Source: Candidatus Woesearchaeota archaeon (lineage in GTDB: Archaea; Nanobdellota; Nanobdellia; Pacearchaeales; JAHJTO01). From it: DNA of 64,000 bases. The stretch spans positions 9,186-73,185 of the forward strand of contig CAZIKY010000003.1 of the NCBI GenBank assembly GCA_964540065.1, in the 5' to 3' direction. How positions within the stretch are numbered: the stretch's first letter is position 1; every line of letters starts with the position of its first letter. Shown here one piece after another: positions 1 to 64,000 of this stretch. Position numbers and translations under genes: made by a program. Under the pieces are notes generated by a model that saw only the letters and a list, made by a program, of their open reading frames with translations, had not been told where the DNA came from and searched no databases.

Positions 1-669
1 TTTGTAAAAAAGATAAAAGACGAGCTGATGAAATCGCAAAAGCTTACTTGTTCTATTGGTGTCGGCCCGAACAAGATGGTTGCAAAAATTGCTGCAAACG
101 AGAAAAAACCCGATGGCCTGACAGTTGTAAAACCTGGAGATGTCCAAAAGTTCTTATCTAAGATGAGTGTGAGAAAACTTCCAGGAATCGGGCCGAAAAG
201 TGAAGAGGCATTGAATTCAATCGGTGTCAAAACTGTAAAAGATCTTGCATCAGTTTCTGTGTCTAAACTTGAAGAGTCATTCGGGAAGAAATCTGCTTCC
301 TGGATGCATTCCGCTGCCCAAGGAATAGATGAAAGCCCCGTAGAGCAAAGCTATGAGGCTAAAAGCGTCGGAAGACAGTACACTTTCCAGAAGGATACTG
401 ACAGTGAAAAGTTAATCTTCAAAATCATGGCCGAGTTGGTTAACGATTCATTAAACAACTTAAGAGAAGAGGGATTCAAAACATATCAAGCCGTGACAAT
501 TAGAGTAAGATATCCTGATTTTGAAACACATACCTCGGCAAAAACCCTTAAAGAGCCACATAGTGATAAAGGCACCGCATTAACCCTTGCCATCGATCTC
601 TTAAGACCTTGGCTCGAGGGGAAAAAGAAAATAAGGCTTGTCGGAATAAGTCTCTCAAAACTTAAGTGA
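1..669 (+). CDS. dinB: DNA polymerase IV (Y-family, DinB/Dpo4), 5'-truncated by window edge
   Basis: Frame open from base 1; SIGVGPNKMVAKIA..KPDG, HhH LPGIGPK and little-finger domain (KSVGRQYTF...VTIRVRYPDFETHT...IRLVGISLS). Confidence 0.93.
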   Translation, partial: FVKKIKDELMKSQKLTCSIGVGPNKMVAKIAANEKKPDGLTVVKPGDVQKFLSKMSVRKLPGIGPKSEEALNSIGVKTVKDLASVSVSKLEESFGKKSASWMHSAAQGIDESPVEQSYEAKSVGRQYTFQKDTDSEKLIFKIMAELVNDSLNNLREEGFKTYQAVTIRVRYPDFETHTSAKTLKEPHSDKGTALTLAIDLLRPWLEGKKKIRLVGISLSKLK

Positions 670-1846
670 TTATCTCAATCCCATCCCGATGCTTTAGCTT
701 GTGGTCTTTTCCAACGACCATTTTTGTTCGAGCATCAATCGCACGGATGAAATTCTTTCCAAGATCAGTGTGAAGTTGATATGCAAAGTCAAGAGCGGTG
801 CTTCCCCCAGGAACCAAGAAGCAGTCCGGAAGGATATTTCCCTTGCTGTCTGCAAGCTTTGAACCCGCAGGGAAAACTGCAATATACTTCAGCTTGTCGA
901 ACACAAGTTTATTCAAGGCGTCCTGAACGCCGGTCGAGCCATAAACTTCCAAAATATTTTTTTTGATGAAATCCAGGCCTATCTTTTGCTTTTCCTCCAA
1001 GGCTTCCGGCTTCTTTATCTCGAAGTGATCCTCTCCAGAAACATAGCTTATTACTTCCTTCTTGTTCAGGGTCCTAAGAAGAGATTCAGCTTCTGCTGAG
1101 CAGGGAATTATCAAATATTCTGGGAAAGCTTCTCTTAGCTTTTTCAGATTACTTGCTGCTTTCGGAGTGTCGCATTTATTGGCGGCAATTGCCATTGGCT
1201 TGCTTATCCTCCTCAAGATTTTTACAAAATTAAGCAGATCATTGCTTGTCCAGTCCACAGCTTTATCTACATTCAAACCAGACTTGGATATTGCAGCCTT
1301 TACTTGCTCAGAATTTATCTTAAGCCCAGAAAATTGCTTTACTATGGCATCTGCAAGCGGAAGCTTATCAGACTGGGCCTTCCTAATAAATCCTTTCCAG
1401 ACTTTTTCCATCATCCCAAGCATCCAAAGATCCAGCTCGTTCTCGAGCCAGACTATATCTTTTGCAACATCATAATCCTCAACAGGCTCCCCTTTTTCGT
1501 TTGTCCTTCCAGAGAGATCAACAATCTGGATGAAGGCGTCTGCCTGCCTCAGATCATCAAGGAACTGATTCCCAAGGCCTTTCCCTTCATGAGCTCCAGG
1601 CACAAGCCCTGCAACATCAAGAAGCTCGACCGGAACGAACCGAACATGGTTTATGCAGAATCCAGTCCGAGGGTTGCATTGCACCTTGAATTCTTTATCG
1701 ATGCAGTCTACTTTAACATACCCTACACCATGGTTGGGCTTTATGGTTGTAAAAGGATAAGCTGCAGTAGCGACCTCGGCGAGAGTCGCAGCTTTGAAGA
1801 ACGTTGATTTCCCAGATGAGGGCTTGCCGACCAATCCGATTAACAT
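662..1846 (-). CDS. ychF: Obg-family YchF/Ola1 ATPase/GTPase, archaeal type, with C-terminal TGS domain
   Basis: GLVGKPSSGKST, YPFTTIKPN, DVAGLVPGAHEGKGLGNQFLDDLR, NKCD, TGS (GSTALDFAYQLHTDL). Confidence 0.95.
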   Translation of the reverse strand: MLIGLVGKPSSGKSTFFKAATLAEVATAAYPFTTIKPNHGVGYVKVDCIDKEFKVQCNPRTGFCINHVRFVPVELLDVAGLVPGAHEGKGLGNQFLDDLRQADAFIQIVDLSGRTNEKGEPVEDYDVAKDIVWLENELDLWMLGMMEKVWKGFIRKAQSDKLPLADAIVKQFSGLKINSEQVKAAISKSGLNVDKAVDWTSNDLLNFVKILRRISKPMAIAANKCDTPKAASNLKKLREAFPEYLIIPCSAEAESLLRTLNKKEVISYVSGEDHFEIKKPEALEEKQKIGLDFIKKNILEVYGSTGVQDALNKLVFDKLKYIAVFPAGSKLADSKGNILPDCFLVPGGSTALDFAYQLHTDLGKNFIRAIDARTKMVVGKDHKLKHRDGIEIIT

Positions 1847-1943
1847 ACTTTTGCTAAAATAAATCAGTATTAAAGCCTATCGAAACCGAAAATTAAACTA
1901 AACCCTCAACTTTTTAAATCATCAAACTCTCCTAAATTCGGAT

Positions 1944-2081
1944 GGGCCTGTAGCTCAGCCTGGTTAGAGCACTGGTCTTATATGACACTGATTCGTTAGG
2001 ATTAGTCTTCCCTTAGGAAGTCCGGATTCATTCCGGATCTAAGAGAGCCAGTGGTCCGCAGTTCAAATCTGCGCAGGCCCA
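1944..2081 (+). tRNA. tRNA-Ile(UAU) with canonical 37/38 intron
   Basis: Acceptor GGGCCTG/CAGGCCC, D-stem GCTC/GAGC, anticodon stem CTGGT/GCCAG, anticodon TAT at 1979-1981, T-arm CGCAG-TTCAAAT-CTGCG; CCA not encoded. Confidence 0.92.
1983..2045 (+). other. 63-nt tRNA intron bounded by a bulge-helix-bulge motif
   Basis: 4-bp helix CTTA(1977-1980)/TAAG(2040-2043) flanked by 3-nt bulges TA^T and AG^A; intron-side pairs GA/TC. Confidence 0.9.
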
Positions 2082-2121
2082 TTTCAAAATTTCAGAAAAA
2101 GTCAGGTAAAAAAGAGTCAAG

Positions 2122-3249
2122 ATGAATATGAAATCTAAATTACAACAGTTGGATGTTTCCTCATTTAACAAATATGAGAAGAAGTTCTTTGAAGTTATCA
2201 GGAGTATAAGCAAGAAGGACAAGATTGCGATATTTCATGACGTTGATGGAGACGGAATAAGCGCTGCGGCAATAACTACTATTGCCCTTAAAAGGCTAGG
2301 ATTCAAAGTATTCCTGAACATAGGTGTTGGAAGGGAAGAGATTGTTCCTTCAGAAAACACCATAAGAGAATTAAAGAACAATAAGATTGATCTGCTTATA
2401 ACTCTCGACAAACCAACAGATAAAAGCCCGGAGGTTATAAAAGAGATTGCAAAATTCTCAAAGGTTTTGGTTATAGACCACCACAGCAAAGAAAGCATTT
2501 TGGATCTAGATGAGAATAGAGTCTTGATCTTTAAACCACAATTCTTCTCAAATCATCCTCCCGAGTATTATGCCACAGCTAAGATAGCTTTTGATTACTT
2601 CTCGAAAATTGTTGACCTTAAGGATGTTGACTGGATAGCCTGCGCTGGAACCATGTCTGACGCAGGAGAAAACTACTGGAAGGATTTTGTAAGATTTATC
2701 CAAGAAAAGTACAGTTTCTTCGGGGAGAACCCTTGGAAGACGGATCTCCCAAAAATAATAAGCTATATCGATCAGCCTGAATGCTATAAAACAGGATACT
2801 ATAAGAAATCTTTGAATGCTTTGATCAAGGCAAAGGGCCCCAATGATTTCCTAAAATCTGATCTCAAGAAATATTACGAGGCTGTAAGCGGAGAAATAAA
2901 GGAGCTTGCAGAAGAATCCAAAACCAAGGCAAAAGTTACGGAGGACTTAGTTTTCTATATAATCAAACCAAAATACAAAATAAAATCAATTCTTTCAACG
3001 ATCTTGAGCATATACTATTATCCCGACAAGACCGTAGTCTTGCTTATAGATGACGGAACAGACACTTTGCCGATAAGTTTCCGAAGGAATGACATGAAGA
3101 AGGACATGGTTCGGCTTGCAAAAGAAAGCCTCAAAGGATTAATCGACAGAGTTCCCGGAGGCCATTTCCCTGCCGCCGGAGGATTCGTCTGGAGAAGCAA
3201 GCTGGAAGAATTCAAAAAAAGAGTCATTGAAGTTAACAGCAAACTCTAA
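2122..3249 (+). CDS. DHH/DHHA1 family phosphoesterase (RecJ-like)
   Basis: HDVDGDG, ITLD, VIDHH, C-terminal GGHFPAAG. Confidence 0.88.
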   Translation: MNMKSKLQQLDVSSFNKYEKKFFEVIRSISKKDKIAIFHDVDGDGISAAAITTIALKRLGFKVFLNIGVGREEIVPSENTIRELKNNKIDLLITLDKPTDKSPEVIKEIAKFSKVLVIDHHSKESILDLDENRVLIFKPQFFSNHPPEYYATAKIAFDYFSKIVDLKDVDWIACAGTMSDAGENYWKDFVRFIQEKYSFFGENPWKTDLPKIISYIDQPECYKTGYYKKSLNALIKAKGPNDFLKSDLKKYYEAVSGEIKELAEESKTKAKVTEDLVFYIIKPKYKIKSILSTILSIYYYPDKTVVLLIDDGTDTLPISFRRNDMKKDMVRLAKESLKGLIDRVPGGHFPAAGGFVWRSKLEEFKKRVIEVNSKL

Positions 3250-3298
3250 AATAGGGCCTCAGAAAAGCTTATAAAACAACTTTCTCTAAATCAATCGT

Positions 3299-3371
3299 GC
3301 CCCCATAATACAGTGGCCCAGTATGCGGGACTTTCAATCCCGTCACCCGGGTTCGAATCCCGGTGGGGGCG
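3299..3371 (+). tRNA. tRNA-Glu(UUC)
   Basis: Acceptor GCCCCCA/TGGGGGC, D-stem ATAC/GTAT, anticodon stem CGGGA/TCCCG with TTC at 3333-3335, T-arm CCGGG-TTCGAAT-CCCGG. Confidence 0.96.
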
Positions 3372-3426
3372 TTCTATTCTTTATCAAAAACCATAAGGCT
3401 ATAAACTGGGGAAATGAGATATTCCT

Positions 3427-3466
3427 GGAGCCATGCGGACATGTACTATAACTTACGTATGGCTCC
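3427..3466. repeat. 11-bp inverted repeat (stem-loop) between convergent tRNA-Glu and Lrp genes
   Basis: GGAGCCATGCG (3427-3437) pairs with CGTATGGCTCC (3456-3466), one G-T, 18-nt loop. Confidence 0.7.
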
Positions 3467-3498
3467 GACTCCAAACAATAAATTAATTTAGGAGGATT

Positions 3499-4536
3499 CT
3501 ACTTTCCATGCCTCATGGCTTCAGTCATGAAGGAATATTTATGGTCATGATAAGCATAAAGGATCTCATAACTGTGAATGTAATCGCCAAATGAATCCTT
3601 GATATTGTTCACAAAGTTGTGGATCTCTTCCTGGTGCTCTGTCAGAACATAAACAAGATAATCCCATGTTCCAAAAAGCCTTGTTGCCCATAAAATGGAA
3701 TTTTGCTTTTTCAGAAAATCATCAAACTTATGGGCATCTTCACGGCCCTTGCTCGTCGTCTTGATTAAAACTGCCTGAAGCTTCAAATTCAGAGTATAGA
3801 AGTTTATAACTGGCCTGAACTCAGCAATATAACCCCCCAAGATAAGCTTCTTTATCCTGTATGAAACCGCATCTTTAGTTAAGCCCACTTTCTTACCCAT
3901 GTCTAAGAGAGAAGAATCTGCATTTTGAGATAGTTGATATAATATCTCCAAATCCTTTGAATCTGCCTTGTAATCCTTTTTCTCCATCCCGAAAAACCTG
4001 GAAAAAGAAGGGTCATTCTTTACATTTCTAATTGCAGGAGCCTTTCCTATCAGATTGGGAGGCAGAACATTGGCCTTTACGGTGTCAAGGATTATACAGG
4101 GAGAATAATCAATGACATTAAGATCCTTCACTAAATCTTTGAACTCTTTGTTTGCAATATGCGGAGATTTAGCCATTATAGAAACTTCAAAGGTCCATTT
4201 TCCGCTGTAAGTTATCAGAGTATTCACATAAGGGCTTTTCATGGATCTCTCAATAAGCTCCTTTTCAGATTGTCTATCCTGGAGGTTGAGGAAGAAATGA
4301 TAGGAAGCATATCCAAGTTTAGAGATATTAACCATAGTCCTTGATCCAACAAGAAGTTTTTCCCTTTCCATCACTTTTATCCTATATTCTACAGATTGCC
4401 TTGAAAGAAGTACAAGCTTGGCTATCTTTGACAAAGGGATTCTTACGTTCTTACACAGGATAGCAAGAATTTTCTTGTCATTTTTGTGCAAAAATGTGGA
4501 CTTTTTTCCACTTTCTTCTATATCTAAAACTCTCAT
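3499..4536 (-). CDS. Lrp/AsnC family transcriptional regulator with two tandem wHTH-RAM units
   Basis: Two HTH segments (DKKILAIL..RIPLSKIAK..SRQSVEYRIK; DLEILYQL..SLLDMGK..TKDAVSYRIKKL), each followed by a RAM-like domain (GKWTF; GTWDY). Confidence 0.88.
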   Translation of the reverse strand: MRVLDIEESGKKSTFLHKNDKKILAILCKNVRIPLSKIAKLVLLSRQSVEYRIKVMEREKLLVGSRTMVNISKLGYASYHFFLNLQDRQSEKELIERSMKSPYVNTLITYSGKWTFEVSIMAKSPHIANKEFKDLVKDLNVIDYSPCIILDTVKANVLPPNLIGKAPAIRNVKNDPSFSRFFGMEKKDYKADSKDLEILYQLSQNADSSLLDMGKKVGLTKDAVSYRIKKLILGGYIAEFRPVINFYTLNLKLQAVLIKTTSKGREDAHKFDDFLKKQNSILWATRLFGTWDYLVYVLTEHQEEIHNFVNNIKDSFGDYIHSYEILYAYHDHKYSFMTEAMRHGK

Positions 4537-4616
4537 TTAGTAAATTAGCTAAATATATTTAAATATTTTTGCCTTTTAACTAAGAAATCTTTCCGGCATT
4601 TTATATATCCTGTATG

Positions 4617-4632
4617 CCTAGTAGTTACTAGG
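4617..4632. promoter_or_regulatory. Inverted repeat CCTAGTA-GT-TACTAGG overlapping the SD of the divergent operon; candidate operator
   Basis: 7-bp arms with 2-nt spacer, downstream of TTTATATA and overlapping GGAGG. Confidence 0.45.
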
Positions 4633-4644
4633 AGGAAAAATAAA

Positions 4645-4848
4645 ATGAAAACAGAAAACAGTTTGGAATTGAAAGTAAACGGCAGTGAGCTGCCGCTTAG
4701 ATTCAGATCTACAATGGAAGTGATCGGCCCGAATTGCGCTAGGGAATTATCCACGGGCAATCTCTACACATTTGATGGAGAAAAGTTTTCTCCTATCCCA
4801 AAGATGGAGAAAACAGGATATGCGTCCTATGCATGGAGGATAGAATGA
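4645..4848 (+). CDS. Hypothetical 67-aa protein translationally coupled to the MBL hydrolase
   Basis: GGAGG SD upstream; stop overlaps next start (ATGA at 4845-4848). Confidence 0.6.
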   Translation: MKTENSLELKVNGSELPLRFRSTMEVIGPNCARELSTGNLYTFDGEKFSPIPKMEKTGYASYAWRIE

Positions 4849-5792
4849 AAATTGGAATTTCAGGATGCAGGGGCTCATTGCCTTCATCTTCTGGAGTGCA
4901 GCTTGATGGAAACGAGTTTCACACAGAGCTTTATGGCGGAAACACTACCTGCTACTATTTGGAAAGCCTTACAGGAAAGAAAATGGTAGTCGATGCAGGA
5001 ACAGGCATAGCTCCGCTCGGAAGACAGTTTATGGCAAAAGAATTTGGAAAAGGAAAGGGAGAAGTAAGTTTGTATATAACCCATACTCATTGGGATCATA
5101 TACAGGGATTTCCTTTCTTCGTCCCGGCTTACGTAGAAGGAAATAAGGTAAAAATCTACGGAGAAGCGAAAGTCAGTTCAGAGCTGGCTAAAGCAGTAAA
5201 AGATACAGATCCGAGCCAAGTCCAAAAGGTATTCCAGATAAATGGTGTCGGAATAAAAGATGTTTTTGCAGACCAGCAAAAATTCAGAAACTTTCCTGCA
5301 CCTTTGGAATATATGAAGGGCCTTGGAGATTTCTATGACTTCATCCCAGGAGCAGTTCTAGAAGATAAGGAAGGATTAAGGATAGAAACAAGAAGCGTAA
5401 ACCATCCCGGAGGATGTGTCTCTTACAAATTTACGGAAAACCACATCGTTCCAAAAAGAAGCGTGATAATCCAGACAGACTTCGAACCAGATGGGGGAAG
5501 TCATGACGAAGAAGTGGTCGATTGGTGGAAGGGAGCAGACTTAGTTATTTGCGATGCGCAGTATGAAACCGGATCTAAGCAAAACCCTTTCATGAAAGGA
5601 TGGGGCCACTCTGACCCATTCTTGAATGTGGAATTCGCCAGAAGGGCAGGCGTTAAAAGGCTTGTAATGACACACTATGATCCCAAATCGGATGATAAAT
5701 ACCTGTCAAATCTGGAAGAAAGAGTAAAGAAACTTACTGAAGGCAAGATTGAAGTGGAATTTGCCAAGGAAGGAAGAATCTTTTACCTTTAA
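4845..5792 (+). CDS. MBL-fold metallo-hydrolase (phosphodiesterase/RNase BN-like, bacterial type)
   Basis: GCRGSLP, YGGNTTC, DAGTG, THTHWDHIQGFPFF, HPGG, DAQY, WGHS, THYDP; start moved to ATG 4845 (SD GGAGG at 4835). Confidence 0.88.
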   Translation: MKIGISGCRGSLPSSSGVQLDGNEFHTELYGGNTTCYYLESLTGKKMVVDAGTGIAPLGRQFMAKEFGKGKGEVSLYITHTHWDHIQGFPFFVPAYVEGNKVKIYGEAKVSSELAKAVKDTDPSQVQKVFQINGVGIKDVFADQQKFRNFPAPLEYMKGLGDFYDFIPGAVLEDKEGLRIETRSVNHPGGCVSYKFTENHIVPKRSVIIQTDFEPDGGSHDEEVVDWWKGADLVICDAQYETGSKQNPFMKGWGHSDPFLNVEFARRAGVKRLVMTHYDPKSDDKYLSNLEERVKKLTEGKIEVEFAKEGRIFYL

Positions 5793-5800
5793 CGAAGATT

Positions 5801-6508
5801 TTAGGCGCTTCCCGTGCATAATTCCCCTCCATCTACCTGTAAAAGGGCTCCATTAATGTAGCTCGCTTCATCAGAGGCCAAAAAGGCAGCTGTGGCGGCT
5901 ATTTCTTCTGGTTTTCCTATGCGGCCCATAGGATTGCTCTTGCCATATTCTTCCCTAGCTTCTTTTCTGGACCCTACTGTGCTGCTAAGCATGTTTGTGT
6001 CTATTGGACCAGGCATTATGGCATTGACCCTTACCCCTAAAGGAGCATTTTCCTGTGCAAGAATTTTTGTGAGCATGTTTATTCCAGCCTTAGAGATACA
6101 ATATGCAGCTGCATCTTTAGCAGGAACCACACTTATAATTGAAGAAATATTGATGATATTCCCTTTGCTCTTTTTGATAAGTGGAACAGCATGTTTGGAC
6201 ATTAAATAGGCCCCGCGAAGGTTAACATTTATCGTTTTGTCAAATTTCTCTGTTGATCCGCCGATAGGTTCCATGAACAGAATACCTGCGTTATTAACCA
6301 AGATATCAAGCTTCTTTATCTTTCCAATGGCTTTCTTAATTTCCTCTTCTTTAGAAACATCGACTTTATGAAATTCGACTTTGTAATCCGGTTTATTTCT
6401 TCCAAAAACAATTACCTGGGCGCCTTCTTTGATGAACCTCTGAGCTATTGCTCTCCCAATACCGCTAGAAGCTCCAGTGATTAAAGCCACCTTATTTTTT
6501 AATAGCAT
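5801..6508 (-). CDS. SDR family NAD(P)-dependent oxidoreductase
   Basis: TGASSGIG, NNAG, YCISK, PGPIDT; start taken at MLLKNK. Confidence 0.93.
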   Translation of the reverse strand: MLLKNKVALITGASSGIGRAIAQRFIKEGAQVIVFGRNKPDYKVEFHKVDVSKEEEIKKAIGKIKKLDILVNNAGILFMEPIGGSTEKFDKTINVNLRGAYLMSKHAVPLIKKSKGNIINISSIISVVPAKDAAAYCISKAGINMLTKILAQENAPLGVRVNAIMPGPIDTNMLSSTVGSRKEAREEYGKSNPMGRIGKPEEIAATAAFLASDEASYINGALLQVDGGELCTGSA

Positions 6509-6547
6509 AACATACTCAAGCAATCTTAGCTTATAAATTAATTGCTG

Positions 6548-6766
6548 CTAATCATTCTCAGTCTTGTACTTGGCTAAACGCGAGAGGGGAACATATGCGG
6601 AGCATAATGGATCCGGGGTTCTGCATTCACTGCAGACGTAAGCGGCTGATCCTTCTTTCAGATTAATCGCCATTTCTTTCCCCGTAGTGCTCTCATCTTT
6701 CTTAAGAAAATATTGCCAAATACACCGATCATCTGTCCCTAGAACTTTCTCATCAATGCCTGCCAT
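6548..6766 (-). CDS. Small hypothetical Cys-containing protein (possible Zn-binding)
   Basis: ORF fills gap; Cys residues in RCIW, CSEC and LCSAY; start taken at MAGIDEK. Confidence 0.5.
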   Translation of the reverse strand: MAGIDEKVLGTDDRCIWQYFLKKDESTTGKEMAINLKEGSAAYVCSECRTPDPLCSAYVPLSRLAKYKTEND

Positions 6767-6899
6767 TTTAATTAGGATCTGTTCTGGAAGAAATGATAAA
6801 ACCAATACAATTTAGATTAGCTTCACAAGTTTATATTATTTTGCATGAAATTAAATTCTCCTGTGAAAAATCTTTAAAGGACATTTCACAGTTTAAATC

Positions 6900-7457
6900 A
6901 TGGAAAAAAGACTAGAATCAGTTCTGAAAAGGATTGAGAAATTTGATGAAGAAGTCCCAACTGCCAGAATCTCAAGATCTAATGGGGAATTCCTTAGGTT
7001 CTTGGTCTTAGCGACAAAGTCAAAGAAAGTCCTTGAACTCGGATCTTCAGTAGGCTATTCAACAATATGGCTTGCAAGTGCCTTGAAAGAGACAAAAGGG
7101 CACATTTACACTGTAGAAACTTCTCAAGATCGTGCTGAACTCGCAAAAATAAATTTTCAGGATTCTGGGCTGGGTAAAAACATTATTTTAATTGAGAAAG
7201 ATGCCTTAGAAGTCATGTCAAGCTGGAAAAACGGGAAGCTGGACATTGTTTTTATAGATGCGATGAAGCGGGATTACCTGAAGTATTACCTCGCAGCCAT
7301 GCCTTTGCTTAAGAAAGGCGGAATTATAATTGCAGATGATGTGATTAAACTAAAAGATAAAATGAAGGATTTTCTGAGTTATGTCAATAACGACAAATCA
7401 GTTTATGCTTTAACTCTCGACTTAGATGATGGAATAATGCTTATATACAAGAAATAA
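6900..7457 (+). CDS. Class I SAM-dependent O-methyltransferase (YrrM/TrmR / Methyltransf_3-like)
   Basis: VLELGSSVGYSTIW, DIVFIDAMK..Y, GGIIIADDV. Confidence 0.85.
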   Translation: MEKRLESVLKRIEKFDEEVPTARISRSNGEFLRFLVLATKSKKVLELGSSVGYSTIWLASALKETKGHIYTVETSQDRAELAKINFQDSGLGKNIILIEKDALEVMSSWKNGKLDIVFIDAMKRDYLKYYLAAMPLLKKGGIIIADDVIKLKDKMKDFLSYVNNDKSVYALTLDLDDGIMLIYKK

Positions 7458-7491
7458 TCAGATTTTTAAACAAGCCGTAAATTCTATAGCC

Positions 7492-8373
7492 ATGGATTAC
7501 AAGACAATAACCTTCTACCGATACGTCAAACTCGATCGCCCGGAAGAGCTTAGAGGGTATTTCAGGGGATTATGCGAATCCCTTGATTTGCTTGGGAGAA
7601 TACTTGTGAGCAAAGAAGGAATTAATGCCGGAGTTTCCGGCCCAAAGGCAGGAATCGAGAGATTCAAGCAAGTCATAGATAAAAAAAGAGAATTCACTAA
7701 AATGACTTACAGGGAACAGGAAGTCCCGCAAAATTCATATCACAAGCTTGTTGTAAGAGTAAGGGATGAAATTGTAGCCCTTGGAAAAGAAATTGATCTT
7801 TCCAAGAAAGGCCAGCATTTATCCCCAAAAAGATTCAAGAGATGGCTTGACCGCAAGGAAGATGTGATAATTTTAGATGCAAGGAATGATTACGAGGCTA
7901 AAATCGGAAAGTTTGAAGGGGCAGTTGTTCTTCCGATTAAAACTTTCAAAGAGTTTCCTAGAGAAGCTGAAAAAGCTTTGAAAGGCAAGGAAGACAAGAA
8001 AATTGTAATGTACTGCACTGGGGGGATAAGATGTGAGAAATCTTCTGCATACTTAAGACAGAAAGGATTCAAAAAGGTTCTTCAGCTTGAAGGAGGGATA
8101 ATAAACTATGCAAATCAATTCCCAAACGACCATTACAAAGGAAAATGCTTCGTCTTTGATGATAGGCTAAGCGGAGAAGTAAACTCCAGCAGGATTTTGA
8201 GCAAGTGTGAGATCTGCGAAGCCGATTCTGATGCCTACATCAACTGTCATAACTTGGAATGTGACCGGCTCATAGTTTCATGCCCCGACTGCCAGGACAA
8301 AATGAATAAGACTTGCTCTGAAAAATGCAGGAACGCTCCAAGGCAAAGGCCTCTGCTCTTGATTTCTAATTGA
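7492..8373 (+). CDS. trhO: TrhO/YceA-like rhodanese-domain tRNA U34 hydroxylase
   Basis: GRILVSKEGIN, LVVRVRDEIV, LDARNDYE..IGKF, MYCTGGIRCEK, QLEGGIINY, GKCFVFDDR, C-terminal Cys cluster. Confidence 0.9.
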   Translation: MDYKTITFYRYVKLDRPEELRGYFRGLCESLDLLGRILVSKEGINAGVSGPKAGIERFKQVIDKKREFTKMTYREQEVPQNSYHKLVVRVRDEIVALGKEIDLSKKGQHLSPKRFKRWLDRKEDVIILDARNDYEAKIGKFEGAVVLPIKTFKEFPREAEKALKGKEDKKIVMYCTGGIRCEKSSAYLRQKGFKKVLQLEGGIINYANQFPNDHYKGKCFVFDDRLSGEVNSSRILSKCEICEADSDAYINCHNLECDRLIVSCPDCQDKMNKTCSEKCRNAPRQRPLLLISN

Positions 8374-8414
8374 CTCACCAGAGGAATTAAAAATCTCCCT
8401 GCACATAAGATCAC

Positions 8415-8750
8415 ATGCCCAATATAGTGATACACCTCGCCGCAGACATAATCCTCGCAGTTTTAATTCTGCAGTTTTTAGAAAAAACAAAAAGTGAAAA
8501 GAGATTTCTTGCAGTCACAGGGATTTTATTTGCGTCAAACCTCATAGATTTAGACCATTTAATCGCAAACCCTATTTATGACGCGGCAAGATGCAGCATA
8601 AACTTCCACCCCTTGCATTCCTTTTTTATGTTCCCGATATATCTTGCAGGGCTTTATTTCCCCAAGACAAGAATCCTGAGCCTAGGAATAATCCTTCATC
8701 TAACATTGGATGCCATTAACTGTCTGATTATTGGAAAGGCAATTTTCTAA
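8415..8750 (+). CDS. DUF6122-like small membrane protein
   Basis: LIDLDHLIANPIYDAARCSINFHPLH motif with hydrophobic helices. Confidence 0.7.
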   Translation: MPNIVIHLAADIILAVLILQFLEKTKSEKRFLAVTGILFASNLIDLDHLIANPIYDAARCSINFHPLHSFFMFPIYLAGLYFPKTRILSLGIILHLTLDAINCLIIGKAIF

Positions 8751-8782
8751 GCATTTTTAAACTCCTTAGCCTTTTATCCTAA

Positions 8783-10285
8783 ATGTCAAAGAGGCTGATT
8801 TTAATAGCAGTTATCTTAGCCTTTTCTTTAGCACTTCTAAACCCCGTCAGCGCAGAAGACAAGAACGTCTATACGACTCTGACATTAGACATAAAAGAAG
8901 ACCTAACATTTGATTTTAGCTACTCTGTAGACTTCGACTCCGATGATTGGTTTAACATAAAAAGAACCTTTTTCATAAACAAAGAATATTCCAACGTTCG
9001 GATATACGACAGCGAACGCCGGCTCAAAATAGTAGATCAATATGAAGATGAGAGGAACAATAATTATGTTCATACGATAGATTATGGGAAGAGTGAGGGA
9101 CGTAAGAGGTTATACATCAATGCCACCGGAAAGTTATATGACAAGGGCACTGGGATATACCACTGGGATGCAGGGTTTTATTCCGGCGCAGGATTGATAC
9201 TGAATTCTTTAGAAAAAAGAAAAGTCATATTGAGGTATCCAAGATCGATGAAATTTATATCTGCTTCAGGAGATGGATTAGAGAGTGTAAGGGAGGGGCT
9301 GGGATTCACCGAATTAAATTACGGGCCGGAAGTTTCAGGATTAATATTCACACTATCAGATAAAGAGGTTTATGACAGCCTTCTAAGGTTAGAAAGTGGG
9401 AAGAATGTGTTTTTTGTCCAAAATGACTCCTTGTTGGAGCAATTAGCCCTAGAATCAATAGATGGCTTGAAGTTCATAATGGATTTCCCAAGGGAAGGAA
9501 AGGTTTATGTCCTTTTTGATGAGCGCGACAATGAAATAGCAGAATACGAAAGAAACAGGGTTGTTTTTGTCAACAAATCCTATCTCGAGAGCAGGCCGCG
9601 GGACAAGGTTATTTCAACAGTCCTCCATGAGCTGACACATTATGCGGTTGTAGAAAAATGGGCAAAGTACTATCCCGAATGGCTTGATGAAGGCGTGGCA
9701 GTTTATACGGAAATAAAATTCTTAGATGAAGCATATTACAAAGCTAATCGATCTTTCGAGGATTACTATTGGGACGATAAAAAGATAGAAAAGGAGATAC
9801 TTTATGAGTGGTATGGAAAAGGAGAGTACTTGGAAGAGCTTGACCCTTCAGAATTCGAGTTCAAGTACGACTATTACGGCTTCCTGATAAACTATTTTGC
9901 AAAGACTTATGGAGAAGACAGGCTGAGATATGCCCTTTCTGAAATCCAAAGAAGGATCGATAAATCTTTTATAGACCCAGATCTGAAATATGATCCTGAA
10001 GCTACGACTGAAGAGGTTTTCGTAGAATTGACTGGAAGCAAAGAAAACTTATTCTTCCCCAAGAGAAGCCTTTTCTTAAATGATAAAGAGGCCTTCGATA
10101 GGGAATTCCGCGAGTTTTATGTTATCCCCGAAGAGATAGATGTAATAAGAAGTGAAGATTCCACTTGGGGACAAAGGATGCTGGAAAGAATAATCGGCGT
10201 TGCATTTTTAGCAGGATTAATTTGGCTCCTTGTTAAATTAGTCAAATGGTTAAAAAGAAAGGTCAAAAGGCTAAAAGCCAAATAG
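8783..10285 (+). CDS. Secreted, C-terminally anchored Zn metallopeptidase (gluzincin-like)
   Basis: Signal peptide (PVSA/ED), HELTH followed by WLDEGVAVY, C-terminal TM helix and basic tail. Confidence 0.8.
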   Translation: MSKRLILIAVILAFSLALLNPVSAEDKNVYTTLTLDIKEDLTFDFSYSVDFDSDDWFNIKRTFFINKEYSNVRIYDSERRLKIVDQYEDERNNNYVHTIDYGKSEGRKRLYINATGKLYDKGTGIYHWDAGFYSGAGLILNSLEKRKVILRYPRSMKFISASGDGLESVREGLGFTELNYGPEVSGLIFTLSDKEVYDSLLRLESGKNVFFVQNDSLLEQLALESIDGLKFIMDFPREGKVYVLFDERDNEIAEYERNRVVFVNKSYLESRPRDKVISTVLHELTHYAVVEKWAKYYPEWLDEGVAVYTEIKFLDEAYYKANRSFEDYYWDDKKIEKEILYEWYGKGEYLEELDPSEFEFKYDYYGFLINYFAKTYGEDRLRYALSEIQRRIDKSFIDPDLKYDPEATTEEVFVELTGSKENLFFPKRSLFLNDKEAFDREFREFYVIPEEIDVIRSEDSTWGQRMLERIIGVAFLAGLIWLLVKLVKWLKRKVKRLKAK

Positions 10286-10329
10286 CAGGATTTATAAACC
10301 ATCAAAATAGACCCTAGTTGTACACGATA

Positions 10330-10380
10330 AAAAGAATAGGAAAAAACTATTGCTTATTCTTTTGATTGGGGTTCCCCAAT
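10330..10380. promoter_or_regulatory. Two tandem hairpins upstream of the DEAD-box helicase
   Basis: AAAAGAATAGG(10330-10340)/CTTATTCTTTT(10353-10363) and ATTGGG-GTTC-CCCAAT (10365-10380). Confidence 0.5.
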
Positions 10381-10408
10381 TTGTATATAAAATAGTATTA
10401 GCACAAGA

Positions 10409-11839
10409 ATGGAATTTAATGAAATGAAGTTAAGCGAAGAGCTATTAGCTTCGCTCAAAAAGCACGGAATTTTAAGTCCGACAAAGATTCAGGAGTCTTC
10501 AATCCCTATAATCATGGAAGGGAGAGACATGCAGGCTCAGTCTGAAACCGGCTCTGGAAAGACTCTTGCATTTGGAATACCTATTATGGAAAAGGCTGCA
10601 AAAGGCGGAGGCCTTCAAGCGCTTATTATTTCTCCAACAAGAGAGCTTGCAAAGCAGATCGCAAATGAGTTCCACAAATTCGGGCAGAACAGACTGCATG
10701 TTACGACAGTATATGGTGGAATCTCGATAGAGCCGCAAATAAAAGATGTCAGGAGATGTGAAGTAGTTGTTGGAACTCCTGGAAGAATCTTGGATTTATT
10801 GAGCAGGGACAGCCTCGACTTATCAAAGCTAAAATGGCTCGTTCTGGATGAAGCAGACAGAATGTTAGATATGGGTTTCATAGAAGATGTTGAAAAGATA
10901 ATCTCTCAAACTCCTAAAAACAGGCAGACACTCCTTTTCTCAGCTACACTTGCAAGAGAGATACTTGACTTGAGCAGGAGATACTTAAAAGATCCTGTAG
11001 CAATTGATGTTGAATTGAAAAATACAGACTACCTTCTCAAGCAATTTTATTATGCTGGAAGCAAAGAAGACAAACTTTCAGTCCTAGTCCACATGTTGAA
11101 TCAAGGGCCAAGAAAACTTACAATAGTTTTCGTAAGGACAAAAAGAACAGCAGACTGGCTCTCTGGAATACTGAGAAGGCAGAATGTTAATTCAGTAGCC
11201 CTTCATGGAGACATGTCTCAAAATCAGAGAGAAAGAGCAGTAAGAGATTTCCAAGAAGGAAAATTTGATGTATTAATTGCAACAGATGTTGCGGCAAGGG
11301 GATTGCACATCAACCACGTTTCTCATGTTTACAACTTTGACCTTCCAAACAGCCTTGAAGCATATACCCACAGAATAGGTAGAACAGCAAGGCTTGACAA
11401 GGAAGGAAGTGCGATAACACTTCTGGCAGATGGAGATGACCCTAATGTCTGGGACAAAATAATGAGATTCTATGATGACAAGATACAGAAGCTTGATCTT
11501 GGAGAAGTTCCTAGGTTAAAGCTCGCCCCAAGAAGGCATTACGGGCAAGAAGGAGGCCGTGAAGGAAGGTTCAGACCCTCATTTAGGCATGGCGGAGGAT
11601 ATCAGGGAAGAAGCAGATATCATGGCGGAGGACAAGGCCATAGAAGTCGTGAAGATGGGGAAAAAAGAGAAGGCTTTAGCAGAGGTGGAGGCTTCAGAAA
11701 AAAGAGATTTGGAAGCAAACCTTTTCATTCAAGAAGAGATGGTGGAAGAAGAGATGAAAGAAGGCACGGCCATGGAAAAAGACCTGAAAGAAAGCACGAG
11801 CACAGAGAGAAAAATTATAATTTTGCTCTCAGAGAATAA
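10409..11839 (+). CDS. DEAD-box RNA helicase with R/G/H-rich disordered tail
   Basis: Q motif, ETGSGKT, PTRELA, TPGR, DEAD, SAT, HGD, ARGLHI, HRIGRTAR. Confidence 0.95.
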   Translation: MEFNEMKLSEELLASLKKHGILSPTKIQESSIPIIMEGRDMQAQSETGSGKTLAFGIPIMEKAAKGGGLQALIISPTRELAKQIANEFHKFGQNRLHVTTVYGGISIEPQIKDVRRCEVVVGTPGRILDLLSRDSLDLSKLKWLVLDEADRMLDMGFIEDVEKIISQTPKNRQTLLFSATLAREILDLSRRYLKDPVAIDVELKNTDYLLKQFYYAGSKEDKLSVLVHMLNQGPRKLTIVFVRTKRTADWLSGILRRQNVNSVALHGDMSQNQRERAVRDFQEGKFDVLIATDVAARGLHINHVSHVYNFDLPNSLEAYTHRIGRTARLDKEGSAITLLADGDDPNVWDKIMRFYDDKIQKLDLGEVPRLKLAPRRHYGQEGGREGRFRPSFRHGGGYQGRSRYHGGGQGHRSREDGEKREGFSRGGGFRKKRFGSKPFHSRRDGGRRDERRHGHGKRPERKHEHREKNYNFALRE

Positions 11840-11917
11840 ATAAGATTTATTTCTTCTTAAAATATTTAGTATAACTTTAATATCCGGCAAGAATCCCTGC
11901 CGCACCAGCTATAACTC

Positions 11918-13573
11918 TTATCTCTTCTTTTTCACTTTCTTCATCACAAGGAAATAATAAGCTGCTCCAGCAGCTGCAACAACCAGAATAACTGCGATTA
12001 ATGGCCAAAGGAGGCTGATTTTTTCAGGAGCGGGCTGCTCCTGCACATCTACAATAACAGGTATCTCTGCGATCTTCTGTCCGTTCTGCTTTATCTCCAA
12101 CTTTACTTCTTTTTCTCCGGGTTCCGCATCTTCCTTAACATAAACTTGGGGAACTAAAACTTCTTTTCCTGTTTCTAGATCGGCAACAGTTTTAACTTCC
12201 ACTCGGCCCCAATCAGTATTTCCCCCAATAACTTCTGCGCTGAATCCTTCTTGAGGTTTTCCAGTAGTGACTGTTCTTTTAAAAGTTGAAGCGTCAATCA
12301 TTGGCATAATAGAATATGTTCCGGTATGAACTCCAATACCCTCAAAGACTGCCTGCTCTCCTCCCCCGCTAACAATGTAAACTTTGTTATCGCTTAATTT
12401 TTGTATGCTGAATTCTTCCGGAGCTTCTTCAAAGAATTGTGCATTATAGTATCCATTTCCACTCACAACTGGGGCTTCAAATGCGGGTTTCTCCCCCTCG
12501 GCCCTTCCAAAAAGAGGCCTAAAAGCTCTTTTCTTCGCAAGAATTGCTTCAGCTTCTTCCTGCGGGATAGCCTTTTCAGCAGCTTCCGCAGCGGCAATCT
12601 TTTCTTGAGGAATAAGAAGTGCAGGTTTGTTGCTTATACCTAGCTGAGTAGCCACTTTTTCAAATGTGGCTCCTTCAGATTTTAATGAGATGCTTTTGAA
12701 TTCAGAGATTTTCAACGTAGATTCTTTCACGTTTTGCTTGGCATTCAATTCCATCAAAACCTTATAGGCTTCATTGAATTCATTTACAGCAGATTTATAT
12801 TCTTCATCAATCAAACCCCAGCTTTCAGCTAGTTTTAAGTTAGTGTTCACTTGTTCCAAGCATCTTGCATTCTTTGAGCAGAATGCAGGGTTGCAAACAT
12901 TAATGCTTGGATTTCCCCTACAGATGCGTTTAGCTGCGATATCTGATTTTAATATACTTTCAAAGAGTGAGGAAATTTTTTCCTCTGCTTCTTTCTTAAA
13001 TAATTGCTCCTGAGCACTTAAAGCGGTTTTGGGAGTTTCTTCTGATGTTGAAACAGTAGTAGTTGTAGAACCAATAGAACACTGGCCCTTGCCGGCATCT
13101 GTTCTCCTTCCGTTTATGGTTGTGCTTCCGCTGCATCTATATTTTTCTCCGCTTTCGTCTTCAAAATCCCCTTCATAATCCCAATCATAAGTTGAAGTGA
13201 AGGAGGAGCAATCAGCGGTGAAAATTATTTTGGCTCCCGGGATGGTGGTGTATCCGCCTTCATCCCTGAAGGGTCCGACTCTTCCTATAGAAAGAGTGTT
13301 TCCGCTAAGCATGCCCTGGGTAGATTGTTTATGAACGGTCGCTCTTGCACTTACTCCATTCTCTATTCTGATAGAAACGGTTTCAGTATACTTATCCACC
13401 TCGTCTTCCCCGCAAGCCCTCAGATCATCTGCAACGCTTACAGACCAAGTTGTTGTCCCAGTAGAACTTCCCCATATAGACTGGGCAGAGACAAAAGGAA
13501 ACGAGAAAAATACTAAGAAAATTAAAGTAAAAGTCAAAAATTTAATCTTAAAAGACAATTTATCCTCCCTCAT
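11918..13573 (-). CDS. Secreted cell-surface protein with C-terminal TM anchor
   Basis: Start at ATG 13573 (ATGA overlap with upstream stop), signal peptide ending VSA/Q, C-terminal WPLIAVILVVAAAGAAYYFLVMKKVKKKR. Confidence 0.8.
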   Translation of the reverse strand: MREDKLSFKIKFLTFTLIFLVFFSFPFVSAQSIWGSSTGTTTWSVSVADDLRACGEDEVDKYTETVSIRIENGVSARATVHKQSTQGMLSGNTLSIGRVGPFRDEGGYTTIPGAKIIFTADCSSFTSTYDWDYEGDFEDESGEKYRCSGSTTINGRRTDAGKGQCSIGSTTTTVSTSEETPKTALSAQEQLFKKEAEEKISSLFESILKSDIAAKRICRGNPSINVCNPAFCSKNARCLEQVNTNLKLAESWGLIDEEYKSAVNEFNEAYKVLMELNAKQNVKESTLKISEFKSISLKSEGATFEKVATQLGISNKPALLIPQEKIAAAEAAEKAIPQEEAEAILAKKRAFRPLFGRAEGEKPAFEAPVVSGNGYYNAQFFEEAPEEFSIQKLSDNKVYIVSGGGEQAVFEGIGVHTGTYSIMPMIDASTFKRTVTTGKPQEGFSAEVIGGNTDWGRVEVKTVADLETGKEVLVPQVYVKEDAEPGEKEVKLEIKQNGQKIAEIPVIVDVQEQPAPEKISLLWPLIAVILVVAAAGAAYYFLVMKKVKKKR

Positions 13574-14814
13574 TTTTTCTTTTTCATGAAAAAGAAGTAA
13601 TATCCTGCTCCAGCTGCAAGGACTGCCACCAATAAGACCCAGATCAAAGCAGAGGCTCCTTTTTCCCCAGAAACGACTGCAAAATAACCTGTAACTTTGT
13701 CCGTGTAAGCGACAAATTCGCATTCTGAGCTTTCACAGCTTACAAGCTGAGTTGGAACAGAAACCCAAGTATTTGAAGTTTCATCATATCTGAAAAGTTT
13801 TGTGTTCTCCGAATTATCTACTGCATAACCGGTTAAACCAAAACCCGTAATCTCGAGAGGCTTATCCGTAAAGCTGAAGAACCCTTCGGCATCTTTAACC
13901 TCTGCTGCCCTTACACCAGGAGGAGGAACAATCTTTAATGAAAATGCGTTTTTTGGCAGGCCCTGGGACTCAAGAAGAGAATAATCCGGGATTCCAAGTG
14001 CTTCACCTGCTCCGCTCAGCTCATCTTTCAAAGCCGAGGGATCAAAAACTGCTCCTTCAAGATATTTATTGCTAATTGGAACTCCGGGCACGACAGTTAT
14101 GTCTTTCAAAGGCAAATCTCCCTGGAAGTTTACCTTACTTGGAGTTCCGGCAGGACCATCTTTCAGACGAGCTTCTCTATTTGTCCAAATCTCGTTGAAC
14201 CTTTCTCTTGTGAGTTCTGGAGCCAACTGTTTTGCATTAGCAAAAATTTCATCTAATTTGGCAGGGTTTGGGCTCGCTGTAACTTCGGTTAAAGCTTTTG
14301 AAGAGAGTCTTTGTCTAAGATTTTGCGCTCGATTATCCTGCAAAGCCAGTTGATTGTATGCTTCAGCCAACAATTCTTCCCGAGTCAAAGGCTTTCTAAC
14401 ATCTGCCTCTTCAACCTCTTCAGGCTCCCCAATTTCTACGGGTTTGGTTCCTTGTTCCTTTTTAAAATCGTCGTAGGCAAAACTCTGTATTGTCGGACTC
14501 CTTTCGAAGTAGCTTGTGGCTTCATCTAAGTCTTTGCATATTCCCGTATAATCCCCGTGCTGCTGGAAGCATTCTTCAAAATGCTCGTCCCATAATGCCT
14601 TAAGTCTCTGATCAACTGGAGCCGCAGCCCAATAACAATCACCGGTTCCATCAGTTTCTCTAAGACAGTTTAATATAAGGTCATAAGCCTCTTGAATATC
14701 ATCTGCAAATTGTCCTCCTTCCCAAGCATGCTGGGCAGAAACAAGATTAATAGAAACAGACAAAATAGCAATTAGAATTAAAGATAAACCAAGCCGACTA
14801 AAATTTAACCTCAA
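13570..14814 (-). CDS. Secreted cell-surface protein with PGF-pre-PGF-like domain and C-terminal TM anchor
   Basis: TTG start with GGTGA SD, signal peptide ending VSA/Q, WVSVPTQ...YTDKVTGYFAVV, C-terminal WVLLVAVLAAGAGYYFFFMKKKK. Confidence 0.8.
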   Translation of the reverse strand: MRLNFSRLGLSLILIAILSVSINLVSAQHAWEGGQFADDIQEAYDLILNCLRETDGTGDCYWAAAPVDQRLKALWDEHFEECFQQHGDYTGICKDLDEATSYFERSPTIQSFAYDDFKKEQGTKPVEIGEPEEVEEADVRKPLTREELLAEAYNQLALQDNRAQNLRQRLSSKALTEVTASPNPAKLDEIFANAKQLAPELTRERFNEIWTNREARLKDGPAGTPSKVNFQGDLPLKDITVVPGVPISNKYLEGAVFDPSALKDELSGAGEALGIPDYSLLESQGLPKNAFSLKIVPPPGVRAAEVKDAEGFFSFTDKPLEITGFGLTGYAVDNSENTKLFRYDETSNTWVSVPTQLVSCESSECEFVAYTDKVTGYFAVVSGEKGASALIWVLLVAVLAAGAGYYFFFMKKKK

Positions 14815-14869
14815 TCTATCACCTTATTTTAAACAATTATAACTAATCAATTAGTATTAAAACTAGTAT

Positions 14870-14977
14870 TTAAGCTCTTCGCTCTCTTCTCTTGCGCTTC
14901 TCTTTTCTAAGTCGCTTTCGCTGCCACTTCCAGCGCATTGCCCATCGCTTCTTCCATCTTCGCGAACCGCGTTTCAT
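14870..14977 (-). CDS. rpl41e: Ribosomal protein L41e (eL41/eS32), 35 aa, below ORF-track cutoff
   Basis: Manual translation MKRGSRRWKKRWAMRWKWQRKRLRKEKRKRRERRA; MRWKW core and R/K richness match Thermococcales-type L41e. Confidence 0.85.
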   Translation of the reverse strand: MKRGSRRWKKRWAMRWKWQRKRLRKEKRKRRERRA

Positions 14978-15069
14978 GAAATAGTGTAAAAGTAGCCATA
15001 TTTAAAGCTTCTTATTTGCCCCATTTGAGGCAGGGCAAAGTTTATAAGATTATTTCTATCGGTTAGACT

Positions 15070-16305
15070 ATGAGGAAGCTTACAAAATACGAAAAAGTCT
15101 TCACAAACATAACTAAGAAATATGTAAGACTTTATCCCGAACATTCCTTTAAATTCTACTTCGATGATATCGAGTATCCGGTAATCGGAAAGAGCAAGAA
15201 TGTGGTTTCTGTTAAATTCAAGAAATCTCCTTACCTTTTCAGAAGGATATTCCGGGAAGGCTCGCTTGGCCTCGGAGAAAGCTATTGCGAAGGCCTTATC
15301 GACGTCGCAGATAAAGACTACAAATGGCTTCTTTACATCTTTGTCAGAGCCGCAAATGATGGAAAGCTCATATGGAAGCTCAGCTGGATGGACTTATTCA
15401 GGGTCATGAAGGCAAGGACTGCTGGAAGATTCTTCGCAAGAGAAAGCCAGCATGCAAACATCAACGCCCATTACAGCCTTAGCGATTGGTTTGACAATGA
15501 CGACTACTCAAACCAGTTTTACATGTACTGGCTTGACCATGAAACTTACCAATATTCCTGTGCAAAATGGGATCCTGAAACCAAAGGCCTTGTTGAATCC
15601 GAATTAAATAAGTTCGATTATTACTGCAAACGCCTTGGAATAGACAAAAATTCAAAAGGCAAAACGCTTTTGGACCTTGGATGCGGATGGGGAGGATTCT
15701 CTTATTATGTTGCAGAGAAATACGGCCTCAAAGTTACTGCAATGACACTTTCAACAGCCCAAACAAAATTCATCAAGGATCAGATAAAGAAAAGAAAGCT
15801 TCAGAATAAAATAACCATTCTAAACGAAAATGCCCATAACATGAAAGGGAAGTATGATTACATCGCTTCAATCGGATTGCTTGAGCATATAGATGATTAT
15901 GATGACCTATACAAGAAAGCTTCAAGAGCCTTAAATCCTGGGGGGACAGCATTATTCCATGCAATGTTTAATAAAAATCCATTCTACAAACCGGATCCTT
16001 TCCTTTTGAAATACATTTTCCCTGGAGGAGGAACTCCCAACTTCAAGTCAAATGTAAGGGTCTTCAAAAAATACTTCAAATACGTAGATCCCAAAAGCCT
16101 TCCTCCGCTTTCATATCCAAAAACCCTAGATTGCTGGTACGATCTTTTCTGCAAAAATGAATCTAAGATCAAAAAATTGTTGAAAGAAAAAGGCAAGGTC
16201 AAAAATGTAGATTATGCAACCAGAATCTTCAAGCATTACCTAATGCTTGCTTCAACAGGTTTGGCCGTAAAGGGATATGTTTACAATATTCTTGCTAAAA
16301 ACTAA
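15070..16305 (+). CDS. Cyclopropane-fatty-acyl-phospholipid synthase (Cfa/TmsB)-family SAM methyltransferase
   Basis: LGLGESY, HY..SN.FY..WLD..YQYSCA, LLDLGCGWGG, SIGLLEHI, KYIFPGG. Confidence 0.88.
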   Translation: MRKLTKYEKVFTNITKKYVRLYPEHSFKFYFDDIEYPVIGKSKNVVSVKFKKSPYLFRRIFREGSLGLGESYCEGLIDVADKDYKWLLYIFVRAANDGKLIWKLSWMDLFRVMKARTAGRFFARESQHANINAHYSLSDWFDNDDYSNQFYMYWLDHETYQYSCAKWDPETKGLVESELNKFDYYCKRLGIDKNSKGKTLLDLGCGWGGFSYYVAEKYGLKVTAMTLSTAQTKFIKDQIKKRKLQNKITILNENAHNMKGKYDYIASIGLLEHIDDYDDLYKKASRALNPGGTALFHAMFNKNPFYKPDPFLLKYIFPGGGTPNFKSNVRVFKKYFKYVDPKSLPPLSYPKTLDCWYDLFCKNESKIKKLLKEKGKVKNVDYATRIFKHYLMLASTGLAVKGYVYNILAKN

Positions 16306-16329
16306 TAAGTCGGGTCAAAATTTATTTTC

Positions 16330-17658
16330 ATGGCTACAATAACACTTAAAGAGCATAATCTGAAGAAAGCCCTTCTTCAGAAAGAACTGCAAAAACAAGC
16401 AGGCAATCAAAGCTTAGGGCTCAATAAAAAGACTTCTAATCTTTTCCGGGACAGAAAAGAACCAAAAAAGAAAAAGCTGAATGTCGGGCATTTTAACAGG
16501 GTAATAAATATAGATCCTAAAAACCGAATTGTAGAAACTGAGGGGATGATAACCTACGATGATTTGGTCAAAGAAACCCTTAAGAAAGGTTTCATGCCTG
16601 CAGTCGTCCCTCAACTGAAGACCATAACTATCGGCGGAGCCATTTCAGGCCTCGGAATAGAATCTTCTTCATTCAGAGAAGGCCTCGTGCATGAAGCCGT
16701 AGAAGAGATAGAGGTCCTCTTAAGCGATGGAACCACAGTTGTATGCACCCCAAAGAACAAAAACAAAGACCTGTTCTTGGGCCTTCCGAATTCATATGGC
16801 ACTTTAGGATATGTCTTGAGGCTCAAATCAAAAATAATCCCTGTAAAGAGATTTGTTGAGCTAAACCATCTGAAGTACAGTGATCCGGAGATTTATTTCA
16901 AAGACTTTAAAAGATTCTGCGATGAAAAAAAGCACGATTTTGTTGATGGAGTTATATTCAGCGAAAATGAAATGTACATTACACTGGCAGATTTTATTGA
17001 CAAAGCGCCTTACAAAAGCGACTACAAGCATATGGGCATATATTACAAATCAATAAGAAAAAGGAAAAAAGATTATCTCACAGTCTCTGATTATATCTGG
17101 AGATGGGATCCGGATTGGTTCTGGGGATCAAAAAAATTCGGAATGCAGAACCCTGTTTTGAGGGCAGTTTTCGGAAAACTTATGCTCAGCTCATACTCTT
17201 ACTGGAAAATTATCTCCCTTGCCAAGAAATTTGATCTCGACAAATCAAAAAACAAAGAATCTGTAGTCCAAGATGTCGGAATTCCGATAGAAAAATGCTC
17301 CGAATTCTTAAGGTTCTTCACTAAAAACATCGGGATACTCCCGATTTGGGCGTGCCCATTCAAATCTCCGACTAAAGCCAGATTCACACTGGTGAATACA
17401 GACCATTCAAAGCTTTACATCGACTTCGGATTCTGGGACAGTGTAAAAACTAATAGGGAAGAGGGCTTTTACAACCGTCTTGTTGAAAAGAAAGTGTGGG
17501 AAATGAAGGGCTTGAAATCTCTTTATTCCACTTCGTATTATACTGAAGAGGAATTCTGGAGGATCCATAACAAAAAAAGATATAATTCTTTGAAGAGAAG
17601 GTATGATCCCAATAATAGGCTTAGAAACCTATATGAAAAATGTGTTAAAATGAAATAG
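16330..17658 (+). CDS. FAD-binding oxidoreductase, TmsA/BfaA/Rv3719 (DHCR24-like) family
   Basis: KTSNLFR, VVPQLKTITIGGAISGLGIESSSFR, PNSYGTLGY, DYIWRWDPDWFW, KSLYS. Confidence 0.88.
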   Translation: MATITLKEHNLKKALLQKELQKQAGNQSLGLNKKTSNLFRDRKEPKKKKLNVGHFNRVINIDPKNRIVETEGMITYDDLVKETLKKGFMPAVVPQLKTITIGGAISGLGIESSSFREGLVHEAVEEIEVLLSDGTTVVCTPKNKNKDLFLGLPNSYGTLGYVLRLKSKIIPVKRFVELNHLKYSDPEIYFKDFKRFCDEKKHDFVDGVIFSENEMYITLADFIDKAPYKSDYKHMGIYYKSIRKRKKDYLTVSDYIWRWDPDWFWGSKKFGMQNPVLRAVFGKLMLSSYSYWKIISLAKKFDLDKSKNKESVVQDVGIPIEKCSEFLRFFTKNIGILPIWACPFKSPTKARFTLVNTDHSKLYIDFGFWDSVKTNREEGFYNRLVEKKVWEMKGLKSLYSTSYYTEEEFWRIHNKKRYNSLKRRYDPNNRLRNLYEKCVKMK

Positions 17659-17730
17659 ATTTTATATTTCCTCTAAACATGCCCTGAGCAAACCAACAAA
17701 GCTTATAAACTTCTCAAGAATTTTTGAATC

Positions 17731-18693
17731 ATGAGCGAGTTGTGGACTGAAAAATACAGGCCGAAGGAGTTTTCTGAGCTTTTCGGCCAGGAGGCGATAG
17801 TTTCCAGGGTAGAAGCTTTCGTAAAACAGAAGAATATGCCTCATTTAATGTTCACGGGCCCGGCAGGCACTGGAAAAAGCACTTTGAGCCTAATAACGGT
17901 AAAAAAGCTCTACGGAGACAGCTGGAGATCAAACTACCTCGAGCTTAACGCTTCAGATGAAAGAGGAATTGATGTAGTCAGGGAAAAAATAAAGGGTTTT
18001 GCAAGGACAAGGTCTCTTGACGGATCTTTCAAGATTATTTTTCTTGACGAAGCCGATGCTTTGACCAAAGAGGCGCAGCAGGCCTTGAGAAGGACAATGG
18101 AAATGTTCACTCAAACCTGCAGATTTATCCTTTCGTGCAATTATTCTTCAAAAATAATCGAGCCCATACAAAGCAGATGTGCAGTTTTTAGATTCAGGCA
18201 GCTAGATCAAGAGGCTGTAAATAAAATTGTAAAACATATTGCAGATTCAGAAGGCCTTTCAATAACAGAAGAAATTCCTGAGCTGCTCTTCGATCTGAGC
18301 AGCGGAGACTGCAGAAGGATGATAAATATAATGCAGGCAGCGGCAGTTACAGACAAAAATCTAACAAAAGAGCTTATACTCCAAATAGCCAAGAGCTCAA
18401 AACCCCAAGACATAAAGACAATGTTGGAGGCATCACTAAACGGCAATTTCACTGTTTCAAGAGAATTGATGCTTGATTTGATGCTTGAAAAAAGCATCAA
18501 CGGCATTGAAATGATCAAAAACATCATGGAGGCGATCCCCTCGCTTAAAGTGGATGACAGGATAAAGGTAAAGCTCATAGAAAAATGCGGAGAGGCAGAA
18601 TTCAGGCTAGTAGAAGGAAGCGATGAGTTCATCCAGCTCGAGGCTTTGCTTGCCTCCTTCGTCATGGCCGGCTACAAAAGCAGGCAAGAATAA
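17731..18693 (+). CDS. rfcS: Replication factor C small subunit
   Basis: WTEKYRP, GPAGTGKS, ELNASDERG, DEAD, SRC. Confidence 0.97.
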   Translation: MSELWTEKYRPKEFSELFGQEAIVSRVEAFVKQKNMPHLMFTGPAGTGKSTLSLITVKKLYGDSWRSNYLELNASDERGIDVVREKIKGFARTRSLDGSFKIIFLDEADALTKEAQQALRRTMEMFTQTCRFILSCNYSSKIIEPIQSRCAVFRFRQLDQEAVNKIVKHIADSEGLSITEEIPELLFDLSSGDCRRMINIMQAAAVTDKNLTKELILQIAKSSKPQDIKTMLEASLNGNFTVSRELMLDLMLEKSINGIEMIKNIMEAIPSLKVDDRIKVKLIEKCGEAEFRLVEGSDEFIQLEALLASFVMAGYKSRQE

Positions 18694-18709
18694 AGGATTG
18701 ATCCGGAAA

Positions 18710-19885
18710 ATGATGCTTACTGAAAAACACAGGCCTAAAAAAATTTCAGAGATAGTCGGGCAAAGAGAGGGCATTTCAAAAGTCCTCAGTTTTCTAAAGA
18801 AAAGCGGAAAGGCAGCGATTCTCCACGGCCCGGTAGGTTGCGGGAAAACTTCTGCAGTCCATGCAATCGCTTCAGAGTTAGGATATGAAGTCATAGAGTT
18901 GAATGCCGGAGACCTGAGAAATAGGGAAAGCATAAAGAACATAATCGGAAATGCAGTAGCACAAAAAAGCCTATTCTTTGAAAAGAAAATAATCCTCATA
19001 GATGAAATAGATAATTTGACAAGCCAGGATTATGGGGGATCGGGAGAGATCATATCTGTGATTTCATCAACGAAATATCCAGTGATCATGTGTGCGAATA
19101 AGCCTTTTGAAAAAAAGCTTATGAATCTTAGAAAGAAATGTGAGATGATTGAATTCAAAAGAGTCAGTCCAAGAGAGGTTTATGAGCTCCTCAAAAAAGT
19201 GTGTGCAGAAGAGGGAATCACTGCTGCAGATAACGCCCTCAAGCAGCTTTCATTATTATCTGGGGGAGATTTAAGGGCGGCTTTGAATGATCTTCAAGCT
19301 TCCGGAAAAGAGATAAACGAAGTCGCAGTAAGCAAACGGGAACAGGAAGTCAGTATCTTTAATGCCTTAAGACTGATATTTAAGGGGAGAAGCATCTCGG
19401 CGCTTAATGCCTTAGACAATATTGATGTGGACTTCAGCGAAGCGGTTCTCTGGATAGATGAAAACCTTCCTTCAGAGTATAGAAATAGGGATCTTTTCGA
19501 GGCCTACCAGGCCTTAAGCAAGGCGGATGTTTTCATGAAGAGGATAAGCAGACAGCAGCATTGGCACTTCTTAGTTTATGTTAATGCGATGCTTACTGCA
19601 GGCGTGGCATTATCAAAAAGGAAAGAGAGCAATACTTATGCCAATTACAAAAAATCAGGAAGGCTCCTGAAGCTGTGGATGTCGAACAGCTCCGGAAAGA
19701 GAGCAGTGGCAGAAAAATTCTACAAACATGTGCATTACTCGAGCAAAAAACTATTCAGGGAGCTTAGTTACCTCAAAGTTATATGTATGGATCAAAAAGT
19801 AAAAGATAATCTTGCGAAAGAGTTAAATTTAAATAAGGAAGAAGTGGAACTTCTTTTAGGACCAAATAGAAATCGTTACTTCTAA
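18710..19885 (+). CDS. rfcL: Replication factor C large subunit
   Basis: EKHRPK, GPVGCGKT, ELNAGD, IDEID, WIDEN; start taken at ATG 18710. Confidence 0.92.
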   Translation: MMLTEKHRPKKISEIVGQREGISKVLSFLKKSGKAAILHGPVGCGKTSAVHAIASELGYEVIELNAGDLRNRESIKNIIGNAVAQKSLFFEKKIILIDEIDNLTSQDYGGSGEIISVISSTKYPVIMCANKPFEKKLMNLRKKCEMIEFKRVSPREVYELLKKVCAEEGITAADNALKQLSLLSGGDLRAALNDLQASGKEINEVAVSKREQEVSIFNALRLIFKGRSISALNALDNIDVDFSEAVLWIDENLPSEYRNRDLFEAYQALSKADVFMKRISRQQHWHFLVYVNAMLTAGVALSKRKESNTYANYKKSGRLLKLWMSNSSGKRAVAEKFYKHVHYSSKKLFRELSYLKVICMDQKVKDNLAKELNLNKEEVELLLGPNRNRYF

Positions 19886-19914
19886 AAAAGTGAAGAGTTA
19901 TTTGGATTAAAAAG

Positions 19915-20343
19915 ATGAAAATATCTGAAATAAAAAACAACCAAGGAAGCATAAACGTCGAAGCAGACGTAGTTGAAGTCGGCCCTGTAAGGGAGTTTAA
20001 CAAGTACGGAAAAAACTTGAGAGTTGCAAATGCAGTTCTTATGGATGAAAGCGGAAAGATAAAACTCACTTTGTGGAATGATGAAATAAGCAAGGTCCAT
20101 GAAGGCGACAGGGTAAAAATTACAAATGGCTATGCAAAAGCTTTCCAGGATGAACTCCAGCTTACAGCAGGAAAATTCGGAAAGATTGAAGTCGTTGGTA
20201 AGGCGCAGGGAAACTATTCTGACGAAAAATCAGAAGAAGCTGAAAGCGAAGGTGTAGAAACGGAAAAAGTAAGAAAAAACTTCGATGACAGCGAAGATGA
20301 AGATGAAGACTACGACAGCACGTCTGATGAAGAAGAGTGGTAG
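19915..20343 (+). CDS. ssb: Single-OB-fold ssDNA-binding protein with acidic tail
   Basis: VANAVLMDESGKIKLTLWND OB fold; D/E-rich C-terminus ending EEEW. Confidence 0.88.
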   Translation: MKISEIKNNQGSINVEADVVEVGPVREFNKYGKNLRVANAVLMDESGKIKLTLWNDEISKVHEGDRVKITNGYAKAFQDELQLTAGKFGKIEVVGKAQGNYSDEKSEEAESEGVETEKVRKNFDDSEDEDEDYDSTSDEEEW

Positions 20344-20469
20344 AATAAGTGCAAGATTTAAATACCTCTTTTGATAATCGATAACATGGTGGCAAGAAAG
20401 ATTAATGGAATGTTAATGCCTTAATTTAGTTGCTACTCAGAATTCTATTTTATCTATTCCCTTATCAAA

Positions 20470-21462
20470 ATGAAGGAAAAAGATTCTTTTCTAAAAGCGA
20501 GAAAGCATGTCTTCAAGAAGTCCAGTTTTGATTTCAAAAACAAAACTGCGATAAAAGGCCTTGATCTTTCAAAGCCCGTAACTGTAGATAAGCTCATCGA
20601 TTCTTATTTGACAACTGGCTTCCAAGCCACTAATCTTGCTTACGCTGTCAACATAATAAAGAAGATGCAGGAAGAAAAAGTCACAGTTTTTTTCGGATGC
20701 AATTCAAACATGATCACTTCTGGCCTCAGAGAGATCATAAGGTGGATGGTTGAAAATAGGAAAGTAGATATCTTCGTAACAACTGGCGGAGGAATAGAAG
20801 AAGACATTATCAAATGCTTGGGAGAGTTCTATCTTGGAAGCTTTGAAGCAGACAATGCAGAGCTCAGAGAAAAAGGAATTAACAGGACTGGAAACATCTT
20901 TGTTCCAAATGAAAGATATTTAGACTTTGAGAAATTCGTGCAGCCTATTCTCAAAGATCTCCTAGAAAGACAGAAGAAGGAAAGCCGAGCAATAGTGGCT
21001 TCCGAGCTAATATGGGAGCTTGGAAAAAGAATAAACAATAAAGACTCAGTTCTTTATCATGCATACAAAAACAAGATACCCGTATTTTGCCCTTCTATAA
21101 CTGATGGGGCCTTAGGAGATCAGATTTCATTCTTCAAATATAATAACCCTGAATTTGCAGTTGATGTCGCTGCAGACATTCAAAAGCTCGATGAAATTTC
21201 GATAACCTCTAAGAAGACAGGGATGATAACTTTGGGAAGCAGCGCGGCTAAGCACCATATAGCCAATGCAAACCAATTCAGGGGCGGGGCAGATTATGCA
21301 GTCTACATAACAACTGAAGGCGGAGAAGGCGGATCAGACTCTGGAGCTCCAGTCTCGGAGGCCATAAGCTGGGGGAAAGTCAAAGCCGAGGCAAACCATG
21401 TAAAGGTTTATGGTGATGCCACAATAATCTTCCCTATAATCGCTGCAGCCGCATTCAAATAA
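20470..21462 (+). CDS. dys: Deoxyhypusine synthase
   Basis: TGFQATNL, TGGGIEEDIIKCL, INRTGNIFVPN, DSGA..SEAISWGKV. Confidence 0.96.
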   Translation: MKEKDSFLKARKHVFKKSSFDFKNKTAIKGLDLSKPVTVDKLIDSYLTTGFQATNLAYAVNIIKKMQEEKVTVFFGCNSNMITSGLREIIRWMVENRKVDIFVTTGGGIEEDIIKCLGEFYLGSFEADNAELREKGINRTGNIFVPNERYLDFEKFVQPILKDLLERQKKESRAIVASELIWELGKRINNKDSVLYHAYKNKIPVFCPSITDGALGDQISFFKYNNPEFAVDVAADIQKLDEISITSKKTGMITLGSSAAKHHIANANQFRGGADYAVYITTEGGEGGSDSGAPVSEAISWGKVKAEANHVKVYGDATIIFPIIAAAAFK

Positions 21463-21470
21463 AATTTATT

Positions 21471-22421
21471 TTACTTCACTCTTGTAACCTTAAGAACAAC
21501 TTCTTTCCCTGCATAATCATGGTTTGCGTCTAAGTAGATGCTTTCTTCATCGAACTTAATCACTTTGGAAAGCTCTTGGTTCTCTCCAAGAGGGATTTTT
21601 ATTCCGACAGGAGGAGTTAAAGTCAAAGAGATGTATTCTGGCCCGCTCACAATCGTAAGATTTCCCCCGGGAACTTCGAGAGTCTGATCTTCTGCAGAAA
21701 GCATCGTCACAATTTTGCTTGAAGATACTTCCGAAACTACAATGAAGAAGAGATCGCTTACAGGGATTATCTGGCCTTCATTTATGTCTTGAGAAACTGT
21801 AACGCTCGATTCGTCAACTGAAGAAACACTGTAAGTCCAAGGCAGACCTTCAAGGCTGTAGTTTTTTCCCTCTACGGGCTGATCTCCGAATTGGTCTGAG
21901 AAGTCGCTTAAACTAAGGACAAATGTCCTGTTGACTTCTGCCCGTCTTAATAATTTCTCTGTTCTATTAACTTTCTCAATTTTTCCTTCACCATATTCTC
22001 CAAAAGCTTCTTCTGGAGCCAGAGTCAAAGTTAAAGATTCTCCTTCAGCAAGATTAGCGAGCCGATCGGTTATTTCCTTAGATAAAGCAAGTCCGGTTTC
22101 AGCTTTAAGATCCTCGGAGGAATCGAGTTCCGCTCTGCCTTCGTCAAATGATTCTCCGTCAAAACTTAAGGAGTAATCAAAAACATAATTTGGCTGCTTT
22201 GCTTCTACAGTATTCCCATAATTATTGGCTGCTCCGCTATAAGGAAAAACAATATAATATGCAAAGGCGATTAATGCTAAAAGGCCTACAAGAATTCCTG
22301 CAGAGTACATCAAAGTCGTGCTGTTGATCTTTTTAGCAGAAAGCTGTGCTTTTCCGCCTTTCCCATCAAGTACTGAGGGAAAAGAAGTATACCTTTCAAA
22401 AAACTCTTTTTCTTCACCCAT
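21471..22421 (-). CDS. Membrane-anchored FKBP-type (SlyD/long archaeal type) peptidyl-prolyl isomerase
   Basis: N-terminal TM helix; LTLAPEEAFGEY and LDANHDYAGK FKBP motifs around a long inserted region. Confidence 0.75.
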   Translation of the reverse strand: MGEEKEFFERYTSFPSVLDGKGGKAQLSAKKINSTTLMYSAGILVGLLALIAFAYYIVFPYSGAANNYGNTVEAKQPNYVFDYSLSFDGESFDEGRAELDSSEDLKAETGLALSKEITDRLANLAEGESLTLTLAPEEAFGEYGEGKIEKVNRTEKLLRRAEVNRTFVLSLSDFSDQFGDQPVEGKNYSLEGLPWTYSVSSVDESSVTVSQDINEGQIIPVSDLFFIVVSEVSSSKIVTMLSAEDQTLEVPGGNLTIVSGPEYISLTLTPPVGIKIPLGENQELSKVIKFDEESIYLDANHDYAGKEVVLKVTRVK

Positions 22422-22533
22422 TTTACAAAACGTTAAAAGATGCACGCTTTAAAAATCTTAACACTTCTAACACTTCAGATTGAAAACTATAAAAAGCTGA
22501 TTTTGCTCTAAATAGCAGAAAAAGAGGGAGCAA

Positions 22534-23847
22534 ATGCCATATGATGTAGTTGTCGGAAGAGACGAATCCGACAAGATAAGATTTGGGAAAGACGGCCTTA
22601 TTTATCTTGGCAAGAGCTATGTTAAAATGGGAAATACTTCATCATTAACAAACCCCATCCTTATGGATGTTGCACGATCACATGTAGTTCTCGTGGCTGG
22701 CAAACGTGGGAGTGGCAAGTCATATACGCTGGGAGTAATTGCAGAGGAGCTCGCAAGCCTGCCGGATGAAGTTTCTCAAAATCTCGCTACACTTATATTC
22801 GATACAATGGGTATTTTCTGGACGATGACTTATGCGAATGAGAAGGAAAAAGATCTTCTGAAAAGCTGGGACATAAAGGCTAAAAAACTTCCGGTAAGAA
22901 TCTTAGTCCCAGAGGGATATGCAAGCTATTACAAGGATCTTGGGATTCCGGTAACAAAGAGTTTTGCTTTCAAAGCAAGCGACCTTAGTGCAGATGACTG
23001 GACCTCTACCTTTGGTTTGGACTTCCTTCATCCGGCTTCCATCGCCATAGAAAAAGTTGTTGCAAAGATGCATGAAAGAAAGAGGGAATATGACCTTGAT
23101 GAAATGATCGATGAAATCAAAGATCAGAGAGATACTGCTGCTGAAGCCAAGTCTTCAGCGATCAATTTGCTTGAAGCTGCAAAAACTTGGGGGATTTTCG
23201 TCAAGAAAGGAGAAAAGGGCACAGAAATAAGCGAGCTTATCGAAGGCGGAAAGACTTCAGTTTTGGATCTTAGTACATACAGCAGCACCGGAACATTTAA
23301 TGTTCGTGCATTGGTCATTGGGCTTGTGACAAAAAAACTGTTCAATGAAAGAATGCTCATGAGGAAAAAGGAAGAAGTAGAAGCAGTGGAACATGGGCTT
23401 GATTATCTCAGATATAAAGAAAAGCGAGAAATGCCCCTTGTCTGGCTACTTATAGATGAACTGCATGAATTCCTTCCAGAAGTCGGAAAAACTCCTGCAA
23501 CGGATGCCCTAATACAATTGCTGCGTGAAGGAAGACAGCCTGGAATAAGCCTTGCAGGGGCAACTCAGCAGCCGGGAAAAGTCCATACAGATGTTTGGAC
23601 CCAGTCAGATATAGTTATCTCCCATAGGGTTACTGCAAAGCCAGATGTTCAAGCACTCAGCACAATAATGCAGACTTATCTCGCTGAAGACATTCAGGCC
23701 TACATGAATCAGCTGCCAAATCTAAAGGGGAGCGCATTAGTCCTTGATGATAACTCTGAAAGAATTTATCCTATCAGGACAAGAGCCAGGTTCACTTGGC
23801 ATGGCGGGGAATCTCCCACTTCTGTAAAAATAAAGAAAAGAATTTAA
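22534..23847 (+). CDS. HerA/FtsK-like (DUF87) P-loop ATPase
   Basis: GKRGSGKS Walker A, LLIDELHEF Walker B, GRQPGISLAGATQQP. Confidence 0.85.
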   Translation: MPYDVVVGRDESDKIRFGKDGLIYLGKSYVKMGNTSSLTNPILMDVARSHVVLVAGKRGSGKSYTLGVIAEELASLPDEVSQNLATLIFDTMGIFWTMTYANEKEKDLLKSWDIKAKKLPVRILVPEGYASYYKDLGIPVTKSFAFKASDLSADDWTSTFGLDFLHPASIAIEKVVAKMHERKREYDLDEMIDEIKDQRDTAAEAKSSAINLLEAAKTWGIFVKKGEKGTEISELIEGGKTSVLDLSTYSSTGTFNVRALVIGLVTKKLFNERMLMRKKEEVEAVEHGLDYLRYKEKREMPLVWLLIDELHEFLPEVGKTPATDALIQLLREGRQPGISLAGATQQPGKVHTDVWTQSDIVISHRVTAKPDVQALSTIMQTYLAEDIQAYMNQLPNLKGSALVLDDNSERIYPIRTRARFTWHGGESPTSVKIKKRI

Positions 23848-23852
23848 TACGG

Positions 23853-24185
23853 CTAGCGTGATACTCCAATAATTTTCTTCTTCCCATTTATTTCAAGAAT
23901 AAATGCAAGATTATATTCCCGTTCTTGTGGCCTGCCTTCATAGACTATAACTTTACCTTCCCTCACTTCCATCCGGGATTTTCTTTCTGGACTGACTTGG
24001 AAGCCTTTAGCAAATAATAGGCTATCTAAATTCCTTCCAGAGACCGCAGATTTTTCAACCCCTTTAATCAGATCTGCTTCAACAGATTTGTCAGACTCAT
24101 AATAGCTTACACTGTCATAAATTATTTTAGAACAATCCATGAGGGCCGCTCTTGTAACAACATATTCCCCATCCGGCATAAACAA
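23853..24185 (-). CDS. Hypothetical protein
   Basis: 110-aa ORF filling gap, no recognised motif. Confidence 0.55.
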   Translation of the reverse strand: MFMPDGEYVVTRAALMDCSKIIYDSVSYYESDKSVEADLIKGVEKSAVSGRNLDSLLFAKGFQVSPERKSRMEVREGKVIVYEGRPQEREYNLAFILEINGKKKIIGVSR

Positions 24186-24300
24186 GAAGATAAAACGAAA
24201 TATAAATAGATTTTATATATGGAATATATACCCAAAAAGCAAAAAGTTCTTCAAAACATTTATATCCTATATTTACTGGCTCTTAAAAGAGGTGAAAGAA

Positions 24301-25506
24301 TTGGCTTTTAGAAAACTCGGGCAAAAATTAAAGCTGAACAGCAAAAACGAAAAAAGCATTTTCTACGGGATAACCGTTAATGTCCTCCTCCTCGGACTAA
24401 CTTCTTTGTTAATGGATGTAAGCGGGGAGATAATCACAGCAATCCTTCCTTTGTTTCTTGCCTCTCTCGGGGCAGGAGCAGTGGTTATTGGCCTTGTTGG
24501 AGGAATAAGTGATTCCGTAGTAAGCATCTTCAAGGTTCTTTCAGGATACTGGTCGGACAAAACAGGAAAGAGAAAGCCTTTTGTATTATTTGGTTACACC
24601 TTCTCAAGCTTATCGAGGTTCTTCATAGCAATTTCAACAACCTGGCCGATGATTCTATTTTTCAGGCCGATGGAAAGGCTTGGAAAGGGAGTAAGAGATC
24701 CCCCAAGGGATGCTCTGCTTGCAGAAACTACGATGAGAAAAGTCCATGGAAGGGTTTTTGGCTTCCATCAGGCCCTTGACAACGCGGGAGCAGTTATAGG
24801 TTCTGCCTTGGCGTTCATTTTCTTGCTAATTGGATTGAAATTTAGGCTGGCTTTAATGATCGCAGCCATAATTGCAATCACTTCAATAATCCCCCTTTTT
24901 GCAGTTAAAGAGAAAAGAAAGTTAGTTAAAAAAATTACATTAAAGGTTGGCTTGAAAGGCCTTTCAAAGAGATTCAAAATATTCTTGATTATAGTGACCC
25001 TCTTCGCATTAGGAAACTTCAGCTACATGTTTTTTATATTAAAAGCACAAACAGTCTTCAATAATTTAACAACGCCTTTGCTCCTTTTCTTCATCCACAA
25101 TATATTCTACGTAGTTTTCACAATTCCTGGAGGAATCCTCTCCGATAAAATTGGCAGAAAGAAAGTCCTAATCGTAGGTTATTTCCTTTTCGCATTGGCA
25201 TTTTTAGGATTTGCATTAATCTCTTCAACTTTCACCCAGTTCTTGATAATTTTCTCTCTTTACGGCCTGGCAAAAGCGCTCGTAGAATCTAATCAAAGAG
25301 CCCTAGCCTCAGATCTTGCATCCAAGGAGCTTGGAACAGCGCTTGGAACTTTCCATATGGCTATAGGCTTGGCTGCACTCCCTGCAGGATTGATCGCAGG
25401 AGCATTATGGGAATCCATAAACACCTCGGCACCATTCTTTTACGGAGCAGTTGTCTCATTTGCCGCAGCATTATGGTTCTATATTGATAGAAAGATAAAG
25501 ATCTGA
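24301..25506 (+). CDS. MFS transporter
   Basis: TTG start 24301 with GAGGTGA SD; about 12 TM segments; GYWSDKTGKRK and GILSDKIGRK MFS motif A. Confidence 0.9.
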   Translation: MAFRKLGQKLKLNSKNEKSIFYGITVNVLLLGLTSLLMDVSGEIITAILPLFLASLGAGAVVIGLVGGISDSVVSIFKVLSGYWSDKTGKRKPFVLFGYTFSSLSRFFIAISTTWPMILFFRPMERLGKGVRDPPRDALLAETTMRKVHGRVFGFHQALDNAGAVIGSALAFIFLLIGLKFRLALMIAAIIAITSIIPLFAVKEKRKLVKKITLKVGLKGLSKRFKIFLIIVTLFALGNFSYMFFILKAQTVFNNLTTPLLLFFIHNIFYVVFTIPGGILSDKIGRKKVLIVGYFLFALAFLGFALISSTFTQFLIIFSLYGLAKALVESNQRALASDLASKELGTALGTFHMAIGLAALPAGLIAGALWESINTSAPFFYGAVVSFAAALWFYIDRKIKI

Positions 25507-25513
25507 AGCCAAA

Positions 25514-26356
25514 CTAAAAAACCATAAAATCCACGCGGACACGGTATTTTCCTGGACCAATATCTCCTGCATATTTCCATCTAAGGAGCCTATAATGGTT
25601 CGGATGATTCTTTATCTTTGAAGCAGATTCTTCAAGTTTCTTTAATGTCGAATCGGGAATCTCTTCTTCCGGAAGGAAATCGTGATAGTTTACAACAGTT
25701 CCATCCTTGGCGGCAGCAAAAGCTTCTTTCAAGAAAGTTTCTTTAAGGTTGGGCCTCGCCATAACAATCCTATCAAATTTCCCAACTTTCTTGACTAGTT
25801 TCGGAATTATCCTTTTAACATCTCCCTGAATTACATGGACATTTTTCAGTTTATTCAGCCGAACATTCTCTTCAGCATACTTCGAAGCCTTTCTGTTCAG
25901 TTCAACAGCATAAACTTCTTTTGCCCTTGAATTCTTGGCAATAACAATTGGATAAGGCCCGACTCCGGAAAAAAGCGCTAGAACTTTCTCTCCAGACTTG
26001 ACCTGTTTAGCAATGTCGAGCCGATCATTGCTGAGCCTCGGAGAAAAATAACATGTTTCAACATCGAGCTTGAATCTGCATCCGGACTCTCTATGCTCTG
26101 TCTCTTTGCTTTTTTCTCCTGCCAGCCATTTTAGCTTCCTCGTCCTAAGCCTCCCGCTGACTTTTCCAGCTTTTTTATAGGCTGACTTAAGATTTTTATG
26201 CTTCTCAAGCAGTGTCGAGGCGATAACTTTCTCCTTCTTCTTCAGCTCATTTGGAATGTCGATAATTGCTATGCTTCCAATTGTGTCAAAGGAGCGGTGA
26301 AGCATATCAAGCTCTTTATGATTAAGCTTTCCTTTCAAGGCCTCTTTTAGATTCAT
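25514..26356 (-). CDS. trm5: Trm5/Taw2-family tRNA methyltransferase (position 37)
   Basis: FDTIGSIAII, YFSPRL, LFSGVGPY, AVELN; motif IV atypical (MARP). Confidence 0.8.
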   Translation of the reverse strand: MNLKEALKGKLNHKELDMLHRSFDTIGSIAIIDIPNELKKKEKVIASTLLEKHKNLKSAYKKAGKVSGRLRTRKLKWLAGEKSKETEHRESGCRFKLDVETCYFSPRLSNDRLDIAKQVKSGEKVLALFSGVGPYPIVIAKNSRAKEVYAVELNRKASKYAEENVRLNKLKNVHVIQGDVKRIIPKLVKKVGKFDRIVMARPNLKETFLKEAFAAAKDGTVVNYHDFLPEEEIPDSTLKKLEESASKIKNHPNHYRLLRWKYAGDIGPGKYRVRVDFMVF

Positions 26357-26451
26357 GGCAATTTGAAGAAGCGTTTCTTTAAATCCTTATCGACAAGCAC
26401 GGAAAACATATTTAAACTTCTTTAAGCTAATAAAAGCGGAAAAAGAGGAAA

Positions 26452-26673
26452 ATGAAGCCAAGAATAGTTCTGTTTTTTGTTGGAACCCTGGTATTGATAA
26501 TGGGTGCTGCGCCCTTGATTGCGCAAGCAATTCCTGCAGCTAAAAACTGGATCACAGACCTTCCTCCGGCAGGAAGCGCATTATACCAATCAATCTTGAC
26601 CATTCTTGGAGTAATAGCCTTAAGCTATGCCCTCCGCGGAGAAGGCAAAAGGATCAAAAAGAAGGAAGAATAA
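26452..26673 (+). CDS. Small two-TM membrane protein
   Basis: Two hydrophobic helices, basic tail, GAGG SD upstream. Confidence 0.7.
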   Translation: MKPRIVLFFVGTLVLIMGAAPLIAQAIPAAKNWITDLPPAGSALYQSILTILGVIALSYALRGEGKRIKKKEE

Positions 26674-26748
26674 CCTCGAACAAGAGTAGCAACAAACAAA
26701 AACATGGTCGAACGTCAAATATTTAAAGGGAAATTGCAGAGTAATAAC

Positions 26749-27681
26749 ATGAAAAAGAGTGGAATTGTTTTAGCCCTTTTATTCTCGTTAATTCTAGTTT
26801 CGGGATTAGTTGCAGCACAGGAAATACCTGTTCCTGCGACCGAGCTCGGGGCTCCAGAGTTGCCTGCACTCACCCAAGGAACCTTTGCAAAGTTCGTTTA
26901 TGATGCAATAAGTTCTGTTTTTAATTTAGTGGGGGAAGTGCTGTTTAATACGGATGTAGGGGGAGCATTCTACACTAAAGTTTTAGTCTTCATTTTGATC
27001 TTTATGGTCCTTTATCCCGTCGCAAAGAGGGTTAAGCTTGGAGGTGACAATGAAAATGTCAATATGATTATTGCCTTAATCGTTTCTGTCCTTGGAGTCA
27101 GATTCCTTACAGATAAACTAGTAAATCTTATACTTATCCCTTATGGAGTTCTGGCAATAACAATCAGCTCAATAATCCCTTTGATACTCCTTTATACTTT
27201 TTCAGAGTCGGCTCTTAAGGACCATAAATGGATGCAGAAAATACTTTGGACCCTCGCAGCAGTTTCGTTTATAGGTTTATGGATACATAGATTCTCATCT
27301 GTCGGTGCAGCAGCAAACCTATATCTGATAACTGCATTCATCTGCCTGATTATGCTGATTTATGAGAAGAAGCTTACCGTTCACAGCCTGATTTATGGGC
27401 ATCTTTCCGCAGCGATATTAAATACAGAAATTTTAATCTCAAACCTTGGAAAACAGTATGCAGAAGCATTGGATGCAGACGATTATGATTTGGCAGATAA
27501 AATAAATAGAAGAATAGAGGCTAAAAACCAGGAACTAGAAATGCTGAGGAACAAGGCCAGACCTTCATGGCTAAGACCTGCAGTTTGGGGAATAGTTATC
27601 ATTTTGGGATTATATATCGCATATATCCTGCAGTCTGGGGGTCTTGTAAAAGGCCTAACAGATGTATTCAACTTCGGATAA
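26749..27681 (+). CDS. Multi-pass membrane protein with signal peptide
   Basis: VAA/QE signal cleavage, multiple TM helices, coiled-coil segment; start taken at MKKSG. Confidence 0.75.
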   Translation: MKKSGIVLALLFSLILVSGLVAAQEIPVPATELGAPELPALTQGTFAKFVYDAISSVFNLVGEVLFNTDVGGAFYTKVLVFILIFMVLYPVAKRVKLGGDNENVNMIIALIVSVLGVRFLTDKLVNLILIPYGVLAITISSIIPLILLYTFSESALKDHKWMQKILWTLAAVSFIGLWIHRFSSVGAAANLYLITAFICLIMLIYEKKLTVHSLIYGHLSAAILNTEILISNLGKQYAEALDADDYDLADKINRRIEAKNQELEMLRNKARPSWLRPAVWGIVIILGLYIAYILQSGGLVKGLTDVFNFG

Positions 27682-27682
27682 G

Positions 27683-28312
27683 ATGCCCGAAATAAATTCT
27701 TTCTTAGCCTACCTGATTTATATTTTTGACCAGGTTGTCTCCTTTTCGACAGAGATCTTAGCATTTGTTTTCTTCAATGGAGATGTGATCATCCAAAAGA
27801 CATTTATTTTCATAATCCTCTCTATCGCCCTTTCATTAGTCTTTATGAGGTTGATAAACTCTTCAGGGAGAGCAATGTTTGTAGCTTTGGCCGCTTCAGC
27901 CATAGGAGTATCTGCATTGCCTAACAGCGTTGTACTTTTAATTCTCTCATTTTGGACTCCCGTTTATGTGGCAATTTTCGCGTCACTAATCTTTTTTCTT
28001 GCAACAATCTTTTTTTCTACTGACTGGAGAATAAGAAGATTCCTTTTAATAGTGCTCTTATCGGCTTCATTAATCAAATGGTTTTATTATGAAGGAGACA
28101 TTGCTTATGCAGGTATTGCAATTATTGCTATCTTGCTTTTAGTATTTGATAGGCCCATACACCTCCTATTAATTAAGATTAGAGAAAAAGTAAGAAAAAG
28201 CAGGATACAATCGGTAAGAGAAAGGATAAAGGCTAAAAAAGAAGCTGAAGCAATAGAATTGGGGGCAACAATGGAAGAAGCCGAAGAGTATGGGGAAGAG
28301 GAATCATCCTAG
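27683..28312 (+). CDS. Multi-pass membrane protein, probable paralog of upstream gene
   Basis: Multiple TM helices with similar spacing; charged C-terminus. Confidence 0.7.
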   Translation: MPEINSFLAYLIYIFDQVVSFSTEILAFVFFNGDVIIQKTFIFIILSIALSLVFMRLINSSGRAMFVALAASAIGVSALPNSVVLLILSFWTPVYVAIFASLIFFLATIFFSTDWRIRRFLLIVLLSASLIKWFYYEGDIAYAGIAIIAILLLVFDRPIHLLLIKIREKVRKSRIQSVRERIKAKKEAEAIELGATMEEAEEYGEEESS

Positions 28313-28340
28313 ATTTGCATCTAATTGTTAAAAATATAAA

Positions 28341-28907
28341 ATGATAATCGGGTTAACTGGAACTCTTGGATCTGGAAAAGGCGCGATCTTGGAGTATCTT
28401 CAGAGCATGGGCTTCAAGCATCATTCTACTTCGAATGAAGTGCGTAAGGAAGCAAAGCTTCGCGGAATAGAGATTACAAGGACAGCTTTGCAGAATCTTG
28501 GAAATGAAATCCGTGAAAAAGAGGGTGGAAGCGCCTTAATTGGACGGATTCTTAAAAAGATGGACCCATATGAATTGAATATAATTGACGGCATAAGGAA
28601 CCCTGCAGAAGTCAGAGAGCTAAAGAAGCTCCCGAATTTTTTCTTGATAGCGATAGATGCCCCTAAGAAGATAAGGTTCCAGAGGCTTTTAGAAAGGAAC
28701 AGGGAAAGCGATCCAAAGACATGGGAAGAATTCCTTGAAATAGATTCCAGAGACCAAGGAAAGAACGAAACAAAAAATGGCCAGCAGTCAAGCGCATGCG
28801 CAGAGATGGCTGATTTCAACATTTACAACGACGGCAACTTAGAGGACAATTTTGAAAGAATAAGGGATATAATCGATGAAATTAAGAGAAAAAGCGGACA
28901 CTGGTGA
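28341..28907 (+). CDS. P-loop nucleotide/dephospho-CoA kinase-like protein
   Basis: IGLTGTLGSGKG, IDGIRNPAE, RFQRLLERNRESDP, ADFNIYNDG. Confidence 0.8.
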   Translation: MIIGLTGTLGSGKGAILEYLQSMGFKHHSTSNEVRKEAKLRGIEITRTALQNLGNEIREKEGGSALIGRILKKMDPYELNIIDGIRNPAEVRELKKLPNFFLIAIDAPKKIRFQRLLERNRESDPKTWEEFLEIDSRDQGKNETKNGQQSSACAEMADFNIYNDGNLEDNFERIRDIIDEIKRKSGHW

Positions 28908-28909
28908 TT

Positions 28910-29926
28910 TTAAAAGAATTTCTTAAGGTTTTTCTGCTGTTTTTCTTTCTTTTCCGCATAAACTTTGTTTATCGCAGAATCAATCCTTTCTTCGGAGAAG
29001 TCGTGCTTTGTTAAGATCCTCTTAACTGCATCAGAGTCTATCTTGCTGAATTTAATACTATACTTACTAGTTACATCGGGTTTCTTGAAAAGCTGAAAGA
29101 TTTCCTTCCAGTCAAAATCCATAGATTTTGTCTTGCCTACTTCTTCAAATATCTCTGCAGGATTGTTAAACTGCCTTACAATCTTCAAAGCGGTTTTTTG
29201 CCCTATTCCCTGAATCCCTTTTGGATTGTAGTCTGTCCCTACAAGGATCCCCAAGCAGATAAGTTGATCTCGATTAAGCTGAAGGCTGTTCAAAACCTTC
29301 TGAAGTTCGACAAGCTGCGGCTTTATTGCAACAACCGCTCCGCTTGGAAGCCTTCTTGTTTTTGCAAGAGTAAGATTCTGTATTAATCTTGTAGCTCCGA
29401 AAAGCAAAGAGTCATAATCCTGGCTTCCTACTCCCCATGCATCTCCTTTTGAAACCATGTAAGCAGCCTGTGCCTCTCCTTCACTTGGTGCTTGTACATA
29501 CGGAAGGCCGAGCGCATTAATCAGCTCCTTGCTTTCTTCTATCATGCCTTCAGTAAGTTTAGAAGTCCTTGCCAAGAACTTGGCTTTCTCTTCAACAGAA
29601 TCGGCAGTCTCAAACTTCGCAGCCATTTCCCTTTTGTATTCCATTCTCTTCTCCTGGGTCTTGGCTTTAAGCTCAGGAGCCTTCCCGTCAAAAACAAAGA
29701 CCGGTTTTATTCCAAGAGAAAGCATATTGGTAGTCCTATAAAAGAGGCCTGAAAGATGGGAAGTGACATGCCCTTTGCTGTCCATCAAAGGCGTACCATC
29801 AGCCTGCCTTATAGTTGTAAGAAACTGATAAAGAACATTAAAAGCATCAATAGCAATAACTTTCCCGGAAAGATCCTCAAGAGAAAGCTCCTCTTTAGTT
29901 ATTATCTCGCCAACATTCAGCCCCAT
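28910..29926 (-). CDS. fen: Flap endonuclease-1
   Basis: IAIDAFNVLYQFLTTIRQ, VFDG, APSEGEAQ, SQDYDSLLFG, GTDYN; C-terminal QQKNLKKFF PIP box. Confidence 0.97.
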   Translation of the reverse strand: MGLNVGEIITKEELSLEDLSGKVIAIDAFNVLYQFLTTIRQADGTPLMDSKGHVTSHLSGLFYRTTNMLSLGIKPVFVFDGKAPELKAKTQEKRMEYKREMAAKFETADSVEEKAKFLARTSKLTEGMIEESKELINALGLPYVQAPSEGEAQAAYMVSKGDAWGVGSQDYDSLLFGATRLIQNLTLAKTRRLPSGAVVAIKPQLVELQKVLNSLQLNRDQLICLGILVGTDYNPKGIQGIGQKTALKIVRQFNNPAEIFEEVGKTKSMDFDWKEIFQLFKKPDVTSKYSIKFSKIDSDAVKRILTKHDFSEERIDSAINKVYAEKKEKQQKNLKKFF

Positions 29927-30020
29927 TAACCAATTAGAAAAACTCTGCTTAAATATTTAACTTTCTAGCAGGCAAGAATAAAAAACATTTTAAAGAGAGT
30001 TTGTTAGCTCTAAATGTAAA

Positions 30021-32489
30021 ATGAAGGTGAAATTCTTGCCATTGGATTATGACTATGTTGATTACAAAGGCGGAGCCATTGTAAGAATTTGGGGGAGGAC
30101 TGAAGAAGGAAAGCGCATATGCGTAATAGATTCTGCTCCGGCTTACTTCTGGGCGATTCCCCATGAAGATGTTGATATCAAAAAATATGCTGATAAGATC
30201 CTGGCAATTAAAACAGAGCATGCAAACAGAATTGCAAGAGTTACAGATGCTAAGATAAAAGATAAAAAGTTCATGGGAAAGGATGTCAAAGCAGTCCAGG
30301 TATTTGTCAGCAATCCAAAAGACATAACGGCCATTAAAGATCTCGTAAAAGATATCTCTGCAACCAAAGATAAAAAGGAGATAGATATAAACTTTGTAAC
30401 GCGATATATAATCGAAAAAGAAGTGAAGCCTTTGACGTGGCAGACTGCTGAAGGAAAAGAGATTTTAGATAAAGAGTACGGCGATCCAGACGTAGACATA
30501 ATCTTGGAGGCTAAATCAATAGCCGAGTCTCAGGATCAGCCGGATTTTTCTCCAAACAGTCTGGCTTTTGATATAGAAACAGAGCATTTTGAGATTGGAA
30601 AGGGAAAAATCTTGATGATCTCCCTTGCCAATAAAGATGTCCAAAAAGTCATAACATGGAAGCACTTCAAAGATCCCCCAAAAGAAGTGGAGTTTGTAAA
30701 AGACGAAGCAGAGCTCATAGAAAAGTTCGTTGAATTTGTTCATAAGAACAAGCCGGAGGTCTTGACAGGATACTTCTCAGATGGTTTCGACTTGCCTTAC
30801 CTTAGGGCAAGAGCAGATAAATACAAAATAAAACTAAACTTGGGCCTCGATGGGAGCAATGTAGCCTTAAGAGGAGGAGCAGTTAAAACTGCAGAGATAA
30901 GGGGTGTAGTCCACGTAGATTTGTTCAAGTTCATCGATAACATCATCTCCCCAACACTTCAGAGTGAGACAGTAAGGCTTAATGATGTTGCAAAAGAGCT
31001 CCTCGGAGATGAGAAAGTAAAAGTTGATTTGAACAAATTGATGAAAGAGCTTAAAGCTACAAAAGGAAAGCTCGAAGACATCGAGCTTAGAAAGTTTTCT
31101 CTCTACAGCCTCCAGGATTCGGTTCTGACAGCAAGGCTGTTTGATTATATGTGGCCAAGCATTTCAGAACTTACAAAAGTTATAAACGAGCCCCTTTTCG
31201 ACGTCTCGAGAGCAGCTTACTCCCAGCTCGTTGAAGATTACATAATCCATAACCTAAAACAGTTTAATGAAATCGCTGAAAACAGGCCCACAAGAGAAAA
31301 GATTGAAGATAGAAGAAGGGCAAGATATGCCGGAGGATTTGTCTTCCAGCCGGAAGCAGGATTATACGAAGATATTGTAGTATTCGACTTCCTTTCTCTG
31401 TATCCAAGCATAATAAGCAGCTTTAACATCTCACCTGCAACAATAACTGAATCGACAAAGAATACCAATACCTCCCCGGTTATGGATCTCGGAGGAAAAA
31501 AAGCAAAGTTTAATTTTGAAAAGGGTAAATCCTTCATCCCTGCATTAATAGAGCAGATAATCGAAGCAAGAAAAAAGATCAAATCCGAGTTAAAGAAGAA
31601 AAAGTCTCCAATACTGGAAGCGAGAAGTTATGCCCTTAAAACTCTAGGGAATGCAACTTATGGTTATTACGCCTTCTTTGGAGCTAGATATTATTCCGTA
31701 GAATCTGCAGCTTCAATCACTGCCTTCGGCAGAGATTATATCCAAAAAGTTATAGAAGATGCAACAAAGTCCGGCTTCAAAGTGATTTATGCAGACACAG
31801 ACAGCGTAGTGATTGTTCTTGGAAATAAAACCCATAAAGACGCTCTCGAATGGCAGAAGAAAATAAATGATTCCCTTCCAGGGACCATGGAGTTAGATCT
31901 GGAAAAGTTCTACAAAAGAGGGATATTTGTTTTAAAGAGAACAGGGGAAGCAGGAGCTAAGAAGAAATACGCCCTTCTTGGAGAGGATGGGGCAATGAAG
32001 ATAAGAGGATTCGAAAGCGTCCGCAGAGACCGGTGCCCACTAGCCAAAAAAACCCAGGATCATGTCCTTCAAAGCGTGCTTGAAGAAGGAAAGCCGGACT
32101 CTGCCTTAAAGCAGGTAAAAAGCGTTCTTGACGAAGTCATAAAGGGAAAGGCGAAAACTGAGGAGCTTGTAATAAGAACCCAGCTTACAAGAGACATAGA
32201 ATCTTACTCAAGTATAGGCCCCCATGTTGAAGTCGCAAAACGCATGAGGGAAATGGGCATCCCGATCGGAGCAGGGTCACTCATAGAGTATGTAGTTGTA
32301 AAGGGAAAAGAAAAGCTTATCAGGGAAAGAGCCAGGCTTCCAGATGAAGTAGAAGATGGGCAGTACGATCCGGAATATTACATTGACAACCAGATAATGC
32401 CTCCGATAGAAGGCATTTTTGCAGTCTTTGGAATAACAAAAGACCAGCTTACGGAGCTGAAAAAGCAAAAAAAGCTTATGGATTTCTAA
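30021..32489 (+). CDS. polB: Family B DNA polymerase, intact exonuclease and polymerase motifs, no intein
   Basis: FDIETE, FDLPYL, YSLQD, DFLSLYPSII, KTLGNATYGY, YADTDS, YYIDNQIMP. Confidence 0.96.
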   Translation: MKVKFLPLDYDYVDYKGGAIVRIWGRTEEGKRICVIDSAPAYFWAIPHEDVDIKKYADKILAIKTEHANRIARVTDAKIKDKKFMGKDVKAVQVFVSNPKDITAIKDLVKDISATKDKKEIDINFVTRYIIEKEVKPLTWQTAEGKEILDKEYGDPDVDIILEAKSIAESQDQPDFSPNSLAFDIETEHFEIGKGKILMISLANKDVQKVITWKHFKDPPKEVEFVKDEAELIEKFVEFVHKNKPEVLTGYFSDGFDLPYLRARADKYKIKLNLGLDGSNVALRGGAVKTAEIRGVVHVDLFKFIDNIISPTLQSETVRLNDVAKELLGDEKVKVDLNKLMKELKATKGKLEDIELRKFSLYSLQDSVLTARLFDYMWPSISELTKVINEPLFDVSRAAYSQLVEDYIIHNLKQFNEIAENRPTREKIEDRRRARYAGGFVFQPEAGLYEDIVVFDFLSLYPSIISSFNISPATITESTKNTNTSPVMDLGGKKAKFNFEKGKSFIPALIEQIIEARKKIKSELKKKKSPILEARSYALKTLGNATYGYYAFFGARYYSVESAASITAFGRDYIQKVIEDATKSGFKVIYADTDSVVIVLGNKTHKDALEWQKKINDSLPGTMELDLEKFYKRGIFVLKRTGEAGAKKKYALLGEDGAMKIRGFESVRRDRCPLAKKTQDHVLQSVLEEGKPDSALKQVKSVLDEVIKGKAKTEELVIRTQLTRDIESYSSIGPHVEVAKRMREMGIPIGAGSLIEYVVVKGKEKLIRERARLPDEVEDGQYDPEYYIDNQIMPPIEGIFAVFGITKDQLTELKKQKKLMDF

Positions 32490-32498
32490 AAAATTTAA

Positions 32499-33098
32499 TC
32501 AAAGGGCTATAGAAAAATTCCTTAAATCTCGCTTAAGCTGCTCTGCATTTTTGAATAATATTGTCTTAATTCCAATCTTCTCTGCAGCGAGAAGATTCTC
32601 TTCCTTATCATCTATAAATAGACAATCTTGAGGTTTGGCCCCCAGTCTTTTCAGAATTCCCTCGTATGCCCCCCTGTCTGGTTTAGATATCCCATTTTCA
32701 AATGAATAAAGTGTAGAATGAAATAGTTTATGGTAGCCATATTTATTATTACAATGCTCGATCCATTCCCTTCCGTGTACGGAAAGGAGCCCTAGCTGAA
32801 ATCCATGGGACTTTAGCTTCTCAATTATTTCTCTAGTGCCTTCTATTTCGACAAAATTCTCTCTTATAATGCCCTTAACCTGTTCAGTGCTTAACTTCCA
32901 ATTATTTTTTTTAATCACTTTTGAGATATATTCTTCTTCAGTTATTTTACCATGAAAAAAATCTGTACGATCGGTAGGCCTAAGCATCTTGTAAATTTCT
33001 TTTTCAGTAAGACCCAATAAGGGCTTTAAAGCGCGCTCTACACCGAGAAGCCCTCGAATATAAACTTCGCCCAGATCAAATATGATAGTCTTAACCAT
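32499..33098 (-). CDS. HAD-superfamily hydrolase/phosphatase
   Basis: IFDLGEV, KPD, FIDD..EN. Confidence 0.88.
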   Translation of the reverse strand: MVKTIIFDLGEVYIRGLLGVERALKPLLGLTEKEIYKMLRPTDRTDFFHGKITEEEYISKVIKKNNWKLSTEQVKGIIRENFVEIEGTREIIEKLKSHGFQLGLLSVHGREWIEHCNNKYGYHKLFHSTLYSFENGISKPDRGAYEGILKRLGAKPQDCLFIDDKEENLLAAEKIGIKTILFKNAEQLKRDLRNFSIAL

Positions 33099-33202
33099 AT
33101 ATTGGCCTACCGAAATCAGTATTTAAAATTAATCGATCAACGGCGATTGTTATTCCCAATGTTTAAACAAAGTTTAAAAGTCCGCGAGGGCACAAACATA
33201 CC

Positions 33203-35152
33203 ATGGCCGAAGCACCAAAACAACAGGAACAGCAGCAGCAGCTGGAGCATATAGATGAGTTCAATATTTTAGTTGGAGCAATAAAAGATTACAACCCGCA
33301 TGCCGACTTGAATCTCATAAGCAAGGCCTTCGAATTTGCTTCAGCAGCGCATAAAGGCCAAAAAAGGGAATCTGGAGAAGATTATATAACTCATCCTATA
33401 GGGGTAGCGCAGATACTTACTGAAATAAAAGTCGATTCCCTAACAATTGCCGGAGCATTGCTTCATGACGTTCTTGAAGATACAAATTCCACAAAAGAAG
33501 AGATGATTAAGGAATTTGGACAGGAAGTCACAGACCTTGTTGAAAGCTTGACAAAGATAGACAAGATACACTTCAAAACAAAAGAAGATTATAGTGCGGA
33601 AAACATAAGGAAAGTAGTTCTCGCAATGTCTAAGGACGTTAGAGTCATCCTGATAAAACTTGCCGACAGACTCCATAACATGCGGACTCTTAAGTCCAAA
33701 CCTGAAAAAGACCGCATAGAGAAATCAAAAGAGACTCTCGAAATTTATGCTCCCATCGCCTACAAACTGGGGATTTACAAGATCAAGGCAGAGCTTGAAG
33801 ATCTTTCAATGAAATTCCTTGAGCCGGAGATCTATCAAGAATTAAAAGAAAAGATAGCAAAGAAAAAAGGCGAAAGAGAAGAAGATGTTGCGATTATAAC
33901 TAACCAAATCACAAATTTGATGGAGTCTAAGGGAATCAAGGCAAGAGTTTTTGGAAGGGCAAAACACTTCTATTCGATTTACAAAAAAATGCTTAAGCAT
34001 AAAGTGGGATTTGATGAAATCTACGACCTTCTTGCAGTAAGGATCATCACCGCCTCAGTAGATGATTGCTATAGGGCTCTGGGAATTATCCATTCAACTT
34101 TCACCCCGATACCTTCATTCTTCGAAGACTACATAGCCACTCCAAAAGCTAACGGATATCAAAGCATCCATACAAAAGTAGTTTACGAAGGAAGGCCACT
34201 CGAAGTTCAGATAAGAACAGTGGATATGCACCACATTGCGGAAGATGGAATAGCAGCCCACTGGAGATACAAAGAGACAGAATATGACAAAAGATTCGAC
34301 AAGAAAATATCATGGCTGAAGCAAATACTTACTTGGAAAAGGGAAGCAAAAAGCGCAAAGGAGTTTATAGAATCCTTAAAAATTGATCTGTTCGAACATG
34401 AAATAGTCGTTCTTACCCCCAAGGGAGATCCCGTTTCTCTCCCGGAAAGTTCTACGCCAATAGATTTTGCGTATCATCTCCACACAGAAATCGGAAACAC
34501 CTGCCAGAAGGCAAAGGTAAACGGAGTCATAGTTTCCTTGGACCATGAATTAAAGTCCGGAGATATAGTTGAGATCTTGACTTCAAAAAACTCTTCTCCA
34601 TCGAGGAACTGGCTTAAATTCGCCAAAACATCATTTGCAAGAGCCGAAATAAGGCAGGCCCTGGATATCAAAGGAGTCCAAAGAGAAGATGATTCAGAGG
34701 ATTTCCTTCTTGCCCAGGAAATTCTAGTCGAGGATCCAAGGATGAAAGAAAGGCTGAGAATTTCCAGATGCTGCAATCCAAGATTTGGTGAAGAAATAAC
34801 TGCCTTTGTCCTTAAAGATGGAAGAATAAGCGTTCATAGGACAAATTGTTCCAACTTAGCCGAGCACAAAGACCTCAAAAGAGTAAATGTAAGCTGGCCT
34901 CCACCCAAAAAAGAGGTTTTAACGCTTGACATCTCTGCCACAGATAGGCTAGGTTTATTGGCTCAGATACTCAACATAATTGCTGAAGCAAGCCTAAACG
35001 TCAAATCGATAAATACTGCTGAAAGAAAGGGTCATTTTAAGATAATGATTAATGTGGAAGCAGACGATTTAAATAAAGCGAAACAATCTGCAGATAGAAT
35101 AAAGAAGATAGCAAGTGTAAGCACAGTCTATCTCCATAAAGAGCAGCATTAA
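33203..35152 (+). CDS. rel: Long bifunctional RelA/SpoT homolog ((p)ppGpp synthetase/hydrolase): HD-SYNTH-TGS-ZFD-ACT
   Basis: HKGQKRESGEDYITHP, LHDVLED, KLADRLHNMRT, GRAKHFYSI, DLLAVR, NGYQSIHT, EVQIRT, AAHWRYK, TGS, CCNP..H..C, DRLGLL. Confidence 0.95.
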   Translation: MAEAPKQQEQQQQLEHIDEFNILVGAIKDYNPHADLNLISKAFEFASAAHKGQKRESGEDYITHPIGVAQILTEIKVDSLTIAGALLHDVLEDTNSTKEEMIKEFGQEVTDLVESLTKIDKIHFKTKEDYSAENIRKVVLAMSKDVRVILIKLADRLHNMRTLKSKPEKDRIEKSKETLEIYAPIAYKLGIYKIKAELEDLSMKFLEPEIYQELKEKIAKKKGEREEDVAIITNQITNLMESKGIKARVFGRAKHFYSIYKKMLKHKVGFDEIYDLLAVRIITASVDDCYRALGIIHSTFTPIPSFFEDYIATPKANGYQSIHTKVVYEGRPLEVQIRTVDMHHIAEDGIAAHWRYKETEYDKRFDKKISWLKQILTWKREAKSAKEFIESLKIDLFEHEIVVLTPKGDPVSLPESSTPIDFAYHLHTEIGNTCQKAKVNGVIVSLDHELKSGDIVEILTSKNSSPSRNWLKFAKTSFARAEIRQALDIKGVQREDDSEDFLLAQEILVEDPRMKERLRISRCCNPRFGEEITAFVLKDGRISVHRTNCSNLAEHKDLKRVNVSWPPPKKEVLTLDISATDRLGLLAQILNIIAEASLNVKSINTAERKGHFKIMINVEADDLNKAKQSADRIKKIASVSTVYLHKEQH

Positions 35153-35158
35153 TGTAAA

Positions 35159-35362
35159 ATGGTTAAAGAGGTAAAAGCAAACGGCAAGAGATTCGCAAAG
35201 TTTTGCCCAAACTGCAAAAGCTTGGATATTGACATGGAGCTTTCAAGCGGATGGTTTATAGGCTTTCCTGCTTCATATAAATGCAACAGCTGCGGAAGAA
35301 AAAGCAGATTCTTCCCGGAAGTTGATGTAAATGAAATAAAAAAGAAAAATGGAAAAAAGTGA
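35159..35362 (+). CDS. Small Zn-ribbon protein
   Basis: CPNC...CNSC; 6 nt after rel stop, overlaps map. Confidence 0.75.
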   Translation: MVKEVKANGKRFAKFCPNCKSLDIDMELSSGWFIGFPASYKCNSCGRKSRFFPEVDVNEIKKKNGKK

Positions 35363-36239
35363 ATTAGACAAGTGGAAAAAAGTAGGAGTAGTTGCTGCAG
35401 AGACTATGACTTTTGCAAGAAAAATAGTAAAGCCAGAAATGCCTCTTGTTGAACTAGCCGAAAAAGTTGAGGGTTACGTTTTTAAGAAAGGATACAAGTT
35501 TGCTTTCCCGATAAATCTGGACATCGAAAACGTTGCGGCACATTACACCCCTGTAAAAGGAGACGGTTTTGTGGCTAAAGGGCTTATCAAAATAGATCTT
35601 GGCATCTCAGATGAAAATGGATTCTTGAGCGATACAGCCTCATCTGTAGATTTAACACCTGAAGGAAGATTCAAGGAATTGATAAAGGCAAATGAAGAGG
35701 GATTAAAAGCAGGAATTAATGAGATGAAGTTTGGAGAGGAGATCGGAAATATAGGCAGAGCCATAGAAGAGACAATTAAATCAAAGGGGTTTGTTTCAGT
35801 TAAAAATCTTTCAGGCCACAGTATAGAGAGATGGAAATTACATGCAGGAGTCACTATTCCAAACTTTGACAATAAAAATAAAGCAAAGCTCAAAGAGGGA
35901 ATTTATGCTTCAGAGCCTTTTGCTACAACCGGGGAACCTTTAATCACTGAAGGAAAGCCTTCAAACATCTATATTCTTCACCAAAAGAAACCTACAAGGG
36001 TGGGGAGGGAAGTTCTTGCCTTTATTGAAAAAGAGTACAAAACCTTGGCATTCTCATCACGATGGCTTATAGATAAATTCGGCCCCGGGGCCTTAGTCTC
36101 TCTTGAAGTTCTCAGAAAGCAGGGAATAATCTACCACTTCCCACAACTAATAAAGAAGTCAGGAGAATTCACAAGCCAAACAGAGCATACAATGGCCGTA
36201 TTAAAAGATAAAACCCTTGTTTTAACAGAAAGAGATTAA
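35349..36239 (+). CDS. map: Type II methionine aminopeptidase
   Basis: AFPIN, AAHYTP, KIDLG, DTA, LSGH, LHAG, EPFAT, QTEHT. Confidence 0.95.
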   Translation: MEKSELDKWKKVGVVAAETMTFARKIVKPEMPLVELAEKVEGYVFKKGYKFAFPINLDIENVAAHYTPVKGDGFVAKGLIKIDLGISDENGFLSDTASSVDLTPEGRFKELIKANEEGLKAGINEMKFGEEIGNIGRAIEETIKSKGFVSVKNLSGHSIERWKLHAGVTIPNFDNKNKAKLKEGIYASEPFATTGEPLITEGKPSNIYILHQKKPTRVGREVLAFIEKEYKTLAFSSRWLIDKFGPGALVSLEVLRKQGIIYHFPQLIKKSGEFTSQTEHTMAVLKDKTLVLTERD

Positions 36240-36244
36240 GTTAT

Positions 36245-37870
36245 CTAATCGTTTTTAGTCGATCCCATTAAAAGATCGTTTTCTAAATAATCATCTAAAT
36301 ACCCTTTACCTTTCTTAATTATATTCTTCTGATTATAATTTATGTCATTGGAATCCAAACCATATAAATCTCCTATAAGATTTTTATAGGAAGGGATGGC
36401 ATAAATGCCGGCAGAATATTTTTTAGAGGGATTTTGATCAAGATATAAACTTTTCCCGCTCTTCCAAAGATCATCCAAGTTCCGATTACGATATATTACC
36501 TGGCCAAGATCTATCTTACTTCCTATTTTTTTCTCTAATCCTTTTTCATAAACTGAAACTAGTTTTTCAGCATCTGCAGCAACTTCCCCTGGTTCAGGAT
36601 TCATGTAAGCAAAGTTTTCAGGAGATCTTCTCAATAAAGCAAAAAGTTCTTGCAGATCTCCAAGATCTAAGAAATTGCTTCCTAAGAACATGGAGCGGCT
36701 AAGAGGTGTTGCGCTAAAAGCATTATGGTAACCTGCCTCTAAGCCTTTTACAAAAGATATCCTAGAGCCATCAAACATGCTCCAAGGTTCATTTCCGCCT
36801 AATACTCCTCCTATCGCTCTCAGACTTATAGGGCCATATGTAAATGTGCTTGCAGCCAAATTATCTAGTTCTTTCTTTTGTATCGCTTCCAACTGAGACT
36901 GAGATAGCTCAGTCAAATCGCATGAAGCATCAAAGTCTACTAATCCTACTTTAAGATTATTACCTTCCCTGTAGAGTACTATATTTCCAATATGTGCGTT
37001 GGTCCTTTCAGAATCGCAGCTCCAAGTCTGCCCACTGGCATCCATAAGGCTTTTCAATCCACCAACTGCAAAGCCGACTCTCCAATAAAAGTTTTGTAGG
37101 GCTTTGAAAAATTTATTTCCTGATTTTGTATCGCCATCATATTCTGTGCGGACCATTTTACCATCCTTTCTTTTTCTCCCTTTAGGCATTCTTTCCATAG
37201 CACCCTGTTCCAAAACAAGCATAAGCTCATCCAATCTTGTATCTCCTTTAACCTCAAAAATGGAAGCTGTAGGCCTTACGGCTTTTTTCGCCTTTTTATC
37301 TACATAAAGTCCGTATTTCCAAAGGCCCTCAAACTGCATTATTGGATCAATTCCCTCGTTTAGTAAAACTTGATTAAATCTATGAGACATATTCCTCTCA
37401 TAATAGGCATTTTGTTTAAGCTGCCCTCCATGAATTTCTACTCCATCTTCATATTTAGAAAGCCTTAAATCTTGAGGATTAAAAGAAACTCCTTTTATTC
37501 TATAGAGTTTGCCTGTTTTCGGATCTTGAGTTAAAACCGACCTATAACCACTCCAAATTGCTGGGATTAAGTCATTAGTTTGAGCAAGTAGTTCTGGTTT
37601 TTCAAGAGATTTTCCTTCAAAGATGTTGAGCCATACTTTCCACATGCCCTTACTTTGATCAAATTGCAAGTGTCTGCCCATATCGGCATAATCTTCGGCA
37701 GATTCAATTATCAGGTCATCAGATTCATCCCTCATGTCAATTCTTTGAACCATATGGGGATGAACAACTTTAGGCCCCTTAAGAAAATCCGGGAAATCAT
37801 AATCCCCGTAAACATCGCCGCCAGTGCTAACTAAAGCAGTCTTGTCCCTTTTCACCAATAATTTCATCAA
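36245..37870 (-). CDS. Hypothetical protein with atypical kinase/SelO-like motifs
   Basis: RIKG, ..YYE, NAHIGNIVL and LVDFD in kinase-fold order; AT-rich by eye. Confidence 0.5.
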   Translation of the reverse strand: MMKLLVKRDKTALVSTGGDVYGDYDFPDFLKGPKVVHPHMVQRIDMRDESDDLIIESAEDYADMGRHLQFDQSKGMWKVWLNIFEGKSLEKPELLAQTNDLIPAIWSGYRSVLTQDPKTGKLYRIKGVSFNPQDLRLSKYEDGVEIHGGQLKQNAYYERNMSHRFNQVLLNEGIDPIMQFEGLWKYGLYVDKKAKKAVRPTASIFEVKGDTRLDELMLVLEQGAMERMPKGRKRKDGKMVRTEYDGDTKSGNKFFKALQNFYWRVGFAVGGLKSLMDASGQTWSCDSERTNAHIGNIVLYREGNNLKVGLVDFDASCDLTELSQSQLEAIQKKELDNLAASTFTYGPISLRAIGGVLGGNEPWSMFDGSRISFVKGLEAGYHNAFSATPLSRSMFLGSNFLDLGDLQELFALLRRSPENFAYMNPEPGEVAADAEKLVSVYEKGLEKKIGSKIDLGQVIYRNRNLDDLWKSGKSLYLDQNPSKKYSAGIYAIPSYKNLIGDLYGLDSNDINYNQKNIIKKGKGYLDDYLENDLLMGSTKND

Positions 37871-37938
37871 GAACTAGAACAAAAAAGATATTTAAACCTT
37901 TCTATTTGTAATCACTTAAAAGTGACAATAGAATCTTG

Positions 37939-40218
37939 TTATCCCATATAACCCGGCATGTCTCTTTTGTGGTGCTTTGTTTGCTTCATAGCGACTTCTA
38001 TTTCCTTATACTGCTTGGCATCTCCATCGCCGACGCTAGGTTTGACCTTCTTCAAAGCTTCCTCAAAGTGCTTCTTCTTGACTTCCTTGGCGCTTATGCT
38101 GTCTCTCAAAGCCTGCATTCCAGCTTCTCTGCATACTGCTTCAACATCTGCTCCGACAAATCCTTCACATTTTTCAGCAAGAGGTGCAAAGTCAACATCT
38201 GAAGCGAGAGGCATGTCTTTAGTATGTATCTTGAATATATCCGCAAGTCCTTTCTTTGAAGGTATTTCTGTTGCGACTATCCTGTCAAATCTTCCAGGCC
38301 TAAGTAAAGCAGGATCAAGCATGTCTGGCCTGTTTGTAGCTCCGATTACTACAACTCCCTCTAAGCCGACAACTCCATCCATTTCAGCAAGCATTTGATT
38401 AAGGACTCTTTCAGTTACTTTAGTTCCAGAGTCATATCCTCTTCTTGATGCCAAGGCATCTATCTCATCAAAGAAGACTATACAAGGAGCAACCTGTCTG
38501 GCTCTTTCAAATACCTTTCTTATTCCTTTCTCGCTCTCTCCAACCCATTTGGAAAGAAGCTCTGGACCTTTAACCTGTATAAAATTAGCTTGGCTTTCGG
38601 TAGCTACCGCCTTGGCAAGCAAGGTTTTTCCAGTTCCAGGTGGGCCGAAAAGTAAAATTCCACGCGGCGGCCTTACTCCAACATTCTTGAATACTTCAGG
38701 TTTAGTAAGAGGCCACTCAACTGCTTCTTTAAGATCTTGTTTGATCCTTTCAAGTCCGCCGATATCAGCCCATTTAACATTAGGAGTCTCGACAAAGACT
38801 TCTCTCATTCCGGAAGGCTGCACAACATTCATAGCCTCTCTAAGGTCTTTGTCAGAGATATAAAGTTTCTTTAATACTTCTTCAGAAATTGGCCCTTCAG
38901 CATTTTCAAGTTTAAGATTAGGGAAAACTTTTCTAACCCTGCACATAGCGGCTTCTTTGCAAAGTGCAGATAAATCTGCGCCAACAAAACCATGAGTCAA
39001 TCCAGCATATTTTTCTAAGTCGACACTCTTATCAAGAGGCATATTCCTGGTATGGATTTTTAAAATTGAGAGTCTCCCTTCTCTGCTTGGGACCCCGATA
39101 TTTATCTCTCTGTCAAATCTTCCTCCCCTTCTAAGAGCAGGATCGATAGAATCTGGCCTGTTTGTAGCTGCAATAACTACAACTCTTCCTCTGCTTTTCA
39201 AGCCATCCATGCATGTAAGCAGCTGGCTTACCACCCTTCTTTCTACTTCTCCGTAGCTTTCTTCCCTTTTTGGAGCAATAGCATCGATTTCATCAATAAA
39301 AATTACTGCAGGGGAATTCTTCTCTGCTTCGGTGAATATATCTCTTATTTTTTTCTCGCTTTCCCCGTAGAACTTTGACATGATCTCGGGCCCATTAACA
39401 AGAACAAAATTCGCCTCAGACTCATTTGCAACCGATTTCGCCATTAAAGTTTTTCCCGAACCAGGAGGTCCGAAAAGCAAAACTCCCTTTGGAGGATCGA
39501 TTCCGAGTCTTGAGAAGATTTCAGGATGTTTGAGCGGAAGCTCAACCATTTCCCTAATCCTTTTAATCTCATCATTCAATCCTCCGATGTCCTCATACGT
39601 GACTTCAGGGACGTTTTCTTCAGAAATTTCGACCGCTACAGGATTCAAAACGAATTCTGTCGCGTCAGAGATGAAAGTTGCACCTTTTGGATTGGTGTTA
39701 ACAATTACAAATCTAGTGGTATTAAACTGCCCGAAAGACATATTCAATGCCTCTCCAAAAATATCAAAGAGGTCATTCTCAAAAGAATCCGCTTGGAAGT
39801 CTCTTTTTCTTCTTCCTCCCCCGAGAACAACGATGTCTCCGGAATTTACGGGTCTCCCAATCAATCCTTTTCTAAAGATATCGGGGTCAGCTTGAACTCT
39901 TATTCCTTTTTGGGCGGGAGCGATAGTGACTTTCTTAGCTTCCTTAACTTCAACGACAGAAACTGTTACGACTTCCCCAATTCCGGCCTTTGCGTTCTTC
40001 CTTATAATCCCGTCTATTCTTATTATCGGTTCTCCTACGTCAGCAGGATATGCACGATCAGCAATGACTATTGTCTCTCTTCCGCCTTTAATAGAAATGA
40101 AATCTCCTGGCTTTATTCCAAGCCTCTTCATTATGTTAGTGTTTATTCTTGCAATTCCCTTGTAGGCATCTTCCTGCAGGGATTCCATAACCTTCAACCT
40201 TACCAATTCTTCAGCCAT
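37939..40218 (-). CDS. cdc48: CDC48/VCP family AAA+ ATPase
   Basis: N-domain plus two AAA modules (GPPGSGKT/IDEID; GPPGTGKT/FDEID), two SRH motifs. Confidence 0.98.
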   Translation of the reverse strand: MAEELVRLKVMESLQEDAYKGIARINTNIMKRLGIKPGDFISIKGGRETIVIADRAYPADVGEPIIRIDGIIRKNAKAGIGEVVTVSVVEVKEAKKVTIAPAQKGIRVQADPDIFRKGLIGRPVNSGDIVVLGGGRRKRDFQADSFENDLFDIFGEALNMSFGQFNTTRFVIVNTNPKGATFISDATEFVLNPVAVEISEENVPEVTYEDIGGLNDEIKRIREMVELPLKHPEIFSRLGIDPPKGVLLFGPPGSGKTLMAKSVANESEANFVLVNGPEIMSKFYGESEKKIRDIFTEAEKNSPAVIFIDEIDAIAPKREESYGEVERRVVSQLLTCMDGLKSRGRVVVIAATNRPDSIDPALRRGGRFDREINIGVPSREGRLSILKIHTRNMPLDKSVDLEKYAGLTHGFVGADLSALCKEAAMCRVRKVFPNLKLENAEGPISEEVLKKLYISDKDLREAMNVVQPSGMREVFVETPNVKWADIGGLERIKQDLKEAVEWPLTKPEVFKNVGVRPPRGILLFGPPGTGKTLLAKAVATESQANFIQVKGPELLSKWVGESEKGIRKVFERARQVAPCIVFFDEIDALASRRGYDSGTKVTERVLNQMLAEMDGVVGLEGVVVIGATNRPDMLDPALLRPGRFDRIVATEIPSKKGLADIFKIHTKDMPLASDVDFAPLAEKCEGFVGADVEAVCREAGMQALRDSISAKEVKKKHFEEALKKVKPSVGDGDAKQYKEIEVAMKQTKHHKRDMPGYMG

Positions 40219-40225
40219 CTTAATC

Positions 40226-40810
40226 TCAGTTTAATTCTTCCTCCCCTTCTTCAATTTCAGCTTCTTCTTTATCTTCATTCTTAGGGACGCTTCTCATTAC
40301 CCTTACTCTCCGGCTTATAAAACCTTTGCTGTTCTTAGTATTGATATGTTTAACTTGGGATTTTTCATGGACAGTAGTCTTCACGCCATTTTTCTCTATA
40401 GAATAATTCTTTTCATTGACTCCAGGATCTTCACCATCAGCATTTCCGAAGCTTAATGAAAGCTTGTTAGCTTGCTCAAGGGCAAGCGTAACCATTCTCT
40501 CCATCTTTTCATGCATTCTCTGCATTTCATTCCTTTCTTCATCAAATCCGCTGAAGAAATCTAAAAGCTCTCTTGGGATGCTTACGGCATAAGAATTTCC
40601 AACTTGCCTAAGCTTGACCTTAAAATTCTGGTTTTTGAGTTGAGAATACCTTTGGAATTCTTCAAGATCGGAAGGGTGGTAGGTTCTCTGCCCGCACCCA
40701 GGGCATTCGAGAGCCCTAAGATTATAACCGCTTCTTTGCACGATAAGCTTTTTCATTTTCTTATCGCATTTATTGCACAAAACTGTATGTTCAAAAAGAT
40801 CTCCAGCCAT
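40226..40810 (-). CDS. Zn-ribbon plus AbrB/MazE-like DNA-binding protein, probably co-transcribed with cdc48
   Basis: CNKC...CPGC; KLRQVGNSYAVSIP; 7-nt gap to cdc48; start taken at MAGDLF. Confidence 0.75.
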   Translation of the reverse strand: MAGDLFEHTVLCNKCDKKMKKLIVQRSGYNLRALECPGCGQRTYHPSDLEEFQRYSQLKNQNFKVKLRQVGNSYAVSIPRELLDFFSGFDEERNEMQRMHEKMERMVTLALEQANKLSLSFGNADGEDPGVNEKNYSIEKNGVKTTVHEKSQVKHINTKNSKGFISRRVRVMRSVPKNEDKEEAEIEEGEEELN

Positions 40811-40846
40811 TTTTATTTTATTTTTCGTGTTTCTTTTTTGTATGCA

Positions 40847-40908
40847 TGAGGTGTATACCTCACGTGTATACACATACACGTATACACCGGTATATAAACT
40901 TTTCGTTT
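40847..40908 (-). promoter_or_regulatory. BRE/TATA promoter with GTATAC palindrome array
   Basis: Minus-strand CGAAAAG-TTTATATA; GTATAC at 40853, 40866, 40880; perfect GTGTATACAC 40864-40873; TGAGGT/ACCTCA inverted repeat 40847-40862. Confidence 0.65.
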
Positions 40909-41304
40909 TTACGCACAGCCCAGTTCTTCCCAAAACTCGGCTGAAAGCTTCTTCAAATCAGGATCTTCCTTCATAAATGCATCAGAAATATCTCCAGTTC
41001 CGCCTGCAAAAACATAAGGGCTTCTTGGCACTGCAGGAGTTGCAAAATAAACATCTCCCATGGCTTTTAGCATTTGCAAGGCATCTGAAAGGTCGTGGCT
41101 ATAAGGCCCGCCAGAGGTATTTGAGAACCTAATCCCTCCCAAAACCCTTTTGTACTCTTCCCTTCTTTTATGGAAAAAATCCTGAAAGCTCCTAGAATCT
41201 GCGCTGAAATATCTTCCTCTTCCCTTAGCAGGAGACAAAGAAAGAACAGAGAGGAGAGTATCAATCACTTTCCGATTATATTGGCAATCCCGATCTTCCG
41301 ACAT
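40909..41304 (-). CDS. Hypothetical protein, winged-helix/Panacea-like GPYS motif
   Basis: GPYSHDLSDALQML..G; start taken at MSEDRD. Confidence 0.5.
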   Translation of the reverse strand: MSEDRDCQYNRKVIDTLLSVLSLSPAKGRGRYFSADSRSFQDFFHKRREEYKRVLGGIRFSNTSGGPYSHDLSDALQMLKAMGDVYFATPAVPRSPYVFAGGTGDISDAFMKEDPDLKKLSAEFWEELGCA

Positions 41305-41380
41305 CAAATCCCTAAACTTAAGGAGTATTAAAGGATTGTTGTACCACAACCTTTTTAATGAAATTTATACTATCTTTAAA

Positions 41381-41956
41381 ATGAGTTTAAAGACAGGGCT
41401 GAAGAGGTTCTGGAAATTTCTTTGGGAATCGGATTCTTGGGCTAGTTGGATAACACTCCTTGTCATCGCATTCCTGTTAGTAAGGCTGGTGATTTTTCCG
41501 GTTCTAGGATTGGCGCTTGGGGGAACAGAGCTCCCTTTAGTTGTAATCGAAAGCCAAAGCATGGAGCATTCGGGAAGCTTCGAAGATTGGTTAGGAAGCC
41601 ATGGAGAGTGGTATTTCGAAAATAACATCTCCAGAGAAGAAATGATTTCATGGGAATTCAGGGAAGGTCTTGACAAAGGAGATATAGTCATAACAAAGAA
41701 AGTTGAAAACTATAAAATCGGAGAAGTAATAATATTCAAAGTGAAGGAGCAGAAAACACCGATAATCCACAGAATAGTCAAATACGACGATCAAGAGGAT
41801 GAATTTGAAACTAAAGGAGACAACAACATCGATCAGATCCCTTATGAAAGAGCAATCGGCCAGGATCAGATAGTAAGCAAGGCCTTAGTAAGAATCCCGA
41901 AAATCGGTTTAATAAAGGTATATCTCGTAGAAAGATTAAGAGCTTTGGCAGCTTAA
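41381..41956 (+). CDS. Signal peptidase I (archaeal S26B)
   Basis: N-terminal TM, VIESQSME, GDIV, IIHRI, TKGDNN. Confidence 0.92.
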   Translation: MSLKTGLKRFWKFLWESDSWASWITLLVIAFLLVRLVIFPVLGLALGGTELPLVVIESQSMEHSGSFEDWLGSHGEWYFENNISREEMISWEFREGLDKGDIVITKKVENYKIGEVIIFKVKEQKTPIIHRIVKYDDQEDEFETKGDNNIDQIPYERAIGQDQIVSKALVRIPKIGLIKVYLVERLRALAA

Positions 41957-42505
41957 TTCGCTCCCTTCAGGGAAAAACCATTCTTTCTTGACAAGATCTG
42001 AAAGGTCTTTCCTCTTCCAGAAAAAGCCAAAAAATCCAGGAACGTTGTCTTCCCTGCTTTTCAGGTTCGGCTTTAAAACATCTTCTGATTCAAGATAAAG
42101 TCTCACAGTGCATTTTGGAACAATAAGGCCATTGTTTAATTCAAGAGGATAATTAGTCCTTAAGATCAGCTCCTGATACCTTGAATTGTAAATGCTTTTT
42201 GGCCCCCTCACAAATCCGCTTTCGGCATAAACTGAGCCGAAGGGAGTTTTATGCTCTCCTTCAAATTCTGTGCTAAATAATTCGGATACGCTGACGTCAT
42301 AATCTGTTTGGATCAAGGAATATTCCTTCCCATTGGTTGCCCATTTGTCTCCAAATCCGCTCAAAGAAGGAGTTTTATCGACTGCTTCCTTTAAGGAAAG
42401 CTCTCCTTCGTGATCATGCCTTGCATAATTAAGCTCTCTGACAAGCCTTTCCAAGTCAAAAAGACCCATCACTCTGGTCTGATCATCTCTTATTTTCGTC
42501 TCCAT
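41936..42505 (-). CDS. Hypothetical protein
   Basis: About 190-aa ORF, no recognised motif. Confidence 0.6.
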   Translation of the reverse strand: METKIRDDQTRVMGLFDLERLVRELNYARHDHEGELSLKEAVDKTPSLSGFGDKWATNGKEYSLIQTDYDVSVSELFSTEFEGEHKTPFGSVYAESGFVRGPKSIYNSRYQELILRTNYPLELNNGLIVPKCTVRLYLESEDVLKPNLKSREDNVPGFFGFFWKRKDLSDLVKKEWFFPEGSELSCQSS

Positions 42506-42598
42506 TTTCACACTAAAAAGTGCAAATGATGGTTTAAAAACCCTGCCCCAAAGAAGCGGTAGGTATTTAAATCGGAAAGCCACTCTTAAATTTAGAAA

Positions 42599-42916
42599 AT
42601 GCAGTTTTGTCCTAAGTGTGGCTTATTGCTTGTAAAAAAGAGAACGAGATTTGTCTGTCCTAAGTGTGGCAAATCTGTAAAAGGAAAGGTAAAAATAAAG
42701 ACAAGCGAGAAAATGGCCGAGAAAACAAAAGTCGGCCTTCTAAAAGAAAAAGAATCTACTGTATGGCCTATGACTTCAGCAACTTGCCCCAAATGTAAAA
42801 ACACAAGGGCCTATTTCTGGACTGCATCAAAAGGTGCAAGAGCAGAAGACGAGGGAGAAGTAAGCTTCTTCAGGTGCACCAAGTGCAAGCACACTTGGAG
42901 AGAATATTCTGCTTAA
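42599..42916 (+). CDS. Divergent TFS/RpoM-like paralog
   Basis: Two Zn ribbons; hairpin YFWTASKGARAEDEGEVSFF instead of QTRSADE. Confidence 0.85.
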   Translation: MQFCPKCGLLLVKKRTRFVCPKCGKSVKGKVKIKTSEKMAEKTKVGLLKEKESTVWPMTSATCPKCKNTRAYFWTASKGARAEDEGEVSFFRCTKCKHTWREYSA

Positions 42917-42930
42917 TTTAAAATAATAAA

Positions 42931-43236
42931 ATGCAATTCTGTCCAAACTGCAGCGTTATGTTGTCCCATAAACACGGGAAATTCGTTTGTTCTAAATGCG
43001 GTTACACCACTGGAGAGGGCAAGCTCGCCGTAAAAGAAAAGATGGCTGAGAAAAAAGAGATAGCTATTTTAAACAAAGACAAAGGTGAAAACCTTCCAAT
43101 AACAGACATGAAATGCCCTAAATGTGGGAACAAACAGGCATATTTCTGGCAGCTCCAGACAAGATCTGCAGACGAATCAGAAACAAGCTTCTACAAATGC
43201 ACCAAGTGCAGCCACACTTGGAGGCAGTACAGATAA
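42931..43236 (+). CDS. tfs: Transcription factor S (TFS)
   Basis: Two Zn ribbons, canonical QTRSADE. Confidence 0.95.
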   Translation: MQFCPNCSVMLSHKHGKFVCSKCGYTTGEGKLAVKEKMAEKKEIAILNKDKGENLPITDMKCPKCGNKQAYFWQLQTRSADESETSFYKCTKCSHTWRQYR

Positions 43237-43250
43237 AATTTACTTAGATT

Positions 43251-43850
43251 TTACTTCAGTCTCTTCCTAAACTCTTTGATAATATTCTGATAGCCTTCTT
43301 TTTGGACTATCTCCCAAGACCTCTGATAATCTTTATGTGAGCCCATGAGCCTTATCTCATTCTCAAGCCTCTTTTTAGGATAGAATTTTCTGAATATCGC
43401 TTCATGTATTGCGTGTAGGGGAATGTGTATCTTAGTAGTCCTGGATTCCTTTTTGTATTTGTCAAAAATATAATCCCAGGATTTTCTGGCCCGATCCATA
43501 TTACCTTCTTGAATGAAAAGCTGGTGAATCATTTCATGAGCAAGAGTATCGATAAACCTGTCCGGCCTTCTTACAGGCATAGTCAAAGGATCAGAGAATG
43601 GAACAGATTTGTTGACCACGTAACATTTCACACTTTTCATTTTCCATTTCAATCCGCTCACTTTTGAAAGCTCTGAAAGAACTTTTTTCTCATCTTTTCT
43701 CCACTTCTTTTCCATTTTTTTCATGAAGCTAATGACTTTTTCGTAAGAAAGAGTAGGCCATTTCTTCATGTGAGGATAAATCTTCATCCATTCCCTGAGA
43801 TTTTCATCATAGATCCAGGAATAAGTAAAGATCACTTTTGGAGTTTTCAT
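43251..43850 (-). CDS. Putative zincin-like metal-dependent hydrolase
   Basis: LAHEMIH (HEXXH); start taken at MKTPK. Confidence 0.65.
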   Translation of the reverse strand: MKTPKVIFTYSWIYDENLREWMKIYPHMKKWPTLSYEKVISFMKKMEKKWRKDEKKVLSELSKVSGLKWKMKSVKCYVVNKSVPFSDPLTMPVRRPDRFIDTLAHEMIHQLFIQEGNMDRARKSWDYIFDKYKKESRTTKIHIPLHAIHEAIFRKFYPKKRLENEIRLMGSHKDYQRSWEIVQKEGYQNIIKEFRKRLK

Positions 43851-43939
43851 TAAAAATCTTATGAACTGAAATATAAAAACTAATCGACCCATCCCGACCC
43901 ATCAACTTTTTAAACCATTAAGAGCTCATAAAATCGAAT

Positions 43940-44014
43940 GGGCCCGTAGCTCAGCCTGGTTAGAGCACCGGACTCTTAATCCGGGTGTCGGGGGTTCAAC
44001 TCCCCTCGGGCTCA
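43940..44014 (+). tRNA. tRNA-Lys(CUU)
   Basis: Acceptor GGGCCCG/CGGGCTC, D-stem GCTC/GAGC, anticodon stem CCGGA/TCCGG with CTT, T-loop TTCAACT. Confidence 0.95.
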
Positions 44015-44114
44015 TTTATAATTTTTCCTTTTACCACTTGGTATATACTACATATAAAAAACGTTTATATAGAAGAATGCCCTTATAATAAAGAGGCTCT
44101 CTCGCTGATTGCCG

Positions 44115-44537
44115 ATGAAGTTTGAAAAATATCTCGAGATAAGAAAAGAGGCGATTATCCTTGAGATAGATAATCTCAAGAAAAGCGGAAACATGATCGT
44201 AGTTGAAGGCGAGCATGACCGTGATGCCCTAGAGAATCTTGGCCTTGAGAGAATATTTATTCTGAATAAAACCGGTGTGAGTATCTTCAACAGAATTGAT
44301 GACTTGATAAAGCAGCTCCAGAACAAAGAGCACTGCGTAATCCTGACTGACTTGGACAAAAAAGGAAAAGCTTATTACAAGATGATTAGAAAGGAGCTGG
44401 AAAATCACGGACTCAGGCCAAACAGCAGAATGAGAGAAATTTTAGAAAGAAGCAGGGTAAGCCATATTGAAGGTTTAGACAAATTCCTTGAAGTCAAAAT
44501 GCCTCTTCACCACCCTTCTCCTAGGCAGAGCCTTTGA
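44115..44537 (+). CDS. Stand-alone Toprim domain protein
   Basis: IVVEGEHD, ILTDLDKKG. Confidence 0.85.
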   Translation: MKFEKYLEIRKEAIILEIDNLKKSGNMIVVEGEHDRDALENLGLERIFILNKTGVSIFNRIDDLIKQLQNKEHCVILTDLDKKGKAYYKMIRKELENHGLRPNSRMREILERSRVSHIEGLDKFLEVKMPLHHPSPRQSL

Positions 44538-44545
44538 TTTTAATT

Positions 44546-45103
44546 CTACTTGAGTTTAAGCAGCTTTCCGCCCAAATTCTTCTTGATGTAAAGATTAAAC
44601 AGGACGAGAAAAGTTATTCCTCCAGCTAATGTAAATATGATATCGAAGAAGCCATCCCAAATGAAGAAGTCTTTCAGATACCATGGCTGATCCGGGTTAA
44701 TATATTCGTCTATTGTTTCCATAATTTCCCAGATTATCGAGATTATAAAAACGCTAAATGTGACCCAAAAGTTCTTCTTCTTAGTCTTGATAAGATAAAA
44801 GAAAATGATTGAGATGCTGGCTATCGCCATTCCTCCAAAGAAGTGGCTTGGAACATCGACCCAATAAGCCACTGCATAAAGATCGTAAATCCTCAATGCA
44901 AGTTCAAATGAAAGAAAAACCACTCCCAGAAATAAGCCCAAAATAATAAGCTCAAAATATTTTATGGCTTTATGGAGATCCCTTATATGTTTTATTCTGT
45001 GGTCTACCTTTCTTACTTCTTTTAGAAATTTCCTCTTCTGAGCCTTTGCCTCTTTGATTATCTTCTTGCTGCTTGATGACCACTTTTTTCTCAGTTTATC
45101 CAT
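44546..45103 (-). CDS. Membrane protein
   Basis: Four hydrophobic helices; SHFFGG, WEIME, D..FDI motifs. Confidence 0.7.
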   Translation of the reverse strand: MDKLRKKWSSSSKKIIKEAKAQKRKFLKEVRKVDHRIKHIRDLHKAIKYFELIILGLFLGVVFLSFELALRIYDLYAVAYWVDVPSHFFGGMAIASISIIFFYLIKTKKKNFWVTFSVFIISIIWEIMETIDEYINPDQPWYLKDFFIWDGFFDIIFTLAGGITFLVLFNLYIKKNLGGKLLKLK

Positions 45104-45153
45104 TATTAAAAAAAGAGATCAATCTTTAAATATTTAATTCGACACGATAAATC

Positions 45154-45729
45154 ATGGAAATCAAAAAAGAGTATCGGATAATCGGCATAGACGACGGCCA
45201 TTTCACCAAATCAGGCGGCCAAGTCCTTGTTGTCGGGACAATTTTCAGGGGCGGCCAGTGGATGGACGGCGTTGTATCCACAAAAGTAGATGTGGACGGC
45301 AATGATGCAACTGAAAAATTGATTGCCCTGATAAACAGCAGCAAGCATGCTGCCCAGCTTAAGTGCATCATGCTTAATGGAATCGCAATCGGAGGATTCA
45401 ACGTCATAGACATCCAGGAACTTAGCAAAAAAACCAAACTCCCGGTGATTGTGATGATAAGAAAAACTCCGGACTTCAAAAAGATAAAATCTGCTCTTGA
45501 AAAAATGGGGGCTATAGAAAAAATGGATATAATCATGAGGGCCGGAGAGATCTACAACACCCAAGTCAAAGAAGGAAAGGTTTTCTTCCAAATCGCAGGC
45601 ATAAAAATGGAAGATGCGGAGAAGATAATCAAGATTTCAGCAACAAGAAGTTTTATCCCGGAGCCGATAAGGGCTGCGCATATAATTGCAAGCGGCGTCA
45701 CAATAGGTGAGAGCTCTAAAAGAGTTTAA
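45154..45729 (+). CDS. DUF99 / endonuclease V-like (endonuclease dU) protein
   Basis: IIGIDDG, VDVDGNDAT, GIAIGGFNVIDI, PEPIRAAHIIA. Confidence 0.9.
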   Translation: MEIKKEYRIIGIDDGHFTKSGGQVLVVGTIFRGGQWMDGVVSTKVDVDGNDATEKLIALINSSKHAAQLKCIMLNGIAIGGFNVIDIQELSKKTKLPVIVMIRKTPDFKKIKSALEKMGAIEKMDIIMRAGEIYNTQVKEGKVFFQIAGIKMEDAEKIIKISATRSFIPEPIRAAHIIASGVTIGESSKRV

Positions 45730-45758
45730 TTTAAATATATGAACAGATTATAAAAAAG

Positions 45759-45986
45759 ATGTCTAATGAAAATCTGACTGAAAGAGTTTCTGGGCAAGAA
45801 ACAGTAGCAGAAGAAGGCAAGGAAGTAAAAAGATCTCCCTATCATTCAGTAATTATTCCGGCATCAAGCATCCCAAGAGTACTTTACGGGCCAAACAATG
45901 AAGTTCTTATAAAGGATAAATCTGAAGATTACATCCAGCCATACAAAAGTTCAGCATGGGCAAACTGGGGAAAGACTAAAAGATAG
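45759..45986 (+). CDS. Hypothetical 75-aa protein
   Basis: ORF preceded by TTTAAATA TATA-like box. Confidence 0.55.
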   Translation: MSNENLTERVSGQETVAEEGKEVKRSPYHSVIIPASSIPRVLYGPNNEVLIKDKSEDYIQPYKSSAWANWGKTKR

Positions 45987-46061
45987 ATAGCTTAGAATAT
46001 CTAGATTTGTCTAGTCCCTAAAATTCTTTTGCAATTTAACAAAAAGATGTAAACTATTCAA

Positions 46062-46331
46062 TTAAGAAAGCAAGTCTCTTACCTTTTCAATATGGTCTGC
46101 TACTTCCTGCCCTTTCTTAGTCAGTTTAATGAGCTTTATCCTTCCCTTCTTTTCAAAGGTTACTAAACCCATTTTCTCTAATCCCTGCAAAATCTTTACA
46201 GCATGGCTGTATGTGCAGTCGACTTCCTTTGCAAGAACGCTCCCATATCTAACTCTGCTTGACTTTTTCAAAGCTATCAGCATAAAAGCCGGCTTCTTTC
46301 TAAAGAATACATCAAATACAGTCTTAGCCAT
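46062..46331 (-). CDS. Winged helix-turn-helix DNA-binding protein
   Basis: LAKEVDCTYSHAVKILQGLEKMGLV..EKKGR..LTKKG. Confidence 0.85.
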   Translation of the reverse strand: MAKTVFDVFFRKKPAFMLIALKKSSRVRYGSVLAKEVDCTYSHAVKILQGLEKMGLVTFEKKGRIKLIKLTKKGQEVADHIEKVRDLLS

Positions 46332-46400
46332 TTTTCCCTTAGCAATTCTTAGTCATTAAACTATTGATCGGCCTTTGGAACCAATCTAAAAATATTCCCT

Positions 46401-46446
46401 TAACGTATATGTTACAATACTCATTTTCTTTATAAACTTTTCGTTT
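46401..46446 (-). promoter_or_regulatory. BRE/TATA promoter plus near-palindrome TAACGTATATGTTA
   Basis: TATAAACTTTTCGTTT (46431-46446) is identical to 40893-40908; 12/14 palindrome at 46401-46414. Confidence 0.6.
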
Positions 46447-46501
46447 AACTTCGTTTAATCTCATATAAGTAGTGATTTTTGAGATTTTTAGCCCAAAAAA
46501 G

Positions 46502-47194
46502 CTATTTTATCAACGGAACAAAGGAATATCCGCTTTCAAAGTAAATCCTTTCCAAGAAACCTTTTTTGCTCTGCCAGACCTCCAAATTCCCTTCTTCCGT
46601 AGGAAAAACAAGAAGGCCATTTTCATTAAGTTTGACAACTTCCTTGAGGTCTTTAATCAAATCAGCGCTTGCAGCGGCGGTAGAGATAATCCGATCATAC
46701 TTCTCTTTCCAAATCTTACTTTTCCTATCCAAGGCGCTTCCATGAACAAACTTCAAATTGAGCTTTTTCTTGGTGGCCTTGAAATTTTTCTTGGCCAAGG
46801 CCGAAAGCTCCTTTATCCTTTCAACACTAATCACTTTTCCGGGCTTTACTAAATAAGCCAAAAGAGTGGCATTCCATCCGCTTCCGGATCCAACTTCCAA
46901 AACATTAAGCCCTTTCTTAAGATCTGCAAGCAAAAGCATCCTTGCAACAGTCGTAGGCTGAGAAATTGTCTGCCCATATCCGATGGCCAGGGGAACATCC
47001 ACATAAGCGCTTTCTTTATCTGCCTCAAGGACAAAATCTTTCCTGTCGATTTCAATCATCGCCTTGATTATCTCCAAAAACCTCTCCTTTTCAGGCTTGC
47101 TCTTCACATAAATCGCATTATTTAGATAAACTGAATGAAGAAGCTTCCTTTCTTCATAATTCCCCTCTTTTTCGATAACTGAATTTATGTCCAC
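46502..47194 (-). CDS. pcm: Protein-L-isoaspartate O-methyltransferase
   Basis: AYVDVPLAIGYGQTISQP, VLEVGSGSGW, YDRII.TAA. Confidence 0.93.
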   Translation of the reverse strand: MDINSVIEKEGNYEERKLLHSVYLNNAIYVKSKPEKERFLEIIKAMIEIDRKDFVLEADKESAYVDVPLAIGYGQTISQPTTVARMLLLADLKKGLNVLEVGSGSGWNATLLAYLVKPGKVISVERIKELSALAKKNFKATKKKLNLKFVHGSALDRKSKIWKEKYDRIISTAAASADLIKDLKEVVKLNENGLLVFPTEEGNLEVWQSKKGFLERIYFESGYSFVPLIK

Positions 47195-47282
47195 TAAAGA
47201 AACAAATCGGGGAGATTAATAAAGACTTCCTCGCCGGCCTCGCTGACTTAACCTTTAAATATCCTTAGAATTTACTTATTTT

Positions 47283-48572
47283 ATGCTTGACATAAAGCTT
47301 ATTCGGGAAGACCCGAAGATTGTAAAAGAGAGTTTGAAGAAAAGAGGGCTTGATGAGAAAGATGTAGATCTTATTCTAGATCTAGATGAAAAGTGGAAAA
47401 AGCTTAAGCAGGAAAATGATTCTTTAAGGTCTGAGAGGAACAAAATAAGCGAAAAGATAAATGAAGCCAAAAAAGCAGGCAAGCCTATAACAGACATAAT
47501 AAAAAAGGCCAAGGAAATTCCAGAAGAATTAAAAAAGCAGGAAGAAGAGCTCACCCAAATTGAAACAAAAAGGCTCAAAATTCTTGAAAGCATTCCAAAC
47601 TTAGTTGACAAATCTGTCCCTGTTGGAGATGCAAGCAAAAACAAAGTCCTAGAGGTTGTCGGTAAGCCAACAAAGCCAAAGTTTGAACTTAAGCATCATG
47701 AAGATCTTCTTGTTTCCCTTGACCAGCTGGATATTGAAAGGGCAGCAAAAGTTTCCGGAGCAAGGTTCTACTACTTAAAGCGCGATTTGGTAAAACTCAA
47801 CCTAGCGCTGATTAACTTTGCGCTGGATCATTTAAGAAAGAAAGACTTCATACTTATGCAGCCGCCATTTATGATTAAAAAAGAGGCTCTTAATGGGGCA
47901 ATGAACTTTGCAGCATTTGAGGAAATGATTTACAAAATAGAAGGGGAAGACCTTTATCTTATAGGAACTGCAGAGCATGCGCTTAATGCCTATCACATGA
48001 ATGAAGTGCTCAATACAGAAGCCCTCCCATTGAGGTATGGCGGAGTTTCTCCGTGTTTCAGAAAAGAGGCCGGAAGCCACGGCAAGGACACGAAAGGGAT
48101 TTTCAGGATCCACCAATTTGAAAAGATCGAGCAGTTCATCTTCTGCAAGCCGGAAGATTCATGGAAAGAATTTGACTTAATATTCAAAAACACCAAAGAG
48201 ATGTTCAAGCAGCTCGGAATGCCATTCAGGATTGTAACCCTCTCATCGCAGGACATGGGTAGAGTTGCAACAAAAACAATAGATTTCGAAGGATGGTACC
48301 CTTCACAGCAGCAGTACCGGGAACTGGGTTCATGCTCTAACTGCCTGGATTATCAGGCAAGGAGAAGCAATATAAAATACGACGAGAAAGGAGAAAGGAA
48401 ATTCGTCCACACCCTTAACAACACAGCAATAGCCACAGAAAGGATGATCACTTGCCTCATAGATAACTACCAAAAGGCAGATGGAAGCATAGAAATTCCT
48501 AAAGTTCTTCAAAAATATATGGGGATAAAAGCCATAAAACCCTTAAAAGCACAAAAAGCAAAGAAAAAGTAA
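47283..48572 (+). CDS. serS: Seryl-tRNA synthetase
   Basis: MLDIKLIR, LIGTAE, FRKEAGSHGKDTKGIFRIHQFEK, ELGSCSNC, HTLNNTAIA. Confidence 0.98.
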   Translation: MLDIKLIREDPKIVKESLKKRGLDEKDVDLILDLDEKWKKLKQENDSLRSERNKISEKINEAKKAGKPITDIIKKAKEIPEELKKQEEELTQIETKRLKILESIPNLVDKSVPVGDASKNKVLEVVGKPTKPKFELKHHEDLLVSLDQLDIERAAKVSGARFYYLKRDLVKLNLALINFALDHLRKKDFILMQPPFMIKKEALNGAMNFAAFEEMIYKIEGEDLYLIGTAEHALNAYHMNEVLNTEALPLRYGGVSPCFRKEAGSHGKDTKGIFRIHQFEKIEQFIFCKPEDSWKEFDLIFKNTKEMFKQLGMPFRIVTLSSQDMGRVATKTIDFEGWYPSQQQYRELGSCSNCLDYQARRSNIKYDEKGERKFVHTLNNTAIATERMITCLIDNYQKADGSIEIPKVLQKYMGIKAIKPLKAQKAKKK

Positions 48573-48614
48573 GGCTTTTAAACGATTTCCCCTTGCTTAA
48601 TTTATCAAATTAAA

Positions 48615-49325
48615 ATGAAACCTTCATTAAACAATGTTCCAAAACACCTAGGAATAATTCTTGATGGCAATCGCAGATTCTCCAAGAGACTTATGCTCAA
48701 GCCATGGAAGGGGCACGAATGGGGGGCAAAAAAGGTAGAAGCTTTCCTCGACTGGTGTAAAGAATATGGAATTAAAGAAGTTACGCTTTATGCATTCTCA
48801 TTAGAAAACTTTGACAGGCCAAAAACAGAATTCAACTTCTTAATGCAGATCTTCGAAAAAGAATTCAAGAGGATGCTGAAAGATCCAAGGCTAGACAAAG
48901 ATAAGGTAAAGGTGAGATTCATAGGCCGAATAAGCATGTTCCCTAAAAGCTTGCAAAAAGTTATGCACCAGCTTATGGATAAAACCAAAGAGAACAAAGG
49001 ATTCATTGTAAATTTCGCGATGGCTTACGGCGGAAGAGCAGAAATAATAGATGCAACCAAAAAGATAGCAGAGCAGGTAAAGAAAGGAAAACTTGACCTA
49101 AATCAGATTAATGAAGAAACCTTCAGCAAAGACCTTTACCTTGAAAGCCAGCCTGATTTAATAATAAGAACATCAGAATCTAGGCTTTCTGGATTCCTTT
49201 TGTGGCAGGGAAGTTATGCAGAGCTGATCTTCCTTCCAAATAAGCTTTGGCCAGAATTCGAAAAGAAAGACCTCGAGGAATGCCTTGAAGAATATTCTAG
49301 AAGGCAGAGAAGATTTGGGAAGTAA
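48615..49325 (+). CDS. uppS: cis-prenyltransferase (UppS-like polyprenyl diphosphate synthase)
   Basis: HLGIILDGNRRF, YAFSLENFDR, YGGR.EI, IIRT..RLSGFL.WQ, RRFG. Confidence 0.95.
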   Translation: MKPSLNNVPKHLGIILDGNRRFSKRLMLKPWKGHEWGAKKVEAFLDWCKEYGIKEVTLYAFSLENFDRPKTEFNFLMQIFEKEFKRMLKDPRLDKDKVKVRFIGRISMFPKSLQKVMHQLMDKTKENKGFIVNFAMAYGGRAEIIDATKKIAEQVKKGKLDLNQINEETFSKDLYLESQPDLIIRTSESRLSGFLLWQGSYAELIFLPNKLWPEFEKKDLEECLEEYSRRQRRFGK

Positions 49326-49538
49326 TTAAACAAATTTCTCTTCGATTATTCTAGATATAGGTTTTCCAGTCTTTTCTTTTAATTCTTTTAGTTTTCTTAT
49401 TGCGCGAACAGATAAAGTTATGTCTATTCTTTTCCTTTGAAATGGAAGTTCCCTAGTCTTATCATACTCTTCCAATATTTTGAAAGCTTCTTTATTCTCT
49501 TCAATTATCTTCTTTATTCTTTTTTCATCTAATTGCAC
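49326..49538 (-). CDS. Putative antitoxin with C-terminal ribbon-helix-helix
   Basis: RIDITLSVRAIRKLKELKEKTGKPISRIIE; overlaps Doc gene by 14 nt. Confidence 0.7.
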   Translation of the reverse strand: MQLDEKRIKKIIEENKEAFKILEEYDKTRELPFQRKRIDITLSVRAIRKLKELKEKTGKPISRIIEEKFV

Positions 49539-49860
49539 TTTTAAGCCTCCTCTCGATTATTGAAATTTCACTAATATTTTTCTTTGCTACAGAAACAATT
49601 TGCTGAATCAATGAGTCTCGATCTACAACACGATTATTTTCATTGGCAAACTCATAAGCTAAGAAAAGGGCTGTTCTTTTATTCCCATCAGAAAACGGGT
49701 GGTCCACAAGTATTGCTCTGATTAAGTACGCAAGCTTTTTGAATTCCCCTATTTTATTATCCTTTTGTTTCTCCAACGCAAAATCCAGGCTAGAGCTAGA
49801 GATTAAGTTTCCCCCGAAACCTTTGTTTATCCTTAGCAATTCAATCTTGTCAATTTTCAT
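49525..49860 (-). CDS. Fic/Doc family toxin (Doc-type motif)
   Basis: HPFSDGNKRTA; start taken at MKIDK. Confidence 0.85.
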   Translation of the reverse strand: MKIDKIELLRINKGFGGNLISSSSLDFALEKQKDNKIGEFKKLAYLIRAILVDHPFSDGNKRTALFLAYEFANENNRVVDRDSLIQQIVSVAKKNISEISIIERRLKSAIR

Positions 49861-49862
49861 AC

Positions 49863-49875
49863 ACATATAATATGT
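49863..49875. promoter_or_regulatory. Palindrome ACATAT-A-ATATGT, candidate TA operator
   Basis: Lies between the TATA box (49881-49890) and the doc start codon. Confidence 0.5.
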
Positions 49876-49920
49876 AAACCTATATATAAACTTTACGGTT
49901 TTTATACACATAAATAATAT

Positions 49921-50454
49921 CTACTTGACTTTCTTAACAAGATAAACATAAAGCTCTTCAAAGAAAAAATGTTTCTTATCAAGGAGGTCTGCCATGAAAC
50001 CTTTCTTCTTGATTATTCCATCAACTTTATCCTTAGTCGTGAGCGATGAAAAAAGGATTATGATTATCCCGCCTTTTGCCAGATGAACTGAAACTTTCTG
50101 AAAAAACTTTTCTATAAGTTCATGCCCTTTCTTTCCCCCATAAAGGGCCGGATCATCAACCCCTTTATCTTGTGGAAGATATGGTGGATTGAAAACTATC
50201 GTATCAAACTTTCCTTTAACATTAGAAAACAAGTCCGAGACCTTAAATGAAATCTTAGGATCCTTTATGTTCTTTTTGCAGTAAGCAATTGTCTCCTTGT
50301 CAATGTCTACTGCCAAAACAGATTCCACATCTTTATTCCTGGCAGCCGCGAGAGCCTGGATTCCAGACCCAGTCCCCATGTCAAGAACTTTTCCTTTCGC
50401 AAGAGCTTCGACATGCACTGCAAGCATATAAGAATCTTCCCTTGGGAAATACAT
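49921..50454 (-). CDS. hemK: HemK2/Mtq2-like N5-glutamine methyltransferase (aRF1 GGQ methylase candidate)
   Basis: YFPREDS, LDMGTGSG, FNPPYLP, GG..G. Confidence 0.88.
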   Translation of the reverse strand: MYFPREDSYMLAVHVEALAKGKVLDMGTGSGIQALAAARNKDVESVLAVDIDKETIAYCKKNIKDPKISFKVSDLFSNVKGKFDTIVFNPPYLPQDKGVDDPALYGGKKGHELIEKFFQKVSVHLAKGGIIIILFSSLTTKDKVDGIIKKKGFMADLLDKKHFFFEELYVYLVKKVK

Positions 50455-50456
50455 TT

Positions 50457-50876
50457 TCAGATGTCCCAGTACAGCATAGATGCCGCAAGGATTACAATTA
50501 AAGCTACGGCGAACAATGTAGCATAGGAGTATATTTTATAGAACTTTTCAATCTTTAATATATCTTGGTTAAGCTCCTTATTTTTCAGCTTCTTTATAGA
50601 TTTTATATTGAAAAACCGGTCTAAGATCTCCTCTCTTCCTTTTTCAGAAAAGAATCCTAGAGTAATGAAGTCATAAATTAGTATGAACCCCATCTTAAAA
50701 ATCGTAATAGGATTAATGTAAAGAATTTTAAAGGCCAGTTTAGGCTTTACCCTCTTAACTTTCTCCCTAAAACTGTATATTAAATGTATCCAGTATAAAC
50801 CACTGAGAACGAGAGCGAGTATGATTATGCTAAAAGCTACAGATAAAATGAGGACTGCAGAAGATCCTAAACCCAT
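50457..50876 (-). CDS. Hypothetical membrane protein
   Basis: Three hydrophobic segments; AT-rich by eye. Confidence 0.6.
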   Translation of the reverse strand: MGLGSSAVLILSVAFSIIILALVLSGLYWIHLIYSFREKVKRVKPKLAFKILYINPITIFKMGFILIYDFITLGFFSEKGREEILDRFFNIKSIKKLKNKELNQDILKIEKFYKIYSYATLFAVALIVILAASMLYWDI

Positions 50877-50969
50877 ATCCCTATATCTGATTAAATCTAT
50901 TTAAATCTATCAGAATGCCCCGAGAGGGATTACACAAACTTTTTTAATAGTGGTGGAGCATTTATTTGA

Positions 50970-53276
50970 ATGGCTGAGCCGGAATTCTTCCCAATGAGCC
51001 CTCCAAAAGAGGTCACTACTGTTAAGGCTAAGCCTAAACCCAGCAGAGAAGAGCTGGAAAAAATAGAGCCCCCAAAAAATCCCGTTATAAAAAAAGCTCC
51101 AAGTTTAGAGGGGCAGCCCAAACCTAAGAAAAAAAGGGCTCCAAAAAAGAGCAAGAAGCTGGAGGTTTCTTCTGAAGAATATTCTCACAAGAATTCAAAT
51201 CCTAAAGAAAAAATAACGCTAGTCATAACAGAAAAGCCGCAGGCAGCTATGAAAATAGCTTATGCCCTTTCAGACACTAAGCCGACTGCAAGGAAAGTGG
51301 GACAGGTTACTTATTTTGAAGTGAACCGCGGAGAAGAAAAGATAATTGTCGGCTGTGCAGTAGGGCATCTTTTCACTCTTGCCGAGATCGGGAAAAAGAA
51401 ATGGCCTAATTTTGATTTGGAATGGGTTCCAAACCACACTAAAAAGGGATCAGAATTCACAAAAAGATATCTAGATGTTCTGAAGACCCTGGCTAAGAAA
51501 GCAAACAATTATGTGGTGGCATGCGACTACGATGTTGAGGGAGAAGTCATAGGACTCAATGTTGTCAGGTTTGCATGCGGCATGAAAGATGCAAAGAGGA
51601 TGAAATTCTCAACGCTCACAAAAGAGGACCTGAATTCCGCTTATGAAAAATTATCTCCCTCTCTCGATTGGGGCCTGGCTTATGCCGGAGAAACAAGGCA
51701 TTATTTGGATTGGCTTTACGGAATAAATTTAAGCAGGGCCTTAATGTCCGCCATGAAAAAAGCTGGGACATTCAAGATAATGAGCATCGGAAGAGTCCAG
51801 GGCCCAGCGCTTGCACTTGTCGTGAAAAAAGAAAAAGAGATTATGGCCTTTAAATCGTCTCCCTACTGGCAGGTTTCCCTTTTAGTTAAGAATGGGCATG
51901 AACTTTTGGTAAAATATCCTAACAACATCACTAAAAAAGATGAGCTTGAATTCTTCAAGAAGCTTAAGGGCAAGGAAGGAGTCGCGAAAACAGAAAAGAA
52001 AGAGGAAAGGCTCCTACCCCAAACACCTTTTGACCTCACAACATTGCAGATGGAGGCCCATAGACTGCATGGATTCTCTCCGGCAAGAACACTTCAGCTT
52101 GCCCAGCAGCTTTATCTCGCAGGAGTCATCTCCTATCCTAGAACCTCTTCTCAAAAACTCCCAACAAGCATTGGATATAACAAGATATTGGCAAGCTTGC
52201 CCAAATCCTTCACTAAGTTTGCAAAAAGGAAACAGCCGATAGAAGGAAAAAAGACCGACCCGGCCCATCCATCAATTTATCCAACCGGAGAAATTCCGGG
52301 GACTTCAGATGAAGACCAGCTCAAGCTTTATGACCTCATAGTAAAGAGATTCATAAACTGCTTCTGCGATGATGCAATAATCGAAACTAAAAACATAAAA
52401 GTCACTGTGGAAGGAAAGAATTTTTCGGCAAAAGGTCTTGAAGTAAAAGAAAAAGGATGGCTTAACGTTTATCCATCAAGAATAGAAGAAAAAAGCCTTC
52501 CAGACATTAATGGAAAAATAACTGTAAAAGAGGTTATTACTGAGGAGAAAATGACCCAGCCACCACACAGATATAGTGATGCAAGTTTAGTTTCTGAGCT
52601 CGCAAAGCGCAACCTCGGAACAAAATCCACGAGGGCGCTTATAGTAGAAACCCTTAAGGAAAGAGGCTATGTTTCACATGAAAGGCAGCTCAAGGCAACC
52701 CCCTTGGGAATAGCAGTAACAGACTCATTGTTAAAGAATTCTCCACTGATACTTAATGAGGAGCTTACTAGAAAATTCGAAAAAGAGATGGAATCTATCC
52801 AAACTTCAAAAAAAGGAGAGGAAGAGGAAAAAAGAATATTGAAAGAAGCTAGAACTGTTCTAGAAAAAATAGCTGAAGAGCTTAAGAAAAATGAGGAGAA
52901 AATGGGTAAAGAGCTTGCCGAAGCACAAGGAGAAGTGAGGAAGGGAGAAATAGAAGCCTCTAAACTTATTCTTTGCCCTAAATGCCAAAAAGGGTGGGTT
53001 TCTATAAGAAGAAGCAGATTCGGCTTCTTCCTGGGATGCAATGCCTATCCAGAATGCAAGAATACTTATCCTCTCCCTTCAAATGCTTTAATCAAAAAGA
53101 CAGACAAAACCTGCGAATGTGGGTGGCCAATGCTCCTTTCAATTAAAAAGGCAAAGAGACCTTGGCAATTCTGCGCTAATCCTGCTTGTCCAAGAAGACA
53201 GGAAAAGACCAAGCACGAGCACTTTGAGCCAAAAGAAGAATCGGATAAGCAAGAAAGTGAAGTTTTGGAAGAGTAA
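50970..53276 (+). CDS. topA: Type IA DNA topoisomerase with P/K-rich N-terminal extension and Zn ribbons
   Basis: ITEKP, CDYDVEGE, SIGRVQGP, ISYPRT (catalytic Tyr), HPSIYPT, LGTKSTR, C4 motifs. Confidence 0.96.
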   Translation: MAEPEFFPMSPPKEVTTVKAKPKPSREELEKIEPPKNPVIKKAPSLEGQPKPKKKRAPKKSKKLEVSSEEYSHKNSNPKEKITLVITEKPQAAMKIAYALSDTKPTARKVGQVTYFEVNRGEEKIIVGCAVGHLFTLAEIGKKKWPNFDLEWVPNHTKKGSEFTKRYLDVLKTLAKKANNYVVACDYDVEGEVIGLNVVRFACGMKDAKRMKFSTLTKEDLNSAYEKLSPSLDWGLAYAGETRHYLDWLYGINLSRALMSAMKKAGTFKIMSIGRVQGPALALVVKKEKEIMAFKSSPYWQVSLLVKNGHELLVKYPNNITKKDELEFFKKLKGKEGVAKTEKKEERLLPQTPFDLTTLQMEAHRLHGFSPARTLQLAQQLYLAGVISYPRTSSQKLPTSIGYNKILASLPKSFTKFAKRKQPIEGKKTDPAHPSIYPTGEIPGTSDEDQLKLYDLIVKRFINCFCDDAIIETKNIKVTVEGKNFSAKGLEVKEKGWLNVYPSRIEEKSLPDINGKITVKEVITEEKMTQPPHRYSDASLVSELAKRNLGTKSTRALIVETLKERGYVSHERQLKATPLGIAVTDSLLKNSPLILNEELTRKFEKEMESIQTSKKGEEEEKRILKEARTVLEKIAEELKKNEEKMGKELAEAQGEVRKGEIEASKLILCPKCQKGWVSIRRSRFGFFLGCNAYPECKNTYPLPSNALIKKTDKTCECGWPMLLSIKKAKRPWQFCANPACPRRQEKTKHEHFEPKEESDKQESEVLEE

Positions 53277-53303
53277 AAAAAGAAAAAGGAAAAAATAAAA
53301 ATC

Positions 53304-53486
53304 TTAAGACGTCAAGATAGCGCTTTTCAGAAAGCCGGAATAGAATCCGTCTTCGCACTTTCCGATCATTTTTGAAACTTTAAGCATTTCATACAAAAAG
53401 TCTAGGTTATAAACTCCTGAAGAAAGCTTTTCCTCAAAATGAGAAATTATTTCGGCACCAACTCTTTTTTCTAAATTTACCTCCAT
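53304..53486 (-). CDS. Possible 60-aa hypothetical protein
   Basis: ORF fills gap, TATA-like element upstream. Confidence 0.4.
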   Translation of the reverse strand: MEVNLEKRVGAEIISHFEEKLSSGVYNLDFLYEMLKVSKMIGKCEDGFYSGFLKSAILTS

Positions 53487-53597
53487 GTTCAGAAAAAAGT
53501 TGATTTTCTTTATATAAGTTGTGTGATTATGAACAAGTTACTATGTACTTATGCAAAGTAAGAACAGTTTATAAATAAATTTTTTACCGGCGGTAAA

Positions 53598-54308
53598 TTA
53601 GAATAGCCTGAATCCGGCTTTGGATATTCCTTTTCCGGTTATGTAGAACAAAAACTCTTTCTGAGGAATAGACCTGTGCTTTCTCAGTATCGCTTTCCTT
53701 CTGTCCCTTTCGATTTTCAGCTCGACAATGCATTTGCTTGCATGCTTAAGCAGATCTCCTCCAACCATGTGCACCGCCCTTTCATCCAGATTGCCATTCT
53801 TAGAAAAATCACTATAAACTTGATTAGTTACGATCACTGGGATGAATTTTTTCCTTGCAATCTCTGCCAAAATCCTAAGCTGCCTGGATAAACTACCGTT
53901 AATCTCGCTTATTCTTTTCTGATTTTCTTTCTCCCTTGCAAGGGCAAGCTCAAGGCGGTAAAGCATAGCCATGCTGTCAACTATTATCAAGCCCAATTCA
54001 GGCTTAATCTTCTCAAGAAGTTTGTTGAAAAGCTCCTGCTGTTCATCAAAGCTTGTGGCTTTAAGCAGAAGAATATTCTTCAGAACGCTTTCATCAGTAA
54101 GCTGCTTAAGCCTATCTACAGAAAATCCTCCCTCTGTATCCATAAAAATAACCTTCTTTCCAGTTTTAGCCATAGAAACTGCGGCAAGCATACACAAGTT
54201 AGTCTTTCCAGAGCCGGCAGGGCCGTAAAAAGTGGTTATGACGTCTCGTTCATATCCGCCGTCAAAGAATTGATCCAGATCTAAATTACCTGTTGATATC
54301 TTATCCAT
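53598..54308 (-). CDS. radB: DNA repair protein RadB
   Basis: GPAGSGKT, DTEGGFS, IIVDS, VIVTNQ, GG, LRKHRS. Confidence 0.93.
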   Translation of the reverse strand: MDKISTGNLDLDQFFDGGYERDVITTFYGPAGSGKTNLCMLAAVSMAKTGKKVIFMDTEGGFSVDRLKQLTDESVLKNILLLKATSFDEQQELFNKLLEKIKPELGLIIVDSMAMLYRLELALAREKENQKRISEINGSLSRQLRILAEIARKKFIPVIVTNQVYSDFSKNGNLDERAVHMVGGDLLKHASKCIVELKIERDRRKAILRKHRSIPQKEFLFYITGKGISKAGFRLF

Positions 54309-54349
54309 TTTGCAGACAAATGCCCTGCTCTAAGGGGCATAAATAAGAA

Positions 54350-54619
54350 TTACTTGGCCTTTATCTTTTTAACTTCGGCAAGGACTTTGCTGTTAAGTTT
54401 TGTTATCCTTTCAAGGGCATCAGTAAGAGCTTTTTTAGCGCTTTTCCCATCAGTCTTTACAATAAGAACAGGGTTTTTGGTTGGATGATCTCTTTTCCAG
54501 GCAGCAGCCGTAACAGAGTTATCATCCCATAATGAGCTTCTGACGAGCTCAGCAACGGTAACATTGCTTATCTCTACCTCAAGATGGTCTTTTTCATTTT
54601 TAAGAACTTTTACTATCAT
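54350..54619 (-). CDS. rpoL: RNA polymerase subunit L (Rpo11)
   Basis: AAAWKRDHP, PVLIVKTDG, ALTDAL. Confidence 0.88.
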   Translation of the reverse strand: MIVKVLKNEKDHLEVEISNVTVAELVRSSLWDDNSVTAAAWKRDHPTKNPVLIVKTDGKSAKKALTDALERITKLNSKVLAEVKKIKAK

Positions 54620-54643
54620 AAATTAATGATTTTTTGGGCCGTT

Positions 54644-55102
54644 TTAAATGTTTCTATTCTTAATCCGGCGCTCCTTGGGAACATAGTTGAATATTTTCTC
54701 CCCATTAGATTTGCCGCATCCAAGTAGATCTCCATTGTGCCTTAAAACCACAAATCCTTTCTGCACCTTAATTTCTATATCTCCCCCAGACATCCATGCC
54801 TTGGCCTGTTCTTCAGCCAAGTCTATTATGTTCTTTTTTATCTCCTGAGAAAGAACTTGAGTGGCATCAAAGCTTAGCTTAAACCCATTAGATTCCTTAA
54901 GAAGATACATCCCTATAATCTCCACATTGGCAATTTTAGAAAGTTCGACAATTTCATCACGGCTCATGTGCCCTGAAAATGCCATTATCCTCTCTTTACC
55001 AGATTGAACAAGAAGATAAGGCAGATCCGAAAGACCATACTCTTCCTTGATAGTTTCAGAGATTCTCTTCTTCTCAGCAGAAGTCAAAAATGAAAGTTTC
55101 AT
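54644..55102 (-). CDS. NIP7/RsmF C-terminal PUA-like protein, partner of the m5C methyltransferase
   Basis: LSFDATQ, AKAWMSG.DI, LGCGKS..IFNYVPKERR; 4-nt overlap with NSun gene. Confidence 0.75.
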   Translation of the reverse strand: MKLSFLTSAEKKRISETIKEEYGLSDLPYLLVQSGKERIMAFSGHMSRDEIVELSKIANVEIIGMYLLKESNGFKLSFDATQVLSQEIKKNIIDLAEEQAKAWMSGGDIEIKVQKGFVVLRHNGDLLGCGKSNGEKIFNYVPKERRIKNRNI

Positions 55103-56085
55103 CTTTCAGTATCCCCCTTTACCTCATCCAAAAGTGTGAGCTTCGCAACAAAAAATCCTTCAGAATCATTATCCTGCGGGTAAATCCTGCAGGTTTTTGT
55201 CACATCTTCGTTGAATTCCTCTCCTTTCCATGAAGTAATTCCCGGCCTGCACTTTATCGGCATCTTTAAAGTTTCAACCCTTACAGGAAATTTCCTTAAT
55301 GCAAAGTCTACGACTGATTCATTTTCCTCTGGAGAATGTGTGCATGTAGAATAAACTAAATTCCCTCCGACTTTCAAGCATTTAATGGACATTGCAAGAA
55401 GTTTTTTCTGCAGTCTTGAAAAAGATTCCACAGCCTTTATATTCCATTGGGTGAATGCTTTGGCGCTTGATCTAAGTGTCCCTTCCCCAGAGCAGGGAGC
55501 ATCAAGCAAAATCTTATCAAACTTGAATCCAGACCTTGCAAGCCTTGCGCATAAAGAAACACCGTCATTCCTCGTTATAATTGTGTTTGAAACTCCGCAT
55601 CTTTCCATGTTTGCGGCAAGGATTTTTATTCTCCCAAGAGCGAGATCATTGGCAATAATCGTCCCCTCATTTTCCATCATCGCCGCCATCTGCGTCGTTT
55701 TGCTCCCCGGGGCAGAAGCTAAATCTAAAACAAAATCTCCTGGCCTTGGATTCAAAGCTATCGCTGAAAGCATGCTTGAGATCTCCTGGATGTAATAATA
55801 GCCCAAAACATGCTCGATCGCATTTCCAAGCTCTCCTGGGCCGAGCTCTTGATCAACAAGCATTATTTCTGGATGCTCTTTAGAAGGCTGAACGATCTTC
55901 CACTTTTTTTCAAGTTTCTCTTTCAGATCGTTTACAGAGATTTTAAGAGTATTAACTCTTATAAAATTCCGAGGATTCCGGTAGATTATCTTTTCATAAG
56001 CCTCAAAGTCCTCTGAATCCGAAAGAAGCTTCTGCATCCTTTCTTTAAACAAGGGCTTAAGCTCATAAATCTGCTTCTTTCCCAT
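55099..56085 (-). CDS. RsmB/NOP2/NSun family RNA m5C methyltransferase
   Basis: IRVNTLK, YYIQE.SS, DLASAPGSKT, LLDAPCSGEG, YSTCT..PEENE. Confidence 0.95.
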   Translation of the reverse strand: MGKKQIYELKPLFKERMQKLLSDSEDFEAYEKIIYRNPRNFIRVNTLKISVNDLKEKLEKKWKIVQPSKEHPEIMLVDQELGPGELGNAIEHVLGYYYIQEISSMLSAIALNPRPGDFVLDLASAPGSKTTQMAAMMENEGTIIANDLALGRIKILAANMERCGVSNTIITRNDGVSLCARLARSGFKFDKILLDAPCSGEGTLRSSAKAFTQWNIKAVESFSRLQKKLLAMSIKCLKVGGNLVYSTCTHSPEENESVVDFALRKFPVRVETLKMPIKCRPGITSWKGEEFNEDVTKTCRIYPQDNDSEGFFVAKLTLLDEVKGDTER

Positions 56086-56136
56086 AAATCTACTTAGAAT
56101 AAGATGTTTTTAAAGTATGGCTGCACATTAATTAAT

Positions 56137-56706
56137 TTACAATTCCAAAACTTCATTGGAATTGACTGCCATTCTGGCCTGGTTTAGCCTCTCATTCTGA
56201 GCGGCTGCCATATCTACTTTGGGCTCTTCCTGCGGATTGGGGGTCTTTTCCTTCTTTCCAAAAAATCCAAACAATTTTTTGAACAAACCGGGCTTGTTTT
56301 CCTCAGGCACGACTTCAGAAGAAGCTGCTTCAGCCCCCTCAGATTGAATCGCTGCAGCCTGGACTGCAGGCGATTGTGCAATAATTTGCGGCACGGCAGT
56401 ATTAACATCATTGAAATTCCTTCTTGGAGCCTTGTATGTCGTGCTCCTGGCTCTAAGATCTTCCAAACCTACTTCTTTCTTAGGCAAGGAATAAGAATTT
56501 ATCGCCGGCCTGTTCACTCCCGACATTCTGCTTAAAACTTCCCTGACAGTAGGCCTTTTGTAAAGATCGTGTATGCTTTTGTTTGAAGCTGGAGGGACAA
56601 CGACTGCCCTTTCAAGGATAACGCAGGTCTTGCATAGTTTTTTATATTCTCCATCAACAAGACCGTCAACTTCAGCCTCTTTTTCTAAGCAGGATTCACA
56701 TTCCAT
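56137..56706 (-). CDS. Protein with N-terminal aMBF1-like Zn ribbon and low-complexity tail
   Basis: MECESC...LCKTC; no HTH recognised. Confidence 0.6.
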   Translation of the reverse strand: MECESCLEKEAEVDGLVDGEYKKLCKTCVILERAVVVPPASNKSIHDLYKRPTVREVLSRMSGVNRPAINSYSLPKKEVGLEDLRARSTTYKAPRRNFNDVNTAVPQIIAQSPAVQAAAIQSEGAEAASSEVVPEENKPGLFKKLFGFFGKKEKTPNPQEEPKVDMAAAQNERLNQARMAVNSNEVLEL

Positions 56707-56774
56707 GTTTTACAGAGAAAAACAACATATAAAAGGTTTGTTATTAGGTAAACTATATTAGATAAGAACACAAT

Positions 56775-58115
56775 TTAGCAAAATTTCTGTATAAATCTAG
56801 GCAAGAATATCTTGCAATTGTTAATCGAATATCTTTCTACAAATGTTTCAGGAGATTTGCAGCCATCTTCATTCCCCAAAACAAGATATTCTGAGGTTTC
56901 ATTCAGTACGGGAAACTGTTCAATGAAACTTCTGTTATTTGCATATTCATAATCCGCGTTGATTATGCTTTTGATATAAATGAGCCTTCTCCCCTCATCT
57001 ATAAACATGCCTATTTTATGCTTATTAAAATCCACTGGCGCAGCTTCAGTGGTGTATCCCAGATAATTAAGAGTGACCCATGAATTAGCCATGTACTGGC
57101 ATTCCTTGTCCAAATAAGGTTCCGCGTTTTTGTAAATGGAGTAGTCTGTAAGAGTCTGGGCAAAAATCAAGGCTGACGAAAGATTAATGACTACTAGTAT
57201 CAGGAAGGCAGCTTTTATCCATTTATTTTTCCAGAAAATTTTAAAGAAAGCCGCAGAAAAGTAAACTGCGGGAAGAAGTAAGTTAAATAGATATCTGGTC
57301 TCTGAGGACGTCCTCATGAAAGAGAACAAAGACAAGACTGCGAACAGAATCATCAACCAATAGGCCCTGTCTTTCTTAACATAAAACATCCCCAAAATTG
57401 TTGTAATGGTAAGAAGACTAAGGATAAATAAGGCATCATCAAAAATAAAGAAGTTGAAGCTTTGCCTCATGGTTATATTTATCAAAAAAGAGCTTGCCAA
57501 GCTTGTAAGGGCATTTCCGGTTTTCACAAAGTTATAGATAAGCCAAGGAGAAAGAGTCAAGAGAAGTGCAATTCCTGAAGCGGCCATTTTCTTCAGGTTC
57601 TTGTTAAACAGTAGTATTGGGAGGAAAATTAGGTTAGTATACCTGGTCAATAAAGAAAGGCCCATAAAAACCCCTGATAAAGCCGGGCCGTATTTTTTGT
57701 CTTTAGCTAAAATCGAAGCGATACATAACTCCAATAATGCGAAAGAAAGAAGCTCCGTTCCACCTATAAACGACATATTGACCATAAAGGGGGTTAAAGT
57801 CAAGGCGTAAAAGACCAGCGGATCAAGATTAAGAACTTTGGAAAGTCTCAACGCCGCGAAAAGATGCAGCGCTGCAACAGCGATTATGAAAAGATATTCT
57901 GCGGCCAGCCATCCGAATAAACTCAAAAACCCCAAAATAACCGGGGCAAGCGGAGGCCTCAGCCATTCAAAATAAGTTCCATTATCAAATAAATATCTTG
58001 CATTAAGGACATAACTTGCAAAATCCCAGCTCAAACCGGTAGAGTGTTGCCACAAGAAAAAAACCGTCGTAAAAACAAAAAGTGCTGCTAGGGCAGTTTT
58101 ATTTTTTTTATCCAT
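56775..58115 (-). CDS. GT-C fold membrane glycosyltransferase (PMT_2/GT39-like)
   Basis: SWD..Y, RPPL, TE, TRYT, RYL; about 11 TM segments. Confidence 0.8.
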   Translation of the reverse strand: MDKKNKTALAALFVFTTVFFLWQHSTGLSWDFASYVLNARYLFDNGTYFEWLRPPLAPVILGFLSLFGWLAAEYLFIIAVAALHLFAALRLSKVLNLDPLVFYALTLTPFMVNMSFIGGTELLSFALLELCIASILAKDKKYGPALSGVFMGLSLLTRYTNLIFLPILLFNKNLKKMAASGIALLLTLSPWLIYNFVKTGNALTSLASSFLINITMRQSFNFFIFDDALFILSLLTITTILGMFYVKKDRAYWLMILFAVLSLFSFMRTSSETRYLFNLLLPAVYFSAAFFKIFWKNKWIKAAFLILVVINLSSALIFAQTLTDYSIYKNAEPYLDKECQYMANSWVTLNYLGYTTEAAPVDFNKHKIGMFIDEGRRLIYIKSIINADYEYANNRSFIEQFPVLNETSEYLVLGNEDGCKSPETFVERYSINNCKIFLPRFIQKFC

Positions 58116-58133
58116 GCTAGCTTACCTTTCCTC

Positions 58134-58799
58134 TTAAGAGAGTAAACTCTCGAGCTCTTCTTTTCCGTGGAATCCAAGATACAACTTTCCATCAACAACT
58201 ATGCTTGGAGCTTCAGTTATGCCGTAAACCCTTTTCAAAGAATCCATCACATCTATGTCCAAGTCCGTATCAAAAGAATAGACTTTAACATTGGAAAAAG
58301 AATATTTTTTCTGCAGATAGTCGATTACAAATCCTTGCTCTTCGCTTAACTTCAGCTTTTCCGGGCTGTTGGAATAGAAGAACAAAATGATTGTATAATT
58401 GAAGTCGCAGCTTTCTTTCATCTCCTTAATTCTTAGATAATGCCTTACTTGAAGCAAAGTGTAAGGCTTTTTCAGCTCAAGGACTCGCGGGTCATTCTTG
58501 GAATACTGACTCTCAAGATAGGTAAGCCTTGTACCTAGATCTCCTAGCTTTTCAGTAAGCGCTCCGGATTCTACGCATGGCACCTCGTCAAGAAGCTTTT
58601 CTTCAAGGTCCAAGCTTTCAAGCTGGAACCTTGCTTCCTTCTCAAACTGAGAAACGTCCCCGATCTTTGCGGCAGTTATAGCATATCCTACAAGCAAGCC
58701 TAGGGAAAAGACGAGCAAGGTAAGAAACAGCGTCAAAAGTATTTTTTTGCTGCTTACTTTCCGGTCTTCTGCACCAACTTGTTCAAGTTTTTTGACCAT
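58134..58799 (-). CDS. Membrane-anchored protein with C-terminal thioredoxin-like fold
   Basis: N-terminal TM; ILFFYS, YGITEAPSIVVDG. Confidence 0.65.
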   Translation of the reverse strand: MVKKLEQVGAEDRKVSSKKILLTLFLTLLVFSLGLLVGYAITAAKIGDVSQFEKEARFQLESLDLEEKLLDEVPCVESGALTEKLGDLGTRLTYLESQYSKNDPRVLELKKPYTLLQVRHYLRIKEMKESCDFNYTIILFFYSNSPEKLKLSEEQGFVIDYLQKKYSFSNVKVYSFDTDLDIDVMDSLKRVYGITEAPSIVVDGKLYLGFHGKEELESLLS

Positions 58800-58849
58800 T
58801 TTTATATATTAGACCCTCAACTGGGCAGTTTATTAACCCTTCTATAAGG

Positions 58850-60091
58850 CTAATCAAACTTCCTCCCTTTCCACCTTATATTTCCGAAGAATCTATAAAA
58901 AACTGCAAAAGCCCACCAGATCGCATAGAGGTAAGTATAATACCAGAAATAATAGGTGTAGCTAAGCTTGACATCCTCATTTTCTCCGCTTTTTATTTTG
59001 GCGATGTAAATGAAGAGGATATTGAAGAGTATCAGGATAACCAAAAAGAAGGTTATGGGGCTTGTAAGCTCATAATAAAGATATTCATACTTGAACCCCT
59101 TAAGCAGAGTCCACAAATCAAACTCTACCAGGCCAAAATTAATCAGGGTTCTTACAAAATTACTCAAGGTCTGAATAGTGAAATAAGAAATTAGCACAAA
59201 TATCATAAGTACCGAAAGGATGGCTGAAGGAAGTGCAAGTGTTGAAAGGTAGCCGTATCTTGGGTGGAAGAGATGTTTGTAAACTTCGAGGTTCTTTATC
59301 AAACCATGATACCACCTTGTTCTTTGATCCAATAATTCTTTGAACTTTCTCGGGGAGACAGTATAAACAACTGCATCAACGCTATTCTCTATCTTATAAT
59401 TGCAGGACTGTATCCTTAATGCAATCTCGGTATCTTCGGTGGCATTTTTCTCATCAAAGCCGCCATGCTTATCAAAGAACTCTTTTCGGTAAAGGGAAAA
59501 AGGTCCGGGAGTTACATGCAGGACATTTATGAAAGAAAAGACCTTTCTGTAAAAAATTCCGAAAAGATATTCTATATGCTGGACCCTTTGAAGGGCTCCT
59601 TTTGGCCTATAAACTTTAAGGGAGGGAGTTACTGAAGCAACCTGTGGATCTTCAAAATATCCAACCATCTTGATCAAAGCGTCAGGGGTAACGAAAGAAT
59701 CTGCATCGAGAGTAGCAATTATCTTGCCCTTAGATCTGGAAATACCATAATTTATCGCAGAAGCCTTTCCGCCGTTAGGCTTTGTGAAAACTTTGACCCT
59801 TGGATCTCCTGAAGCAACCTTCTTAGAGATCTTCAGAGTATCGTCTTTGCTGCCATCATCTATAACTAGGATTTCAAGAAGAGGGTAATTGAGGTCTTGG
59901 ACGGATTTAATGGTTTTTTCTATGTTCTCCTGCTCATTATATGCCGGGATTATGACTGAAACAAGATGAAGTTTTTTGGGCTTAGGGTTTTTCATCTTGC
60001 CCATATTCTCAAGAAGAGTAATTATAAAGAAAATTGCGAGGAATATTCCCACAAAGGAGACTGCATAAATTAGCTGATATCTGAATAACAT
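58850..60091 (-). CDS. GT2 processive glycosyltransferase (PgaC/CesA-like)
   Basis: PAYNE, DDGSKD, GKA, DADS, TED, QRTRW; flanking TM segments. Confidence 0.9.
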   Translation of the reverse strand: MLFRYQLIYAVSFVGIFLAIFFIITLLENMGKMKNPKPKKLHLVSVIIPAYNEQENIEKTIKSVQDLNYPLLEILVIDDGSKDDTLKISKKVASGDPRVKVFTKPNGGKASAINYGISRSKGKIIATLDADSFVTPDALIKMVGYFEDPQVASVTPSLKVYRPKGALQRVQHIEYLFGIFYRKVFSFINVLHVTPGPFSLYRKEFFDKHGGFDEKNATEDTEIALRIQSCNYKIENSVDAVVYTVSPRKFKELLDQRTRWYHGLIKNLEVYKHLFHPRYGYLSTLALPSAILSVLMIFVLISYFTIQTLSNFVRTLINFGLVEFDLWTLLKGFKYEYLYYELTSPITFFLVILILFNILFIYIAKIKSGENEDVKLSYTYYFWYYTYLYAIWWAFAVFYRFFGNIRWKGRKFD

Positions 60092-60092
60092 T

Positions 60093-60779
60093 TTATTGGG
60101 CGTCTGAGTTTTTTTCTTCTAAATCTTCATCACCCATTTCTTGCCCTTCGGCTTCTTCAAGTTCTGCTTCAGTTTCTTCCGCTTCTTCAGATTCAACTTC
60201 AGCCCCGCTGAATTCTTCTGATCCATCTGCGCCTTCTATCTGAACAGTATGGGATGCGTCTTCATCGGGTCCTCTCGCTTCAACACTCTTGGCCTCTGCT
60301 TCAAGCCTTTCCCTAGCCTTTAATCCGAAATAATCATAAAACGCATCATCAAGCCTGAGCTCGTATGTATGGCCTACCTTCTTGGGCTTAACAAGCCCAA
60401 CATCAATAAGTTTCTTGACATGATCATAAGCCTTATTTCCCCTTATCTTGACGACAAGGGATTGATTTATTGGCTGTTTGTAAGCGATTATTGCAAGGGT
60501 TTCCTGCTCGGCTTTAGTAAATTCGGCGCTCCCGGAGGCGAGTTTATTTGTTAGATAAGCATATTCCTGCTTGATATCCATTTTGTAAAGCTCTCCTTTG
60601 ATTATGAGGTCCAAGGCCCCAGTGTTATTTTTATATTTCTGCTCGAGTTTCTTCATAGTCTCCTTGATCGAAAGAGGATTTATCCCGGTGTACATAACAA
60701 GATCATTCACCGTAAGGAATCTTCCAGCTATGAACAAAACTGCTTCAACAATTCCCTCCGTGTTTTTTTCTCTTGCCAT
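60093..60779 (-). CDS. scpB: SMC-Scp complex subunit ScpB with acidic tail
   Basis: VEAVLF, ETLAIIAYKQPI, VKIRG, GLV; E-rich C-terminus. Confidence 0.88.
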   Translation of the reverse strand: MAREKNTEGIVEAVLFIAGRFLTVNDLVMYTGINPLSIKETMKKLEQKYKNNTGALDLIIKGELYKMDIKQEYAYLTNKLASGSAEFTKAEQETLAIIAYKQPINQSLVVKIRGNKAYDHVKKLIDVGLVKPKKVGHTYELRLDDAFYDYFGLKARERLEAEAKSVEARGPDEDASHTVQIEGADGSEEFSGAEVESEEAEETEAELEEAEGQEMGDEDLEEKNSDAQ

Positions 60780-60811
60780 CTTATTTTATATTGGCATATA
60801 GGTTTTAAACA

Positions 60812-63199
60812 TTACTTGAAAGCAAACCTCAGCAAAGCCCCAATCCCCCCAAGATTCTTGAATTGAACTCCTTCATCTGTCTGAGTTGAAATAAAAATCA
60901 CATCTGTTCCCATGGAGGCTGCGATCTCGCGGAGCTCATCCATCTTAGCTTTGTCAAGTTCTTTGGAAAGATACAATTTATCGGCAGCTCCGGCACTCAG
61001 AGCTTTTTTAACTTCGGCGTAGCCGTAAGCAACTTTGTCTGGATCTTTTCCAAGCGTAGTGAAAAAAGTTTTAAGAACTTCCTTCTCATGGGTTATTTCC
61101 TGTGCAGCAAGAATGTCTTGAGAAAGTTCGACAAGAACATGCAGGCCGTATTCATCAGTATAGCTTATGTCTTTTACTCCGATTATTTTATTCTTTATTG
61201 GGGTGGGGATCTGTCCTTCACTCAAGAAAGATTCCTTCGTTGGTCCGGGCCCGCCGACCAATATCCCTTTAAGCTTTTTCATTTCTGAGAACTGTTCTTT
61301 TACAGCTTCTCCGACTTTTCGGTAAAAAGCTAGGGCAAGTCCCTCGGTTAATCTTTCAAACCTCTGTGCCGAATTATGTACTACAAGTCCGTTAGCAATG
61401 AAGTTATGGTTCTTAGTCTCTATGTCTATGGTAATTTCTTCTCCAAGCTTTTCTATTTTAGAAATTTTTACTGCGATTAAGTTAGAGCCGTAAAACATCT
61501 CAAGCCTTTTTCTTAAGGATTCATCTGATATTTTATCCAAAATTCTCGCCTTGAAAACCTGCTTGCTTAATTGCTTCTTGTTTATAAAAAAATCTGGACA
61601 CATAAACCGGGTAGTATCCAAACCGGAATTTCTGATGATTCTCGCAACTTCCTTGCCGTTTACAACCAATTGCCTTACCTTATTGCGGTTGCTTCTTTTA
61701 GATATCAGTTGATTAATTTTATCTTGCTTTTCAAACGAAGTAAATCCAACCAAATCAAAAAATTTCTTTAAAGATTCAGTATCATCTATAGATACTATAT
61801 ATCTAAGGTTCTTAGAATAAGGATTTCTTTTATTGTCATAAGAGGAAAGAGAGGATATTATCCCCAACCTTAATAATGCTAATTGTAGCTGTCTTACTAG
61901 AACTTCATTGTTCATACTTAGAGATATTCTTCCGCTAGATAAAGAAATAGATCCTTCGGCATCAAACAAGCCAGAAATAAATGAAGCAAGTACTCTATCT
62001 GAAGATTTCAAGATAACTGGCGGGATTTTTTCATTTGAAGTTTTATCCTTTTCAGGGAATACACTCTTAAAGAATTGCGTGACTAATCTGCTATAAATTC
62101 TTAATTGGTGATAATTCTTAGAAGCCCTAAACGAATACTTAACTTCTAAACCAAAAAGGTTCTCCAGTAATAATTTATAACTCTCAGCAACTTCCTTTCT
62201 CTGCTCAAAGAAAGTTAATCTGTCCGTTTCGTGGCCACCATCACCCAAATAATAGCCAAAAACCTTTGCTAACTCAGGAGTTATTTTAGCTGGAAGCACA
62301 ACTTGCTTCATAGTCTTGTGTTCTATCTTGGGCTTAAAGTCTATAATTTGATCTTCTAGTTCTAGGTTTATCTTTTCTGGCATGACCAAGAAATCTCCTT
62401 CTTTTATCTCTGAAAGGGGCTTCTCTTCTATACCGTTTTCAGTTCTAACAAAGAAAGTATGGTCTGCAGAGGATTTTATCTCCATCCGAGGATAAGAAGT
62501 CGTCATCTTGAAAAGAGGTTTCTTATTCTCCCATTTAGCAATAATCGGGGTCTCTTCTATTGTTTCTTTATTAAAGTTCTCGGAAACAATGATCAAAGGG
62601 TTATGAGAATCTTTAATTTGAATTATATCTCCAGAACTTGTCATTAAAAGTGTATCTGGATGAAGACATTGACCGCCGGCCTTCATCTTCCCAGGAACAG
62701 CCGAAGTCATGTGTTTCAGCTTTCTTATGTGTTTTCCTTCAAGCACGCCGATCGTCGCTTCTCTTCTGTCCATAACGATCAATCCATAAACCTCTTGTGT
62801 TTCGAGGAGTTCTTTAAGGGGATCAACGACAAATTTCTGATCGCACCGATAAGTCTTCATATTAATAGGGCTTGGTGGCTCGATGCTCCAGAGCTTTATG
62901 TCGGGCTTGCCTTCATCTTTGCTTATGTTGCCGCAGAAAACTGCGAGCCCATTCTTTGGGGTCTGTTTGAACTGTCTTAGGTGCCTTGAGATCTTTCCGA
63001 GAGCTTCGATAACATTTTCTCTGGTGGATTTACTCTTAATATTTGAAGCAGTTCCCGCTTCAGAATCTACCTGCTTAGCCGATAGAATGATGCTGTATCC
63101 TGCAGGAACATAAACTGTAATTAGTTCAGTATGGCGCCCCCTATAAGAATCGAGCTCTTCTATGAGCCTTTCAAGTTGCATCCTTTCTTCATCTTCCAT
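60812..63199 (-). CDS. prf1: Peptide chain release factor aRF1, intein-containing precursor (795 aa; about 363 aa spliced)
   Basis: TELITVY, TASNIKS, YRCD, VPGKMKAGGQ|intein|SAQRFER, GILVGGPG.TK, GGIGALLRF. Confidence 0.96.
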   Translation of the reverse strand: MEDEERMQLERLIEELDSYRGRHTELITVYVPAGYSIILSAKQVDSEAGTASNIKSKSTRENVIEALGKISRHLRQFKQTPKNGLAVFCGNISKDEGKPDIKLWSIEPPSPINMKTYRCDQKFVVDPLKELLETQEVYGLIVMDRREATIGVLEGKHIRKLKHMTSAVPGKMKAGGQCLHPDTLLMTSSGDIIQIKDSHNPLIIVSENFNKETIEETPIIAKWENKKPLFKMTTSYPRMEIKSSADHTFFVRTENGIEEKPLSEIKEGDFLVMPEKINLELEDQIIDFKPKIEHKTMKQVVLPAKITPELAKVFGYYLGDGGHETDRLTFFEQRKEVAESYKLLLENLFGLEVKYSFRASKNYHQLRIYSRLVTQFFKSVFPEKDKTSNEKIPPVILKSSDRVLASFISGLFDAEGSISLSSGRISLSMNNEVLVRQLQLALLRLGIISSLSSYDNKRNPYSKNLRYIVSIDDTESLKKFFDLVGFTSFEKQDKINQLISKRSNRNKVRQLVVNGKEVARIIRNSGLDTTRFMCPDFFINKKQLSKQVFKARILDKISDESLRKRLEMFYGSNLIAVKISKIEKLGEEITIDIETKNHNFIANGLVVHNSAQRFERLTEGLALAFYRKVGEAVKEQFSEMKKLKGILVGGPGPTKESFLSEGQIPTPIKNKIIGVKDISYTDEYGLHVLVELSQDILAAQEITHEKEVLKTFFTTLGKDPDKVAYGYAEVKKALSAGAADKLYLSKELDKAKMDELREIAASMGTDVIFISTQTDEGVQFKNLGGIGALLRFAFK
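61373..62668 (-). mobile_element. Intein with LAGLIDADG homing endonuclease (432 aa) inserted between GGQ and Ser of aRF1
   Basis: N-terminal CLHPDT, block B SADH, LAGLIDADG-like FGYYLGDG and ISGLFDAEG, block F/G IDIET..NFIANGLVVHN, +1 Ser. Confidence 0.95.
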
Positions 63200-63246
63200 T
63201 TTTTAAAGAATTTTAGAAGGGTTATAAACGTTGTTGTGAATATAAG

Positions 63247-63999
63247 CTAATCAACAAGCTTAATTTCAAGTTTATTTCCCCATTTAATATCTGTGGCAGC
63301 AGTTACTGCCTTAAGATCTTCAAGATAAGGCTCCAAGACCTTCTTATTTTTGTTTTCAAGAATCAAAGAAATAGGAGCCTTTAACGATTTCCCGCTTTTC
63401 GATTTGAAATGCCTTACTTCTCCAAGAACCGCTACAGCCAAATCTCCACCGCCGGTATCCACACTTTGTTTCTCAGCTAAAGGCCATTCAGAAGTGTTTA
63501 TGGATTTGATTTTCTCATGGGCTCTGAAATACTTCTGATAAAGCTCCTCTGAAATGTGGGGCATTATCGGAGCAAGTAGTTTTAGTATCGAAAGAGTTGA
63601 GTGATACAAAGCATATTTTGCAGATTCTCTGTCTTCTTTACTCCTTTTTTCATTGTAAAGCCTATCTTTTACAATCTCCAAATAATTATCGCAGAAAACA
63701 TGCCAGAAGAAAATTTCCAGTTCCATCTTCAGCTTAGAATATTCATAACTTTCTATTCCTTCAGTTGACCTTTTGACAACATCATTTAACTTTGAAAGGA
63801 TCCAGGAATCAAACAGGTGGAGTTTCTTCGGTTTCGCAGGTTTATCTTTAAGATGCATGGACATAAACTTCGTGGCATTCCATATCTTTGTGATCAGCTT
63901 CTGCCCCGCAACTAATTCTTTTTCCTGGAAAGGAACATCTTCCCCGAGCTTCGCTGCACATGTCGCAAATCTAAGCGCATCGGCAGAATATTTCTGAAT
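63247..63999 (-). CDS. valS: Valyl-tRNA synthetase, C-terminal part (5'-truncated by window edge)
   Basis: Frame open to window end: KYSADALRF..AKLGEDV, KIWNA, DSWILSKL, FCDNYLEIVKDRLY, LLAPIMPH. Confidence 0.9.
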   Translation of the reverse strand: MQKYSADALRFATCAAKLGEDVPFQEKELVAGQKLITKIWNATKFMSMHLKDKPAKPKKLHLFDSWILSKLNDVVKRSTEGIESYEYSKLKMELEIFFWHVFCDNYLEIVKDRLYNEKRSKEDRESAKYALYHSTLSILKLLAPIMPHISEELYQKYFRAHEKIKSINTSEWPLAEKQSVDTGGGDLAVAVLGEVRHFKSKSGKSLKAPISLILENKNKKVLEPYLEDLKAVTAATDIKWGNKLEIKLVD

Positions 64000-64000
64000 C

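Follow-up and report, generated by a model that had tools for sequence, protein, structure and literature searches.

A gene pair encoding a CFAS-family methyltransferase and a BfaA-type reductase in a DPANN archaeon, with a predicted role in methyl branching of fatty-acyl lipids

The 64-kb stretch of DNA analysed here (the window) carries a co-oriented gene pair in an archaeal setting, ORF1 and ORF2 (Table 1), which encode a CFAS-family methyltransferase and an FAD-dependent oxidoreductase of the BfaA/TmsA family. We propose, with moderate confidence, that the pair is a module of bacterial origin residing in a DPANN archaeon, which would convert unsaturated fatty-acyl chains into methyl-branched saturated ones by methylenation followed by reduction in the membrane. 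The initial annotation had described two co-oriented genes 24 nt apart in an archaeon, and both open reading frames and the gap between them are indeed present. Its further label, an actinobacterial-type pair of Cfa/TmsB and TmsA-like proteins, holds in part, as set out below.

Table 1. Features of the methyltransferase–reductase locus (positions in the window)
Feature	Position	Strand	Remarks
Putative TATA-like box TTTATAAG	15041..15048	+	29 nt 5′ of the methyltransferase ATG; read from sequence
ORF1, methyltransferase, CFAS family, 411 aa	15070..16305	+	SAM-dependent, lipid (predicted); ‘window-type’ subfamily
Intergenic spacer, 24 nt	16306..16329	+	Between the methyltransferase and reductase genes
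ORF2, BfaA/TmsA-family FAD-dependent oxidoreductase, 442 aa	16330..17658	+	Predicted exomethylene reductase
Spacer 3′ of the pair	17659..17730	+	Read from sequence

The two genes are probably co-transcribed. In orthologous pairs of other loci the spacing is 5 nt (L082), 47 nt (L093) or an overlap (L092). The box TTTATAAG, which is preceded by a purine-rich GCAAAG, may be an archaeal promoter from which a bicistronic transcript with a short leader or none would start, a reading that stays tentative because the genome is 60% A+T; comparable AT-rich boxes are found ~25–35 nt 5′ of the orthologous methyltransferase gene in L082 and L093. Downstream, the stop codon of the reductase gene is followed by a T-rich tract, ATTTTATATTT, and ~27 nt ahead of the start of the RFC small-subunit gene lies another TATA-like box, GCTTATAAAC. 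Together, the tract and the second box suggest that the pair forms a separate transcription unit. Rfam identifies no RNA elements in or near the pair.

The contig is clearly that of a DPANN-like archaeon. It encodes the small and large subunits of RFC, a family-B DNA polymerase, FEN1, aRF1, TYW2 and deoxyhypusine synthase, as well as an intron-bearing tRNA. The best named relatives of the deoxyhypusine synthase all carry DPANN-type names (Pacearchaeota, Nanoarchaeia, Aenigmarchaeota, Woesearchaeota and Diapherotrites), which, with the archaeal marker genes, bears out the archaeal host of the initial annotation. Pfam scans of the ~50 ORFs in the window found no genes for fatty-acid, phospholipid or archaeal ether-lipid biosynthesis, and there is no fatty-acid or phospholipid uptake gene in these 64 kb. 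The only related genes are those of a cis-prenyltransferase and of a short-chain dehydrogenase (SDR, 5801–6523), which scores below the FabG cut-offs and is a generic SDR. This gene content counts against the proposed function.

Judged by its sequence, ORF2 is a true BfaA/TmsA-family protein. It is 43% identical to the characterised BfaA of T. curvata over its full length (457 columns, E = 7e-141) and 38–45% identical to the BfaA proteins of R. opacus, M. smegmatis, M. tuberculosis and C. glyciniphilum, so that the resemblance to TmsA noted initially extends to a full-length match with five characterised actinobacterial enzymes, at an identity of 42–45% for four of them and 38% for the fifth. 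It matches FAD_binding_4 (PF01565) with an E-value of 2e-14. All 41 columns that are invariant among 204 other family members are identical in ORF2, and it agrees with the family at 88 of the 89 columns with ≥95% conservation. The family motifs TSNLFR, VVPQLKTIT.GG, PNSYG.LGY and WRWD.DWFW are present as KTSNLFR (residues 34–40), VVPQLKTITIGG (92–103), PNSYGTLGY (153–161) and WRWDPDWFW (257–265). These are the four segments that the initial annotation had likened to Rv3719; each has its counterpart there (KPTSNLFR, VVPQLRTITLGG, PNSYGTLGY and WRWDTDWFW; Additional file 3, PMC7791843). The AlphaFold model of ORF2 (pLDDT 83.8, pTM 0.84) has the two-domain VAO/PCMH fold, and its top Foldseek matches are cytokinin dehydrogenase and DprE1 (TM-scores 0.60–0.67). 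ORF2 is predicted to catalyse the NADPH-dependent reduction of 10-methylene acyl chains.

ORF1 is a member of the CFAS superfamily: it matches Pfam CMAS (PF02353) with an E-value of 1e-47 (163 bits against a gathering score of 27) and contains the SAM motif LLDLGCGWGG. Among solved structures, E. coli Cfa (6bqc, E = 1e-34, residues 52–363) is the best match. Residues C164, E272, H297, M299 and Y349 of ORF1 align with C139, E239, H266, I268 and Y317 of E. coli Cfa, and all five bicarbonate-site positions of the E. coli enzyme are kept, as they are in BfaB and TmpB. The assignment to TmsB/BfaB made in the initial annotation does not stand. Identity to BfaB proteins is 29–34% over only ~185 aa, ORF1 gets higher scores with E. 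coli Cfa and with TmpB of Gammaproteobacteria, and in the tree it falls into a separate clade of 125 sequences with a long stem (length 0.66). ORF1 belongs to a separate, ‘window-type’ CFAS subfamily that occurs in DPANN, CPR and Nitrospira, and it matches 84 of the 88 columns with ≥95% conservation within that subfamily. In Nitrospira, a window-type methyltransferase gene (52% identical product) lies directly 3′ of a fatty-acid desaturase gene. A marine archaeal relative from TARA has a window-type methyltransferase with no adjacent reductase, which speaks against the paired function proposed here.

Adjacency of the two genes is a recurrent feature. Of 80 related genome loci sampled, 71 encode a CFAS-family methyltransferase on the strand of the reductase and no more than 750 bp away, so the adjacency of ORF1 and ORF2 is not a matter of chance. 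In a scan of a species-representative collection, capped at 600 stretches, the genome of the window is not among the best 80. As a rule, then, BfaA-family enzymes are encoded next to a CFAS methyltransferase, and ORF2 conforms to this pattern, on the same strand and across the short gap. The pairing is found in about ten phyla, including Acidobacteria, Proteobacteria, Chlamydiae, Verrucomicrobia, Nitrospirae, CPR and Actinobacteria. The partner is of the BfaB type in 23 of the 71 loci, of the Cfa/D. curvatus-TmpB type in 18 and of the Marinobacter-TmpB type in 30; the methyltransferase subfamily beside the reductase is thus interchangeable between loci. The window-type pairing itself recurs on four independent contigs. 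As for pairing across DPANN and CPR, a point raised in the initial annotation, the pair is found on other archaeal contigs and in CPR, and its range also takes in many other bacterial phyla. Five ~900-aa fusion candidates from the representative library (P0391, P0403, P0414, P0418 and P0420) turned out to be tandem reductase duplications and not methyltransferase–reductase fusions.

From family membership, conserved active-site residues, conserved pairing and archaeal residence, we infer the following reaction, substrate and role. In the first step, the methyltransferase would transfer a one-carbon unit from SAM to the cis double bond of a chain in an intact membrane lipid, and the resulting carbocation intermediate would yield an exomethylene group. 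In the second step, the BfaA-type flavoenzyme would reduce this group to a methyl branch; the characterised BfaA (PMC7791843, PMC5660069) uses FAD and NADPH. The product would be a saturated chain with a mid-chain methyl branch. As substrate, a monounsaturated fatty-acyl chain is most likely, carried by a phospholipid of bacterial type that the archaeon might obtain from a bacterial partner or make itself with bacterial-type genes. A fatty-acyl substrate is favoured because the Nitrospira window-type methyltransferase adjoins a desaturase and because the bacterial homologues are 50–63% identical; Nitrospira produces 11-methyl-hexadecanoic acid (PMC5516240). Since both enzymes would act on lipids already completed and require no more than SAM and a reductant, the module would suit an organism unable to synthesise or desaturate lipids of its own. 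Pace- and Woesearchaeota have been proposed to live as episymbionts on bacteria, and bacterial fatty-acid genes are found in some of them (PMC8204110, PMC10936187). The archaeon of the window probably handles bacterial-type lipids.

It is unlikely that ORF1 is an ordinary cyclopropane fatty-acid synthase whose flavoprotein neighbour has an unrelated or different role. Its active-site residues are those of E. coli Cfa, and sequence alone does not separate cyclopropane-forming from methylene-forming CFAS enzymes. In archaeal (TARA) and Nitrospira relatives, no reductase gene adjoins that of the methyltransferase, and genes of Woesearchaeota have been annotated as cfa (PMC10936187). Against this stand the adjacency of reductase and methyltransferase in the sampled loci whatever the methyltransferase subfamily, the 43% identity of ORF2 to an enzyme for which reduction of 10-methylene fatty acids has been demonstrated (PMC7791843), and the score of ORF1 against the curated Cfa equivalog model NCBIfam NF008686, which at 171.8 bits is far under the cut-off of 400.

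A quite different substrate could be imagined in an archaeon, namely the double bonds of isoprenoid chains in unsaturated archaeol precursors, such as digeranylgeranylglyceryl phosphate, or in polyprenyl or dolichyl phosphate. The action of the pair would then parallel, in a prokaryote, that of a sterol C24-methyltransferase and the DWF1/DHCR24-type reductase acting after it, and would produce extra-methylated isoprenoid chains. The BfaA family presumably resembles the sterol side-chain reductases DHCR24/DWF1, which act on isoprenoid-type olefins; the solved folds nearest to ORF2 are of enzymes that bind prenylated substrates; and the cis-prenyltransferase gene of the window has an equivalent 3.5 kb from the pair in the Nanoarchaeota locus L085. 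We nevertheless regard this reading as improbable. The archaeal proteins give no sign of a substrate change, since they are 50–63% identical to homologues from bacteria whose lipids are made of fatty acids and keep the family-conserved residues. In Nitrospira, the window-type subfamily is found beside a fatty-acid desaturase, CFAS enzymes are known for acting on cis-disubstituted acyl olefins and are not known to act on trisubstituted isoprenoid ones, and archaeal lipid-synthesis genes are absent from the window and from four other archaeal loci. Of the two readings offered in the initial annotation, the evidence favours acyl-lipid remodelling over isoprenoid methylation.

Both gene families are overwhelmingly bacterial, and the closest homologues of ORF1 and ORF2 (50–63% identity) include proteins of CPR, Chlamydiae, Acidobacteria and Burkholderiales. 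In the neighbour-joining (NJ) tree, ORF2 belongs to a clade of 12 sequences (92% bootstrap), in which all four members with classifiable surroundings, the window included, have archaeal neighbours. The actinobacterial reductases form a clade with 100% bootstrap, and ORF2 lies outside it. The phylogeny places ORF2 outside the actinobacterial branch and ORF1 apart from BfaB. The pair is found in at least two archaeal clades, and the two archaeal reductase clades are joined in none of 100 bootstraps; their separation could reflect two transfers or simply a lack of resolution. No bacterial donor lineage is named, because internal branches of the NJ tree are very short outside the named clades. The best explanation is that the module was acquired long ago from bacteria and is now resident in a DPANN archaeon.

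An artefact, in which assembly or binning wrongly placed a bacterial fragment (e.g. from CPR) in an archaeal contig, or a decaying recent transfer is very improbable despite the bacterial character of both families: an independent Logan assembly (SRR5011273, 13.3 kb) reproduces the methyltransferase–reductase–RFC order and the junctions on both sides, the GC content of the pair (0.384–0.387 against a background of 0.405 ± 0.018), its GC3 and its codon-usage correlations (0.79 and 0.84) are within the range of the window, neither reading frame is broken and both keep the residues conserved in their families, and homologous pairs lie amid archaeal genes on four other contigs. The independent assembly, the native composition and codon usage and the archaeal-looking promoter signals all argue against chimerism or contamination, which the initial annotation had raised.

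If the proposal is correct, ‘cfa’ genes of DPANN archaea would be expected to yield mid-chain methyl-branched chains in place of cyclopropanes, and the pair would offer a concrete marker, open to assay, by which DPANN cells carrying or processing fatty-acyl lipids could be recognised. This matters for the lipid divide and for the question whether archaea similar to Pace- and Woesearchaeota live on bacterial hosts. The BfaA-type reductase module is not confined to actinomycetes; it occurs in many phyla with at least four CFAS methyltransferase subfamilies, and this wider spread could account for mid-chain methyl biomarkers such as the 11-methyl-16:0 of Nitrospira. Tailoring of finished lipids with SAM and NADPH alone would fit lipid-scavenging, genome-reduced DPANN, CPR and Chlamydiae. 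The isoprenoid reading, if true, would imply a new non-radical-SAM route to extra-methylated archaeal lipids.

Among the closest known systems are the cfa genes that Zhang et al. (2024, PMC10936187) reported from oxygen-deficient zones, in five Woesearchaeota MAGs. There, as here, a CFAS-family gene in DPANN is read as a bacterial-type lipid modification, so that cfa in DPANN is already on record, but cyclopropane lipids were inferred and no BfaA-type partner is mentioned; in the literature searched, we found no report of BfaA/B homologues in archaea or CPR.

The actinomycete pair BfaA/BfaB (TmsA/TmsB, Rv3719/Rv3720) constitutes the 10-methylstearate pathway (Machida 2017, PMC5660069; Blitzblau 2021, PMC7791843), in agreement with the chemistry cited in the initial annotation. 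The archaeal pair is likewise made up of adjacent co-oriented genes for a CFAS-family SAM methyltransferase and an FAD_binding_4 flavoprotein; ORF2 is homologous to BfaA over its full length with the same signature motifs, and ORF1 shares the bicarbonate-site residues of BfaB. Unlike in bfaAB, the methyltransferase gene precedes the reductase gene with a 24-nt gap, whereas bfaA and bfaB are in the reverse order and overlap by 4 bp; reductase followed by BfaB is the order in all 23 actinobacterial loci, in accord with PMC5660069. ORF1 is in a clade separate from BfaB (34% identity over 186 aa), and the host is a DPANN archaeon. The reversed order, the position of the reductase in the tree and the presence of the module in many bacterial phyla make the label ‘actinobacterial-type’ inappropriate.

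In gene order, the archaeal pair is similar to the ten-methyl-palmitate operon TmpB/TmpA of Desulfobacter and Marinobacter (PMC7791843), with the methyltransferase first and the reductase second. ORF1 matches TmpB of Marinobacter and Thiohalospira (E = 1e-45 to 1e-48) above BfaB, with an identity of only 28–30%. TmpA, unlike ORF2, belongs to another flavoprotein family with an N-terminal GxGxxG Rossmann motif and is not homologous to BfaA; with its FAD_binding_4/BfaA-type partner, the archaeal pair is not a tmpBA operon. With E. coli Cfa, ORF1 has in common the fold, the domain layout, the N-terminal lipid-binding domain (aligned over residues 52–363) and the SAM and bicarbonate-site residues, and like Cfa it presumably acts on intact phospholipids. 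It differs from E. coli Cfa in its sequence (29% identity, below the NCBIfam cut-off), in two insertions typical of its subfamily (a 9-residue SDWF(D/E)N(D/E)(D/E)x segment and an 8-residue C-terminal one) and in its coupling to a reductase, from which a methyl-branched and not a cyclopropane product is predicted.

By every sequence test applied, the reductase encoded by the second gene of the pair is a BfaA-family protein. It is 43% identical over its full length to the characterised BfaA of Thermomonospora curvata (E 7e-141) and shares 38–45% identity with the BfaA proteins of R. opacus, M. smegmatis, M. tuberculosis (Rv3719) and C. glyciniphilum (reference sequences from the supplement of PMC7791843). 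An alignment of 205 family members shows it with the consensus residue at each of the 41 columns that do not vary among the others and at 88 of the 89 columns conserved at ≥95%. Its AlphaFold model (pLDDT 83.8, pTM 0.84) displays a two-domain VAO/PCMH flavoenzyme fold, and cytokinin dehydrogenase and DprE1 are both its nearest solved structures and its sequence matches in the PDB. NCBIfam has no model for this family (the best, DprE1, reaches 51 of the 500 bits required). The four peptide segments that the initial annotation attributed to Rv3719/TmsA are all found in the ORF and align with Rv3719 as printed in PMC7791843, Additional file 3. Five proteins of the representative library (P0391, P0403, P0414, P0418 and P0420; ~890–916 residues) carry two tandem BfaA-like FAD_binding_4 units and are internal duplications of the reductase.

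The methyltransferase (MT) belongs to the cyclopropane-fatty-acid-synthase (CFAS) family, with the SAM motif LLDLGCGWGG and equivalents of all five E. coli Cfa bicarbonate-site positions (C164, E272, H297, M299 and Y349), which are conserved in BfaB and TmpB too. It is not orthologous to TmsB (BfaB): the alignment with T. curvata BfaB spans only 186 residues (34% identity, E 1e-27), and E values are better for the TmpB of Thiohalospira (28% over 338 residues, 1e-47) and Marinobacter (28% over 355, 1e-44) and for E. coli Cfa (29% over 344, 2e-38). Moreover, in a neighbour-joining tree of 206 CFAS-family sequences, the MT and its 50–63% identical homologues form a separate, long-stemmed clade of 125 members, apart from the BfaB, Marinobacter-TmpB-like and Cfa/Desulfobacter-TmpB-like clades. 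It also scores below the curated Cfa cut-off (171.8 versus 400 bits). This subfamily, here called window-type, has insertions of its own, and its members with names come from Patescibacteria/Parcubacteria and Nitrospira. In Nitrospira sp., a fatty-acid desaturase (PF00487) directly precedes an MT 52% identical to that of the window, with no reductase adjacent. Nitrospira is known for 11-methyl-hexadecanoic acid (PMC5516240), and the two genes are a candidate pair for its 16:1 and 11-methyl-16:0 marker lipids. Two archaeal TARA Oceans contigs (L088, L089) carry a 58% identical window-type MT beside an L7Ae-S28e-L24e-NDK-aEF2-aEF1alpha cluster; it stands alone, with no adjacent reductase.

Features of the window and of loci in other genomes and contigs
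Feature	Position	Strand	Remarks
tRNA match	1944-2081	+	138 nt; found by Rfam, not by ARAGORN; consistent with an intron-containing archaeal tRNA
Probable surface protein	11918-13723	-	No Pfam match
Probable surface protein	13570-14814	-	No Pfam match
MT ORF	15070-16305	+	411 aa; Pfam CMAS PF02353, 1e-47
Reductase ORF	16330-17658	+	442 aa; Pfam FAD_binding_4 PF01565
RFC large subunit, longest ORF	18623-19885	+	71-nt overlap with small-subunit gene
Long RelA/SpoT homologue	33203-35152	+	649 aa; HD, RelA_SpoT, TGS, ACT; TIGR00691 690 bits, cut-off 499
aRF1	60812-63199	-	eRF1 domains 1-3, interrupted by intein with LAGLIDADG homing-endonuclease domain
Proteobacterial pair (example)	L006:4883-7311		Marinobacter-TmpB-like MT with BfaA-type reductase
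MT-reductase-MT	L084:6890-10478		GCA_054034115.1, bacterial context; both MTs Cfa-type
GDSL-family lipase/acylhydrolase, Nanoarchaeota	L085:11108-11725; L086:5020-5637		GCA_034723595.1; ~2 kb downstream of MT-reductase pair
Desaturase and MT, Nitrospira sp.	L087:4892-7248		GCA_005116835.1
Window-type MT, TARA Oceans	L088:6001-7236

The two co-oriented ORFs are separated by 24 nt. A TATA-like box 29 nt 5′ of the MT start codon, a T-rich tract 3′ of the reductase stop codon and another TATA-like box ahead of RFC may be the transcription signals of the pair. Directly upstream, on the opposite strand, are two large proteins that have a signal-like segment at the N terminus and, at the C terminus, a hydrophobic helix with a lysine-rich tail after it; they are thus probably surface proteins. 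Their ORFs overlap by ~150 nt as listed, so the first probably starts further downstream. An independent gene call of 391 residues in locus L081 places the real start of the RFC large subunit probably near 18710.

Chimerism or contamination is very unlikely and the transfer of the pair is old, given the putative transcription signals and the following evidence. Besides the intein-bearing aRF1 and the intron-bearing tRNA, the window encodes both RFC subunits, PolB, FEN1, CDC48, TYW2, a Rad51/RadA-family recombinase homologue and deoxyhypusine synthase. All of the best named relatives of the latter (55–59%) belong to DPANN (Pacearchaeota, Nanoarchaeia, Aenigmarchaeota, Woesearchaeota, Diapherotrites), with closer unnamed ones at up to 81%. 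The pair and the genes flanking it to either side stand in the same order on a 13.3-kb contig of an independent Logan assembly (run SRR5011273). Finally, the pair is native in GC content (0.384–0.387; background 0.405 ± 0.018), GC3 and codon usage (r = 0.79 and 0.84 against a background mean of 0.835 and minimum of 0.65). Elsewhere in the window, the RelA/SpoT homologue is a bacterial-type (p)ppGpp synthetase/hydrolase with native GC.

The label 'actinobacterial-type' does not hold for the reductase, which falls outside the 100% supported actinobacterial BfaA clade in neighbour-joining trees (Kimura distances; most metagenomic homologues carry no taxonomy). It joins P0002 and P0003 (92%) within a clade of 12 sequences (92%). 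All four classifiable members of this clade, the window included, have archaeal neighbours, among them LSM, S8e, TFIIB, tRNA-intron endonuclease, Alba, diphthamide synthase, intein-bearing aIF5B and L35Ae. Of two further members looked up, P0117 (L092) lacks clear domain markers in its neighbourhood, and the contig of P0003 (L093) is too short for such classing. Two members of the clade pair with a Cfa-type rather than a window-type MT. A second clade (P0012, P0010, P0038 and L001; 100% support) is annotated as Nanoarchaeota, and one member has S6e, eIF2-gamma and TBP as neighbours. The two archaeal clades never joined in bootstraps, and the trees resolved no donor lineage.

The family of the reductase has many members: 7,999 of 8,000 scored candidates pass E 1e-5, and 565 clusters at 50% identity pass E 1e-30. 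Among the matches listed in species-representative genomes are loci from Nanoarchaeota, Saccharibacteria/Patescibacteria, Acidobacteria, Chlamydiae, Verrucomicrobia, Nitrospiraceae, Syntrophales, Actinobacteria and many Beta- and Gammaproteobacteria. At 71 of the best 80 loci, the reductase has a CFAS-family MT within 750 bp on its own strand: BfaB-type, after the reductase, at 23 (all Actinobacteria); Marinobacter-TmpB-type, before it, at 30; and Cfa-type, before it at 15 and after it at three. None of these 80 has a window-type MT; pairs with this MT type come from metagenome contigs (the window, L082, L092 and L093). The pairing noted in the initial annotation recurs, archaeal contigs included, and is not specific to Actinobacteria. 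The constant element of the module is the reductase, and the MT subfamily is exchangeable, which is best explained if all these MT types deliver an exomethylene product to the reductase. In six Acidobacteria loci (L003, L005, L009, L019, L020, L028; Acidobacteriaceae, Bryobacteraceae, Solibacter), a Cfa-type MT precedes the BfaA-type reductase. These groups possess unusual methylated membrane-spanning lipids. The 30 Beta- and Gammaproteobacteria loci (within L004–L069) with a Marinobacter-TmpB-like MT differ from the published tmpBA operon, whose TmpA is a flavoprotein of another family and showed no activity in heterologous hosts (PMC7791843). In the Nanoarchaeota loci L085 and L086, a serine hydrolase lies beyond the GDSL lipase, and the two may be lipid-harvesting equipment.

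In actinomycetes, BfaB uses SAM to methylenate a delta-9 acyl chain of a phospholipid, and BfaA reduces the resulting 10-methylene to a 10-methyl chain with FAD and NADPH (PMC5660069, PMC7791843). By analogy, the window MT would methylenate an unsaturated chain and the reductase would convert the methylene to a methyl branch. The substrate is likely a monounsaturated fatty-acyl phospholipid, because the archaeal proteins share 50–63% identity with homologues from bacteria whose lipids contain fatty acids and keep the family-conserved residues, because the window-type MT is linked to a desaturase in Nitrospira, and because an association with bacteria has been proposed for related DPANN, some of which carry bacterial fatty-acid genes (PMC8204110, PMC10936187). 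The 64-kb window holds no independent evidence for fatty-acyl lipid metabolism. An isoprenoid chain is an unlikely substrate.

Genes for cfa were reported as new for archaea in five Woesearchaeota MAGs (Zhang et al. 2024, PMC10936187), a report repeated in 2025 in a study of the Black Sea (PMC11868695). A BfaA-type partner appears in neither, and none of the papers searched links BfaA/B to archaea or CPR; the combination in DPANN is therefore counted as new. As a side result, the module is far wider spread in bacteria than the published work on actinomycetes would suggest. The two-step BfaB/BfaA system itself is already known; what is new here is that a BfaA-type reductase is joined, in DPANN archaea, to an uncharacterised CFAS subfamily.

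Follow-up and report, generated by a model that had tools for sequence, protein, structure and literature searches.

A predicted bifunctional Rel protein with a shortened helical region in a Woesearchaeota archaeon

The closest described systems are the long RelA/SpoT homologues (RSHs) of bacteria, namely the Rel proteins of Firmicutes (Bacillus subtilis, 6yxa/6htq; Streptococcus equisimilis RelSeq, 1vj7), Escherichia coli RelA (5iqr, 5kpv), and SpoT (E. coli; Acinetobacter baumannii, 7qpr). The AH region of E. coli RelA has 96 residues (aa 485-580): linker helices 1 and 2 flank a core (520-560) that packs against the D stem of the tRNA. The RIS and ACT domains alone anchor RelA at bridge B1a (PMC4974054). 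A histidine in the TGS domain stacks on the CCA end of the tRNA (PMC7797070, PMC9974481). The isolated TGS domain of B. subtilis Rel shows no stable tRNA binding and TGS-Helical binds (PMC7797070). The SpoT of A. baumannii (SpoT_Ab) is ribosome-independent and lacks this histidine, and shorter linkers between the helical domain (HEL) and the zinc-finger domain (ZFD) correlate with the compact hydrolase state (PMC9974481). The reference RSH survey lists archaea as lacking long RSHs (PMC3153485). In 2021, RelA/SpoT genes of predicted bacterial origin were reported from 41.7% of Woesearchaeota, 19% of Nanoarchaeota, 21% of Pacearchaeota, and 69% of Diapherotrites (PMC8407392); the passages of that paper matched in a term search amount to one sentence and a supplementary tree, and these are silent on how the domains are arranged, on loss of the AH region, on variation of the motif, and on mechanism.

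The rel gene described here lies in a window of 64 kb (the whole stretch of DNA analysed) from a tiny DPANN archaeon of the Woesearchaeales type and, as far as the 2021 text describes its genes, belongs to the same gene family in the same host group. The presence of rel in such archaea is thus already published, and the protein is a further member of a known family. A first-pass annotation, made from the sequence alone, had described the stringent response as not typical of archaea and RSHs as noted in some DPANN; the second statement holds, and the first needs qualifying given the Woesearchaeota figure reported in the text of PMC8407392. The features of the locus are as follows.

33162..33179, + strand: TATA-like A/T-rich elements TTTAAAC and TTTAAAA, 24-41 nt 5' of the ATG, read from the sequence
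33203..35152, + strand: rel gene, encoding a 649-aa bifunctional-type long RelA/SpoT homologue (Rel-like), from the ORF and Pfam/NCBIfam matches
33326..33775, + strand: HD (hydrolase) domain, aa 42-191, PF13328 (HD_4), E 5e-46
33953..34282, + strand: SYNTH (synthetase) domain, aa 251-360, PF04607 (RelA_SpoT), E 7e-41
34118..34129, + strand: FFED at the RxKD/ExDD position, aa 306-309, from the translation
34406..34582, + strand: TGS domain, aa 402-460, PF02824, E 5e-21
34589..34753, + strand: AH/Helical remnant, aa 463-517, from alignments (E. coli RelA and SpoT, B. subtilis, Mycobacterium smegmatis), AF2, and the absence of PF19296
34754..34897, + strand: ZFD/RIS zinc-finger domain, aa 518-565, ligands C523, C524, H545, and C549
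34922..35131, + strand: ACT/RRM domain, aa 574-643, PF13291 (ACT_4), E 4e-10
35159..35362, + strand: 67-aa CxxC...CxxC zinc-ribbon ORF, beginning 7 nt past the rel stop and overlapping the start of map

In the RSH HMM classification that the first-pass annotation had proposed, the protein passes the threshold of the long RSH family (TIGR00691 spoT_relA, 690.3 bits vs a cutoff of 499.2) and falls below those of the RelA equivalog (NF008124, 425 vs 728) and the SpoT equivalog (NF008303, 551 vs 947). All six canonical regions are recognisable, the AH/Helical region being cut to a stub; four domains are matched in Pfam with E-values spanning 5e-46 to 4e-10, and relatives of the protein carry a precomputed match to PF28438 (RelA_RIS). 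The earlier description as a full-length Rel-type long RSH with HD, SYNTH, TGS, CCHC zinc-finger, and ACT/RRM domains is thereby confirmed. Among solved structures the closest relative is B. subtilis Rel (6yxa; phmmer E 6e-151), with 50% identity over 472 aligned columns (Foldseek). [quoted passage not shown]

Both catalytic centres are intact, as first noted from the letters. The hydrolase residues H50, R55, H64, H88-D89, E92, D155, and N159 are present and (near-)invariant in 72 aligned archaeal homologues; E. coli RelA, a monofunctional synthetase whose TGS, ZFD, and RRM domains are homologous to those of this protein, differs here in that its hydrolase is dead. In the SYNTH domain, G251, D275, and E334 (E. 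coli RelA G251, D275, and E335) are kept in 119-120 of 120 homologues, and R252, K254, K262, R280, Q336, and R338 are invariant in the 72 that were aligned. The TGS histidine is H427 (E. coli RelA H432, B. subtilis H420), found in all 120 homologues, and the zinc ligands, which align to E. coli RelA C612, C613, H634, and C638, are invariant across the archaeal clade. Taken over the clade, none of the catalytic, CCHC, and TGS-His positions varies among the 72-120 archaeal homologues compared, which have 50-66% identity. D581 of the ACT/RRM domain, the equivalent of the ribosome-contacting D675 of E. coli RelA, is kept in 113 of 126 homologues. The other E. coli RelA ribosome contacts (RIS helix 638-647, R670, Q705/6, R739) show little conservation in bacteria either and therefore do not discriminate.

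The usual AH/Helical domain has about 95-115 residues, and here the TGS-ZFD spacing is about 55 residues. Counted from the end of TGS to the CC of the zinc finger, the distance is 63 residues, vs 147 in E. coli RelA and 126 in E. coli SpoT, which keeps its HEL domain; from the end of RAEIRQAL (residue 488) to the CC (523) the gap is 34 residues. Residues 488 to 519 match 548 to 662 of M. smegmatis Rel and residues 500 to 518 match about 492 to 596 of B. subtilis Rel, so that about 83-87 residues are missing, the figure for B. subtilis being about 87 Helical residues (about 493-595). PF19296 (RelA_AH_RIS), which matches E. coli RelA, E. coli SpoT, and Mitsuokella Rel at 43-57 bits, has no match in the protein even at E<=1. 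By alignment, the protein has lost the AH core and the greater part of linker helix 1; what remains in the AF2 model is a conserved post-TGS helix (477-486), a linker (about 491-500) of low confidence (pLDDT<50 at 492-496), and short helices ahead of the ZFD. The earlier count, from which most of the AH region appeared to be missing, is thus upheld, and an AH region of normal length on alignment, named there as the result that would speak against it, was not found: the shortening is real and extends over the archaeal clade, where TGS end to CC measures 62-73 residues (median 64) vs a bacterial Rel median of 141.

The same annotation went further: it took the short AH region to have evolved specifically to suit the archaeal ribosome, and FFED possibly to change the product to pGpp or ppApp. 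This combined reading appears improbable. The very short form (62-73 residues) does occur only in archaeal contexts among the sampled loci, which speaks for it. However, loss of the AH core is also seen in bacteria, in a Caldisericia bacterium RelA/SpoT family protein (675 aa) and other Rels of 657-692 aa, with AH lengths of 78-101; like the archaeal protein, these lack the three-helix core of the AH region and score sub-threshold with PF19296, and they differ in that their linker helix 1 and pre-ZFD linker are longer (78-101 vs 62-73 residues), they carry RxKD (RIKD/RVKD), and their operons are bacterial (apt-rel-dtd). Their neighbours include HU, SecDF, apt-rel-dtd, bL27, flagellar genes, Pol III alpha, and sigma-70. 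Because some bacteria also lack the AH core, the shortening cannot clearly be put down to the archaeal ribosome, and that part of the reading is weakened.

The motif fares similarly. F306-F307-E308-D309 aligns exactly to E306-F-D-D309 of E. coli RelA, with which the SYNTH-motif numbering is identical and an acidic residue at 308 is shared, and to R290-V-K-D293 of SpoT. FFED is neither RxKD, the Rel/SpoT type, nor ExDD, as had been noted, but it does not mark a diagnostic third class. Column 306 of the archaeal clade holds R in 68 proteins, K in 19, G in 10, E in 5, and others, and column 308 K in 57, D in 37, S in 9, and others, while F307 and D309 are conserved; the resulting motifs are RFKD (37), RFDD (27), KFKD (14), and about 30 others including EFTD and GFHD. 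Canonical-length bacterial Rels with an intact HD domain carry MFTD, MFYD, LFYD, YFND, QFDD or TFDD, and about 15% of the canonical-length bacterial representatives deviate from RxKD. In favour of a changed product, none of the 15 nearest relatives has RxKD, and the RxKD/ExDD motif is reported to set the GDP/GTP preference (Sajish 2009, as cited in PMC3153485). Against it, the two positions vary freely in the clade, where those 15 relatives have mutually different motifs, and in bacteria, while their surroundings are fixed: F307, D309, Y310, P314, K315, N317, Y319, and H323, common to E. coli RelA and SpoT, are all retained, so there is no indication that the product is pGpp or ppApp. When the SYNTH domain in the sub-lineage of this protein was searched for residues that co-vary with the absence of RxKD, no basic residue that could compensate was seen. 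FFED may be a neutral or fine-tuning form of two positions under little constraint; it would at most shift the preference for GDP versus GTP and leave the chemistry unchanged. The special points of the first-pass annotation turn out to be ordinary variation in the case of the motif and, in the case of AH-core loss, not specific to archaea.

The gene belongs to an archaeal chromosome. Its context includes PolB, FEN1, Cdc48, TYW2, RFC, a RadA-like protein, aRF1 with an intein, and an intron-containing tRNA, and the G+C content is uniform across the locus (0.39-0.40). Gene context was taken from relatives, an exact match to the protein being absent from the contig index. The order TYW2..FEN1-PolB-rel-Zn ribbon-MAP..Cdc48 is kept in JGI, Logan, and NCBI assemblies of relatives (64-66% identity), and this synteny in three independent assemblies excludes contamination, which the first-pass annotation had itself thought unlikely. 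That the gene is a bacterial contaminant, the product of chimeric assembly or the decaying remnant of a transfer made recently might be suspected from the roughly 50% identity of the catalytic half to B. subtilis Rel and from an extra HAD gene between polB and rel that, compared with the syntenic relatives, only this genome has. Set against these are the identical gene order, the uniform composition, the A/T-rich archaeal-type promoter context 5' of rel, an intact frame, and catalytic residues that do not vary in more than 120 homologues of 630-650 aa. This explanation is effectively refuted already, and we give it almost no weight. Among the close relatives the rel locus keeps a stable place in the archaeal chromosome; between the window and three more distant archaeal rel loci (L003-L005) no shared synteny was found.

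The TATA-like elements are a putative archaeal promoter, which would give a leaderless or very short 5' UTR. The 67-aa zinc-ribbon ORF is found at the same position in three relatives (L015, L016, and L017; 51-53% identity, E about 1e-14) and not at the more distant archaeal rel loci; its Pfam matches are to zinc ribbons, all sub-threshold, and it is possibly co-transcribed with rel. No RNA-seq runs containing the rel locus were found, the locus being seen only in subsurface metagenome DNA.

The clade to which the protein belongs comprises more than 120 Woesearchaeota/Nanoarchaeota proteins of 630-650 aa, many of them already auto-annotated at NCBI. A contig scan with non-conserved peptide patterns returned 12 loci, and the names given were Woesearchaeota and Nanoarchaeia. 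At matched NTD divergence, identity in the archaeal clade and in bacteria is 0.575 vs 0.547 for TGS, 0.535 vs 0.446 for the post-TGS helix, and 0.245 vs 0.247, or equal, for the RRM, values from which it follows that the C-terminal domains are not decaying. The ZFD evolves faster in archaea (0.36 vs 0.47 identity at matched divergence). Across the clade, purifying selection acts on both catalytic centres and on TGS, ZFD, and RRM. In neighbour-joining trees (NJ only, with simple distances, from an NTD+TGS alignment), the short-AH proteins form one group with a transfer bootstrap of 0.97, and all sampled members lie in archaeal contexts. The strict NJ bootstrap of this group is 4/100, low because a few divergent members move, the unstable taxa being nine divergent short-AH representatives. 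The bacterial AH-core-less Rels fall near the archaeal clade; since the sister group differs between data sets, no donor lineage is claimed.

The protein is probably a functional bifunctional Rel (p)ppGpp synthetase/hydrolase, predicted to have passed from bacteria to an ancestor of a large lineage of Woesearchaeales/Nanoarchaeia (DPANN) and to have been inherited vertically since, and we extend the same fairly good confidence to the following mechanism. The default state would be compact (tau-like), with the hydrolase on and the synthetase off, and a starvation cue engaging the C-terminal domains would switch the enzyme to synthesis from ATP and GDP or GTP. The likeliest cue would be the 3' end of an uncharged tRNA, read by the invariant TGS histidine, with the ZFD and RRM docking on a universal ribosomal site (A-site finger H38, uS19, uL16). 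Without the AH core, TGS and ZFD would be joined by the conserved short helix and a flexible linker of about 30 residues. As the AH core that normally lies on the tRNA D stem is lost, any retained coupling to tRNA or ribosome would have to rest on TGS, ZFD, and RRM alone.

Two further readings, each held tentatively, differ in whether that coupling persists. The first is a genuine DPANN stringent response, in which an AH-less Rel docks via ZFD and RRM, TGS alone reads the uncharged tRNA, and (p)ppGpp is made; we regard this as possible but somewhat doubtful. The second, a rival to the mechanism above that we likewise treat as a lesser possibility, is a ribosome-independent enzyme of the SpoT kind that reads no A-site tRNA, stays mostly in the compact hydrolase state, and has a weak synthetase switched by metabolites or partners via ACT/RRM, ZFD or TGS, as in SpoT or DarB-regulated Rel. 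Since TGS of B. subtilis needs the Helical domain for stable tRNA binding (PMC7797070), loss of the helical region could abolish tRNA sensing, and since the TGS histidine is also present in E. coli SpoT, its conservation is no proof of such sensing. The protein resembles SpoT in its active hydrolase (here predicted), compact predicted fold, and short inter-domain linkers, a feature that correlates with the tau state and a hydrolase bias (PMC9974481). The AF2 model (pLDDT 86, pTM 0.77) is compact, and its best global match is full-length SpoT 7qpr (TM 0.49, rmsd 13.6) vs an rmsd of 35 for ribosome-bound RelA. The lower constraint on the archaeal ZFD also fits an enzyme independent of the ribosome, as does another archaeal contig with a clade member, which encodes a separate 270-aa RelA_SpoT-domain protein (SAS) that could be the main synthetase there. 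On the other side, SpoT_Ab has a pseudo-SYNTH domain and has lost the TGS histidine (PMC9974481), whereas the synthetase residues are invariant in the archaeal clade and the histidine is retained throughout; TGS and the post-TGS helix are conserved at least as well as in bacteria, and no SAS or SAH paralogue was found within the 64-kb window.

Because DPANN archaea have a large, well-conserved clade of full-length Rel proteins, one recombinant protein is enough for a direct test of whether any archaeon has a stringent response. Evolution has also all but removed the helical domain here while leaving TGS, ZFD, and RRM in place, which offers a ready test of the role of that domain in tRNA and ribosome sensing and in the switch between hydrolase and synthetase. 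If the reading as an AH-less, ribosome-coupled Rel is true, (p)ppGpp signalling would be seen in an archaeon for the first time, and the protein would define a minimal architecture for ribosome-coupled Rel activation.

The rel gene encodes a long RelA/SpoT homologue (long RSH), here called archaeal Rel. Its coordinates, Pfam domains and zinc-finger ligands are:

33203..35152, + strand: rel ORF, 649 aa
aa 42-191: HD_4 (Pfam)
aa 251-360: RelA_SpoT (Pfam)
aa 402-460: TGS (Pfam)
C523, C524, H545, C549: zinc-finger ligands (alignment)
aa 574-643: ACT_4 (Pfam)

Pfam and alignment agree with the first-pass annotation, which described a full-length RSH with intact hydrolase and synthetase motifs, TGS, CCHC zinc finger and ACT. 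RSH profile classification gave 690 bits for TIGR00691 (spoT_relA; cutoff 499, NCBIfam) and scores under cutoff for both the gamma-proteobacterial RelA and SpoT equivalogs. Among solved structures, B. subtilis Rel (6yxa) is the nearest relative at E 6e-151, ahead of mycobacterial Rel and E. coli RelA, and within the long RSH family the Firmicute Rel enzymes are the nearest characterised members. Because it lacks two defining features of long RSHs, a full AH domain (the helical domain between TGS and the zinc-finger domain, ZFD) and an RxKD/ExDD motif, archaeal Rel is classed from its sequence as a Rel-like long RSH belonging to an archaeal clade with a reduced AH, and not as a RelA or SpoT orthologue.

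The window DNA, from a subsurface metagenome, is archaeal. Its proteins include a family-B DNA polymerase, FEN1, Cdc48, TYW2/Trm5, HerA-like and RFC-like ATPases, a Rad51/RadA-like protein and endonuclease dU, and further features are:

662-1846, - strand: Obg-like (YGR210/YchF/Drg-type) GTPase with a C-terminal TGS domain
1944-2081, + strand: tRNA, 138-nt full-length Rfam match, consistent with an intron
32499-33098, - strand: HAD-family hydrolase, inserted between polB and rel, opposite in strand to rel
35159-35362, + strand: 67-aa CxxC...CxxC zinc-ribbon ORF, starting 7 nt past the rel stop and overlapping the map start
36245-37867, - strand: 540-aa ORF without a Pfam match, inserted between map and cdc48
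60812-63199, - strand: aRF1, 795 aa, eRF1 domains 1-3, with Intein_splicing and LAGLIDADG_3 between eRF1_1 and eRF1_2

The aRF1 is split by an intein bearing a LAGLIDADG homing-endonuclease domain. The tRNA was missed by ARAGORN in bacterial mode, and the Obg-like GTPase is the sole TGS-domain protein besides Rel in the window. The nearest homologues of archaeal Rel, at 64-66% identity, carry the organism names Nanoarchaeota archaeon or Candidatus Woesearchaeota archaeon. Relatives in three independent assemblies (JGI, Logan, NCBI) have the order TYW2 ... kinase-like ATPase - FEN1 - PolB - rel - small Zn-ribbon ORF - MAP ... Cdc48, from which the window departs by two lineage-specific insertions only; the relatives carry deoxyhypusine synthase where the window has the 540-aa ORF. 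Because rel holds the same position in all three, its origin as a chimera or as a bacterial contaminant, the latter already thought unlikely in the first-pass annotation, is excluded for practical purposes; the neighbouring genes are archaeal and GC is level across the locus (0.39-0.40).

TTTAAAC/TTTAAAA elements lie 24-41 nt 5' of the rel ATG and would fit a putative archaeal TATA box with a leaderless or very short 5' UTR. The zinc-ribbon ORF, whose Pfam matches are sub-threshold only, is kept in the same position at the loci of the three closest relatives (51-53% identity) and was not found at the more distant archaeal rel loci compared.

Over 120 proteins of ~630-650 aa, 50-66% identical to archaeal Rel and in many cases labelled Woesearchaeota or Nanoarchaeota, came from a protein search. 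In an alignment of 72 of these, hydrolase residues H50, R55, H64, H88, D89, E92 and D155 and synthetase residues G251, R252, K254, K262, D275, R280, E334, Q336 and R338 are invariant or nearly so, as are the TGS histidine H427 (E. coli RelA, EcRelA, H432; B. subtilis H420) and the CCHC ligands across the clade, and the TGS-to-CC spacer is 62-73 residues throughout. Searched exhaustively with HMMER, 1.84 billion cluster representatives yielded about a dozen more short forms (636-651 aa, one matched stretch), canonical forms (AH 125-160) and a minority of intermediates (AH 78-106), of which Caldisericia are one group. The short forms examined have archaeal neighbours (Cdc6/Orc1, TFIIS-type ribbon, DUF357), and the intermediates examined lie in bacterial context in 5/5 cases (HU, SecDF, apt-rel-dtd, bL27, flagellar hook, Pol III alpha, sigma-70).

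In NJ trees of NTD (HD+SYNTH half) and TGS columns only, the short-AH proteins cluster together as one group (transfer bootstrap 0.97). The group's strict bootstrap is just 4/100, since nine divergent members change place. The nearest bacterial neighbours of the group shift with the data set, and forms lacking the AH core recur among them. We conclude that a single ancient transfer, or very few, probably carried rel from bacteria to archaea; no donor lineage is assigned, and the donor possibly lacked the AH core already. On another archaeal contig (L020; neighbours Cdc6/Orc1 and TFIIS-type ribbon), a 270-aa protein with a RelA_SpoT domain alone (small alarmone synthetase; 9477-10289, - strand) lies 2.5 kb from a short-AH long RSH. 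Because the two share a contig, some DPANN genomes may hold two RSHs.

In EcRelA, three parts make up the AH domain (aa 485-580); the short helices of its core (~520-560) pack on the D stem, and linker helix 2 packs on the ACT domain (PMC4974054). The first-pass annotation rightly saw a short stretch from post-TGS helix to CC with most of the AH gone: TGS end to CC is 63 residues in archaeal Rel versus 147 in EcRelA and 126 in E. coli SpoT (EcSpoT). RelA_AH_RIS (PF19296) scores 43-57 bits on EcRelA, EcSpoT and a Mitsuokella Rel and has no match on archaeal Rel even at E<=1. Nor is the AH of normal length on HMMER alignment, where 30 archaeal Rel residues face 113 of M. smegmatis Rel and 17 face ~104 of B. 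subtilis Rel.

In a focused alignment, the three-helix AH core is gone from the bacterial intermediates, which keep a longer linker helix 1, and the archaeal proteins are trimmed beyond them, to just past the conserved ARxxIRxAL helix. C-terminal to TGS, the AF2 model (pLDDT 86, pTM 0.77) has just two helices, 468-472 and 477-486, then pLDDT<50 at 492-496 in a low-confidence stretch, and short helices 499-504 and 512-517 running into the ZFD. Because these helices are so few, the element kept is, on the model, the N-terminal third of linker helix 1, perhaps with a vestige of linker helix 2. Of the other inter-domain segments, none is notably shorter in the archaeal than in the bacterial group (alpha6-alpha7 loop 13 residues in both; Core 50 vs 51; ZFD-RRM 32 vs 35, respectively). 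Several bacterial lineages have Rels of 657-692 aa without the three-helix AH core (6001-8028 of L018, a Caldisericia-type contig; L021-L024), with 78-101 residues from TGS end to CC and with RxKD and the apt-rel-dtd operon kept; no mention of this variant was found in the RSH literature surveyed.

At the RxKD/ExDD position archaeal Rel reads F306-F307-E308-D309 (nt 34118-34129), in register with EcRelA E306-F-D-D309 and SpoT R290-V-K-D293. Positions 306 (R68, K19, G10, E5, H4, others) and 308 (K57, D37, S9, T5, H5, E2, others) are the least constrained of an otherwise rigid segment in 120 homologues, among which FFED occurs once; H297, F307, D309, Y310, P314, K315, N317, Y319, S321, H323 and T324 are fixed. 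The 15 closest relatives are all non-RxKD (EFTD, EFSD, SFDD, KFDD, QFTD, HFSD, GFHD, GFQD, RFHD, GFED), so RxKD has been wholly abandoned by this sub-lineage, in which no compensating basic residue was found elsewhere in SYNTH. The RxKD/ExDD dichotomy is reported to set GTP versus GDP preference (PMC3153485, citing Sajish 2009). Because canonical-length bacterial Rels with intact HD carry many other motifs (EFDD, QFDD, MFTD, MFYD, LFYD, YFND, TFDD, others), the dichotomy is a simplification. The first-pass reading of FFED is confirmed, and the motif is not diagnostic of a third class, since 306 and 308 vary in the clade and in bacteria. FFED may shift acceptor preference; a different product, raised as a possibility in the first-pass annotation, has no sequence support, because the flanking residues conserved with E. 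coli RelA/SpoT are unchanged.

In RelA, RIS (585-660) and ACT (665-744) hold the protein at bridge B1a (A-site finger, uS19, uL16) with no need for tRNA (PMC4974054). In B. subtilis Rel, TGS by itself gives no stable tRNA binding; for TGS-Helical, binding to deacylated tRNA is specific and depends on H420 (PMC7797070). At matched NTD divergence, constraint in the archaeal clade versus bacteria is 0.575 vs 0.547 for TGS, 0.535 vs 0.446 for the post-TGS helix, equal for RRM and lower for ZFD (0.355 vs 0.473). Given the constraint on TGS, post-TGS helix and RRM, the regulatory half remains under selection, with some change at ZFD.

Globally, the AF2 model is nearest the compact structure 7qpr of A. 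baumannii SpoT (SpoT_Ab), and shorter HEL-ZFD linkers go with the compact hydrolase-ON state (Tamman et al., PMC9974481). SpoT_Ab is ribosome-independent and has lost the TGS histidine (PMC9974481), which every archaeal clade member keeps. Archaeal Rel is an intact Rel-type long RSH and a stable resident of the archaeal lineage, with both active sites, TGS, ZFD and RRM conserved and the AH core absent. It would both make and degrade (p)ppGpp, rest in a compact, hydrolase-biased state and be activated through TGS, ZFD and RRM. That the activating ligand is uncharged tRNA on the archaeal ribosome is a tentative reading, and a ribosome-independent ligand is about as probable; the adaptation to that ribosome proposed in the first-pass annotation is not supported as stated.

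The 2011 RSH survey gives long RSHs as absent from archaea (PMC3153485); the one sentence on RelA/SpoT in the available text of a 2021 DPANN comparative genomics paper reports them in 41.7% of Woesearchaeota, with bacterial origin inferred (PMC8407392), and reviews of 2021 and 2023 still have (p)ppGpp as not described in archaea. Because of that DPANN report, the presence of rel in such archaea is already known, and it is auto-annotated; nothing was found in the searchable literature on the reduction of the AH across the clade, the motif hypervariability or the conserved chromosomal position. The gene is real, rightly described and biologically meaningful, and it adds a member to a known family; it is not a new kind of system. 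No surprise in itself, archaeal Rel is a good, cheap experimental way into the question of an archaeal stringent response.

Follow-up and report, generated by a model that had tools for sequence, protein, structure and literature searches.

A LAGLIDADG homing-endonuclease intein at the catalytic GGQ loop of the archaeal release factor aRF1

The minus strand of the stretch of DNA analysed here, a window of 64 kb, carries an open reading frame whose translation is a 795-aa precursor of the release factor aRF1, interrupted by an intein (Table 1). The whole protein scores 386.8 bits with the TIGR03676 model (aRF1_eRF1), against a curated equivalog cutoff of 234.7, and Pfam recognises eRF1_1, eRF1_2, and eRF1_3 together with Intein_splicing (1.4e-16) and LAGLIDADG_3 (2.4e-18), the E-values of these family matches being far beyond chance. 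The equivalog score, the three eRF1 domains, and the NIKS, YxCxxxF, and GGQ motifs identify the host protein as a class-1 release factor, and the extein part of the precursor model matches the fold of aRF1 (4af1). The insertion lies between Gln177 of GGQ and Ser610, with the junctions KAGGQ/CLHPDT...GLVVHN/SAQRFER. Its excision restores GGQSAQRF and leaves a protein of 363 aa, as a sequence-only reading of this locus had stated, and this protein can be aligned over its whole length with intein-free aRF1s. The fused, intein-less site reads ...GCCGGCGGTCAA/TCGGCACAGAGG..., or in short ...AAGGCCGGCGGTCAA/TCGGCACAGAGGTTT.... Searches with tblastn found neither a second aRF1 copy nor another copy of the intein in the 64-kb window, and the usual intein hosts present there (PolB, CDC48, TopA, and both RFC subunits) have no intein, again in agreement with that reading.

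Table 1. Features of the aRF1 precursor gene and its intein, with positions in the window.
Feature	Position	Strand	Evidence or remarks
aRF1 precursor ORF	60812..63199	-	795 aa + stop; TIGR03676, E = 1e-115
N-extein, aa 1-177	62669..63199	-	N domain and first part of M domain, ends in GGQ; eRF1_1 and baeRF matches
NIKS stop-codon recognition motif, aa 53-56	63032..63043	-	N53, K55 invariant
YxCxxxF motif, YRCDQKF, aa 117-123	62831..62851	-	Y117, C119, F123 invariant
GGQ catalytic motif, aa 175-177	62669..62677	-	Gln177 is the intein -1 residue
Intein, 432 aa, precursor aa 178-609	61373..62668	-	Pfam/TIGR families; fold of TliVMA 7qss (E = 2e-27) and PI-PfuI 1dq3
Cys1 (Cys178), block A nucleophile	62666..62668	-	Cys in 118/119 full-length homologues
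Block B, S-A-D-H, SxxH variant of TxxH	62459..62470	-	S244, H247 invariant
LAGLIDADG homing-endonuclease core, ~aa 305-505	61685..62287	-	PF14528, 2.4e-18; secondary structure; pLDDT >90; dN/dS 0.21 (homologous pair)
LAGLIDADG motif 1, KVFGYYLGDG	62237..62266	-	Predicted catalytic Asp320 (intein Asp143); G319, D320, G321 invariant
LAGLIDADG motif 2, FISGLFDAEG	61952..61981	-	Predicted catalytic Glu415 (intein Glu238); F412, D413, A414, E415, G416 invariant
Helical region, aa 506-572, between endonuclease core and C-terminal splicing strands	61484..61684	-	Helices 515-570 (model)
Blocks F and G, TIDIETKNHNFIANGLVVHN, ending in His608-Asn609	61373..61432	-	TIGR01443; D592, H608, N609 invariant
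Ser+1 (Ser610)	61370..61372	-	C-extein nucleophile; conserved S of GGQS
C-extein, aa 610-795 + stop	60812..61372	-	Remaining M domain and C domain; eRF1_2 and eRF1_3 matches

The insert is in frame, contains blocks A, B, F, and G, and is modelled with a HINT fold, as is characteristic of class-1 inteins. All the splicing residues are present, namely Cys178, S244-x-x-H247, D592 of block F, and H608-N609 followed by S610, and the C-terminal blocks (DIETKNHNFIANGLVVHN/S), whose D592, H608, and N609 are invariant, score 23.6 with TIGR01443 (cutoff 15.6). The motifs GYYLGDG and GLFDAEG, each with a predicted catalytic acid that is invariant in 118 inteins, indicate a monomeric double-motif LAGLIDADG endonuclease. 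In the AF2 model, which has a mean pLDDT of 85.8 for the precursor and >90 across the intein, the HINT fold is matched by Foldseek to 7qss, 1dq3, 2cw7, and 1vde, the corresponding inteins being TliVMA (the best match, TMt 0.76), PI-PfuI, PI-PkoII, and PI-SceI. Families and fold therefore bear out the earlier proposal that an intein of full length, with a LAGLIDADG endonuclease, sits exactly at the GGQ/S site. We rejected the alternative of an archaeal intron with a LAGLIDADG gene, removed at the RNA level, because the insert is in frame, has all intein blocks and the HINT fold, and has its boundaries exactly at Cys1 and Asn/Ser. The helical region that follows the endonuclease core is highly conserved, with the lowest dN/dS in the intein (0.07), and may be an accessory DNA-binding module.

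By sequence, the nearest solved structure is PI-PfuI (1DQ3, E = 7.8e-18 over the endonuclease core), likewise an intein of class 1, whose LAGLIDADG endonuclease has two motifs and is accompanied by accessory parts for DNA binding. However, its host is the ribonucleotide reductase of the hyperthermophilic euryarchaeon Pyrococcus furiosus, the identity is only ~20%, and the insertion site is unrelated. The VMA1-type inteins (TliVMA 7QSS, PhoVMA, and PI-SceI, the last being the classical paradigm of homing) also bear endonucleases and are also inserted in the catalytic region of an essential protein, but this protein is the A subunit of the V/A-ATPase, the sequence identity is 12-17%, and the aRF1 intein differs in having its own conserved helical module. 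The inteins of archaeal aIF2/IF-2 (eIF5B-type) too reside in a translation factor, and PRK14845, the NCBIfam model of intein-containing IF-2, matches the aRF1 intein (5e-18); there, the host is an initiation GTPase, whereas aRF1 is a class-1 release factor. Novikova et al. (PMC4760082) list aIF2 among the archaeal intein hosts and describe inteins in core translation components as few; their main text mentions no release factor. The MCM and PolB inteins of Haloarchaea (PMC10643990) resemble the present case: close relatives carry either occupied or empty alleles, endonuclease-bearing forms occur beside mini-inteins, and the history of the intein is decoupled from that of the host. They differ in residing in replication proteins of cultivable organisms, in which homing was shown experimentally, whereas the aRF1 case is comparative only.

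No description of a release-factor intein was found in the searchable full-text literature: eRF1 and inteins are mentioned independently of each other in the Bodo saltans virus paper, and neither is mentioned in the Anaeramoeba paper or in that of Burroughs & Aravind. This agrees with the suggestion in the sequence-only reading that aRF1 is not among the described hosts. The same reading had proposed that many described aRF1 GGQ inteins would remove the novelty of the finding; such inteins are indeed numerous in databases, which already contain related copies, but they are described in no paper that we found. The implied rarity of the element is not supported, as the same site is occupied by a homologous intein in hundreds of aRF1 genes from public metagenomes, some of them labelled 'eRF1/intein/homing endonuclease' by the JGI pipeline.

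All 120 best listed database matches share the architecture of aRF1 plus intein, 118 of them with identical junctions, and the length of the intein among them is very uniform (429-433 aa). The splicing and endonuclease residues, including the two LAGLIDADG motifs, are kept throughout, being invariant across 118-119 homologues save for one exception at Cys1. Beyond these close matches, a homologous intein occupies the same aRF1 site in at least 51 of the 150 nearest clusters at 50% identity; 14 of these are mini-inteins of 130-152 aa, and the larger forms have 271-577 aa. Where sources are named, they are Pace-, Woese-, and Micrarchaeota. These copies probably constitute an old and diversified intein lineage specific to the aRF1 GGQ/S site in DPANN archaea. 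Some DPANN orthologues of aRF1 have GGW, GGF, GGM, or GGS in place of GGQ; such non-Q loops occur in 14 of 51 intein-bearing clusters, versus 9 of 86 intein-free ones.

Empty sites are also abundant. The 80 best loci from GTDB species representatives are all intein-free, which results from the scan ranking contiguous matches first, so that it shows the existence of empty sites and gives no estimate of their frequency. Many of these loci share the gene neighbourhood, and the gene order aaRS-aRF1-ScpB-GT2 is common to occupied and empty loci. Occupied and empty alleles can have exteins up to 93% identical, and the boundary between presence and absence is precise to the codon. The alternative of an unlosable homing site, raised in the sequence-only reading, is contradicted by the abundance of intein-free close relatives at the same syntenic locus.

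On a neighbour-joining (NJ) tree of 317 exteins the presence or absence of the intein changes at least 69 times, a count inflated by tree error since the tree is crude. In the set of homologues picked by similarity, the identity between inteins remains flat, at about 0.67-0.72, over extein identities of 0.40-0.80. One pair of homologues (P0051 and P0057) has exteins 98% identical and inteins only 73% identical, the change being sharp at both junctions; for this single pair, dS amounts to 0.18-0.21 in the exteins and to 1.08 in the intein. Taken with the empty sites, this history decoupled from the host gene is that of a mobile homing endonuclease, and sequence comparison indicates that the aRF1 intein moves independently of its host gene. 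The possibility that the intein is instead fixed or domesticated, with an endonuclease that is inactive or has another role and with vertical inheritance only in this lineage, would fit the very uniform length and the correlation between intein and extein distances (Mantel r = 0.54, reached by 0 of 300 permutations). We regard it as very unlikely, because the catalytic Asp and Glu are invariant, dN/dS in the P0051/P0057 pair is 0.17 for the intein and 0.21 for its endonuclease core, the intein dS of these close hosts is five times that of the extein, and near-identical exteins exist with and without the intein. As to the origin of the intein, its GC content is 5-10 points below that of the extein in three hosts, yet it tracks host GC, so that base composition is uninformative. 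No relative on viral contigs that could point to a vector was found in IMG/VR, where the only matches covered 21 residues of the generic blocks F/G.

An intein that does not splice would leave the interrupted aRF1 dead, a pseudogene, with termination supplied by a gene elsewhere in the genome. The visible portion of the genome is 64 kb only, and one homologue (P0118) persists despite having Arg in place of Cys1. Nonetheless, this explanation is extremely improbable: the reading frame is intact with the full set of splicing residues, no second copy lies within the window, the gene lies where, by synteny, its relatives have their only aRF1, and purifying selection on the exteins is strong (dN/dS about 0.03-0.05).

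Our preferred reading, to which we assign a probability of roughly 0.85, is that of a selfish, actively homing class-1 intein with an intact double-motif LAGLIDADG endonuclease, which would have to splice for a working aRF1 to be made. Its anatomy, conservation, and fold, its patchy distribution, its host-independent horizontal exchange, and the purifying selection acting on it are directly supported, whereas splicing, cleavage, and the inactivity of the precursor are predicted from the residues present and their positions. According to this selfish-intein reading, the 795-aa precursor would be translated and its intein would fold, after which Cys178 would form a thioester at Gln177 and the N-extein would pass to Ser610. 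Asn609, aided by His608, would then cyclise, and an O-to-N shift would rebuild the GGQ-S peptide bond, so that aRF1 of 363 aa and the released intein (about 49 kDa) would result; until then the precursor is probably inactive. The free intein would cut intein-less aRF1 alleles at the sequence coding for GGQ/S, using Asp143 and Glu238 (intein numbering), and recombinational repair would copy the intein into the cut allele. At the population level, such a homing cycle would comprise empty sites, endonuclease-bearing inteins, and mini-inteins lacking the endonuclease.

The sequence-only reading also proposed that the intein could act as a conditional switch. In that case it would have been co-opted, and splicing dependent on redox, temperature, metal, or growth state would tune termination capacity through the maturation of aRF1. 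The position of the insertion guarantees a precursor without a continuous GGQ loop, and inteins that splice conditionally have been described in other archaeal proteins (work on the RadA intein, cited in PMC4760082). The intein is moreover better conserved than the extein, with mean identities of 68.5% and 59.8%, values biased by the choice of the 120 homologues for similarity to the query; this higher conservation is accounted for by horizontal spread and the need to splice. Against a regulatory role, the intein is distributed patchily, orthologues without it being abundant at the same locus, intein copies are swapped horizontally, and the endonuclease is kept under selection, which would be needless for a pure regulator. 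A conditional intein may be recognised by a sensor, for instance a Cys at extein positions -3 to -1 or close to block A that pairs with Cys1 in a disulfide. Here the extein residues -3 to -1 are G-G-Q, with no Cys, and no other sensor feature is obvious; the sole other Cys of the intein, Cys534, lies in the helical module. We consider a conditional switch very improbable and find no support for it, since an element that is patchily distributed and exchanged horizontally is more readily understood as selfish than as a regulator conserved by the host. In our view it is similarly improbable that the aRF1 intein has, in part of the DPANN archaea, a role beyond that of a parasite, its splicing rate setting termination capacity and selection for splicing at the -1 position having shifted the loop from GGQ to GG[W/F/M]SQ in some lineages. 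Were this so, every aRF1 molecule would have to be spliced, and the rate of splicing, possibly dependent on temperature, redox, or metal, would set the capacity for termination.

The NCBI records of these essential proteins are named 'hypothetical protein', 'HTH domain-containing protein', or 'LAGLIDADG family homing endonuclease'. An annotation can therefore seem to lack aRF1 or can misalign it, and the effect may extend to phylogenies built on marker genes and to estimates of how complete DPANN genomes are. For protein engineers, the compact mini-inteins, which have Gln at -1 and Ser at +1, could be of interest. With this intein, a class-1 release factor, interrupted at its catalytic GGQ loop, joins the list of intein hosts, and its hundreds of empty, full-length, and mini alleles provide a large natural data set on the homing cycle in uncultivated archaea with small genomes.

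The precursor encoded by the window's gene for aRF1, the archaeal class-1 release factor, has the junctions KAGGQ/CLHPDT...GLVVHN/SAQRFER, and in-silico removal of the intein restores GGQSAQRF in an otherwise normal 363-residue aRF1 with the NIKS, YxCxxxF and GGQ motifs. The precursor scores 386.8 bits against the curated aRF1 equivalog model TIGR03676 (cutoff 234.7), and Pfam finds Intein_splicing (1.4e-16) and LAGLIDADG_3 (2.4e-18) with eRF1_1, eRF1_2 and eRF1_3 split around them. The sequence-only reading had described the ORF, junctions, spliced product and domains accurately in each detail checked, and its statement that PolB, CDC48, TopA and RFC are intein-free in the window holds for all, including both RFC subunits. 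By tblastn, neither a second aRF1 gene nor a further copy of the intein was found within the 64-kb window. Elsewhere in the window, a RelA/SpoT-type protein with HD_4, RelA_SpoT, TGS and ACT domains has the architecture of a long bifunctional (p)ppGpp synthetase/hydrolase, which is unusual in an archaeal genome, and its gene may be a bacterial acquisition.

Features of the aRF1 precursor, its surroundings and related loci (window positions unless a residue or locus is named)
Feature	Position	Strand	Remark
aRF1 neighbourhood block	58850-63864	minus	
Class-I aminoacyl-tRNA synthetase, C-terminal part	63247-63864	minus	gene runs off window
aRF1 precursor ORF	60812..63199	minus	795 aa
Intein within precursor	62668..61373	minus	residues 178-609, 432 aa
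ScpB	60093-60779	minus	
GT2 glycosyltransferase	58850-60091	minus	
RelA/SpoT-type gene	33203-35152	plus	649 aa
PolB	30021-32489		intein-free
CDC48	37939-40218		intein-free
TopA	50970-53276		intein-free
RFC subunits (two)	17731-18693 and 18623-19885		intein-free
Block A	Cys178		splicing residue
Block B	Ser244-x-x-His247		SxxH variant of TxxH
Block F	Asp592		splicing residue
Block G	His608-Asn609, then Ser610		splicing residues
LAGLIDADG motif 1	Asp320		KVFGYYLGDG
LAGLIDADG motif 2	Glu415		FISGLFDAEG
P0118 (aRF1 with Arg at intein position 1)	L090:2033-4414, L091:2033-4414, L092:3790-6171		usual aRF1-ScpB-GT2 locus
Non-GGQ locus	L018:4001-5047		GGS
Non-GGQ locus	L022:4001-5086		GGF
Non-GGQ proteins			P0127, P0129, P0132, P0141, P0143, P0144, P0146, P0156, P0163, P0169, P0173, P0181, P0189, P0192, P0206, P0212, P0216, P0222, P0251, P0262

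The complete catalytic inventory, fold and population signature of an intein are present. None of the splicing and endonuclease-motif positions varies among 118-119 aligned homologues. An AlphaFold2 model of the precursor, based on 119 sequences, has a mean pLDDT of 85.8; the intein is mostly above 90, and only the extein stretches beside the two junctions (residues 170-175 and 612-617) drop under 50. In Foldseek searches of the PDB, the intein part matched the endonuclease-associated TliVMA intein (7qss, E=2e-27, TMt 0.76) and likewise PI-PfuI, PI-PkoII and PI-SceI, while the extein part matched archaeal aRF1 (4af1, E=9e-23, TMt 0.76); by sequence, PI-PfuI is the nearest solved relative (E=7.8e-18). 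A helical stretch (residues 506-572) linking the endonuclease core to the C-terminal splicing strands is conserved more strongly than any other part of the intein and is a putative aid to DNA binding. Established intein chemistry would begin with an N-S acyl shift between Gln177 and Cys178, followed by transesterification to Ser610; cyclisation of Asn609 and an O-N shift would then restore the GGQ-S bond. On the PI-SceI/PI-PfuI paradigm, the freed intein would cut intein-less GGQ/S coding sequences, and repair of the cut allele would copy the intein in.

In one intein-bearing aRF1, P0118, Cys1 (TGT) is replaced by Arg (CGT) with His-Asn/Ser intact, and canonical chemistry should not allow this allele to splice. 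Three assemblies, of which at least two derive from Rifle groundwater data, contain this same sequence; it could be a genuine splice-dead variant, which would imply another source of aRF1, or the Arg could be a sequencing error common to the assemblies.

A precursor search of 5.8 billion proteins gave 784 matches at E<=1e-10. The best 120, a set biased toward the query, all share the same domain set and measure about 790-815 residues except for one partial record; 118 have GGQ/C...HN/S junctions with inteins of 429-433 residues, and the named sources are Pacearchaeota or Nanoarchaeota. With the spliced extein as query, 1.84 billion 50%-identity representatives were searched exhaustively by HMMER, with 3285 matches, and at least 51 of the best 150 clusters carry an insert exactly at GGx/S. 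In 14 of these it is an endonuclease-free mini-intein (130-152 residues), and in the remainder it measures 271-577 residues; Woesearchaeota and Micrarchaeota are among the cluster names. Since all the inserts occupy this site and are homologous to the window intein (full-length forms 26-46% identical, E down to 1e-109), they form one old, diversified lineage tied to a single insertion site. Many inteins at this site (P0137, P0149, P0170, P0234 and others, about 500 residues long) have some 70 additional residues that follow the N-terminal splicing region and precede the endonuclease core, and some source pipelines name such proteins XRE-type HTH regulators, which suggests a putative added DNA-binding module in that sub-lineage.

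Intein-free alleles are common. An extein-alignment scan with one genome per GTDB species found 569 relatives, and the intein is absent from all of the best 80 loci, 78 of which have GGQS; the best-matching one, L001, shares 66% identity with the window extein, a value equal to that of the closest intein-bearing homologue. The order synthetase, aRF1, ScpB, GT2 is common to the window, the intein-bearing loci L081, L090 and L095 and many empty loci, so occupied and empty sites are orthologous, not paralogues. The block is kept widely among Nanoarchaeota genomes (L002, L004 and L008 also have it), and in some of these genomes small insertions interrupt it. Among pairs of opposite state, extein identity is highest (93%) between occupied P0076 and empty L034, whose DNA is 89% identical and whose presence/absence boundary lies precisely between the Gln and Ser codons. 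On a crude, approximate neighbour-joining tree of 317 exteins, a minimum of 69 changes in intein state is required, versus 105 +/- 5 for shuffled states; the distribution is clumped, yet very labile. The earlier proposal of an unlosable homing site is contradicted by this lability and by the common empty orthologous sites.

The intein also moves separately from the gene that hosts it. Among 118 homologues, intein identity is about 0.67-0.72 at 40% as well as at 80% extein identity, and the average is 68.5% for inteins against 59.8% for exteins. P0051 and P0057 (loci L093 and L094) have 98% identical exteins and 73% identical inteins, with an abrupt switch at both junctions; in this one pair, dS is 0.18-0.21 in the exteins versus 1.08 in the intein, so its two intein copies are far older than the host-gene split; this means horizontal exchange, not fast local decay. 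For the intein as a whole dN/dS is 0.17, with 0.21 for the endonuclease core and 0.07 for the helical module; purifying selection acts on the endonuclease. Together with exchange and selection, the empty sites, full-length inteins and mini-inteins give the classical picture of a homing cycle, and by these sequence criteria the aRF1 intein behaves exactly like known homing inteins. The flanks of L093 and L094 differ, the 200 bp upstream being unrelated (51% identity); either the genomes were rearranged at the locus or the whole aRF1 gene moved.

GGQ is held to be universal in class-1 release factors. Among the examined relatives of aRF1, about 23 have GGW, GGF, GGM, GGS or GGA in its place. Their mostly GG[W/F/M]SQ loops resemble the GGxSQ loop that has been reported in VLRF1 families (PMC6514570). 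NIKS is kept in most and YxCxxxF in nearly all; the nearest neighbours of several bear GGQ, and upstream of L018 and L022 stands the synthetase gene that also precedes the window aRF1, so these relatives look orthologous, not paralogous. Non-Q loops are commoner in intein-bearing clusters (14 of 51) than in intein-free ones (9 of 86). We found no mention of such relatives in the literature searched.

Full-text literature searches and targeted reading yielded no account of an aRF1 or eRF1 intein, and to our knowledge aRF1 is not among the InBase entries. According to PMC4760082, the largest survey consulted, core translation components hold few inteins; its main text lists aIF2 and no release factor. 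The sequences themselves are abundant in public databases and partly machine-annotated as such: JGI uses 'peptide subunit release factor 1 (eRF1)/intein/homing endonuclease', and NCBI 'hypothetical protein' or 'LAGLIDADG family homing endonuclease'. P0015, P0022, P0038, P0047, P0048, P0276 and P0227 bear one of these NCBI names or 'helix-turn-helix domain-containing protein', and the record of P0047 carries a bacterial taxon name, Candidatus Paceibacterota; through such misnaming, automated annotation of these MAGs may give the impression that aRF1 is lacking.

Peptidyl-tRNA hydrolysis requires the GGQ loop to reach into the peptidyl-transferase centre, so the unspliced precursor is plausibly incapable of this reaction. 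The conditional switch that the sequence-only reading had also offered, with splicing of the intein as regulator, is very improbable: none of the results of this analysis speaks for it, the extein has no Cys near the N-junction (positions -3 to -1 are G-G-Q), a recognisable sensor was not found, and many close relatives manage without the intein. If the precursor is indeed inactive, the host would depend on efficient splicing, and that dependence alone would suffice for the strong conservation of the splicing blocks.
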